Positions 1-40,019 of a stretch of DNA of 40,019 nt are shown one piece after another. The stretch is taken from IMG/VR virus record IMGVR_UViG_3300032320_001476, positions 1 to 40,019 of that record; one strand, written 5' to 3'. This DNA is from a virus (lineage: Duplodnaviria > Caudoviricetes). The position numbers were made by a program, and so were the translations under genes. The notes under the pieces were generated by a model. The model did no database searches, was not told the DNA's origin, and saw only the letters and a program-made list of their open reading frames with translations. Each line of letters starts with the position of its first letter. Position 1 is the stretch's first letter.

Positions 1-31
1 CGTAGTGTATTATCCATTATACTATAGCGAT
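1..31 (-). tRNA. 5' part of a tRNA gene, truncated by the window edge (isotype not readable)
   Basis: Minus strand reads ATCGCTA-TA-GTAT-AATGGATA-ATAC-A-CTACG: acceptor 5' strand, U8-A9, D-arm with GG, start of anticodon stem. Confidence 0.7.
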
Positions 32-37
32 AAAATT

Positions 38-126
38 TGGTGGACCGTAAAGGAATCGAACCTAACTGCCGCCACCCTACATATTAATGGCAACGGATTT
101 ACAGTCCGCCGTAGGGAATACGATCC
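38..126 (-). tRNA. Atypical tRNA-Tyr(GTA)-like RNA with no canonical D-arm
   Basis: Acceptor GGATCGT/ACGGTCC-A-CCA, anticodon arm GCGGA-CTGTAAA-TCCGT, T-loop TTCGATT; only 10 nt between acceptor and anticodon stems. Confidence 0.75.
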
Positions 127-129
127 AAA

Positions 130-370
130 ACACACTCATGACCAGGAAGCCCTAGTCCATAAGCAGACTATGTCCGCTCATAAAGAATGTGTGTATTAAA
201 ACATTCTAACAACGCAGGCTATGCCTTACTACGCTATGAGTGTAGCCGTCCCTATAGAATGCTTTAATACGCTGTAATTTTTCACACTACAAGAAGTGCT
301 CCATCCTACAGGCCGCCCGTTCGTCCATGTTTTAAGTGCAGACTGGGACCTCGTTTCCCTTACACACTTT
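130..370 (-). ncRNA. Structured non-coding RNA region leading into the tRNA cluster (possibly manA-motif-like)
   Basis: Stems with G-U pairs on the minus strand: 193-208/255-270 (16 bp), 130-137/185-192, CTGTAG/TTACAG (306-311/272-277); family identity is from recollection only. Confidence 0.5.
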
Positions 371-373
371 GTA

Positions 374-538
374 CTAATTTACACTGTAAGTCGGACTTTT
401 ACGCATCGACTCTTGGTATACTTTAGCACGTTCAAACTTATCTTGAATAAGTTTTTGAAACTGCTCTTTAGTGAGAACATTTTCATAAGCCTGTTCAACA
501 ATACGTTCATTTAATTTTGAGTAATCTATCTTTTCCAT
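374..538 (-). CDS. Small hypothetical protein, 54 aa (MEKIDYSKLNERIVEQ...PTYSVN)
   Basis: Read manually (below ORF-track cutoff); AGGA RBS at 542-545, TAG at 374-376. Confidence 0.6.
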   Translation of the reverse strand: MEKIDYSKLNERIVEQAYENVLTKEQFQKLIQDKFERAKVYQESMRKSPTYSVN

Positions 539-550
539 TTTTCCTTTTCT

Positions 551-590
551 AAAAACAAAAAACCCCAGGGTTTTAATCCTAGGGTCCTTG
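551..590 (-). terminator. Intrinsic terminator, candidate attenuator
   Basis: ACCCTAGG-ATTAAAAC-CCTGGGGT stem followed by a T-rich tail on the minus strand. Confidence 0.8.
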
Positions 591-618
591 AAGTTTTGAA
601 ATGTATTAAGTTTGTTAC

Positions 619-762
619 TTAACCATCCCAGCCCTCCCGGACCCTGGTAATCTCTGGTAAACGATCATTTGTTAGACTATTAATCGTTAGCCAATAAGAG
701 GGCATAAAGCCTCCCAACTGGGCTATTGATTTACATTGTCTATGTAATGATACTGTTTGCAT
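619..762 (-). CDS. Putative leader peptide, 47 aa MQTVSLHRQCKSIAQLGGFMPSYWLTINSLTNDRLPEITRVREGWDG
   Basis: ATG 762 to TAA 619, between a consensus promoter and a terminator; contains AGGGTCC complementary to the terminator 5' arm. Confidence 0.6.
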   Translation of the reverse strand: MQTVSLHRQCKSIAQLGGFMPSYWLTINSLTNDRLPEITRVREGWDG

Positions 763-817
763 TTTGCTTCTTCTTAAACCTTTTTAAATTTGCTAGCGGA
801 ATTGCTAACTTGTTCTT

Positions 818-846
818 ATTGTAGCGCCTTGCTACACCTTTGTCAA
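818..846 (-). promoter_or_regulatory. Sigma70-type promoter for the leader/tRNA operon
   Basis: TTGACA (841-846)-N17-TACAAT (818-823). Confidence 0.8.
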
Positions 847-940
847 CTCTTTTTTTCTACTTTGGTGAAATTACTGAACTAACAACATCGTATATAATAT
901 ACTAATTTTATTTAGTCTTGTCAAGAAATAGTGGCAGAGA

Positions 941-960
941 ATGTGGCGAAAACGCCACAT
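941..960 (-). terminator. Hairpin downstream of ahpD
   Basis: ATGTGGCG-AAAA-CGCCACAT inverted repeat 4 nt after the stop codon. Confidence 0.55.
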
Positions 961-964
961 CTTG

Positions 965-1477
965 TTAACCGTTCAATACTTTTGCTAGACTGTTGATAAC
1001 AGAGGCAATGCGACCAATGTCACGAAGTTGGTCAACTGAGTAACCTTCTTTCTTCAATGTGTCGTAGTGTGCCTTAACGCAGAAGTGACACTTGCCAACA
1101 ATACTTGCGGCAAGACTGTACGATTCAAAACGTGCCTTAGTAGTTCCACCGTGACTGGCAATAGCATTCATGCGTAACTGTGGCGGAATGCCTTCGAGGT
1201 CGCCGCCTACCATTTCAACATAGGGATACCATACGTTGTTCTGTGCCATCAATGATCCTGCGGTCATAGCCGCATCGCGTTCTTTTTCGTCTGCGATGTT
1301 GCTCATAATGAAACTAATCAACTTGCCGTTGCCTGTGCTCATAGCCGCGGCCAACGCACAGCCTTCGGCTTCTTCCACAGGTAGTGTACTACGTTTGATT
1401 ACTGCATCCAGATTTAGTTTTGTGTCCTTGGCGTATTCTGGCAAGCCTTCTTTTAATTGATCAACCCATTGTGTCAT
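965..1477 (-). CDS. ahpD: Alkyl hydroperoxide reductase AhpD (carboxymuconolactone decarboxylase family)
   Basis: LPEYAKD, MAQNNVWY, LRMN and CHFCVKAH motifs; start reassigned to MTQWVD after an AAGGA RBS. Confidence 0.92.
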   Translation of the reverse strand: MTQWVDQLKEGLPEYAKDTKLNLDAVIKRSTLPVEEAEGCALAAAMSTGNGKLISFIMSNIADEKERDAAMTAGSLMAQNNVWYPYVEMVGGDLEGIPPQLRMNAIASHGGTTKARFESYSLAASIVGKCHFCVKAHYDTLKKEGYSVDQLRDIGRIASVINSLAKVLNG

Positions 1478-1478
1478 C

Positions 1479-1895
1479 TTAATTTCCTTTAGTTTGATTT
1501 GAAATTGACTTGTAACCTTTATATGTTGGATGTACACCGTCTGGGCTCAGATCATGATTTCGAGCATTTATCACGTGATCATGATACTTGTTTGCCACTG
1601 CCCAAACGGCTTCCTGTTTATCTTTTTTAATAGCAGGAACAATCCAATATACTCTATCTGCTTTTACTAATTGTCTAAGGGTATCAAGTTCTTCAAAAGT
1701 ATTGATATTCTTGAGATCGTTTGATCCTAGACTGATAATAATAGTTTTGGCTTGATTATTGCCGCCGGTATTCAGTATATGACGATTTACATAATCATAA
1801 CTGTTAATACCAGACTTAGCATAGGTAGCACACTCGGTGCGTACCTGTCCAACTCCTACTGCTAGGCTATCGCCTAGGATCAAACATTCTAGCAT
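1479..1895 (-). CDS. SGNH/GDSL-family hydrolase
   Basis: GDSL block I, SLGSND block III, DGVHP block V. Confidence 0.8.
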   Translation of the reverse strand: MLECLILGDSLAVGVGQVRTECATYAKSGINSYDYVNRHILNTGGNNQAKTIIISLGSNDLKNINTFEELDTLRQLVKADRVYWIVPAIKKDKQEAVWAVANKYHDHVINARNHDLSPDGVHPTYKGYKSISNQTKGN

Positions 1896-1906
1896 GATAG
1901 ATCCTA

Positions 1907-2464
1907 TTATAATGTTTCGCCACCAACTGAGCGGTTACATGCACATAGTTCGCCAGTTTGTAGCGCATCCAATACACGAAGTGTTTCTTCTGGGCTACGA
2001 CCAACATTCAAGTTGTTTACAGTTACGTGTTGGATAACGTTTTCTGGGTCAACAATGAATGTTGCGCGAAGTGCGGCACCTGCTGGCGCATAGAATACAC
2101 CAAGTTGCTCAATCAAACTCAAGTTGTCGCCTGTGTCTGGATTGTAACGCTGTGTGTCTGCAAATTGTGTATGTGTGATCTTTTGTAGATCTGAGTGTGC
2201 CTTCTGCCATGCTACTTTACAGAACTCATTGTCTGTGCTACCTGTTAGCAATACTGCATCACGGTCAGCAAAGTCGCCTGCTAGTTTGTCATAGGCAACA
2301 ATCTCTGTAGGACAAACGAATGTAAAGTCCTTTGGATAGTAAACGATTACTTTCCACTTGCCAGCAAAACTTTCATCTGTAATGTCAAAGAAAGCATCTT
2401 CTGGTTGTCCTGGCTTAACACCAGTGACTACAAATTTTTCTAATTTATCACCAACTGTTTTCAT
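1907..2464 (-). CDS. ahpC: Peroxiredoxin AhpC
   Basis: YPKDFTFVCPTEI peroxidatic motif, LRATFIVDP, VGRSPEE, C-terminal GELCACN. Confidence 0.95.
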   Translation of the reverse strand: MKTVGDKLEKFVVTGVKPGQPEDAFFDITDESFAGKWKVIVYYPKDFTFVCPTEIVAYDKLAGDFADRDAVLLTGSTDNEFCKVAWQKAHSDLQKITHTQFADTQRYNPDTGDNLSLIEQLGVFYAPAGAALRATFIVDPENVIQHVTVNNLNVGRSPEETLRVLDALQTGELCACNRSVGGETL

Positions 2465-2519
2465 ATCATTCTCCTTGTGTGTGTTTGAAAACTAACTTCA
2501 GTGTTTACACTGATAACTT

Positions 2520-2605
2520 ATTGTACATTTATATATCCTATTAATCAAGCGTTTTAATTGATTTTTTCAATAATTATTTCTATAACGCTTATTGAAAAAA
2601 TTAAT
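2520..2605 (-). promoter_or_regulatory. ahpC promoter with upstream OxyR-like operator
   Basis: TTGATT (2543-2548)-N17-TACAAT (2520-2525); ATTA-N7-CAAT-N7-ATAG-N7-TATT at 2569-2605. Confidence 0.55.
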
Positions 2606-2608
2606 AAC

Positions 2609-2630
2609 AAAAGGGCCCAAAGGCCCTTTT
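2609..2630. terminator. Bidirectional intrinsic terminator
   Basis: AAAAGGGCC-CAAA-GGCCCTTTT. Confidence 0.75.
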
Positions 2631-2646
2631 ATAGTCTAATTTAAAA

Positions 2647-3102
2647 TTAAAATCCTACTTTAACGCCTGCGCTGATTACGTTACCGTTAAAATTATCTAC
2701 ACGAGTTTGTAGAGCTGTTTGATAACGATAGTCTGCTGTTAGTGCAACGTTCTTAGTTACGGCATAACTAGCACCAACACCTACCGAACCTTGCCAGCCA
2801 TTGCTGGTAGTGGTTGGATCAATATAAGCAACACCAATCTTTGGAGTGATTGTGACATTGCCAAACTTGGCAACATCATAACCGCCTACTACTGAATAAC
2901 GATTAGTATCGTTTGCGTTTTGAGTATAACGCTCAAATCCGCCGGTAACGCTGGTCTTACCAAATTTTTCACCTAGAGTGATACCAAAACCGTTACGATT
3001 TGGAGTTTGGCTATAATCGCGCTGTGTAGTAACGCCGAGTTCAACAGCAGAAGCAGAACCGACTGCTAAGGCTAATAGAGTTGCTAATGCAATTTTTTTC
3101 AT
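2647..3102 (-). CDS. Small outer-membrane beta-barrel protein (OmpA-TM/Ail-Lom-like)
   Basis: Signal peptide, alternating amphipathic strands, C-terminal GVKVGF. Confidence 0.8.
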   Translation of the reverse strand: MKKIALATLLALAVGSASAVELGVTTQRDYSQTPNRNGFGITLGEKFGKTSVTGGFERYTQNANDTNRYSVVGGYDVAKFGNVTITPKIGVAYIDPTTTSNGWQGSVGVGASYAVTKNVALTADYRYQTALQTRVDNFNGNVISAGVKVGF

Positions 3103-3144
3103 TTATATTTCCTTTATAAAATGACTACTGTGTGTCATTGTGTT

Positions 3145-3174
3145 ATTATATAGTAGTAGTAACCATAGTGTCAA
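3145..3174 (-). promoter_or_regulatory. Sigma70-type promoter
   Basis: TTGACA-N18-TATAAT upstream of the OMP gene. Confidence 0.6.
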
Positions 3175-3206
3175 ATATTTTTACTCCAAACTACTAATAT
3201 TTCTTA

Positions 3207-3674
3207 TTATGCTTTATCCTGTTCTTCATATTCTTTAATTTGGTCACGAAACAGTTCTAACTGACGAATCATGTTATCAACACCGTCTGCGTTCATAGTA
3301 ATTTCGCTGTAACCCATTTGGAAACTAACACGACTGTTACTGGTAATACCTAAACGATAATATGTAGTCGCAGGCTTTTCTGGTTCCTTAGGAGGTTCGA
3401 TCTTTGGAACTGCTTGAGGGGCAGGAAACGGTACTACATTTTTTGGCATTTTATTTCTCTTAAACAAATTGAACATCAAAGGCTCCATGTTAAAATGACG
3501 AGCAACTGGCGGGCACCAAAGAGGTACACTAAGAGCCAGTACAAATCCTAGTGTAGCAAATTCTGGACGGGCATATTGTGTGAATGCAAGATACATACCT
3601 ACCCAAAAGTAGACAAAGCCTGTCCAGAATAGGTAGTATCCGCTAGTACGGCCAAATAACTTCATACTAGACAC
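3207..3674 (-). CDS. Hypothetical membrane protein
   Basis: Two N-terminal hydrophobic segments and a Pro-rich linker; packed against rIIB. Confidence 0.65.
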   Translation of the reverse strand: MSSMKLFGRTSGYYLFWTGFVYFWVGMYLAFTQYARPEFATLGFVLALSVPLWCPPVARHFNMEPLMFNLFKRNKMPKNVVPFPAPQAVPKIEPPKEPEKPATTYYRLGITSNSRVSFQMGYSEITMNADGVDNMIRQLELFRDQIKEYEEQDKA

Positions 3675-3681
3675 AGTCTAA

Positions 3682-4482
3682 TTATTGTGTTACCTTAAGA
3701 GCGGCATCAACTGCGGCCTTAACAGCGGCATCCAACTGCTCTTGTGTGTAGGCTTCATCTTGGACAGGTGCTTTGAAAGCATCGTCTGGATGTACACCCA
3801 ATTCACCAATCACTTCGTAGCGGCAAGCACGACCCTTAGACGCATTGTAGTCAGTAGGAATGCTTACAACATCACGTGGATTGATCTTAAGGATTACTGT
3901 ACGTTCGCCACCGAAGTGGTCCAAGTACTCACGTGAGCAGAAGTGCAGACCGGAACTGCAAGTGTTTTCTGCTTTGTCGTCGACTTGGTTACGTTCCATT
4001 TCAACAATCTGTCCAATGCTGTTATCCATTGTACCAGTATGGCAATCCTTGTAGTCCTTGCGAACTTTCTTGTATGCCAAAAAGTGACCGTCATTGGTAA
4101 TTGGCAAATTGCCCTTTTCCAAAAACTTGTACAGTTCTGTCACAGCACGATGGCTAGGGTTGCTCATCAAGTTCTCCATAAACTGAACCATAGGCTCAAT
4201 TGGAAAACCATCTTGGTACATAGAAATAATTCTATCAGCCAATGTGTTGTGGAACTCTTGTCCCTTCCAGTAGAACTTGTCTCCTTGGATAGCGATGTTA
4301 CCAGCACCATATTCGAGCACAATTTTCTTTGGCTCAATTACGTCTTGTACTGTGTCCCAGTCGCCGGTCTTAATTGCTTCTTTGACTTTCTCATAGGCAA
4401 TATGAGTAGAAGTAATTGTATGTGGATTGTTGTTAATTACAACAACAATGTTTTTGCCTTGAATCAAATATGGAAATGTCAT
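3682..4482 (-). CDS. rIIB: T4 rIIB-like protein
   Basis: LPITNDGHFLAYKKV, CSSGLHFC, INPRDVVSIPTDYN..KGRACRYEV; follows rIIA; AGAAAGG RBS before MTFPY. Confidence 0.9.
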   Translation of the reverse strand: MTFPYLIQGKNIVVVINNNPHTITSTHIAYEKVKEAIKTGDWDTVQDVIEPKKIVLEYGAGNIAIQGDKFYWKGQEFHNTLADRIISMYQDGFPIEPMVQFMENLMSNPSHRAVTELYKFLEKGNLPITNDGHFLAYKKVRKDYKDCHTGTMDNSIGQIVEMERNQVDDKAENTCSSGLHFCSREYLDHFGGERTVILKINPRDVVSIPTDYNASKGRACRYEVIGELGVHPDDAFKAPVQDEAYTQEQLDAAVKAAVDAALKVTQ

Positions 4483-4483
4483 C

Positions 4484-6643
4484 TTAAACACCTTTCTGTG
4501 TGTCAATTAAATTAACGTACTCGGCAACTTCTGTGTTAGGAGCACTACGCAAGTAGGCCAACAACGGATAACGCTTACTAATGGTTGCACATTCATCAGT
4601 AAACTTTTGCACTTGTGCTTCTGGACTAAAAGTTACACCAGGAGCATAACGATTGCACAGACGCTTTAAACTCAAATCGCTATACTTAATCTTTTCAAAC
4701 CCCTCGAATTGGCTAACCAATTTAACATAAGGACTGTTTGGATTAGTGACAGCGTTCACGATATTGCTAGTATAACTGAGCAAGTTAAAATTGTCAACAG
4801 CCTGCAATACCAAACTCATTACAAGTTTATTGTCAATCGGCTTGCTCAAAACACTAACAATATGATCCTCGATGTTGATCCAGTTCTTTTGAGTTTTGAT
4901 AAACTCAATGTCACCCTTACGCACACCGTAGATAGTAGTCTTCAAACCAGTTAAACCGCAGTCCTTCAAGTCATTGTAGAACTGTTTAACATCAGCCATA
5001 CCGTGCTTGCTTTGAACTTCAAAGCCACTTAACGGCAAGTAGTAGTAAGTTTGAGCATCGTCAAATGAATCAGCCTTGCCAGCATCGCGCCAAACCATTT
5101 CACGTTGACGATAGTAACCACCACTGCCACGTTCTTGCAAACACAAGATAGTAACGTTCTTACCCAAACCGCTGTCAGCACGTTCTTTCTTTTCTAATGC
5201 ACTTGCCTGTGAAATACGTTCTGCTGGCGGATTGCAAATAGCCTTAAAGAACGCTTTGGTGTTCATAGGCTTGATCTTGTCAATTTTATCAAGAACAAAT
5301 ACTGTGGCACTATTGTCTGGCTTAGTAGTACGGTAGTGAAACTTAGCACGTTCAAGGGCACCAACATTAGTATCGTTAATAACGAACGCAATTCGTTCTT
5401 CAACAGTGATACCCCAATACGAAATGTGGTCATGACTGCCGTCGGCTTTCTTAACATACTCAATATCAGACTTACGGTTAGGATAAGCCTTGGTATGCTT
5501 GGCATAGTTAAATCCGCGAATGGTGATGTTGTACTTTTTAGCCAAGTCCTCAATAGTCAACTTGAAAGTTTTAGTACCACCGTAACGACTGTCATCGTAT
5601 GTTTCTAACTTAGTGTCAGCCACATATTTCTTAACTGCCGAACTCCACAGACCTGTGTTAGACTTCTTGTACAAGAACATAGCACGGTCCCATAAGTTAG
5701 GGATAGCATCTGCTTCTTTGGCAATATGAATAGCCAACTGATTATTTACTGCCTCTAACTTACGTTTGATAGCATCAACAGTCTGCGGAATGTAAGACAA
5801 ACCTTCACGACTTGCTTGGAAGTCTAACTCGCCAATAGCAAAGTGCATTTCCAAACCACAGTTCAACAACAGGCGTAATTCTCCCATGGCTTGTTCTGTG
5901 TTAGGAACATCAATAGGATAGGCAATATTACCCATGATGGCAACGGCACGACGATGTCCATCTGTGTATGAGTGAACACCAGGAATGATATCCTTGGCAT
6001 CATATTCTACATCACGGAAACGGAAATCACTGACACCACTGACAACCGGACGTAATTTAAAATAAGTGTAGACAGAGCGTGCCTCGTCTTGGAACTTACT
6101 AAAGTCATAACGGTCACTTACTGAGAATTTAATCTCTACACCTGCAGGTTCAGCAGTTTGCTCTTCACCCATCTTGGCAATACTAGGTACACCTGCATCA
6201 TTAATGAAAGCAGAGTAGATGCCTTTAACACCGTCTTTGATTGCGGTTACTGTAAAGTTATCAGTGTAACTAAACGGACTCTTTGAACCCAAACCTAACG
6301 CACCAATAAAGTCGTTACTGTTGGTCTTAGTACTTTCAAAGTAAGTTGTATAGATGTTTGTGACCTGCTCATGATTCAAACCGGTACCATAGTCGCGAAT
6401 AGCGAACCACGGTTCTAATTGGTTAGGTAAGTGTACATCAAATGGTGTATCTTGTTTACCAGCGGCAGTATGGCTGTCAACTGCGTTACATGAGAGTTCA
6501 CGGATGATAGCACGGATCTTGTTAGCATACAAGCCCGAGCTCAAAATGTTAAATGCCTTAGCAGAGTTACGAATACGAAATTCGCCAATTTCACCAACGT
6601 TGCTCAAAATTGCTTCGTTTTGTGGTGCTGTGTTGATAATCAT
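4484..6643 (-). CDS. rIIA: T4 rIIA-like protein (N-terminal GHKL ATPase)
   Basis: LYANKIRAIIRELSCNAVDSH, IRDYGTG, IGALGLGSKSPFSY, SREGLSY. Confidence 0.9.
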   Translation of the reverse strand: MIINTAPQNEAILSNVGEIGEFRIRNSAKAFNILSSGLYANKIRAIIRELSCNAVDSHTAAGKQDTPFDVHLPNQLEPWFAIRDYGTGLNHEQVTNIYTTYFESTKTNSNDFIGALGLGSKSPFSYTDNFTVTAIKDGVKGIYSAFINDAGVPSIAKMGEEQTAEPAGVEIKFSVSDRYDFSKFQDEARSVYTYFKLRPVVSGVSDFRFRDVEYDAKDIIPGVHSYTDGHRRAVAIMGNIAYPIDVPNTEQAMGELRLLLNCGLEMHFAIGELDFQASREGLSYIPQTVDAIKRKLEAVNNQLAIHIAKEADAIPNLWDRAMFLYKKSNTGLWSSAVKKYVADTKLETYDDSRYGGTKTFKLTIEDLAKKYNITIRGFNYAKHTKAYPNRKSDIEYVKKADGSHDHISYWGITVEERIAFVINDTNVGALERAKFHYRTTKPDNSATVFVLDKIDKIKPMNTKAFFKAICNPPAERISQASALEKKERADSGLGKNVTILCLQERGSGGYYRQREMVWRDAGKADSFDDAQTYYYLPLSGFEVQSKHGMADVKQFYNDLKDCGLTGLKTTIYGVRKGDIEFIKTQKNWINIEDHIVSVLSKPIDNKLVMSLVLQAVDNFNLLSYTSNIVNAVTNPNSPYVKLVSQFEGFEKIKYSDLSLKRLCNRYAPGVTFSPEAQVQKFTDECATISKRYPLLAYLRSAPNTEVAEYVNLIDTQKGV

Positions 6644-6683
6644 CTATAGCCTTTCTATGCCTAGTTGTTTACTGTATGTCATT

Positions 6684-6712
6684 AGTATAACACCGCTTTT
6701 TGATTATGTCAA
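6684..6712 (-). promoter_or_regulatory. Sigma70-type promoter for rIIA-rIIB
   Basis: TTGACA-N17-TATACT with extended TG. Confidence 0.75.
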
Positions 6713-6762
6713 CACTCGATGGTTTCAAATTTTGGAGTCATTGACAGCAATTTGTCCAAAAG

Positions 6763-6784
6763 AAAAGGCTCCGAAGAGCCTTTT
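6763..6784. terminator. Intrinsic terminator after tmRNA
   Basis: AAAAGGCTC-CGAA-GAGCCTTTT (UUCG loop on the minus strand). Confidence 0.8.
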
Positions 6785-7190
6785 GGTTGTTTTGGTTACA
6801 AGGTAAGTCCTACCCCGGAGTTGCAGTTTCTTAGGCTGCTACTAGACCCTTGTCGGCTGTGAAGCCTTCAACAGTGAAGTACTCGAATGTAGATGCGTTT
6901 GCATTTACTAGTTTTGCTTGATTTACGGTCATCGCCTACCGTGTTGCCGTCTCTACTATCTACCCCTGTCGAATCCAAATCAGGCCCATCATAAAGATAC
7001 TAGTTAGTAAATCTATACCAGTATATGATCCAAGTTGTTAAACAACCGCATATCAAAGATATCTCGATCATTTCGATCCATTCTTCTTTGCTAATTGGTT
7101 TAAACTTCTTTTCCATTAAATCCTTATGGTGGACCTGGCGGGTTTCGAACCCGCGTCCAAGAGTCCTTCGCTTTGAAGGGATTACAACAA
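6785..7190 (-). ncRNA. ssrA: Permuted (two-piece) tmRNA: acceptor piece ~7190-7127, coding piece 6987-~6785; tag ANASTFEYFTVEGFTADKGLVAA
   Basis: GGACGCGGGTTCGAAACCCGCCAGGTCCACCA precedes GGGCCTGATTTGGATTCGAC; acceptor stem GGGCCTG/CAGGTCC has G3-U70; tag ORF 6902-6831; outer ends approximate. Confidence 0.9.
7000..7116 (-). CDS. 38-aa putative membrane peptide in the tmRNA intervening segment
   Basis: AAGGA RBS 5 nt before ATG; MEKKFKPISKEEWIEMIEISLICGCLTTWIIYWYRFTN. Confidence 0.5.
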   Translation of the reverse strand: MEKKFKPISKEEWIEMIEISLICGCLTTWIIYWYRFTN

Positions 7191-7194
7191 TACC

Positions 7195-7398
7195 TTAGGT
7201 GGGCTGAATATTACTAGCCTGCTCACCTTTTTGACCCATAGTGATATCAAATCTTACACTCTGACCTTCTTGGAGTGTTTTGAAACCACCCGTCTGAATT
7301 TGAGAGAAATGAGCAAATAAGTCATTGCCGCCGCCGTCCGGTGTAATGAAACCAAAACCTTTAGCGTCATTGAACCATTTTACTTTTCCTGTTGCCAT
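7195..7398 (-). CDS. cspA: Cold-shock protein
   Basis: [18 protein letters not shown]...LFAHFSQI (RNP1/RNP2); start reassigned. Confidence 0.95.
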
Positions 7399-7442
7399 TA
7401 TTACTTTTTTCCTTGTTGTTAAAAATGTTTTCTGTCTGTGTG

Positions 7443-8024
7443 TTAAACCCCCGCCTTGACTAACTGTGACATAACCCATGTTTTTGGGTCTAGGTCGATA
7501 GTCCAAGACGTTGGTTCTTTTCTCATATCTTGTTCGTAAACAATATTTATTTGATCGTGTGTTAGTTTAACTAAGAACCCATCTGTGAGTTGTTTTAGGT
7601 TCGCTTTAACTGTAGCATAGTCAACAAATGCTACAGCAAATTTTCCTTTGATTTGAACAATCATTAAATGATCAAAATCTTTGTCTAGGGTTGTTCGTTG
7701 ATTTTTACTTTCGTAAACGTTTTTTAATTTAAGACTAATTTGTTTTTTAGGTTTGCCAGTCTTAGCAGAAAACATTGGTTCGTTTCCTGTCTTAACTTCT
7801 ACCTCACCGTCTGTCCATGTTGTGAATTTTATATCGTAATCGCGTTCATCAGTCCAGTCAATGTTGTTTGCATGATTGGATAATTTCATTGCGCCAATGA
7901 TGAATTTTTCTTTCATCATTCTATTTGTGGATTCATTTAACACTGTCTGGTGACAGATGTTATGACATGCCTTTGAGAATTTGTTTATGTCTACCCAGTT
8001 TAATAAATCATTATAATTTGCCAT
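7443..8024 (-). CDS. Hypothetical protein, possible PD-(D/E)XK nuclease
   Basis: DYDIKF...EVEVKT resembles the D..ExK catalytic motif. Confidence 0.5.
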
Positions 8025-8059
8025 TGTGTGCCTTTCTTTTTTATGTTTGCTTTGGCTTA

Positions 8060-8155
8060 TCAGTCGCCGTCTGGAAATTTATCGTGCCAGTCGGCGATCC
8101 ACCATATGGCGAATCCCACAACTACCGCAATAACAATCCAAAACATCCAACTCAT
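8060..8155 (-). CDS. 31-aa single-TM protein MSWMFWIVIAVVVGFAIWWIADWHDKFPDGD
   Basis: Read manually; ATGA overlap with the upstream stop. Confidence 0.6.
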   Translation of the reverse strand: MSWMFWIVIAVVVGFAIWWIADWHDKFPDGD

Positions 8156-8337
8156 AATAGTTCTAAGTCCTTCTTAAACTTTTCAATTTCATCTCTAAGA
8201 TGTAATTTTTCTTTTTTAAGATGACTTACTGCTTTGTCGTCTTGGTATCGATTAAATTCTTCTTGAATTAACCTATCCAAGTCGTCATGCTTCTTTTGTA
8301 AATGCTTAATGTGGTGTTGAATTTTTTCACGATCCAT
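8152..8337 (-). CDS. DUF465/YdcH-like small coiled-coil protein
   Basis: HxxLDxxI...LKKEKLHLRDEI pattern. Confidence 0.75.
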   Translation of the reverse strand: MDREKIQHHIKHLQKKHDDLDRLIQEEFNRYQDDKAVSHLKKEKLHLRDEIEKFKKDLELL

Positions 8338-8536
8338 AGTTTCCCCTATTCAATGCATTTCTCAGTTGATCAACTTCGCTTTTTAAACGACTGCGTTCTC
8401 GATTTATATACTCAACGCTTTCTTGTAATAGTCGAACCTGTTCTTGAAGTTGTCGCATTTGTTGCTCCAGCGGAAGAAGACTAGAGTCTTTCTCGTGTAC
8501 TTGAATCTTTACTTCTTCACTGTATGCTGGAATCAT
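8327..8536 (-). CDS. Hypothetical coiled-coil protein
   Basis: Heptad pattern; overlaps both neighbours. Confidence 0.6.
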   Translation of the reverse strand: MIPAYSEEVKIQVHEKDSSLLPLEQQMRQLQEQVRLLQESVEYINRERSRLKSEVDQLRNALNRGNYGS

Positions 8537-8910
8537 TCTGTAACTTCCTCTTTTGCTGATTCTTCTTGAGTGGCCTTAGGTTCTGGTTTAGGTACTCTTG
8601 CTTCAAACCCGCTGAGTAGATTTGCTCTTGCAGTTTGTACAAGTTTATCTAATTCATCTTCCTGAACGCGACCTTTGGTAAACTCTTTTAATACATCTGC
8701 AAAAGCCGCTCCAACTACTGCGGCGATATCTGCAACTGTGCCAATTGGTTTACCTTCGTTGTGTTTAACCAATACCGCAGTACGTCCATATATAAAATGT
8801 TGAATGTCTCTGTCTAATGTAACTAATACATCAGGAGTTGGTTCATTCATTAATTCTTTGAGCATGTGTGAAAATGTTGCCACATCTCTTTTCATCTCTT
8901 TTTTGTCCAT
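8533..8910 (-). CDS. Hypothetical protein
   Basis: Translationally coupled ORF in the operon. Confidence 0.65.
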   Translation of the reverse strand: MDKKEMKRDVATFSHMLKELMNEPTPDVLVTLDRDIQHFIYGRTAVLVKHNEGKPIGTVADIAAVVGAAFADVLKEFTKGRVQEDELDKLVQTARANLLSGFEARVPKPEPKATQEESAKEEVTE

Positions 8911-9110
8911 TACTTACCTGCGGCTTCTTTACGAGTATTTTTAACTGCTGTTACATCGTTGCGTACTTCTTTACAAAGTTTGGCTAACTCTTGTAAATGT
9001 TTACGAACACGAGTACCTGCGGCATTGACTCCTTTGTCATAGAACTTTTCAAAATCTGTTTCCATTGATTCTACAATCTTTTGAAAGTCTGTAAGTCTGT
9101 TTGTTGCCAT
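8910..9110 (-). CDS. Histone H1-like (Hc1-family) small DNA-binding protein
   Basis: DFEKFYDKGVNAAGTRVRKHLQELAKLCKEVR; strong AAGGAG RBS. Confidence 0.75.
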   Translation of the reverse strand: MATNRLTDFQKIVESMETDFEKFYDKGVNAAGTRVRKHLQELAKLCKEVRNDVTAVKNTRKEAAGK

Positions 9111-9143
9111 AATGTTTCTCCTTGTGTTATTATTATGTATTCA

Positions 9144-9983
9144 TTAGGTCCAAAGACCATGGCGAACTTTGATTAAGCGAATCATCATTTGTTCGTCTTC
9201 CTTTTCATATTCTGCTTCGATCTTACGAAGTAGTTTATGTGCTTTGTCGCTCATCTTACGAAGTTCAGGAGACTTGTCGCTTCTCCAACTTAGTTTGCCA
9301 CCATTGGCTTCACGGCTTGCTTCACAGTAAGCAGTCCAGCCACTTGCTTCATATGGATCAGGACGATTACGATAGGTAACGGTCCACCATGTGTACAAGT
9401 CTAGAATCTCTTGTGCCTTAATGGCTTGATGGGTTAGTTGTCCTAAGTCTTTAGAATCTGTACCAACTTCATCTTCCTTCCAACGAAGGTTACGTTGCCA
9501 TTCTAAATTATCGAGACCTGCTTGTGGACAACGCCATGTGCGGATACGCCACCAACCTACTGCATGCCATGGCATGTTGTACTTAGGACGTTCTTCTGGA
9601 CTCCATGCTAGGTGCCACCACGCAAGTTCGATTTCAACGAAGTCAACAAGTTCGTTAAAAAGACATGGAAGGAATCTATTCCCAACATCGCACCAAGCGC
9701 CAGGACGAATGTCACGAACATGAGCAGTAAGACTATGAGTGCGACTAATCCAACGATTATTAATATAGTACTTGATATCATAAACTTTCCTTACAGGCCA
9801 AGTAACGAAATCCTGAAGGTAACTAAGACCTTCTTCGGCTATCCACCAACGAATAGGATGCGCTGACTTGGCCTTTTCTTCCCAGTCGTTCCATTCTTCG
9901 CTAGTACCCATTTTGAGTTTATTAGTGCCTCGGAGCCAGTCTGCAAATTTACTGCAACTCCAATAATCAGTATGTTGTGCCAT
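9144..9983 (-). CDS. Hypothetical Trp-rich phage protein
   Basis: 279-aa ORF on the dominant strand; no recognised motif. Confidence 0.7.
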   Translation of the reverse strand: MAQHTDYWSCSKFADWLRGTNKLKMGTSEEWNDWEEKAKSAHPIRWWIAEEGLSYLQDFVTWPVRKVYDIKYYINNRWISRTHSLTAHVRDIRPGAWCDVGNRFLPCLFNELVDFVEIELAWWHLAWSPEERPKYNMPWHAVGWWRIRTWRCPQAGLDNLEWQRNLRWKEDEVGTDSKDLGQLTHQAIKAQEILDLYTWWTVTYRNRPDPYEASGWTAYCEASREANGGKLSWRSDKSPELRKMSDKAHKLLRKIEAEYEKEDEQMMIRLIKVRHGLWT

Positions 9984-9987
9984 AGTG

Positions 9988-10554
9988 TTATATTACTTGA
10001 TCTGCTACATTAAAGTCAACCACTTCCTGTGCTGTAAGATATACATCACTGGCTGGTAGTAATTTTGATTTGATTCTGCTAGGAGCCAATCCTGTGGCGT
10101 CTTTCAAAATATCAATCATACGTTGGTTACAAAGATCGTTTTCTTTCATTGTGGCTTTGAGATCATGATACTTGTCTTCCATGGTTTCTGTAAATTGGTG
10201 ACACATGAAACTTGTATTTTTAGACGCATATCTTTCACCTTTGTCTCCGCAGGCAAATATTAAAAATGCCGCACTCATACAAGAGCCGACAGCAATAGTT
10301 CTAACCACGTGAGGACTGCTACGCATAATATCAATTAATGCAAATGCCTGATATAGATCTCCGCCTGTAGAATTGATATACAAAGTAAGAGCCTTGGCTT
10401 TGGCAGTGTCGAGATTTTCATATAGTATCCATTTGATTACAGCACTGATAGAATCCTCGTTGATTTCTCCATTCAAATAATGAATAGAGTTTTCTAGTAA
10501 ACGTAGATCTATTCTTTGGTCTGCATCAAATTCGTCAATTTTTTTCATTATCAC
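9988..10554 (-). CDS. clpP: ClpP-like protease subunit
   Basis: LYINSTGG, catalytic Ser in GSCMSAA, His in MCHQ, YLTAQE. Confidence 0.85.
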   Translation of the reverse strand: MIMKKIDEFDADQRIDLRLLENSIHYLNGEINEDSISAVIKWILYENLDTAKAKALTLYINSTGGDLYQAFALIDIMRSSPHVVRTIAVGSCMSAAFLIFACGDKGERYASKNTSFMCHQFTETMEDKYHDLKATMKENDLCNQRMIDILKDATGLAPSRIKSKLLPASDVYLTAQEVVDFNVADQVI

Positions 10555-10853
10555 TCCGGTATGTATTGTCCAAAACCATTTTCTTGAAAATGAGTATAAA
10601 TTACGTCCTTGTCTTCTTCTGAAAACTCTTTAACTTCTTGTGCAAACATATTAATGTTAGTAGTGCCGGCAGTATTTTTAGAACTTACCAGCATTTGTAA
10701 TACATCAGCCAAATGTCCTAGTTTTTCTAAGCCTATATCGGTTTCTCCGTCTTCTATTAATTTGTATGCTCTTTCCGCCTGTGTAGAGCAATATTCGAAC
10801 ATTGATGCTTCAAATTTTTGAACGTGGGTTTGTGACATGATTCCTTGTTTCAT
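10551..10853 (-). CDS. Hypothetical protein
   Basis: Overlaps the clpP start; promoter directly upstream. Confidence 0.6.
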   Translation of the reverse strand: MKQGIMSQTHVQKFEASMFEYCSTQAERAYKLIEDGETDIGLEKLGHLADVLQMLVSSKNTAGTTNINMFAQEVKEFSEEDKDVIYTHFQENGFGQYIPE

Positions 10854-10864
10854 TAAGTGCTACG

Positions 10865-10917
10865 ATTATAACACTCTTGTATTTAACCTGTCAAATACTT
10901 ATCTACTCACATAAATA
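10865..10917. promoter_or_regulatory. Divergent promoter region
   Basis: Minus strand TTGACA-N18-TATAAT (10894-10865); plus strand TAAATA at 10912-10917. Confidence 0.6.
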
Positions 10918-10943
10918 TTGATATTAAGAGCGGGAGCGTAAAA

Positions 10944-11225
10944 ATGGGCGATATTTTCAAAATAATTGGTGATTTGGGTATGCCAGTGGCAGCGGCTTTG
11001 GCGGGTGGATATTTTGTTTATCTAACCATTAAGTTGTTGTTACAGGGTGTTTTAGGTAGTATTAAAGGAATGGCTGGTATTATTACAGCATTGGATAATC
11101 GTGTAAAAACTATGAATCACGATGTTGTACGTATTGATACTATTGTTAGTAACGCATTAGGATTACGCCCTGACGTAGATCGCATTGCCAGAGCAGATGG
11201 AAAAAACGATGCTAGAAGAGACTAA
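10944..11225 (+). CDS. Small membrane protein (TM plus coiled coil), paralog-like to 13544-13861
   Basis: N-terminal TM, ALDNRVKTMNHDVVRID; GGGAG RBS. Confidence 0.75.
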   Translation: MGDIFKIIGDLGMPVAAALAGGYFVYLTIKLLLQGVLGSIKGMAGIITALDNRVKTMNHDVVRIDTIVSNALGLRPDVDRIARADGKNDARRD

Positions 11226-11370
11226 ATTTAATTTATTAGACGGTGTAATTAAACTACACGATATTGCTAGATTAATTGAACAAGAAATTGGTCAAGGTAA
11301 TCTCAGTGATGATATAAGAAACTGTGCTAACAGACTTAATGTTTTACTTAAAGAAGAAGTGATCAGATGA
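11209..11370 (+). CDS. Hypothetical protein
   Basis: Packed ORF; start uncertain. Confidence 0.55.
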   Translation: MLEETKFNLLDGVIKLHDIARLIEQEIGQGNLSDDIRNCANRLNVLLKEEVIR

Positions 11371-11561
11371 GACATTACGATTACGATTGGGATTTAGAAC
11401 CTTGGGGTATTACATTCGACCCTGAGCTCGACATAGATAAACTAGGATGGAAACATGGAGACTGTTTTAAAGTCACTAATGTTGACGGCCGTGCTATGTT
11501 AGTTAAATTAGATCCAGTGGAACAGTTTTCAAAAGGACATAGGGTGAATTGCGATGAGTAA
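11367..11561 (+). CDS. Hypothetical protein
   Basis: ATGA overlap with the upstream gene. Confidence 0.6.
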   Translation: MRHYDYDWDLEPWGITFDPELDIDKLGWKHGDCFKVTNVDGRAMLVKLDPVEQFSKGHRVNCDE

Positions 11562-11700
11562 ATTTCAAGCATGGTATGATAGCCTGCCAGATCACACAAA
11601 AGAATATTTAAAAAAACAACCAGTATGGCATGATCGAGATATGTATAAAGCCTTGGCAATTGGCTTTGCTATAGGTCTAGTAGTCGGCTTAATTGCCTAA
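11554..11700 (+). CDS. 48-aa protein with C-terminal membrane anchor
   Basis: Read manually: MSKFQAWYDSLPDHTKEYLKKQPVWHDRDMYKALAIGFAIGLVVGLIA; fills the gap. Confidence 0.6.
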   Translation: MSKFQAWYDSLPDHTKEYLKKQPVWHDRDMYKALAIGFAIGLVVGLIA

Positions 11701-11715
11701 GGACATAATAACACA

Positions 11716-12762
11716 ATGGCTACTATATTCATATGGGATGGTAAGGGCTATACAGATCGGTGGAAAAACATATATGTTAACGGACAAACACTATTAGTAC
11801 CGTTAGTGGATTATCGTAGTAACAAAATAACAGAAGATGTTGTTGTTGTTGAACCTGCTGTTGAAGTTATAACTCCCGACCCAGTTGTTGAACAAGAGGA
11901 AGAAATTGTGAATCAAGAAACTATATTAAACTATTATGACACACTGACTATAAGTGATCGAGCAACATTAACTGCTTCGCTTCGAACAACTGAGCTGGCC
12001 ATCCTAGCACGTGAACGGGCAGAACTTATAGCACGTAATAAAGCATTAGGTGTACCTAACGGCAAGACCAGAGAAGAATACAGCACCAGTGCTTGGCAGA
12101 TCAAACAAGACTATCCAGACAGTGAAGATGGTTTATATTGGATTCGTAATGACGATTTCAACAATGGCGACCCTGTACAAGTTTACTGTGACATGACTAC
12201 CGTAGGCGGTGGCTGGACATTGGTTGTACAGAACTCAGGCGGTACATGGACTCCAGAGCAAGTGTATAGTCTTAATGCTACAACACCTCCCGCACAGTTA
12301 GTTGGTTACGATGTGCAATCAGCAGACTATAACTACAGTATTTTAAGTTGGGCTGACAAGATTAAACGTAGTGAGTCAGGATTTGATTATATGCTTACTG
12401 CTCACGAGCACGGATCACTAGGTGGTGCTTGGACTGCTAACGAAGCATACTCGTTTATACAAACTCTTGAAGATGTTAATTTAGGTGACCCAGGCTTGGG
12501 CACAGAGGGATGGCGCAAGAACATTACAGAACTAGCACGTTTTGGACTCAATGGTAAGACTTGGACTTATGACAGTGAAGGTCTAGAAGCACGTATGCCT
12601 TGGGTAGGTATTGGTATTAACAATGGTTGGTTGACCACAGATGGATTCCGTGGCGGCTGGTGGGGAACAATTATTACCAGTGAAGGTTGGTATCCTGCGC
12701 CGTGGATGAGTAATATTGAAGGCGGCAACCATCCAGGTGCTATTTGGTATTGGGTAAGATAA
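11716..12762 (+). CDS. Fibrinogen-related (YCDxxxxGGGW) domain protein
   Basis: SAWQIK...DGLYWI...VYCDMTTVGGGWTLV. Confidence 0.75.
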   Translation: MATIFIWDGKGYTDRWKNIYVNGQTLLVPLVDYRSNKITEDVVVVEPAVEVITPDPVVEQEEEIVNQETILNYYDTLTISDRATLTASLRTTELAILARERAELIARNKALGVPNGKTREEYSTSAWQIKQDYPDSEDGLYWIRNDDFNNGDPVQVYCDMTTVGGGWTLVVQNSGGTWTPEQVYSLNATTPPAQLVGYDVQSADYNYSILSWADKIKRSESGFDYMLTAHEHGSLGGAWTANEAYSFIQTLEDVNLGDPGLGTEGWRKNITELARFGLNGKTWTYDSEGLEARMPWVGIGINNGWLTTDGFRGGWWGTIITSEGWYPAPWMSNIEGGNHPGAIWYWVR

Positions 12763-12771
12763 GGAAAATGT

Positions 12772-13542
12772 GTGGATCCTGTAACCCTATTTGCTCTTGC
12801 TAATGGTGCAGTCTCTGCCGTCAAGGCAGGATGTAAACTATACAAGGACATAAAGGGTGCGGCAGGAGAAGTCAAGGAAGTACTTAAAGATCTTGACAGT
12901 CAGTTCCACAAGATGTACGATGGAAAACCTGTACCACCGGAAGCAAAAAAGCAATTACAGGAAGAAAAAGCTCGTGTAGTAGAGTTAAATAAAAAAGCAA
13001 ACGCAGGTGAAACAACAGGCATTTACACAGAGATAGGCGAGCATCTAGGTACATACTATGATAACTTTTACAAATGTCTAGCAATATTTAAAGAAGAAGA
13101 ACGCCGTGCTAAGACAGAAGTATATACTGGAGATGCTAGTTTAGGTAAACGTGCTCTACAACGTGTGCTAATGAAAAAGCAATTAGAACAAATGAGTGTA
13201 GACTTACGTGAGTTAATGGTATATCAAAGTCCTCCTGAACTAGGAGCCTTGTATACAGAAGTTGAAGCAATGATGAAGCAGATGGGTAAAGAACAAAGTA
13301 TTCTTATTACTCAACAAATGCAACGTCAGGCAGTTATAGAAAAAAGACGTCAGGCAAGATTAAAAAGAATAAGAGATGAATTTGTAGTAGGTGTTGCAGT
13401 TATCATAATAATTTTTGTTACAGGCGGTATGTTTATGTATGTAGCATATGATAGGCAACAAAAATATCCACAATACGGTGATGGACTGCTACCGAGAGAT
13501 CCTAACAAGAAAGAACAGAAATACATTTACATAGGAAGATAA
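12772..13542 (+). CDS. Hypothetical coiled-coil protein with C-terminal TM
   Basis: GTG start with AAGGA RBS; TM FVVGVAVIIIIFVTGGMFMYV. Confidence 0.7.
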   Translation: MDPVTLFALANGAVSAVKAGCKLYKDIKGAAGEVKEVLKDLDSQFHKMYDGKPVPPEAKKQLQEEKARVVELNKKANAGETTGIYTEIGEHLGTYYDNFYKCLAIFKEEERRAKTEVYTGDASLGKRALQRVLMKKQLEQMSVDLRELMVYQSPPELGALYTEVEAMMKQMGKEQSILITQQMQRQAVIEKRRQARLKRIRDEFVVGVAVIIIIFVTGGMFMYVAYDRQQKYPQYGDGLLPRDPNKKEQKYIYIGR

Positions 13543-13543
13543 A

Positions 13544-13861
13544 ATGGATGTCGTAGAGTTAGTTAACAAATATGGATTCCCAATTGTCATGGCAGTTGGG
13601 ATGGGCTTTATTATTAAGTACGTTTGGGAGTGGGCAACAAAAGAAGTCAAGCCTGTGATCAGTGATGCTAACACAGTTCTTATTGCACTAATAGATCGCA
13701 TTCGTATGCTGGACAATGACTTGATTCGCTTAAATCAAAAGGTTAATACTGTGTTACACTTGCGTGGTAAGACAATTGAATACGAACGTGTTGAGGCAGA
13801 AAAAGAAATTAACAAGCACGACGAGCCAGACGATAAAGAAGCCAAAGGCGGAAGCTCATAA
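13544..13861 (+). CDS. Small membrane protein, paralog-like to 10944-11225
   Basis: [12 protein letters not shown]...[16 protein letters not shown]. Confidence 0.75.
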
Positions 13862-13889
13862 AATAAATACTTGTCAGGAGGACACAACC

Positions 13890-14048
13890 ATGAAACAGAA
13901 AAAGTTATTACCTAAACTGTACAGGGCTTGCGTCGACCATGATACAGAAACGGTTTCCGAACTACGTAAAAAAGAGTTCGCTAAGATACTGAAACACAAG
14001 GCCGAAGGCAAACCATTTACAACAAAATGGACGCTGGTGCAGATTTAA
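13890..14048 (+). CDS. Small basic hypothetical protein, 52 aa
   Basis: AGGAGG RBS before ATG 13890; TAAATA at 13864-13869. Confidence 0.6.
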
Positions 14049-14092
14049 CACAACTGTAACATTACACACACTCTAGAGCGATAAATATTGCT

Positions 14093-14932
14093 ATGCAAAA
14101 GACTTATCGCTCTATTTTTATATCTGATGTACACTTAGGGACTAGGGATAGTCAGGCAGACAAACTCAATAACTTCCTAAAACACAATACATGCGAAACA
14201 CTCTACATGGTAGGGGACATACTAGATGTATGGCGCATACAACAAAACAAATGGCGTTGGAAACAATCACACACCAACGTTGTAAGACGTATACTTGGAC
14301 ACGCTAAACGTGGCACACGAGTAATCTACGTAGCAGGTAATCACGATGAATTCTTAAGACCCTTAATGCCCTATGGTATTAACTTTGGCAACATTGAAAT
14401 TGTAAATCAAATAGAACACATAGGTGTAGATACCAAACACTATCTAGTCACACACGGCGACTTGTTCGATGGCATCACTAGACTGGCACCTTGGATTGCG
14501 TTTTTAGGCGATAAGGCCTATGACTTTATTCTTGGCCTTAACAGCAAGTTTAATTGGCTACGTCATCGCATGGGATTCGGGTATTGGAGTCTTAGTCAGT
14601 ACCTCAAAGGCAGAGTTAAAAAGGCAGTAGACTTTATATTTCAATTTGAAAAGAATCTAGTGGCTTACTGTAAGAAACGTGGCTTTGATGGGGTTATCTG
14701 TGGACACATACATCACGCAGAAATTAAAGAGATAGATGGCATTGTTTATATGAATGACGGCGACTGGGTTGAAAGTTGTACAGCACTTGTAGAGCATCAC
14801 GATGGTCGGTGGGAAATAATAACTTGGACTAAGGAGAGCGACAATGTGGTTGTTAATAATACTAGCGATACACGTAAACGATCCAAAGGACAATCCGGGA
14901 AGAGTGACACTGGAATTTCCGACACAGATTGA
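14093..14932 (+). CDS. Metallophosphoesterase of the PlcP/LpxH-like family
   Basis: SDVHLG, VGDILD, GNHDE, HGD, GHIH, NDGDWVESCTALVE; adjacent GT4 as in plcP-agt loci. Confidence 0.85.
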   Translation: MQKTYRSIFISDVHLGTRDSQADKLNNFLKHNTCETLYMVGDILDVWRIQQNKWRWKQSHTNVVRRILGHAKRGTRVIYVAGNHDEFLRPLMPYGINFGNIEIVNQIEHIGVDTKHYLVTHGDLFDGITRLAPWIAFLGDKAYDFILGLNSKFNWLRHRMGFGYWSLSQYLKGRVKKAVDFIFQFEKNLVAYCKKRGFDGVICGHIHHAEIKEIDGIVYMNDGDWVESCTALVEHHDGRWEIITWTKESDNVVVNNTSDTRKRSKGQSGKSDTGISDTD

Positions 14933-15017
14933 ATGCGAAAGAGCACGATCAACTATATCTAGTTGGTTAAAATTTGAAAGTTTTAAGGTGGTAAGCGAAT
15001 GCAAAAAACAATTTTAA
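14844..15017 (+). CDS. 57-aa putative exported peptide overlapping both neighbours
   Basis: AAGGAG RBS; MWLLIILAIHVNDPKDNPGRVTLEFPTQIECERARS...SECKKQF with two Cys. Confidence 0.5.
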   Translation: MWLLIILAIHVNDPKDNPGRVTLEFPTQIECERARSTISSWLKFESFKVVSECKKQF

Positions 15018-15991
15018 TCGTTACAGACAATTTACCGGAGCAGATCAATGGTGTGGTTACGACCTATAAAAATATTGAGGCGTGTGCGATTCGGGACAAC
15101 TATCGTGTTGTATATCTTGATCCCGGGAGGTTCCGCTATGTTGATTGCCCTGGCTACAACGAAGTCAAGATTGCCTTTCCCAGGAAGGTGGGCAAGATAC
15201 TTGAGGAGATCAATCCGGATTATATCCACATCGCCACAGAGGGTCCTGTGGGTCTGTGTGTTAGACAATATCTTGACAAACACGGTTATCGCTACAATAC
15301 TGCTTATCATACTAAGTTTCCAGAAGGACTTAGAGCCTTATTTGGAATCCCTGAGAGCCTTACTTGGCCTTTAGTACGCTGGTTCCACAAGCACAGCGGT
15401 AAAGTGCTGACCACAACTGACACAATGGTTAAGGAGTTACAGGATCATGGATTTGATGGAAATGTTATACCGTGGACTCGTGGAGTTAATCGTGATATAT
15501 TTTATCCTGGTGAGCGCAACAACAGCAATAGGCTTACTCTTGTATGCGTTAGTCGTGTATCTAAAGAAAAGAATTTGGAAGAATTCTTCCAATTAGACTA
15601 TCCAGGCGCACATAAGATTATGGTAGGCGATGGTCCTATGTTAGAAGAATACAAAGAAAAATATCCTGCTGTTGAGTTTGTAGGAGCCAAACGTGGCCAA
15701 GAACTAGGTGACTATTATCGTCGGGCAGATGTATTTGTATTTCCAAGTCGTTGGGAAACATTTGGACTTGTTATGATTGAAGCAATGGCTTGTGGTACAC
15801 CGGTAGCGGCTTATCCATGTCAAGGTCCATTAGACGTAATTGATGAAGGTGTTACTGGTTGTATGAATGAAGACTTAAAACAAGCAGTCAAAGACTCACT
15901 AATGCTCAATCGTCAAAAGGTATGGGAAGGTAGTGGTCGCTGGACTTGGGAAAGAGCATGGGAAATCTTTAGGGATAACCTTGTAAAGTAA
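14999..15991 (+). CDS. GT4 glycosyltransferase (Agt-like)
   Basis: QINGVV, HIATEGPVG, YHTKFPE, RVSKEKN, ETFGLVMIEAMACGTPV. Confidence 0.9.
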   Translation: MQKTILIVTDNLPEQINGVVTTYKNIEACAIRDNYRVVYLDPGRFRYVDCPGYNEVKIAFPRKVGKILEEINPDYIHIATEGPVGLCVRQYLDKHGYRYNTAYHTKFPEGLRALFGIPESLTWPLVRWFHKHSGKVLTTTDTMVKELQDHGFDGNVIPWTRGVNRDIFYPGERNNSNRLTLVCVSRVSKEKNLEEFFQLDYPGAHKIMVGDGPMLEEYKEKYPAVEFVGAKRGQELGDYYRRADVFVFPSRWETFGLVMIEAMACGTPVAAYPCQGPLDVIDEGVTGCMNEDLKQAVKDSLMLNRQKVWEGSGRWTWERAWEIFRDNLVK

Positions 15992-16033
15992 CTCGCCTCG
16001 CTGGTGGCGTAGAGTAGGATAAGTAACCAGTAG

Positions 16034-16054
16034 TAGGGCGCAAGCCCTATTTTT
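16034..16054 (+). terminator. Intrinsic terminator
   Basis: TAGGGC-GCAA-GCCCTA-TTTTT. Confidence 0.7.
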
Positions 16055-16069
16055 ACGGATAAATATTGT

Positions 16070-16786
16070 ATGGACAAAATTATAGCAACGTTAGTAATGA
16101 CGCACATTACAATAGTGTCAGTTACCTTATACTTACATAGATGCCAAGCACATAGGGGAATTGAGTTCCACCCTATACTAAGTCATTTTATGCGATTTTG
16201 GCTTTGGATGACAACGGGCATGACTACTAAGCAATGGGTAGCGATCCACCGTAAGCATCATCAAAATACAGACGTAGAAGGCGATCCACATAGCCCACAC
16301 GTATTTGGTATTTGGCAATTAGTCTTTGGCGGAGTTAAGTTTTATAATCGAGCAGGTAGCGATGCTCATATGGTTATAAAATACGGAGCAGGCACTCCTA
16401 AAGACTGGATTGAACGCAAACTTTATACACCCCACCATCGCCTTGGCATTCTTTTAATGCTGATCATAGATCTATTGTTCTTTGGGCCATGGGGATTGCT
16501 AGTGTGGGGTGTTCAGATGATATGGATACCGTTCTGGGCCGCAGGCTTTATCAACGGTGTTGGACACTGGTGGGGATATCGCAATGGTGAAACTAAAGAC
16601 CACAGTCATAATGTAATGCCTTGGGGTATACTAATCGGTGGTGAAGAACTACATAACAACCATCACTTAGATCCTGCTAATCCTAAGTTAAGTCGCAAGT
16701 GGTTTGAGTTTGATATTGGCTGGATGTGGTTTAAATTATTTGAACTAGTTGGGCTTGCAAAGATTAGAACTCTTAATCCCGTTTAA
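16070..16786 (+). CDS. Membrane fatty-acid (delta-9-like) desaturase
   Basis: His boxes HRCQAH, HRKHH, HNNHH; FEFDIGW. Confidence 0.92.
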   Translation: MDKIIATLVMTHITIVSVTLYLHRCQAHRGIEFHPILSHFMRFWLWMTTGMTTKQWVAIHRKHHQNTDVEGDPHSPHVFGIWQLVFGGVKFYNRAGSDAHMVIKYGAGTPKDWIERKLYTPHHRLGILLMLIIDLLFFGPWGLLVWGVQMIWIPFWAAGFINGVGHWWGYRNGETKDHSHNVMPWGILIGGEELHNNHHLDPANPKLSRKWFEFDIGWMWFKLFELVGLAKIRTLNPV

Positions 16787-16912
16787 TGAGAAGTGGCCAA
16801 GCCACTTCTGCATTTCATCATTATTAGATATCATGGCCGCAGGAGCCATGAATTTAAACTGTAGCATCAACCATACTGAATAATCAATCCACCAATCTAT
16901 TGGAGTATACAT
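16745..16912 (-). CDS. 55-aa hypothetical protein MYTPIDWWIDYSVWLML...
   Basis: Read manually; TAATG coupling to the cyclase stop. Confidence 0.45.
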   Translation of the reverse strand: MYTPIDWWIDYSVWLMLQFKFMAPAAMISNNDEMQKWLGHFSLNGIKSSNLCKPN

Positions 16913-18963
16913 TATTTTTCGTGAGCGATAAACTCACCGTTCCAGTTAGGACCTAGATCCTGTTGTTTCATAAACTCGCAACGTTCAATCCACATCTTGT
17001 AGTACTTGTCCATTTTTCCATCAAATTCTGATTTAAGTTCTTCGCACAATTCAATTGCCGAATCAAACTTCTGCGCCCGGTACAGTTTGTGCATTTTGTT
17101 ATGCGTTTCTTGTGCCATTAAATATTCTGTCATTGCGCCGGCATTAGTATTAAGTACTGTATAGATTAAGTCTGCTACTGTTTTGCCTTTTGGTTGTAAG
17201 TTATCTAGTAACAAATAGAAGAAATCGTCTTTGGTTCTGTTGTATGTTTCTGCTCCAACAATGGCCAGCACACCGTATGCTTTGCAACGTGCTTCTAAAC
17301 GTGCGGCTGTGCTAACCATGTCACCTAAGATATCGTAACTGTGTCTATCAGTTGAACCCATTTCACCAATGAAGCCAATGCCCGAGTTACAACCCCAACC
17401 CATTGCGGCTGGTGGTAATCCTTGTGCTTCCATCAGTTTGCTATACTCGTCTACTGCATCTAACATCTGTAGACCAACAGCAACAATAGTTCTTGCATGA
17501 TTAGGATCCTCAATAGGAGCACCATGTATGTGCATTGACGCATCACCCACATATTTGATAACCATACCTTTGTTGTCCATGATAGGACGACTAATAGCAT
17601 CCATATAACCGTTCATATATTTGCCTAAGCCAGCAACGTCATCACCATAGTGTTCACCGATTGGAGTAAAGCCACGTAGGTCACTGAACATAACACTTAC
17701 GTCTTTACGTACACCACGCTTAATAAGTTCTGGATCTTTTTGTAGCATTTCTACTACTTCCTTAGAACAATAACCTGCGAACTGTTTCTTAATAGCCTGC
17801 TTCTGTAAAAACTCGCTTATAAACTTAACGCCATAACAATGAAGAGCAACAATAATAAGGCCAAACGTGATTGCAGTCGCGTCTGCCAAGACGAGCCAAT
17901 TATTGAAAGCGTAGATAGTACCAGGAATGATGGCACCAATAATAACCACAGTAGCACCAATGCCAACATAAGTCCACCTCGATAGGAAAATTAATAATAT
18001 GCCGAGCCCTACTAATGCTAGAATTTCAGCGCCGCCGGCATAGTCAGGTCGTTGAATTGTTACACCATTAAACATTGTGCCTAATACTGCGGCCTGAACA
18101 TCTTGAGGCCATGTTCCTGCTATAGGACTAGGAACAGGATTACCTAAACCTGTAGCGGCAACGCCCACAATAACTACAGCACCGGCAAAGTCTTTAGGCA
18201 AGTTTACTGCTGACACTGATTTAGAACGTTGACTCCAGTCAATCCATACACGACCTTTTTCGTCTGTAGCAATAGGACCAAACTTAGGGATACGCATTTT
18301 CTCAACACCACCTTCAAACAACTTAATCTGTGTTGTTGAATCTCCTGCGGCCACTCGTAATGCTTCCATAGCAATACTAGGATACACTACACCGTCAACA
18401 GCAATGACTAAAGGCATTCGTCTTACTACGTTGTCATTCTCTGGATCAGTATGAATAGTTCCTGTTCCGACAGCACGACTTTCAAGCATAGGCACGTTGG
18501 CCATTATACCAGCATACTGTGTTATTTGATTAGCATACTCATTCTTAATTACCGCTGTGCTAGGATTGCGTGGAGTATTCTTATTTTTATTTTCCGGAGT
18601 GTTTGGCAGTATCACAGGAAACTTATTCATAATTTCTGCTAACACACGATCCTTGCCAAATCTATCTTCTTCTGACAGTAGTATGTTAAAAACAACTAGT
18701 CCTGCGTTACGCTTATACAAGTCTTCAATTATCTTAGCGTAAACATCTCTAGGGAAAGGATACTGCCCATACTTGGCTATTGTATCTTCGTCTATGTTTA
18801 CTGTATAGATATTATTTTCAGTAGGCGCTTTGGCCGTTATTAATTCATCAAAATATTTCAAACGAACATTTTCAACAAATGAAGGATCTGCAACACGTAT
18901 GCCCACTACTAACGCTAGGGTTAATAGTGCAGTCCATGGGCTTGTAAGTATTTTTCTCAGCAT
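16912..18963 (-). CDS. CHASE2-domain class III adenylate/guanylate cyclase
   Basis: VNIDE...GQYPFPR CHASE2, three TMs, MFSDLRGFT, KYVGDA, GDMVSTAARLE. Confidence 0.92.
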   Translation of the reverse strand: MLRKILTSPWTALLTLALVVGIRVADPSFVENVRLKYFDELITAKAPTENNIYTVNIDEDTIAKYGQYPFPRDVYAKIIEDLYKRNAGLVVFNILLSEEDRFGKDRVLAEIMNKFPVILPNTPENKNKNTPRNPSTAVIKNEYANQITQYAGIMANVPMLESRAVGTGTIHTDPENDNVVRRMPLVIAVDGVVYPSIAMEALRVAAGDSTTQIKLFEGGVEKMRIPKFGPIATDEKGRVWIDWSQRSKSVSAVNLPKDFAGAVVIVGVAATGLGNPVPSPIAGTWPQDVQAAVLGTMFNGVTIQRPDYAGGAEILALVGLGILLIFLSRWTYVGIGATVVIIGAIIPGTIYAFNNWLVLADATAITFGLIIVALHCYGVKFISEFLQKQAIKKQFAGYCSKEVVEMLQKDPELIKRGVRKDVSVMFSDLRGFTPIGEHYGDDVAGLGKYMNGYMDAISRPIMDNKGMVIKYVGDASMHIHGAPIEDPNHARTIVAVGLQMLDAVDEYSKLMEAQGLPPAAMGWGCNSGIGFIGEMGSTDRHSYDILGDMVSTAARLEARCKAYGVLAIVGAETYNRTKDDFFYLLLDNLQPKGKTVADLIYTVLNTNAGAMTEYLMAQETHNKMHKLYRAQKFDSAIELCEELKSEFDGKMDKYYKMWIERCEFMKQQDLGPNWNGEFIAHEK

Positions 18964-18977
18964 GAATTATTTATCGT

Positions 18978-19003
18978 AAAAAAAGCACCCGAAGGTGCTT
19001 TTT
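18978..19003. terminator. Intrinsic terminator
   Basis: AAAAAAAGCACC-CGAA-GGTGCTTTTT. Confidence 0.8.
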
Positions 19004-19016
19004 AAACTGTGGATTT

Positions 19017-21368
19017 TTAGAACATCCACTTGAACATTGCTTGAACCATATTGTTTACAACACCGTTCTGACGTTGCTGTACAATGTTAACACTACCAGT
19101 CGCCGCTTCTTTTGGAGAAAAACTTGCGCCTATTTTAGCAGTTGTAATATCAGTAGTTGTTTGGCTAACTTCTGCTAGAAGGTTAATTTTATTAGCAACC
19201 TTGTGATCATAACGTATACCTGCTTCTCCAACTGTGTTAGTTTTATTAACACCATCAAAAGTCATAGATGTTAAACTACTACCTGCTTCAGTAAATCCCG
19301 AACGGCTGTTATTTTCAACTCTTACACCAGCAAACGGACGGAAGCCTTTCATCTCTGGAGTGTAAAGTCTATTGTTGATCCAATAGTCTTGTCCACTAGT
19401 CTTACCGTTGTTAGAATAGCCTAATTCTCTGATGCTATGATAGTTTCTAAAATCGTTTTGAGCAAAGCCTACGTCTGTTTTTAATAGCCATTCATTCATG
19501 TTGTACAAACTGTAAACACCAACGTGGTTCTTAATCATTGAACCACCTGCCTGGTCACCTGTTAAGTTTCCAGTAACGTAGTTGTACTGTGCGCCGACAA
19601 TCCAATTGCCTTTGATTTTCTTTTCGTGTCCAATACCATAACGTTGTGTAGACATACTGTATGTGTCACTGGTATTACTACGCTGACCGTCGATTATCAT
19701 GTAAGTCCAGCCCTTCTCTTCATTACCTATTAAGTTAGTAGTAGTTGAAAGAGTTTCGCCGTTACCACGATGACGATTTAATACATCGCTGTCTAATGTC
19801 ATGTTAATACGTGTATTGGCTTTTTCCAAATAATCCATTTGGTCGATGCGTGTATTAAACGTGTTTGTAACTGCGGCTGTTTGTACATCGTTAACTGTGT
19901 TTAAAGTAGTTGTAGTAGTATTACCAGTTGTAGTAGTTGTAACTACTTCGTCAACGGTTGTACTAGTTGTTACGCCGTTAACTGTAGTGTTAGTTGTTAC
20001 TGGAGTTGTAGTAGTAGTTGTACGTGTCCACGGTGTAACTGTTGTAGTTGTAGTGTTTACAGGAGTTGTAGTTGTAGTTGTAAAGATTTGATTTACAGAC
20101 AAAGTCTTAGTACCTTGTGCGCCACGCTCTCTTGTTTCAACTGTAACTGTTACAGGTGTGCCTCTTGTTACAACATCTGTAGATGTTGCTGTGCCGTTAA
20201 CTGTTGATTCAGCAACTACACTAGTTCCACGACTTGTTGTTATAACTGGCGCGGTATTTAAACTTGATGTCGCACCTGTAGTACCTGGGTTAGCAACTGT
20301 TCCGTCACCAGTATCACTACTTGTTACTGTACTTGCGCTGTTGTAATAATACTTAACTTCTGATACTTGAACGCTATTACAATTTTCATTGCCTAACCAT
20401 CCGCCGCCATAGCCTGCTACGCAAGATGATACGCTAGAGTATTGATCCAATGCCTTTGTAGAATCAAATGTAATAAAGTAGTAGACATAAGCATTAGTGT
20501 TAGTAACAGCAATGTCGCTTGATGTTGTAAAACGACTGTTACTTAATGTGATGCTTTGTGCATTAGCAATGGTAGTCCATGTTTTTCCATCGTTAGATCC
20601 AAACAAACTAAACTTGCTAGGGTCACGTGGAGAATAATCATTAGCAGTTGTGATTGTAAACTTTTCAATCACACGACCTTGATCTAGTTTGATTGTAAAG
20701 CCAGCACTAGCACGATCAAAGTTCAAATACTTTGTACTTGAGTTACCGTCGATTACATTTGTTGCGCCTTCACCTGCTGGACTATTGTTACTAGTTGGAG
20801 TAACTTGAACAACATTGGCACTAGTAATTGCTGTGTAGGTTGGTGTTACTGGAGCAGGTGTAGAACTTGCTGTCTGTCCTGAACTTAATGGTGTAGTACT
20901 TGCCCATGAGTAACTGGTTGTTTCGCTTGTAGTTACAGTTCTATCCATACTGGTAAATGTCCCATTCTGTCCGTATGAATAACCTGCACTAGTTGTAATA
21001 ACTGTTCCAAAGAATCCACTACCTACATAAAAAATAGCATCTGGGCCAATGGCTTGTAGTGTTCCTGTGTTGTGTACAATGCTTGCTCTTGTGCCATCTG
21101 CATTATACACACCTAACCCGTATGTTCCTGGATTAGTTGTAGAATTAAAGAACTTAAAATATTGCCCTGTTGTTAGTGTAGGGTGTGTAAAGTTCATGTC
21201 ATACGGTGCAATAAAACTTGAAGCATTTAATGTATTGCCGCTCCAATAGTATTGAACATCAAATATTTGGTTAACACCAAATTGCCCATCAGCAATGTCA
21301 GCGTGTGCTGATAAGGCACCGATAGAAAGTAGTAAGGCCGCGAGGACCTTATTAAGTTTTAGACGCAT
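19017..21368 (-). CDS. Autotransporter-like outer-membrane protein: signal peptide, discoidin (F5/8C)-like domain, Thr-rich stalk, C-terminal beta-barrel
   Basis: NVIDGNSSTKY...TTANDYSPRDP..FSLFGSNDGKTW; poly-Thr tract; RPFAGVR..GFTEAG barrel; terminal Phe. Confidence 0.75.
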   Translation of the reverse strand: MRLKLNKVLAALLLSIGALSAHADIADGQFGVNQIFDVQYYWSGNTLNASSFIAPYDMNFTHPTLTTGQYFKFFNSTTNPGTYGLGVYNADGTRASIVHNTGTLQAIGPDAIFYVGSGFFGTVITTSAGYSYGQNGTFTSMDRTVTTSETTSYSWASTTPLSSGQTASSTPAPVTPTYTAITSANVVQVTPTSNNSPAGEGATNVIDGNSSTKYLNFDRASAGFTIKLDQGRVIEKFTITTANDYSPRDPSKFSLFGSNDGKTWTTIANAQSITLSNSRFTTSSDIAVTNTNAYVYYFITFDSTKALDQYSSVSSCVAGYGGGWLGNENCNSVQVSEVKYYYNSASTVTSSDTGDGTVANPGTTGATSSLNTAPVITTSRGTSVVAESTVNGTATSTDVVTRGTPVTVTVETRERGAQGTKTLSVNQIFTTTTTTPVNTTTTTVTPWTRTTTTTTPVTTNTTVNGVTTSTTVDEVVTTTTTGNTTTTTLNTVNDVQTAAVTNTFNTRIDQMDYLEKANTRINMTLDSDVLNRHRGNGETLSTTTNLIGNEEKGWTYMIIDGQRSNTSDTYSMSTQRYGIGHEKKIKGNWIVGAQYNYVTGNLTGDQAGGSMIKNHVGVYSLYNMNEWLLKTDVGFAQNDFRNYHSIRELGYSNNGKTSGQDYWINNRLYTPEMKGFRPFAGVRVENNSRSGFTEAGSSLTSMTFDGVNKTNTVGEAGIRYDHKVANKINLLAEVSQTTTDITTAKIGASFSPKEAATGSVNIVQQRQNGVVNNMVQAMFKWMF

Positions 21369-21433
21369 GGTTTTCGCTCCCGGTTAGTCTGGTACTGTAT
21401 TTACTCAGTAATGATTATAACTTAAATTACCGG

Positions 21434-22537
21434 TTAATTCTGTGTTATAGTTAGTGTACTAGTTGAGCCTTTATTCACATTTTGAATAATAGTCTGCCCA
21501 TCTTGTATTAAAGTAAATGTTACATTCTTTGTTGTGTCAAATGTTGCTGTGGCGTTATGTGAACCTGCTTTATACAGTGTTACCTTAGTTTGATCATCGT
21601 TAAAGTAATAGTTTAGTCCCATTGCTTTATTAGAATTGTATCCTGGTAGTATTGGATTGTCTAATTCGTCACTAAGTAACGAAGCGTTTTGCCTATCTAA
21701 TTCGTTTTGTGCATAAAAATCTAACAGGTCAGCATTAAGGTCATTTCTATCTAATGCTTTGTTGTCATCTAACTTATTAGTATCCAATGCTGTATACTTT
21801 AATAAGTCAACATCAAGAGCATTAAAGTCTAGTAGACCTTTTTCTTTCTTAGCAATACCTGCGTGTGTGTCTTCGTGTACTTCTGGCGGCTTACTGATAA
21901 TCAACATATTGTTAATGTTGGCTTGATCAATTTTAATTACAGTTGGAGTACTCGGTGGGGAACTTAATGAATTTACCAGTGTTGCTTGATATGGAACATC
22001 TAACAATACTACTCCTGCTAGATTGCTGACTTCAATTGCACCTGTAACACAACCACCTTTAGGATCACAACTAGGAAGTAGCATAATTAAACTACGTCCT
22101 AGTTCGTCCACAGTCATTGAAAAATCTGTGCCTCGTACAGCAATACTAGCAGTGGGTGTTTTTATTGCTACCTGCTGGGGATTATTTTTAGCGATCTGTC
22201 CGCTGGCATAACGTGCAGTACCTAACGCCATATTTAAGGCTAATTTGCCCGAACCCTTCTTTGGATCATAGACAAAGTCATCTATTACCATCTTACTATG
22301 CTCTGTGAGTTTAACTGTAGTTTTATCTTCAAAGGTTAGTTCTGCGCGAGCCTTCGCAGTACTAACCGTATCATTCATCTCTACGCCTGTGTTTAAGCTC
22401 GAAGGGATACTTTTTTTATCCCTTAGTATTTCTGTTGGACCAGTCTGTTCAGTAACCTTGCCTACGCCGGCATGGCTATTAATCGGACTGAGTAATAGAA
22501 ATATTATTGCTAGAGCCGTTGCTGGTAATAACTGCAT
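21434..22537 (-). CDS. FecR-domain periplasmic protein
   Basis: Signal peptide; LTFEDKTTVKLTEHSKMVID, IKTPTASIAVRGTDF. Confidence 0.85.
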   Translation of the reverse strand: MQLLPATALAIIFLLLSPINSHAGVGKVTEQTGPTEILRDKKSIPSSLNTGVEMNDTVSTAKARAELTFEDKTTVKLTEHSKMVIDDFVYDPKKGSGKLALNMALGTARYASGQIAKNNPQQVAIKTPTASIAVRGTDFSMTVDELGRSLIMLLPSCDPKGGCVTGAIEVSNLAGVVLLDVPYQATLVNSLSSPPSTPTVIKIDQANINNMLIISKPPEVHEDTHAGIAKKEKGLLDFNALDVDLLKYTALDTNKLDDNKALDRNDLNADLLDFYAQNELDRQNASLLSDELDNPILPGYNSNKAMGLNYYFNDDQTKVTLYKAGSHNATATFDTTKNVTFTLIQDGQTIIQNVNKGSTSTLTITQN

Positions 22538-23156
22538 TCTTAGTTAGTGCTCCACTCTGTGTTAATGTTACTGCGTTGGCAAGTTGACTTGTTCCATTAC
22601 CACTAACGGTGATCTCTCCCGAATGCTGTCCTACACCAGATGCAGTATGAGTTACGTTATTGTAATTTCCATTAATAGCGATTTTACTTTGTACAACTCC
22701 TCCGCTGAGTGTTTGAACGGTATTGTTATTATTACCAGTTATTTCAGATCTAATAATACTAGCATTACAACTTGAACTTAATGCAGTACCGCAACCAATA
22801 GTTTGAGTATTGTTGCTACCATCTGCTGAAACTACCACAGTGGATCCTGTTCCGTTACTTTCGTTGTTTATAATCATGCTAACAATGTTGCCAGCACCGA
22901 TTTGGCTAATGGTTACATTATTAAGGTCGCCCTTAATTAATGCCGCATCATCCACGTTGCCGCTTCCGCCAACGTTGCCGTTAACCATATTTCCTGCGCC
23001 TGTCTGTGTAATAGACACAGAGGAATTATCACCAATCTGTTCTACATACACGTCATTTGCAAACGCTCCCGATGACATCATCCCAGATGCCATTAGAATT
23101 GCGAGTAATTTTCTCGACAACTCGCCACCGCCTTTGATTCTTTTCTTCATTTTCAT
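22479..23156 (-). CDS. Curlin-like (CsgA/CsgB-type) repeat protein
   Basis: Signal peptide; repeats of N-x-V-x-I-x-Q-x-G-x-x-N; downstream of csgG; start uncertain. Confidence 0.7.
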   Translation of the reverse strand: MKMKKRIKGGGELSRKLLAILMASGMMSSGAFANDVYVEQIGDNSSVSITQTGAGNMVNGNVGGSGNVDDAALIKGDLNNVTISQIGAGNIVSMIINNESNGTGSTVVVSADGSNNTQTIGCGTALSSSCNASIIRSEITGNNNNTVQTLSGGVVQSKIAINGNYNNVTHTASGVGQHSGEITVSGNGTSQLANAVTLTQSGALTKNAVITSNGSSNNISITQSD

Positions 23157-23238
23157 CGCTCCAGGTGCAAGTTAAAGTTTGTTAATGCACCCAATTTTAA
23201 GTTTAATAAGTTAATTCCCTTCCGCGCTCTCTCTCAAT

Positions 23239-24447
23239 TTAAGGTTTGTGAAGTGAAAGCACGTCAGCCTTCACAAAACCTTTCCTTTTTTCTTCGTCTT
23301 GTACAAAAAACCAATCTGCTGTTTCTGCTTTAAGAACGGTCATTTGTGTTCCTTTCTTTAATAACCAAGTACGCTGACTTTTCTCATTTGCTTCTTTGTA
23401 TACAAATGTATCTTTAGTCAAGTATCGTGGTTCAGATGTTTCTATATTGGGCTTTAATCCTTGATTAGTTATTATTGGTTTTAATTCTGCCTTTGCTGTT
23501 GAATCTATTTCTGGTCCTTGGTCTTTGATCTTACTTTCTGCTTTGATTCCTTCATTATCTTTTCCGACGCTGGGCTCGACCTGTGTGGCAGATGTGGGCT
23601 CGGCGCTTCTTTTGGATACTTCGACGGTTTGTGGTTGAACCAACTCATTTTTCTTCTCCTCTAAAACAACAGGTTTCTTATATCTCCATAATCCTTTCTT
23701 TTGACCTTCAGTAATCATATCGTACACAGCCTGTTCAATGGCTATGCGAACAGCATAGGTTGTTGGTTCATTTAATGCTTGACCATTTTCTAACTCCAAC
23801 GCTTTAGTTCCTGCGTCTACAAAACGCAGTACACCGACGTTGTGTTGTGTGCTATAGATAGTTTTACTGACAGCGTTAGTAATTAAAATTTCGCCACTGT
23901 TTACACTGATTAATCTTAGACTTATAACAATCTCATCAACACGATATTGTTGGCTTCCACCGATGCCTAAAAATCTAGCACCGTTACCGCCACTTCGTAT
24001 ATTACTGTCGTAACCGATAATACCGCCTTCAATCATTACGCCAGCAACTGTCATCGGTTTAAGGGGCTTGGCATCTTTACCTTCATAAACTTCCCGTTGG
24101 TTGCGAATCAATTGTCTTTCTTTAATCAGGTTATCTAGTCCGACACGTTCGACCACCTTAAACCAATTCTTTGAGTCCTGAAGTGATTTAATTAAAAATA
24201 CTTCAGCACCTTGTGTCACAGCCTTACTAAAGACTGCTAATTTGTCATTGGGCTTCATCTGTCCCGTTTTATCTTGGAATCCATATACTGCAATAGTAAT
24301 TGGGGGTCCATCTAAATCTGGTAATTTAGTAATTAAATTTTCTCGTGGTTGTAATGCCACAGGTTCTTCTTTTGAGGCTTCCATGTGTATGGTAGCACAC
24401 CCAGACAGTGCTGTTGCAATCAACATCGATAATAAAAGTTTTTTCAT
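23239..24447 (-). CDS. csgG: Curli secretion channel CsgG-family lipoprotein with C-terminal SH3-like extension
   Basis: Lipobox LSGC, FQDKTGQ, AVTQGA, VVERVGLDNLIKERQLIR, EGGIIGYDSN..SGGNGARFLGIG. Confidence 0.9.
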   Translation of the reverse strand: MKKLLLSMLIATALSGCATIHMEASKEEPVALQPRENLITKLPDLDGPPITIAVYGFQDKTGQMKPNDKLAVFSKAVTQGAEVFLIKSLQDSKNWFKVVERVGLDNLIKERQLIRNQREVYEGKDAKPLKPMTVAGVMIEGGIIGYDSNIRSGGNGARFLGIGGSQQYRVDEIVISLRLISVNSGEILITNAVSKTIYSTQHNVGVLRFVDAGTKALELENGQALNEPTTYAVRIAIEQAVYDMITEGQKKGLWRYKKPVVLEEKKNELVQPQTVEVSKRSAEPTSATQVEPSVGKDNEGIKAESKIKDQGPEIDSTAKAELKPIITNQGLKPNIETSEPRYLTKDTFVYKEANEKSQRTWLLKKGTQMTVLKAETADWFFVQDEEKRKGFVKADVLSLHKP

Positions 24448-24899
24448 TAGAATGCAAAGCTCGCTATAGGTACGGTGATCTCTGTACGACCACCATTAGG
24501 TTCTATAATAGTAAGAGTAACGTCTGTGCCAGTTTTAACCCAACTAATATTAGTACCTTGGAAATTCATTGATCCGCTAGTTCCTCCGCCTTCGGAAAAC
24601 ATTTGATCTGCTAGTTGTTTAGATAGTTGTGCGTAGATACGTGCTTCTACGTTAACTAAGAATTTAGATAAGTTTGTTTGTTTTGCGGCTGCTTCTGCCT
24701 TGGCTATGGCAGCGGCCTCTTCTGCTTTAATTTCTTTCTTCTTGTTCTCTTCCATTTGATAGATAGTGAGAACGTGCTGGCTAAAACCATTACCAGGAAT
24801 AAAGGCAGGACTTTGAAAATTATGTATTAATTCTGCGTTGGCCAAAGTGGCTGTTGTGCATAATATAATGCCGGCAGACTTTAGTATAAGTTTATTCAT
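24447..24899 (-). CDS. csgF: CsgF-like curli assembly protein
   Basis: Mature N-terminus ELIHNFQSPAF..GNG; directly upstream of csgG. Confidence 0.7.
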   Translation of the reverse strand: MNKLILKSAGIILCTTATLANAELIHNFQSPAFIPGNGFSQHVLTIYQMEENKKKEIKAEEAAAIAKAEAAAKQTNLSKFLVNVEARIYAQLSKQLADQMFSEGGGTSGSMNFQGTNISWVKTGTDVTLTIIEPNGGRTEITVPIASFAF

Positions 24900-24969
24900 T
24901 TTTGATTCGCTCCCGATACTCGGTATTAGTATTTAACTCTGAACTTATATAATTAAAATAGTAGATAAT

Positions 24970-24998
24970 AAAAAAGGGCTCCGAAGAGCCCTTTTTTT
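24970..24998. terminator. Bidirectional intrinsic terminator
   Basis: AAAAAAGGGCTC-CGAA-GAGCCCTTTTTTT. Confidence 0.85.
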
Positions 24999-25015
24999 GT
25001 TAACTAAAGTATTAG

Positions 25016-25705
25016 TTATTTTTTATCACCAAATAATTGTAGTAAATTAATGAACAAATTAATAAAATCCATATAAAGAGTTAATGCACCGGTTACTTCA
25101 ATTGCGGGGTTAGAGTCAACACTTACCATTTCACGAATTTGTTGTGTATCGTAAGCAGTTAATCCTAAGAAGATAATAATTGCCAATGCACTAATAACAG
25201 TTGCCATTACACTACTACCAATAAAGATGTTAACAATGCTGGCAATAACAATAGCAATCAATCCAATGAACATAAACTGTCCAAGACTTTCTAGACTACG
25301 TTTGGTAAAGTAACCATAAAAGCTCATAGTACCAAACAAAATTGCCGCACCCATAAAGGCACTAAAAATACTGCCCATGGTAAAGATAGCAAAGATTGTG
25401 GCAAAACTTAAACCCATTAACGCCGCAAATCCATGCAAACATAATTGAGCAACTTCTTTGCTGGGGTTATTTCCTAATACCATACTAATACCAAAAATAG
25501 CAACTAGTGGTGCAAAAATTACAATCCATTTCATTACACCCGTAAAAAAGAATTGTAACAGTTCAGGGCTAGTACCTACAAGGTAACTAACAATCATCGA
25601 TACAATAACTGCTAGGCTCATATGTCCGTAGACGCGACCCATTGCACTATTGATTTCTCCTGCTGAACGATAAACGCCAACACCCGTATAACTTGAACCA
25701 AACAT
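25016..25705 (-). CDS. Bax inhibitor-1/YccA family membrane protein
   Basis: About 7 TMs; GLTAYDTQ, ALTLYMDFINLF. Confidence 0.92.
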   Translation of the reverse strand: MFGSSYTGVGVYRSAGEINSAMGRVYGHMSLAVIVSMIVSYLVGTSPELLQFFFTGVMKWIVIFAPLVAIFGISMVLGNNPSKEVAQLCLHGFAALMGLSFATIFAIFTMGSIFSAFMGAAILFGTMSFYGYFTKRSLESLGQFMFIGLIAIVIASIVNIFIGSSVMATVISALAIIIFLGLTAYDTQQIREMVSVDSNPAIEVTGALTLYMDFINLFINLLQLFGDKK

Positions 25706-25726
25706 AAGTTTCTCCTGCGGTTAAAT

Positions 25727-25802
25727 TGGTGCCCCTTGTCCGACTCGAACAGACCACCTACTGATTACAAATCAGTTGCTCTACCAGATGAGCTAAAGGG
25801 GC
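25727..25802 (-). tRNA. tRNA-Thr(TGT)
   Basis: 76-nt cloverleaf GCCCCTT...ACTGA-TTTGTAA-TCAGT...AAGGGGC-ACCA; promoter TTGACA-N18-TATAAT at 25842-25813. Confidence 0.95.
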
Positions 25803-25853
25803 ATATAACTATATTATATATTATTGTTGACGGAAATGTCAATAGGTTTTGGT

Positions 25854-27416
25854 TTACTTAATTGCAAAACCCATTTTGCCAACTGGTCTGCGTGTAGCAT
25901 AGAAGTTGCTACTAGCATCCAATCGAATAGTTCCTGTGAACACAGGAGGGTAAATTACTTCAAAGTTGGAGAAGTAAGCGCCGTTGGTCTGTTTACCTTC
26001 TGTGTCTTTAACAGGTTTTTGGACCAAAGAAGTTTTGATCTGTAACATGTTTGATCTTTCCAAAACTGCTTTAAAGAAAGCGTCAGTCTTGTAATTCTTG
26101 TTTACTTGATCTGCTACGGCAGTTGCTACTGCGGCTAATAAATGCCAACCAATTCTGTAGTCGGGTCTAGTATTATCATCTGTGCCTTTATGAACTAGCA
26201 GACCTTTTAAGTCTCCCAATTCTTCGTCACTTACATGAGGCTGATCACTGTCGATAATAGTTAAGATTTCAGCGGCCTGTTCTCCAGTAATAACTCCAAC
26301 AGTTACTCCTAGTTGTAATGCACCAGCAATTGATCCGTTACGTTTCCATTGGCTACTCGCCGCTACATATTTCATATCCGGATCTTTAATGATTTCTACA
26401 ATCTCTAACATCTTATCAAATCCAGGATTGGTTGCTGGATCAAATAAACCTTCGTAACGATCTGGGTAAGTAGAAATGTCATCTACCACACCTGAAACAG
26501 ATGCTTTGGCTCCACCGGCTTTGTCTTTAGAACTTATACGAATAGTAATGTCTTTCTCGCCGCCGTCAAATTTTAAATAACTGTCGTAGAGTTTCTCTGC
26601 GGGATCATTAGGATATTCAATGCCTCGTGCATTTTCAAATTTTAATCCCATGCCTGCTTCTGCCTGTTGCCAAGCACCACTTAGGAATTTCTTTTTAACT
26701 AAAGATACTGGAGCGGCTGTTTCGCCTAAATCAATTTCATAACTCTTTGCAAAGTCTCCAGCACCCGGTATAGGATTAGTACTTCCTGACGATACTGCGT
26801 CTAATAGTTGTACTACCTGTTGTTTAATTTCATTAGATAAATCTTCACGTCCTTGTATGGTGCCTTGTACTTGTACAGAAATATCATCCACAGCAATTTC
26901 TGTGTTAGTTGGAATAATTCCAACTGGTTTTAAATTTGTTAGAGCACGTTGTTGTACACCAGAAATTTTATCTTCTTCTCCAGCCTTACCGCTTAATTGT
27001 ACATAACCTGTTAGATCAGAAAACTGTTTAGTTTGTAAAAAGATTGGATATGCGCCTGGCTTTTTAGCAGGCTTAAGAGCTATCCATGCGATATTCTTTT
27101 TTGATGTTTCGTCTTTGAAAATCATCACTAATGCGGCACCTGCTTTTTCAGGAACACTTAATCCGCCAACAGCAGGAAGTGTCAGTGTGTTAGATACGGC
27201 TACATTGTTGGCCTGCACATAGTCCATAATTTCAGGAACTAGTTCTTGATAATTATCTCGCTTATCTGTGTCTTGCGGAAATACCTGCGAAGCAATCATA
27301 TTAATGACATTGCCGTCTGCATTTTTAAAGGCTACTCTTTTGCCGCGACCTGCTTCTTCAGCACGACGAGCCATGCCGCCTTCGGATTCGATTAAAATAA
27401 ACTCTTTTGCTCTCAT
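25854..27416 (-). CDS. Hypothetical 520-aa late protein, possible internal head protein
   Basis: TAAATA 7 nt upstream; N-terminus MRAKEFILIE; LYDSY...ISSK nuclease-like motif. Confidence 0.7.
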   Translation of the reverse strand: MRAKEFILIESEGGMARRAEEAGRGKRVAFKNADGNVINMIASQVFPQDTDKRDNYQELVPEIMDYVQANNVAVSNTLTLPAVGGLSVPEKAGAALVMIFKDETSKKNIAWIALKPAKKPGAYPIFLQTKQFSDLTGYVQLSGKAGEEDKISGVQQRALTNLKPVGIIPTNTEIAVDDISVQVQGTIQGREDLSNEIKQQVVQLLDAVSSGSTNPIPGAGDFAKSYEIDLGETAAPVSLVKKKFLSGAWQQAEAGMGLKFENARGIEYPNDPAEKLYDSYLKFDGGEKDITIRISSKDKAGGAKASVSGVVDDISTYPDRYEGLFDPATNPGFDKMLEIVEIIKDPDMKYVAASSQWKRNGSIAGALQLGVTVGVITGEQAAEILTIIDSDQPHVSDEELGDLKGLLVHKGTDDNTRPDYRIGWHLLAAVATAVADQVNKNYKTDAFFKAVLERSNMLQIKTSLVQKPVKDTEGKQTNGAYFSNFEVIYPPVFTGTIRLDASSNFYATRRPVGKMGFAIK

Positions 27417-27426
27417 AGTTTAGTAT

Positions 27427-28107
27427 TTAGCGAATTTCAGGGAACAGGCATTCCTGAATAAAAACCCTAACGTCCTCTTCAGTGAGCCCTAAACTAACCA
27501 TTACACGGGGAGTGTGCGGATTGCACTTTTGATTTTGAGCATAGTAATTTTGCTCAAATGTAGTGTCTGCTACTGTGTTGTTTGTTTCTGCTACTGTTTC
27601 TAAGTAGTGTGAAATAGTAGTTTTAGCAAGATCTGTAATCTGCTGTAATTCTGTTTCGTCCTGTACATTACCTGCGGCCACCATACTCTTGCTGAATATG
27701 TTAGTAGCCCATTCAGGCAGGGCACGTTCTCTACGCCATTCTAGTTTGCTAACTTCATCTGCAAACCAATCCATCATGGGGTGATTAGGATCTCCTGCTT
27801 TGCTGTAATCGTGGAAACAGCCAGTAATTTTATTCTTGCCGGCGATAACATCAAAGCCGTAAATTGGTGCTGGGTTGTGTGTATGTGGGAAGATGCAACA
27901 ATGCATCATCCATAGTCCCTTAGTTTCGCGAGCATCAACAACGTCAACGTGAGCCCGCCTATAGCGATCACTAGTCCATACCCTATTAACCCACCCAGGT
28001 TGGTTAAAACGATCCATTCCGGGTTCACTAGTCTCCACGCCTGTGCGATCAAAGTTTTCCTCCAATAGATGTTGTATATCTATCAGTGTATTCCATACCT
28101 TACTCAT
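27427..28107 (-). CDS. pcyX: Ferredoxin-dependent bilin reductase (PcyX/PcyA-like)
   Basis: RRAHVDVVD, MMHCCIFP, PIYGFDVI, FHDYS, WATNIFS, QKCNPHT; next to heme oxygenase. Confidence 0.8.
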   Translation of the reverse strand: MSKVWNTLIDIQHLLEENFDRTGVETSEPGMDRFNQPGWVNRVWTSDRYRRAHVDVVDARETKGLWMMHCCIFPHTHNPAPIYGFDVIAGKNKITGCFHDYSKAGDPNHPMMDWFADEVSKLEWRRERALPEWATNIFSKSMVAAGNVQDETELQQITDLAKTTISHYLETVAETNNTVADTTFEQNYYAQNQKCNPHTPRVMVSLGLTEEDVRVFIQECLFPEIR

Positions 28108-28657
28108 AATCTTTGGCAATCACCATCATCTCTTCAAACAATCTAGCGGCAAAGTCAAAACAAACTTTGGCCTCTTCAGCCATGCTATCATCTAATCGTT
28201 CTCTAAGAATATTTTTAATACGTTCTGGATCATCACCAAACTGATAATATTTGCCACTGCCTGGCACACGCTTGGCAATCATTTGGCCGCCGCTGAGATC
28301 TCCCATGTGACGTACATAAATGTGTGCCATTAATTTTTTAGGATCATTTCCTATACCAAGAATGTATTTTAAATATTCATTGGTTACCGAACACATCTTT
28401 GGTTGTTCGTTTAAATTCTCAACACCCCACAATTCTATAAAATCAGACAGTATAGCAGGACCTCTGCGTAGTTCAGGCATGCCATTTAACAAGCCCAACT
28501 GCATAGCATGTACTTCTAAAATTTCATACTGCGGATGTTGATTTTTTAAGTAGGTTGCGTAGAGTTTTGGATTTATGTTTCCTGAAAATAAAACTTTTAC
28601 AAATGGTTTTGTTTCCGCCCTACGATGTTGTTCTTGTGTTAGTTCTTTTAGGCTCAT
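28100..28657 (-). CDS. hemO: Heme oxygenase
   Basis: LKELTQEQHRRAE proximal His, AHIYVRHMGDLSGGQMI, EEAKVCF. Confidence 0.92.
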   Translation of the reverse strand: MSLKELTQEQHRRAETKPFVKVLFSGNINPKLYATYLKNQHPQYEILEVHAMQLGLLNGMPELRRGPAILSDFIELWGVENLNEQPKMCSVTNEYLKYILGIGNDPKKLMAHIYVRHMGDLSGGQMIAKRVPGSGKYYQFGDDPERIKNILRERLDDSMAEEAKVCFDFAARLFEEMMVIAKDYE

Positions 28658-28962
28658 TCTGAATCCACTTTAATTTGTAAGGGAAATCCTGCCTGACGTG
28701 CAAGATGCGTGGCTTCAACACCTTTTTGTTCAGCAATCTCATAAGTGTAAACACCTACTACAGCAGATCCTTCGTGATGTACGGTTAGCGTAATTTGTTC
28801 AGCATTTTCTCTGGAGTGTTTGAAAACTTCCATCAAAAGTTCAATTACAAACTCAATTGGTGTTTTGTTGTCATTTAAAAATAACACCTTGTAACGCTTT
28901 GGTTCAGAGATGTCAATTTTAATCTTTTCGTCAATTTTAATTTCAGTGTCTGTAATCGCCAT
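28654..28962 (-). CDS. clpS: ClpS adaptor
   Basis: YKVLFLNDNKTPIEFV, VHHEGSAVVGVYTYEIAEQK, GFPL. Confidence 0.92.
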   Translation of the reverse strand: MAITDTEIKIDEKIKIDISEPKRYKVLFLNDNKTPIEFVIELLMEVFKHSRENAEQITLTVHHEGSAVVGVYTYEIAEQKGVEATHLARQAGFPLQIKVDSE

Positions 28963-28995
28963 ATTAGCTCTCCATTGTTAATGATATTTATGAGT

Positions 28996-29011
28996 GGGGG
29001 CCGGAGCCCCC
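28996..29011. terminator. GC hairpin downstream of hsp20
   Basis: GGGGGC-CGGA-GCCCCC; weak U-tail on the minus strand. Confidence 0.45.
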
Positions 29012-29017
29012 GACTTT

Positions 29018-29464
29018 TTATTTCACTTCTTTTACTTCGATTTTACGTGGAAGAAGTGCCTCAGGTACAATTCTCTCAATTTGTATTGTTAACAAACCGT
29101 CCTTGATTTCTGCGGACTTAATTTCCATATGTTCGGCGAGAGTAAATCTACGCTCAAAATCACGGAAAGCCAATCCTCTGTGTAAGTACTCTAGTTGACT
29201 ATCGTCGGTTTCGGCAGTTAAAGCCTTTTCTCCTCTAATGGTCAATTGATCACCTTCCACTTCAACTGAGACCTCTTCTTTACTGAATCCAGCCACAGCC
29301 ACAACTATATTATAAAGGTTTTCACCTTTCTTTTCAATGTTATATGGAGGATAGTTGTTCGAAATCTGATGTGCAAATCTAGTTTCAAAAGTATCAAACA
29401 ATTGGTCAAAACCAATTAAGGCTCTGTTCAGAGCATTTGTATCAAAACGTACTACTTGTGTCAT
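29018..29464 (-). CDS. Small heat-shock protein (IbpA-like)
   Basis: IGFDQLF, NYPPYNI, AVAGF, YLHRGLAFRDFERRFTLAE, DGLL; start reassigned. Confidence 0.95.
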   Translation of the reverse strand: MTQVVRFDTNALNRALIGFDQLFDTFETRFAHQISNNYPPYNIEKKGENLYNIVVAVAGFSKEEVSVEVEGDQLTIRGEKALTAETDDSQLEYLHRGLAFRDFERRFTLAEHMEIKSAEIKDGLLTIQIERIVPEALLPRKIEVKEVK

Positions 29465-29522
29465 TTTATTTTCTCCTTTGTTAAGCAAGAATTAATGCAG
29501 GGCCCCACCCGGGCACCCTACA
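29465..29522 (-). promoter_or_regulatory. ROSE-like RNA thermometer in the hsp20 5' UTR
   Basis: Upstream hairpin, then TCTTGCTTAACAAAGGAGA (UUGCU opposite the SD). Confidence 0.65.
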
Positions 29523-29530
29523 TACAGAGT

Positions 29531-31399
29531 TTAGTTTGTTTCTTTAAACTCTGCGTTGATTGCACCGTCTTCTTGAACAGGCTCAAATGGCTTGTTCTGT
29601 TTAGCCTGTGCAATCGCTTGACTGGCCGCAATCAAGTCGCTGATCTTTTGATTGATAGCGTCTTTATCGTCTCCAGTCAATTCTGTTTGAAGTGCTTTGA
29701 CTGCATCTTCAATTTTTGTCTTGTCTGTATCTGCAACAGTGGTTTCTTTCAAATCGTTTTCCACAGTATTGATCAATGCCTCGGCTTGATTCTTAGCATC
29801 GATTAGTTCACGTGCTTTCTTATCAGACTCTGCATTGGCTTCGGCATCGCGAACCATCTGTTCAATCTGCTCTTTAGATAATCCGCTGTCTGATTTAATT
29901 GTGATTTGATTTTCTTTGCCAGTGTTTTTATCTTTAGCACTAATCTTCATAATGCCGTTGGCGTCAATATCAAATGTAACTTCAATCTGTGGCTGACCAC
30001 GACGTGCAGGTGCAATACCGTCTAGTTTAAATTCACCCAGCATCTTGTTATACTGGAACAATTCACGTTCACCTTGTGCTACTTTGATATCCACTGCTGG
30101 TTGATTGTCTTCTGCTGTACTAAACACTTGACTAGCCTTAGTAGGAATAGTTGTGTTCTTTTGTACAAGTTTAGTAAACACACCGCCCATAGTTTCAATA
30201 CCTAGACTCAGTGGAGTAACATCTAACAATAGAACGTCTGTGCGATCACCGGCTAGTACGCTACCTTGAATAGCCGCACCAACTGCCACTGCTTCGTCTG
30301 GGTTAACGTCTTTACGTGGAGCCTTGCCAAACAGTTTCTCAACTGCCTCTTGTACTTTAGGCATACGTGTCTGTCCGCCAACAAGGATGATTTCATCAAT
30401 ATCACTGGCTGATACGCCTGCATCTTTCAATGCAATACGGCATGGCTCTAAACTGCGTTGAATTAATTCGTCTACTAGACTTTCTAGTTTAGCACGAGTA
30501 ATTTTAACATTCATGTGTTTTGGACCACCAGCATCTGCTGTGATGTATGGCAAGTTAACATCTGTGCTGGCAGAACTTGATAATTCAATCTTGGCTTTTT
30601 CTGCGGCATCTTTTAAACGCTGTAAGGCCAACATATCGTTCTTAAGATCGATACCTTGCTCCTTTTTAAATTCTTCAACCAAGTAATCCATGATACGTTG
30701 GTCGAAGTCCTCGCCGCCGAGGAATGTATCGCCGTTAGTTGACAATACTTCAATCTGTTTGTCACCATCTACGTTGGCAATTTCAATAATGCTTACGTCA
30801 AATGTTCCGCCGCCTAAATCGTATACTGCAATCTTACGATCTGCTTTGCTTTCTTTATCAACACCATATGCCAGTGCGGCCGCAGTAGGTTCGTTGATAA
30901 TACGCAATACTTCTAAGCCTGCAATCTGTCCTGCATCTTTAGTGGCCTGACGTTGTTGGTCGTTAAAGTAAGCAGGCACGGTAATAACTGCCTGTGTTAC
31001 TGCATGACCTAGATAGTCCTCCGCAGTCTTCTTCATCTTGCGAAGAACTTCTGCTGAAATTTGTGGTGGGGCTAATTCCTTGCCCTGTGCGCGAACCCAT
31101 GCATCGCCGTTTTTAGATTCCATAATTTCATATGGCATTAGGTCGATGTCTTTTTGTACGGCCTTTTCTTTAAACTTACGTCCGATTAGACGCTTGGCCG
31201 CATAGATAGTATTTTTGGGATTTGTTACTGCTTGACGTTTTGCACTAGCACCCACTAGTACTTCGTCTGTGGAATAGGCAACGATACTAGGTGTAGTTCT
31301 CGCACCTTCTGAATTTTCGATTACTTTGGAATTTCCCGACTCGATAATGGCTACGCATGAATTGGTAGTACCTAAGTCGATACCGATGACTTTGCTCAT
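29531..31399 (-). CDS. dnaK: Hsp70 chaperone DnaK
   Basis: [33 protein letters not shown]; start reassigned to MSKVIG. Confidence 0.97.
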
Positions 31400-31483
31400 A
31401 AAATTTCTCCTTAAAAATAAGCAAGATTTAAATGTGGGCACCTGCCCTATTGTAGAACCCGAAGCATTCTACAAAATTATTTA
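31400..31483 (-). promoter_or_regulatory. TAAATA motif plus ROSE-like leader of dnaK
   Basis: TAAATA 31483-31478, two hairpins, then TCTTGCTTATTTTTAAGGAGA. Confidence 0.6.
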
Positions 31484-31485
31484 TC

Positions 31486-31770
31486 TCAGATGTTTTCGAG
31501 ATTTTGAATATTCGACCACTTTTTTAATTTTTCAATTTTAGCAGTCTGGGCACGTTCGATATTAGTATAACTTACTATATCCATACTTTGCAAAATATCA
31601 ATCATTGCCAGCATATCGCCCAATTCTTCTTCCAAGTGTTCTCTATTAGTTTTGGGTTTGCCTGGTTTAAAATTGTTTAAACCAAAACGACTAATTTTAC
31701 TAACTGCTTGGATTACTTCAGCACATTCTTCTTGTAGAATGTCCATTACTTCTTTGGTTTGTGAGTCCAT
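31486..31770 (-). CDS. MazG-like nucleotide pyrophosphohydrolase
   Basis: EECAEVIQAVSK...LEEELGD acidic motifs. Confidence 0.8.
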   Translation of the reverse strand: MDSQTKEVMDILQEECAEVIQAVSKISRFGLNNFKPGKPKTNREHLEEELGDMLAMIDILQSMDIVSYTNIERAQTAKIEKLKKWSNIQNLENI

Positions 31771-31772
31771 TT

Positions 31773-32009
31773 TTAATACATTTTCTTAGGTAATTGTTGT
31801 TTGCTTACTTCTTTTTGCCAGCGATTTTTTGCCGCAGATTTTTTACGTTTGCGTGTTGTAGTTGGTTTTTCATAGAATTCGCGTTCTTTTAATTCTTGCA
31901 AAAGACCGCTGTCTTGAATTTTCTTTTTGAATCTTCTAAGAGCACGTTCAACAGGTTCTCCGTCTTTAACTGTTACGCCCATGCCTCTAAGTTGTTTATC
32001 TCTCATCAT
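31773..32009 (-). CDS. rpsU: Ribosomal protein bS21
   Basis: VTVKDGEPVERALRRFKK...REFYEKPTTTRKRK. Confidence 0.92.
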   Translation of the reverse strand: MMRDKQLRGMGVTVKDGEPVERALRRFKKKIQDSGLLQELKEREFYEKPTTTRKRKKSAAKNRWQKEVSKQQLPKKMY

Positions 32010-32388
32010 TCTCCTCTTTTAGTTTTGGAAAGTCATAAAATCGATTTTTATTTAGTAGATCCCATCTTGCCTGCATGTTATCACACTTATAATATGTATT
32101 AGGAAGACTCAAAAGATAGCCAAAGAAATGGCATATAGATACAGGACTATTATCCATGTCTATTAAGATATTGTCTACAGAATTGGCTACGGCTAGTAAC
32201 CATTCTATATTATCATCACCAGTCGAATACAGATATATGTTTAGATGTTGATCACAATTAATAGCATAATTGTGTACCGCTTCTTTTAGAATATCGTTGG
32301 GTGTAATTACCAGCATAGTTTGACTCTGATCAAAAATACGATCAGGTGCGGTAATTATTTTGATTTTCTTTGTAGAATTTTCTGCCAT
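31996..32388 (-). CDS. Hypothetical protein
   Basis: Packed ORF overlapping rpsU. Confidence 0.7.
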   Translation of the reverse strand: MAENSTKKIKIITAPDRIFDQSQTMLVITPNDILKEAVHNYAINCDQHLNIYLYSTGDDNIEWLLAVANSVDNILIDMDNSPVSICHFFGYLLSLPNTYYKCDNMQARWDLLNKNRFYDFPKLKEENDER

Positions 32389-32425
32389 ACTGTGTCTGTA
32401 CTTTGTTCTTGATTTTGAACGTAGC

Positions 32426-33826
32426 CTAATCCTTGGTCTTGGTTATCTGACTGTTGTTCTCTTTGACTATGTAGGTTGTCTTTTTTTTTGAATCGTCGGG
32501 TTCTATAACTTCTGTAAGATCGGGTTTGTATCTGTTGCCGGTTACTTCGGATAGATAATCTTTCGGACGCTCATCAGACTCTGCCTTCCATGGAACCTCT
32601 TCGATCATGCCTGTTTCTTTTAACTTTTCCTGATGTTTAAGCGTATCGTCAGGATTTTGTTCCTTCCAAATACGTTTGGCTTCTTTTTCTTTTTCGAGTT
32701 CGCGTTCTGCTTCTTCGATCATTTTGTTCCATTGGTCAAGTGGTATGTCCTCTACCACTTCTATTGGCTTTTCCTCAGGCGCCGTTATATCACCTCCTAG
32801 TGCGGTCGACTGTGTTTCGCTTGGAACTTCTTCTATGTGTGTTTGTATTGGTGTTGTACCCCAGCTCGGTGCTGGATTATATGTTCCTGATGGGAATGGC
32901 CAAAATGCGCTGGGTGTTCCGTAAAATGGTTCTGTTACTTCTTCTGATTCGTTAACTGTCTCTTCAAGTTGGTCGTCGGCATCATCGTAAAATTCTTCTG
33001 CGGCTTTTTCTAGTTCGTGGACAGGTACTTCTAATTCTTCCTCTTCTTGTTTCCTAAACCATTGGAAACTATATTGGCTAGCCAACAATAAAATAACAGC
33101 CAATGGATCAAATACAATAACAATAATAATGATTACCCAAGTAACTGCTTTTTCTAAAACATTGGCATCTGGATTATCACCATAGATAAAGTTGGCGATA
33201 TATTTGATTGGGCCTACTTCTGCTTCAACTTTGCGTACCTCGGCGGCAATGGGTGCTCTCTCTTCGCTAAGGGCGGTAATAGTTTTCTGTTCGGTTGCGA
33301 TCTCGGATTGAAGTCTTGCACGTTCTTTGGCTTGGCCTCGACGAATAGCAACTGCTTTGTCGGCACCTTTTTCATCACTGCTTCGACCCATAACTTGGTC
33401 CACAGCCTCATCCATCTGTTTAAGCGCCTTACGGTTCGCATCAATATTTTCCTTTGCCGTTTTAATCTTTTCATCATATACTGCAATCTTACTTTGAACA
33501 TCGCCACTTACTAGACTTTGGTCACTGTGTGCCTTTGACAAAAAGCCAAAGATACCCATAGAGGTAATCAGCATTAAGATAGCAATAGCGGCTAGCAAAT
33601 AACCTCTAATAAAGTTAGGTGCTCTAGTCCAATTTTGTTTTAACCAAACAGTTGCGGCTAACTTACTAACTTCTAAAGCCACACCCATAACAATAATAGG
33701 AATAACAGCCGCAGAGAAAATGGCCACTAGGCCTGCTACACTGTAATAAATGGCTACAGCGGATATGGTTAATCCGCTGAATAGTGTCAGCCAAGCAATT
33801 AATTTGTCGCTAGTTTGATATCGCAT
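32426..33826 (-). CDS. Membrane-anchored coiled-coil protein with acidic tail; possible -1 frameshift extension to 32355
   Basis: Three N-terminal TMs, coiled coil, TM (IVFDPLAV); in-frame A AAA AAG at 32486-32480. Confidence 0.8.
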   Translation of the reverse strand: MRYQTSDKLIAWLTLFSGLTISAVAIYYSVAGLVAIFSAAVIPIIVMGVALEVSKLAATVWLKQNWTRAPNFIRGYLLAAIAILMLITSMGIFGFLSKAHSDQSLVSGDVQSKIAVYDEKIKTAKENIDANRKALKQMDEAVDQVMGRSSDEKGADKAVAIRRGQAKERARLQSEIATEQKTITALSEERAPIAAEVRKVEAEVGPIKYIANFIYGDNPDANVLEKAVTWVIIIIVIVFDPLAVILLLASQYSFQWFRKQEEEELEVPVHELEKAAEEFYDDADDQLEETVNESEEVTEPFYGTPSAFWPFPSGTYNPAPSWGTTPIQTHIEEVPSETQSTALGGDITAPEEKPIEVVEDIPLDQWNKMIEEAERELEKEKEAKRIWKEQNPDDTLKHQEKLKETGMIEEVPWKAESDERPKDYLSEVTGNRYKPDLTEVIEPDDSKKKTTYIVKENNSQITKTKD

Positions 33827-33836
33827 AATCTAATAT

Positions 33837-34295
33837 TTATCGACGAGCAAACGTCCAAAACTGACTGTCTATTGTTCTACATCCAACTTCTTCATATTCG
33901 CGTTCGCGACCCTCTTTATGAATCAGTGTGACTAGTTTACGACAGACACCGCCTTGTACGTGCCAAGACAATACAGGTTTAATTTTACCCCATGTTGTCT
34001 CTGTGTTATTATACCATTCCATAACTTCACCATCTGGAACGGACTCAAGTGTAAGAATAACAGCATTGGTATGCCTTTTCTTATCTGTATTACTTAGTGC
34101 GCCATCCCAACTTTTTATTAAATTAGAAAATAAGACAACAGCACTATTTGGACTATCATAGTCATTTCTTACGCCGCCAGTTGCACTCAGCGGTGTTCTC
34201 AAATCTGACGCCTGACTAGTTTGATAAGTTAGCAGGGTCAGAAATGTAAACATAACGGCCCGGAGTGTGTGTTTCGCAGACATAATTTCTTCCAT
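33837..34295 (-). CDS. Exported protein resembling the 17-kDa surface-antigen domain
   Basis: Signal peptide; LESVPDGEVMEWYN...CRKL...GCR..W; start uncertain. Confidence 0.6.
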   Translation of the reverse strand: MEEIMSAKHTLRAVMFTFLTLLTYQTSQASDLRTPLSATGGVRNDYDSPNSAVVLFSNLIKSWDGALSNTDKKRHTNAVILTLESVPDGEVMEWYNNTETTWGKIKPVLSWHVQGGVCRKLVTLIHKEGREREYEEVGCRTIDSQFWTFARR

Positions 34296-34554
34296 ATTGA
34301 GTGACTACAGGACGACAGTTTTGGTCTACACCAATTCTTGCCGGTACATGTCGTTCTACAAAATCGTCCGAACATCTCACAGTAGTTTTGCTAGATACTG
34401 TTGAACCATCATTGACTTGGATAGTTTTAGAAGTATTACAAAACTGTGCCGTTTTTGTCGGTGCAGAACTACAGCCTGATAGTAGGACAATAATCAAAGA
34501 CATTAAGATTATTGCCAACCACAGATAGTTCTTTACTGTATAAGACTGTTTCAT
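34216..34554 (-). CDS. Putative lipoprotein
   Basis: Lipobox LSGC and four further Cys. Confidence 0.7.
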   Translation of the reverse strand: MKQSYTVKNYLWLAIILMSLIIVLLSGCSSAPTKTAQFCNTSKTIQVNDGSTVSSKTTVRCSDDFVERHVPARIGVDQNCRPVVTQYGRNYVCETHTPGRYVYISDPANLSN

Positions 34555-35021
34555 TACTGGCCTGCTCGATTTTTAAGAGCGTTGAAACCTTCTTCAGTCA
34601 TTTTCAAACGAACATAGGTGTAATATTGTCCATTGTAGATATATTGATACTTTTTAGATTCTAGTTGATTTTGAATCAAAGTATTGCCTGTAGACGTTTC
34701 AACTTTGGAATGTGTTGACTTACGGTCATCAATAAATTCTACTTTGGTTAAAGAATTTACACGACTACCAATTCGTTTAGCAAAACTATCTAACGCAAAC
34801 GCATCTGCTTGAAGTTCGGATGCCTGTGCATATTGGCTAACCCCCATACCACAGGAGTAGACAAAACCTTCACGTGCCCAGAACCAACCTTCTTTACCAC
34901 GCTGTTCGCAGTCAGCATACCAAGTAGGCTGTGCCGCGGTTTTACGGGTTTCAACTTCTTTAACTGATGCACAACCAACTAAGGTTGCAATCAATGGAGC
35001 AATAATAAGAGCCTTTTTCAT
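34554..35021 (-). CDS. Putative lipoprotein (LPP20-like)
   Basis: Lipobox LVGC, PTWY motif; AGAAAGG RBS. Confidence 0.7.
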   Translation of the reverse strand: MKKALIIAPLIATLVGCASVKEVETRKTAAQPTWYADCEQRGKEGWFWAREGFVYSCGMGVSQYAQASELQADAFALDSFAKRIGSRVNSLTKVEFIDDRKSTHSKVETSTGNTLIQNQLESKKYQYIYNGQYYTYVRLKMTEEGFNALKNRAGQ

Positions 35022-35062
35022 AATGTGCCTTTCTGTGTGTGAAACAATTTACGACAGTTAAA

Positions 35063-35091
35063 AGTATAACACCACCCGAAGGTGGTGTCAA
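35063..35091 (-). promoter_or_regulatory. Sigma70-type promoter whose spacer is a perfect hairpin
   Basis: TTGACA-N17-TATACT; ACACCACC-CGAA-GGTGGTGT at 35069-35088. Confidence 0.7.
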
Positions 35092-35109
35092 CTGGTTTGG
35101 TAATCGAAA

Positions 35110-35415
35110 TTATTTGAAAAATATCAAAGCCATTAAACCAGCCTGAACGATAAATCCAAAACCAATTGTAACGACATTTAACATATCCTTTTGGACAGCG
35201 GCTTTAATAAACATTAATGTTAGGCCAGTCCAAACAAGTAATACCAAATCTACTGCGGGCAATCTATCAGTTAAACCGCTCATAACAGCCAACATACTTG
35301 GAATAGTGCTGGCATGTAAAACAATGACTGCTAACCAACCAAATGTTTCTGCGCTGATATGACTGACTTTATTTTGTATAAAATCTTTAAATTTGACTAA
35401 ATCAAAGTTTTCCAT
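35110..35415 (-). CDS. Small three-TM membrane protein
   Basis: Hydrophobic segments; directly after the hydrolase. Confidence 0.7.
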   Translation of the reverse strand: MENFDLVKFKDFIQNKVSHISAETFGWLAVIVLHASTIPSMLAVMSGLTDRLPAVDLVLLVWTGLTLMFIKAAVQKDMLNVVTIGFGFIVQAGLMALIFFK

Positions 35416-35422
35416 AATGATC

Positions 35423-35974
35423 CTATTTGTTTAAAGGTTGACGATAAAAAATGTGTTGCCCAATTTGTCCTATCTTTTCCAAGGACCATCTTGGGTTGAC
35501 ATAGGCGGCATGATAATACAAAGCATCTTTGAGAACGTCCAATCGGAAGTTTTCCAAAAGAACTTTTTTAGCAACTGCATAACTTTCATTATAAGCCTCC
35601 TTGTTTACAGGTCTTGTTTTTGCGGCAGAGTCACAGGCCCATGAGAATTGGCAAACGACTTTTTCCATCACAACGTTTTTCTTGTAGATAACACCGCAGA
35701 CATCTTCACCAAATCGTCCGTCTTTGACTCGATTCATAGTGACTTGTGCCACTGCTACTTTACCTTCGAATGGCTCATAACCTGCTTCTCGATAAATGTT
35801 GATTGCTAGACACTCTAACTGTTTTTCTCGTGTTTTAATTGACACGACATCCTGACTATAGTAGCCATTGCGTTCTTTGAGAACAGCAAATTTTTGCATG
35901 GTTAGATTTTGAACCAAAAAGGCTACTGCCAAAAATCCTAAAAGATAGGATATTAATTTAAATGACTTTTCCAT
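35423..35974 (-). CDS. SleB-like cell wall hydrolase (Hydrolase_2)
   Basis: CLAINIYREA..E...GKVAVAQVTMNRV, CQFSW, ALYYHA, IGQHIFY; AAAGGAGG RBS. Confidence 0.92.
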   Translation of the reverse strand: MEKSFKLISYLLGFLAVAFLVQNLTMQKFAVLKERNGYYSQDVVSIKTREKQLECLAINIYREAGYEPFEGKVAVAQVTMNRVKDGRFGEDVCGVIYKKNVVMEKVVCQFSWACDSAAKTRPVNKEAYNESYAVAKKVLLENFRLDVLKDALYYHAAYVNPRWSLEKIGQIGQHIFYRQPLNK

Positions 35975-36225
35975 AAGTCCTCCTTTCACTTGGTGTAGAT
36001 AAACTTCATCCACATTACATTAAGGGAGTAAACTTCACGAGGCTCTTGAAAGAACCCTGGGTTCGTGTAGTTGTCTCCATTGGACGCAACAGTCTCATAA
36101 CCAGTTGTGCCTTTGGCGAACTTGACCGCCCGAATCTCACGGGTTTCTCATAGGCCAAGACTCGCGGGATTGTTTCTGCTTGTGACATACTTTAATCCAA
36201 CTATCTTAGTTTCTTTGCGAAACGT
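35975..36225 (-). ncRNA. Candidate structured leader or ncRNA upstream of the hydrolase
   Basis: ~250 nt non-coding, GC-richer than flanks, nested stems 36025-36078; ends approximate. Confidence 0.4.
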
Positions 36226-36271
36226 ATTATTATATAGTTCATTATCCAAAATCTAATATTGAAATAGGTGA

Positions 36272-36661
36272 TTATCGACGCATTTTGGCGATATCTTCTG
36301 CTTCTTCATTACTAAAAATTGGAACTGCATTACTCTTGTGCATAGTACCAATGCCTTTAATCATTGTGCCTGTATAGACTTTGTCTGGTGCCTTCAAACA
36401 CGGTCCACCGGTAAATGGCAGACTGTTTATCTTTGCAGTCTCTCGAACGAACGGTTTATTGACTACTGGATTCATTGTTGGAGCAGCCAAACCACGTTTG
36501 CGTTTCTTTTCTTCTGCTTCAATGCCCCATTTTTTCTGTAGGGCTTTCCAATCTTCATCCAATTGTCTTGCCTTTCTTGCCTGTTCGGCATTTCGAAATT
36601 TCTGTTTGCCTTTCTTTTTGCCAGTGGTACTAAGCCACGGACCTTCAAGATGCATACTCAA
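36272..36661 (-). CDS. Basic hypothetical phage protein
   Basis: YTG..IKGIGTMHKSNAVPIF...IAKMRR; promoter TTGACT-N17-TATACT at 36721-36693. Confidence 0.75.
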   Translation of the reverse strand: MSMHLEGPWLSTTGKKKGKQKFRNAEQARKARQLDEDWKALQKKWGIEAEEKKRKRGLAAPTMNPVVNKPFVRETAKINSLPFTGGPCLKAPDKVYTGTMIKGIGTMHKSNAVPIFSNEEAEDIAKMRR

Positions 36662-36732
36662 AATAAACTCCTAAGTTGTTTACTATAAGACTAGTATACA
36701 ACAGAATTTGATAAAAGTCAAGTTATTTTGGT

Positions 36733-37059
36733 TTACACTCTAAACGATTCGCCACAGCCACAACGATCGCGCTCATTTGGATTAACAAAATCAAAACCTT
36801 CATTGAGCCCATTGCGTACCCAATCTATAGTTAATCCGTTTAAGTATGCTAAAGACTTAGCATCTACTAATACTGCAAAGTCAGATTGGGCAAAATTAGT
36901 TACACCAACTTCTGCTTCATAGTTATCCACATATTCTATCGTGTATGCCAATCCGCTACAGCCTGTGGTCTTTACACCCAAACGAATGCCAATACCTTTA
37001 CCTCTGCGTTCAAGCAGTTGTTTGATTTTCTGTTTGGCTGTGTCGGTTACGGTAATCAT
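36733..37059 (-). CDS. iscA: A-type Fe-S carrier IscA
   Basis: TTGCSGLAY, CGCGESF. Confidence 0.93.
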   Translation of the reverse strand: MITVTDTAKQKIKQLLERRGKGIGIRLGVKTTGCSGLAYTIEYVDNYEAEVGVTNFAQSDFAVLVDAKSLAYLNGLTIDWVRNGLNEGFDFVNPNERDRCGCGESFRV

Positions 37060-37411
37060 TTACTGCCGCCTTGATAGCATCTTCTGCTAGAATTGAACAA
37101 TGTATCTTTACTGGAGGTAGTGCTAGTTCTGTGGCGATTTCGGAGTTTTTGATTGTTCCTGCTTCGTCAAGAGTTTTTCCTTTGACCCACTCAGTAACCA
37201 AACTCGAGCTCGCGATCGCTGAGCCACAGCCGTACGTTTTAAACTTCGCATCTGTGATAATGCCATCTTCTACCTTTATTTGTAGTTTCATTACATCGCC
37301 GCAGGCAGGTGCGCCAACCATCCCTGTGCCAATGCCTTCCTCGTCTTTGGCAAAACTACCTACGTTGCGAGGATTTTCATAGTGATCTATTACCTTGTCG
37401 GAATATGCCAT
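37010..37411 (-). CDS. iscU: Fe-S scaffold IscU
   Basis: DHYENPRNVG, APACGDVM, YGCGSAIASSS, LPPVKIHCS. Confidence 0.96.
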   Translation of the reverse strand: MAYSDKVIDHYENPRNVGSFAKDEEGIGTGMVGAPACGDVMKLQIKVEDGIITDAKFKTYGCGSAIASSSLVTEWVKGKTLDEAGTIKNSEIATELALPPVKIHCSILAEDAIKAAVNDYRNRHSQTENQTTA

Positions 37412-37412
37412 A

Positions 37413-37973
37413 CTATTCTCCTGTTAACCTATCATTTACAATGTTCCAATCGATGATACGCCATATATTATCAAGGTACTTTGCTTTGTTTTGTTGATAA
37501 TCCAAGGCCCAGGCATGTTCCCACCAATCTACCAGTAGTGCAATCTTCATACCTTTTTGATATTCATGATTGTGTATGATGTTTATCTTACCAGCAGTAT
37601 CCATATACACCCAGCCGGACCCTTGGATACTCATTGCTTCTTTTTCAAATGCTTCTTTGAACTTGTCAAAGTCTTTGTATTTCTTTTCAATTAAATCTTT
37701 ACTGGCACCTGTGGGTTTATTTGAACCTCCGGGTGTTTTAAGATTACCAAAAAATAAATTATGTAGCATAGCACCACCGTAGTTAAATTTTGGATCTCCT
37801 TCGCCTTTATTGTAGCGTTCAAAGTATTTAGAAGCAAGTCCTGTGTAATGATAGTCCAATGTTTCTTTACTCATCACCGGATGCAGGTCGCCTTTGTTAA
37901 AAGTCAAAGGATTTTGTTTGATGTCGCCTTGAGCAACTTCCATCAAATGAATATAATGTGCTAGTTCTTTCAT
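37413..37973 (-). CDS. sod: Divergent Fe/Mn superoxide dismutase
   Basis: YHY, LHNLFF, GSGW and DWWEHA metal-ligand motifs. Confidence 0.85.
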
Positions 37974-38299
37974 ACTGAAAAACTACTCCCACAGCCACAG
38001 GTTGTCTGTGCATTTGGATTCTTAATTGTAAACTGACTGCCCATGACATCTTCCTTATAATCAATTTCTGCGCCAACAAGATATTGATAACTCATAGCGT
38101 CTACTAATACTCTAACGCCTGTGCGCTCAATTATAAAATCGTCTTCATTCTGCTCTTCATCAAAGGTAAATCCATATTGGAATCCACTGCATCCTCCGCC
38201 TTGTACAAAGGTTCGAAGTTTTAAATTAGGATTATTTTCCTCTGCCAATAAGTCTGCAATTTTATTAACTGCTGATTCTGTAATTGTAATTGGTTCCAT
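37970..38299 (-). CDS. erpA: A-type Fe-S carrier ErpA
   Basis: [30 protein letters not shown]; start reassigned to MEPITI. Confidence 0.92.
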
Positions 38300-38300
38300 A

Positions 38301-38597
38301 TCAGTTTGCAAATACATTCCCTGACCCTGCGGTAATTGCGCCGCCGTCGGTGCTGTCTCCTACTCTAGCAATAGGTTTGTTATTGACGAACACGTTGCCA
38401 GATCCTGCATTAATAACTGCACTATGCGGAACACAAACTGTACCGGATAGAATAGTATGAGCAGAGGTTGGATCTCCTTTGCGTTCAACACCAATGTTGT
38501 TGGCAAATACATTACCCGACGGGCCTGTGACAGTTGTTGTACCGTCACATCCATGTCCGGTTGTTGTTGGGTCTCCGTTTCTAGCAACTGCTGGCAT
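38301..38597 (-). CDS. PAAR protein (T4 gp5.4-like spike tip)
   Basis: [23 protein letters not shown] repeats. Confidence 0.9.
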
Positions 38598-38605
38598 AAC
38601 TGTAT

Positions 38606-38896
38606 TTAAGCCAAAGCAATACCAGTGGTATTCTGTGTATAGCCGTCTGAGAATTGCTTATCTGTGGGTGCAATTAAACAGATATTGTTTTTAGTAATTT
38701 CAACAGTCTTCTCAGGATCGACTGACAATACATAAGGCATCAATCCTATGCCTTGATTGCTTACGTTTACCACCATTGGTTTAGAAAACTTATAACTTGT
38801 TGGAGTTTCGTCTATTAATTTTGCAATTAGTTCTGCACCGGAAATAATTTTAATAGTAACTACTTCTCCTGATGTAATACCTTTATCAATTAGCAT
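38606..38896 (-). CDS. Hypothetical phage protein (possible Sm-like fold)
   Basis: VVTIKIISGAELIAKL pattern. Confidence 0.7.
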   Translation of the reverse strand: MLIDKGITSGEVVTIKIISGAELIAKLIDETPTSYKFSKPMVVNVSNQGIGLMPYVLSVDPEKTVEITKNNICLIAPTDKQFSDGYTQNTTGIALA

Positions 38897-39116
38897 TTGT
38901 TAACCTTTGTTTTAGTTCTGTAAATCCGCCCACTAATTCTTCATCTAGAAAAATCTGCGGAACTGTTCTTGCAGTTGGTACTGCTTCTAATAATTGTTCT
39001 TTGGTATAACCGTGACCAATTTTCTTTTCTTCAAACTCGATGCCTTTCATTTTGAGCAAGTTTTTGGCTTGATCACAGAAAGGGCAGTTATCCTTACTCC
39101 ATACAATCGCTTTCAT
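38886..39116 (-). CDS. Glutaredoxin
   Basis: CPFC, TVPQIF, GGFTEL; follows nrdB. Confidence 0.95.
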   Translation of the reverse strand: MKAIVWSKDNCPFCDQAKNLLKMKGIEFEEKKIGHGYTKEQLLEAVPTARTVPQIFLDEELVGGFTELKQRLTNAN

Positions 39117-39128
39117 TTGTTTCCTTAA

Positions 39129-40019
39129 TTATAAACTTGGTAATTCTTCGTAGTCAATGGCATCGCTCATAACGCCAATAACATAATTGGTAGATTCGCT
39201 TTCTTGGAGTGCAGTTTGTTTCTTGCTTGTATCGCTGTGTTTATTAAACCAAGGAATTGGTGTAGTCTTTGGTGCTAAACTTTGATATTTTATACCAATG
39301 TCTTTCAAAGCATTTAACGCTGTATAGTCAACAAAGTCTTTAAGGATGTTAGCATTAAGACCAATCACAGGACCTTTCTTAAACAAATAATCAGCCCACT
39401 CTTTTTCTTCTCGAATCACATCTGTATATAGTTGATATACTTCTGCTTCGCATTCTACTCTGGCTTCAGCAAATCTTGGATCTTCCTTACATACTTGATT
39501 AATCAAAAAAGCCGTCCAGCCTTTGTGTAGCAGTTCATCTTGTAGGATCAAACTGATAATGTTACCATTACCAATAAAGATTTTATTCTCTACCATTGCT
39601 AAACTTGTAGCAAATGAAACCATAAATCGGAACGCTTCTAAGGCGTAACTGGCATTCAGTGCCAACCAAATTGCTTTGATGTGTGTCTTCTCGTTAATCT
39701 TTTCGCCGGCTTCTTTGCGACAGTTAATTAGATGTAAATCATCATAGTATTTTCCAACACTTGACGCCATGTCTACAATTTCTTTAGTATCATGGATCGT
39801 GTTAAACACTTCCTTAGGTACATTGTAGATGTTACGGATGATGTGACTATAACTACGGCTGTGAATGTTGGTTTCAAAGAATGTCCAGTTATACACTAAC
39901 GCTTCCAATTCTGGTAGGCTTACGACCGGAGTAAAGATTTGACTTGGGCCGCGACCTTGCAGACTGTCAAGAGCAGTTTGCCTAAGCAGGTTACTAGTGA
40001 AGATATGTTTAACTGCATC
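39129..40019 (-). CDS. nrdB: Class Ia ribonucleotide reductase beta subunit (5' end outside the window)
   Basis: Frame open to the window edge; DSLQGR, ETNIHSRSY, LEAFRFMVSFA, DELLH, QESESTNY. Confidence 0.95.
   Translation of the reverse strand, partial: DAVKHIFTSNLLRQTALDSLQGRGPSQIFTPVVSLPELEALVYNWTFFETNIHSRSYSHIIRNIYNVPKEVFNTIHDTKEIVDMASSVGKYYDDLHLINCRKEAGEKINEKTHIKAIWLALNASYALEAFRFMVSFATSLAMVENKIFIGNGNIISLILQDELLHKGWTAFLINQVCKEDPRFAEARVECEAEVYQLYTDVIREEKEWADYLFKKGPVIGLNANILKDFVDYTALNALKDIGIKYQSLAPKTTPIPWFNKHSDTSKKQTALQESESTNYVIGVMSDAIDYEELPSL

Follow-up and report, generated by a model that had tools for sequence, protein, structure and literature searches.

The known leader-peptide attenuators trpL, hisL, pheL, thrL, ilvL and pheM/pheST include multivalent leaders (thr, ilv) and one leader, pheM, that controls a translation-supply gene. 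A T-box binds a single uncharged tRNA directly and needs no ribosome. The closest known system to the locus described here is the uORF attenuator of mycobacterial whiB7 (wblC). According to the consulted sections of PMC10274678, stalling in this uORF leads to antitermination, the M. smegmatis uORF contains 19 of the 20 amino acids, a single Trp codon is enough for sensing, loss of the start codon raises basal expression, and the uORF is reported to be enriched in alanine rather than selected for full coverage.

The purpose of phage tRNAs is a long-standing question, with codon bias, replacement of degraded host tRNA and counter-defence as the answers on offer. The counter-defence role, as presented in the main texts of PMC11555353 and PMC10264068, explains why a phage would supply tRNAs once the host's pools have been cut, and a strong promoter is described there as driving the T5-like tRNA-Tyr; the strings "attenuat" and "leader" occur in neither main text, and the consulted part of PMC2965389 holds no phage or tRNA-gene case. 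Our literature search, outside of which lay subscription papers and supplements whose catalogues could list such sequences, returned no report of leader-peptide control of tRNA genes. tRNA genes under leader-peptide attenuation would be a known type of mechanism with a new output.

The window, by which we mean the whole stretch of DNA analysed, is an entire virus contig of 40,019 bp that encodes rIIA, rIIB, the ribonucleotide reductase small subunit, ClpP, AhpC and an AhpD-like protein. The nearest cultured-phage proteins to its rIIB are about 49% identical (PA5oct/Paride group), and contigs of relatives are up to 364 kb long. A permuted two-piece tmRNA lies at 7248-6761 on the minus strand and ClpP at 10554-9988; since the tmRNA is of the betaproteobacterial type, the host is presumably betaproteobacterial.

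Table 1. Features of the leader locus and its downstream region (strand and position in the window).
Feature	Position	Strand	Remarks
sigma-70-type promoter	818..846	-	-35 at 846-841, -10 at 823-818; TTGACA-17-TACAAT
short 5' hairpin	792..809	-	at the predicted transcript start
leader ORF, 47 codons	619..762	-	codons 2-37 = 759-652
conserved hairpin within the leader ORF	660..688	-	candidate RNA polymerase pause hairpin
antiterminator hairpin	581..645	-	645-639 with 587-581, 637-634 with 593-590, inner hairpin 630-597
intrinsic terminator	551..589	-	5' arm common to the antiterminator; conserved
54-aa ORF	374..538	-	first gene past the terminator; in many relatives, not all
conserved structured RNA motif, ~110 nt	262..370	-	between the terminator and the first tRNA
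tRNA-Tyr(GUA)-like gene	38..126	-	atypical D-arm region; likely the first of an array lost at the contig end

A preliminary description of this DNA had proposed that a consensus promoter, a 47-codon ORF with a weak RBS and an intrinsic terminator at 551-590 form an attenuator sensing any tRNA, and every element of this parts list is present on the minus strand. The promoter matches 11 of 12 consensus positions; the 47-amino-acid ORF is present and holds every codon that had been named, 35 different sense codons and, with the start Met left uncounted, still all 20 amino acids; the terminator is a hairpin (589-558) followed by a U tract; and AGGGTCC (645-639) is complementary to GGACCCT (587-581). 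The antiterminator, which had been given as only 7 bp, is in fact a three-helix hairpin of about 65 nt (645-581) that includes the stop codon. Initiation signals are indeed weak: the 5' hairpin is followed by an A-rich region without a clear Shine-Dalgarno sequence, an SD-like word occurs in only 41 of 103 relatives, and the leader starts no more than 13 nt from the -10 box in 36 of the 103. Promoters of similar type also stand ahead of the relatives' leaders. The leader ORF matches no family in Rfam, Pfam, PHROGs or Atlas. AhpC and AhpD-like genes lie at 2464-965 on the minus strand, and downstream of them is a consensus promoter-like site of their own (924-896), just upstream of the leader promoter, from which a second transcript may enter the leader.

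Judged by its sequence, the locus is a promoter, a leader that keeps all 20 amino acids ahead of the predicted switch point, and an antiterminator sharing the 5' arm of the terminator. Ribosome-coupled attenuation giving feedback on tRNA supply is the best reading of this arrangement and in our judgement a probable one. A ribosome past codon 37 would cover the 5' strand of the antiterminator (645-639), so that, as the folding predicts, the terminator forms and transcription stops at about position 551. With the ribosome delayed at codons 2-37, or absent, the stronger antiterminator would form, and the polymerase would go on to transcribe the 54-aa ORF, the structured RNA and the tRNAs. The phage tRNAs would speed leader translation again, closing a negative feedback on tRNA supply, and the hairpin at 688-660 may pause the polymerase so that the ribosome catches up. 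On this model, slow reading of any kind of codon would likely raise the phage's output of its own tRNAs. Candidate triggers are tRNA nucleases of the host, tRNA decay driven by the phage, starvation that lowers host tRNA, and uncharged tRNA; the anticodon-nuclease defence named in the preliminary description is one candidate among several, plausible in the light of PMC11555353 and PMC10264068.

The trp/his-type layout that had been claimed for the locus holds: a short leader ORF lies between a promoter and an intrinsic terminator with its stop codon shortly upstream of the latter, and the antiterminator shares the terminator 5' arm; the conserved hairpin inside the ORF is a candidate for a pause hairpin coupling polymerase and ribosome. 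However, the logic differs, as untranslated trp/his-type RNA terminates via 1:2 pairing and the untranslated phage leader is predicted to read through. Moreover, the trp/his-type leaders contain a run of regulated codons and control a biosynthetic or synthetase operon, whereas the phage leader contains all 20 amino acids in one or two copies each, without a run, and its output is tRNA arrays. With T-boxes the locus would share the sensing of tRNA status and a terminator/antiterminator switch, but it has no T-box motif or specifier stem: neither a T-box nor a riboswitch match to the leader was found in Rfam. Like whiB7, as far as it is described in the consulted sections, the phage leader places a near-complete amino-acid set upstream of the switch, and the polarity of whiB7 on start-codon loss is the polarity predicted here. 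By the same description, the two are set apart by whiB7 being bacterial and controlling a transcription factor, and by the phage leader having phage tRNA genes as its output, packing its coverage into 30-50 codons and tracking the downstream tRNA set. Nor does the phage leader lie upstream of whiB7/wblC, being followed by the 54-aa ORF without a Pfam match and then by tRNAs. It resembles both whiB7 and the trp/his attenuators, yet lacks defining features of both.

The leader belongs to a family in IMG/VR. A protein search with the leader peptide gave 8 homologues, and a peptide-pattern scan gave 31 loci, 29 with tRNAs downstream and the remaining two ending within 330 nt. The peptide-pattern set is biased toward the ORF, therefore DNA scans blind to the ORF were run. 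A terminator-only scan (120 of about 980 matches) provided 80 long-flank loci, 73 of them with at least 900 nt downstream; within these 120 matches, 30 of the 33 terminators that precede tRNAs have a promoter and, 20-40 nt upstream, the end of an ORF, as do none of the 40 terminators without tRNAs. The mean duplex energy of the terminator 5' arm with upstream RNA was -13.5 kcal/mol at the tRNA loci versus -6.2 kcal/mol at the non-tRNA loci, although 12 of the 40 non-tRNA terminators also reach -8 kcal/mol in this measure. A terminator-blind scan found a terminator in 89 of 107 distinct matches and the antiterminator in all 89 of those, and 16 of the 18 matches without a terminator have no tRNA nearby. 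With a scan for antiterminator plus terminator (119 of about 460 matches) the total reached at least 137 distinct elements. Excluding 8 elements without a promoter match or ATG frame, promoter and ORF are found in at least 129 distinct elements with a conserved terminator, represented below by 103 leaders of less than 85% identity. Both the ORF and the complementarity claimed for the window are thus kept in homologues, and in all 76 elements with at least 1,700 nt of downstream flank a tRNA lies within that distance. Because related leaders share ancestry, the pooled P values are too small. Two of the excluded elements (L178, L240) have short leaders with 10-11 amino-acid types and small tRNA groups, the first tRNA lying 8-10 nt past the terminator; two others left out of the counts (L156, L231) apparently start with GTG.

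Outside this set, no DNA-level homologue was found among 50,697 cultured phage records. In bacterial and archaeal genomes, none of the 120 matches listed of about 220 stands ahead of a tRNA array (no more than one tRNA follows), and the family leader was met only once among them (L362, with a 300-nt flank); this is a contig of a GTDB genome and likely a binned phage contig. In RNA data, 21 runs contain small shares of the stretch; the four viewed are contigs of relatives in which no ends or levels are readable, with pieces over the leader and over downstream parts alike.

The RNA switch is supported by comparison of the relatives. Their antiterminator is a multi-helix hairpin with the stop codon inside it or abutting it, with a mean energy of -23.6 kcal/mol versus -14.7 kcal/mol for the terminator, and it is the stronger structure in 101 of 103. 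Covariation of antiterminator and terminator, proposed as a check on the preliminary description, was found at two pairs among the 103 relatives (C-G 76 and U-A 19 at one; A-U 46, G-C 27 and G-U 22 at another), the remaining five core pairs being near-invariant and in part fixed by the search patterns used. Core pairing is kept in 96.3% of 350 cells with 19 two-sided changes (0 of 500 shuffles). The core occurs in all three frames relative to the ORF (51/44/8), therefore it is the RNA, not the peptide, that is kept there. Covariation and folding together predict that antiterminator and terminator are mutually exclusive. The hairpin inside the ORF is conserved as well: GATCG lies on its 3' arm in 61 of the 77 leaders that have GATCG, its closing pair covaries (G-C 31, G-U 16, A-U 8), and its mean z is -1.4 versus synonymous recoding.

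We folded the leader with a ribosome at successive positions in an equilibrium model, in which the RNA was assumed free from 9 nt past the first base of the A-site. In the window the model gives read-through with the ribosome at codons 31-37 and termination from codon 38 onward. The flip falls between E37 and I38, right after the twentieth new amino acid (codon 37), a coincidence that depends on the assumed 9-nt footprint and on folding at equilibrium. With the ribosome on the stop codon the terminator forms in 52 of 52 leaders; averaged over these leaders the modelled flip lies 9-12 nt ahead of the antiterminator, and the last new residue lies most often 10 or 12 nt ahead of it (39 of 103, with partly shared ancestry). 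Codons 2-37 of the window ORF contain 20 of 20 amino acids and 30 distinct codons. The codons proposed to be sensed all occur in the ORF, but Arg AGG/CGG, Thr ACC and Gly GGT belong to codons 39-47 and cannot be sensed in the model because they lie in or behind the antiterminator.

The amino-acid content is the second line of evidence. In the window ORF alone, the presence of all 20 amino acids has P=0.015 against random ORFs of the same composition and P=0.02 against phage gene windows (400 draws per control). The codon diversity proposed earlier as a mark of the leader fares unevenly: 35 distinct codons have P=0.0075 against genes but P=0.08 against random ORFs, and we dropped this count as stand-alone evidence. 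Among the 103 representatives, all 20 amino acids (start Met excluded) are present in 68, against 2.0 expected for random ORFs and 2.1 for genes; the ORF-blind set taken by itself gives 23 of 50, and among peptides less than 40% identical it is 9-14 of 22-25 versus 0.3-0.4 expected (five random orders). Trp is absent from 1 of 103 leaders versus 53 expected at random, and Cys from 13 versus 28. Where the sole copy of a residue has changed (132 times in 42 disjoint pairs), the partner has that residue elsewhere in 116 cases versus 67 expected, and amino-acid types found solely in the tail number 40 versus 158 by codon shuffle. On the level of isoacceptors the excess is modest (25.5 versus 24.2 expected of 32 wobble classes). 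A pooled odds ratio of 1.8 for codon-to-anticodon tracking was rejected, as it arises between classes and not within them. For the claim that any tRNA is sensed, the signal is thus strong at the level of amino acids but modest for isoacceptors, with no clear tracking within classes, and "pan-amino-acid" describes the leader better than "pan-tRNA". Taken together, the sequence comparisons indicate that the leader is genuine and conserved, and that selection acts on it in a distinctive way.

The tRNA cluster claimed downstream is represented in the window by the single atypical tRNA-Tyr-like gene, and the array is deduced from relatives, many of which have tRNA-Tyr first at a similar distance. 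This gene scores 27 bits as tRNA-Sec in Rfam, below the cut-off of 47, and is missed by ARAGORN; similar genes are annotated as tRNA-Tyr or pseudo in KVP40-group phages. The 54-aa ORF has no Pfam, PHROG or Atlas match. The RNA motif is present in 51 of 94 relatives with at least 500 nt downstream (57 pattern matches, 6 inside tRNAs) and has no Rfam match over the stretch; further hairpins are predicted at 260-130 on the minus strand, between the motif and the tRNA-like gene.

Across 48 loci whose arrays are large or complete, the downstream tRNA is absent for 15 of the 26 residues missing from leaders versus 98 of the 934 residues present (odds ratio 11.6; 0 of 5000 permutations); for the other 11 of the 26 such a tRNA is present, and some Tyr genes escape ARAGORN. 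At 5 of 18 re-scanned loci (L191, L192, L207, L214, L219) a second leader stands ahead of an upstream Glu/Tyr/Asp block, and these second leaders carry all or most of the residues that the main leader lacks. Internal promoters that match at least 11 of 12 positions are common in the arrays (89 in 47 arrays versus 4 antisense and 3 shuffled), therefore the control may be partial. A promoter of at least 10/12 lies between terminator and first tRNA in 23 of 75 loci, and 548 of 1157 tRNAs precede the first promoter past the terminator. Through these internal promoters, part of each array probably escapes the switch, which may govern about the first half of the array or set a level rather than act as on/off.

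Three of the nine cultured phages analysed share this layout but not the sequence. Two leaders (37 and 25 codons) occur in Ralstonia phage RsoM2USA and three (28, 20 and 27 codons) in Erythrobacter phage vB_EliS-L02; in these five leaders 33/36, 21/24, 17/27, 15/19 and 22/26 codons match their own tRNA block (P<0.001 for each of the five, with blocks delimited after data inspection); just 0-7 codons match the sister blocks. KVP40 has a 37-codon leader with 19 amino-acid types, and six of its relatives including nt-1 keep the leader with 17-19 types and the stop codon 28-31 nt ahead of the terminator. The antiterminators of these analogues are less strong, and most of them form only while the transcript is partial; because the terminator is mostly kept at equilibrium, kinetic control would be needed. 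The third vB_EliS-L02 leader shows no pairing with its terminator arm. No matching leader was found in the other six phages, Paride, XacN1, Xoo-sp13, Mendera, Slickus01 and T5, or ahead of two RsoM2USA tRNA blocks; the first of the detectors used recovers 98 of 100 family members. Since analogues exist in nt-1 (Vibrio natriegens) and vB_EliS-L02 (Erythrobacter), the idea is testable in cultured systems.

One could argue that the leader gauges ribosome loading or transcription-translation coupling in general (initiation rate, growth state or antibiotics), with tRNA supply as one minor input, and the 20-amino-acid content matters little. The naked RNA indeed favours read-through, with an antiterminator probability of 0.97 in the window and above 0.5 in 70 of 103 relatives (it is not favoured in the other 33), therefore any translation failure would switch the leader on; the weak initiation signals fit such a gauge too, and whiB7 answers to many stresses, in the consulted account of PMC10274678. 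However, it leaves unexplained why single rare residues are retained by compensation, why they lie ahead of the switch and why leader content matches the tRNA block, and we consider this reading unlikely.

It is less likely still, to the point of being improbable, that the product of the ORF works as a small protein, or as an arrest peptide with a conserved D-R-T-P-E-like end stalling the ribosome on one specific signal. Homologous proteins exist, and immediately ahead of the switch both the D-R-x-P-E motif and a Trp are widely conserved. Yet the peptides diverge below 40% identity with their composition kept, codon changes among them are 440 non-synonymous versus 183 synonymous, the peptide not being conserved as protein, the D-R codons coincide with an arm of the covarying RNA hairpin, and many members lack the motif (GATCG is in 77 of 104). 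Least likely of all is that the leader acts as a structured non-coding element or small RNA under the control of a protein or another RNA, with the ORF incidental or untranslated: the strong fold (z -4.7 in the window) would suit it, but the frame is open in 206 of 210 elements, all-20 content is 30-fold above chance, indels in multiples of three make up 46 of 87 ahead of the antiterminator versus 15 of 70 behind it, and Rfam gave no riboswitch or T-box.

If attenuation with feedback on tRNA supply is true, a tRNA-shortage switch would report directly when the phage needs tRNAs, and leader content would predict the tRNAs sensed; the 47-codon leader with all amino acids would be a compact reporter of tRNA health. 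A wider proposal, which we hold tentatively and rate as slightly less probable than its contrary, is that many unrelated phages carry self-auditing tRNA blocks, each gated by a leader that spells the amino acids served by its block and co-evolves as tRNAs move between blocks, an on-demand counter-defence against any tRNA-cutting immunity without recognition.

Two minor observations concern the leaders themselves. In vB_EliS-L02, leaders 2 and 3 (L405:8502-8735, L405:10033-10294) are followed by one tRNA and then a strong terminator, and for leader 2 a pairing is predicted that spans tRNA-Lys and joins the post-stop sequence to this terminator. The 103 family leaders, which share ancestry, avoid NNT in four-codon boxes (GCT, CCT, ACT and GTT at 6-12%) and favour NNT in two-codon boxes as well as GAG, unlike phage genes; these preferences may sharpen one-codon-one-tRNA sensing.
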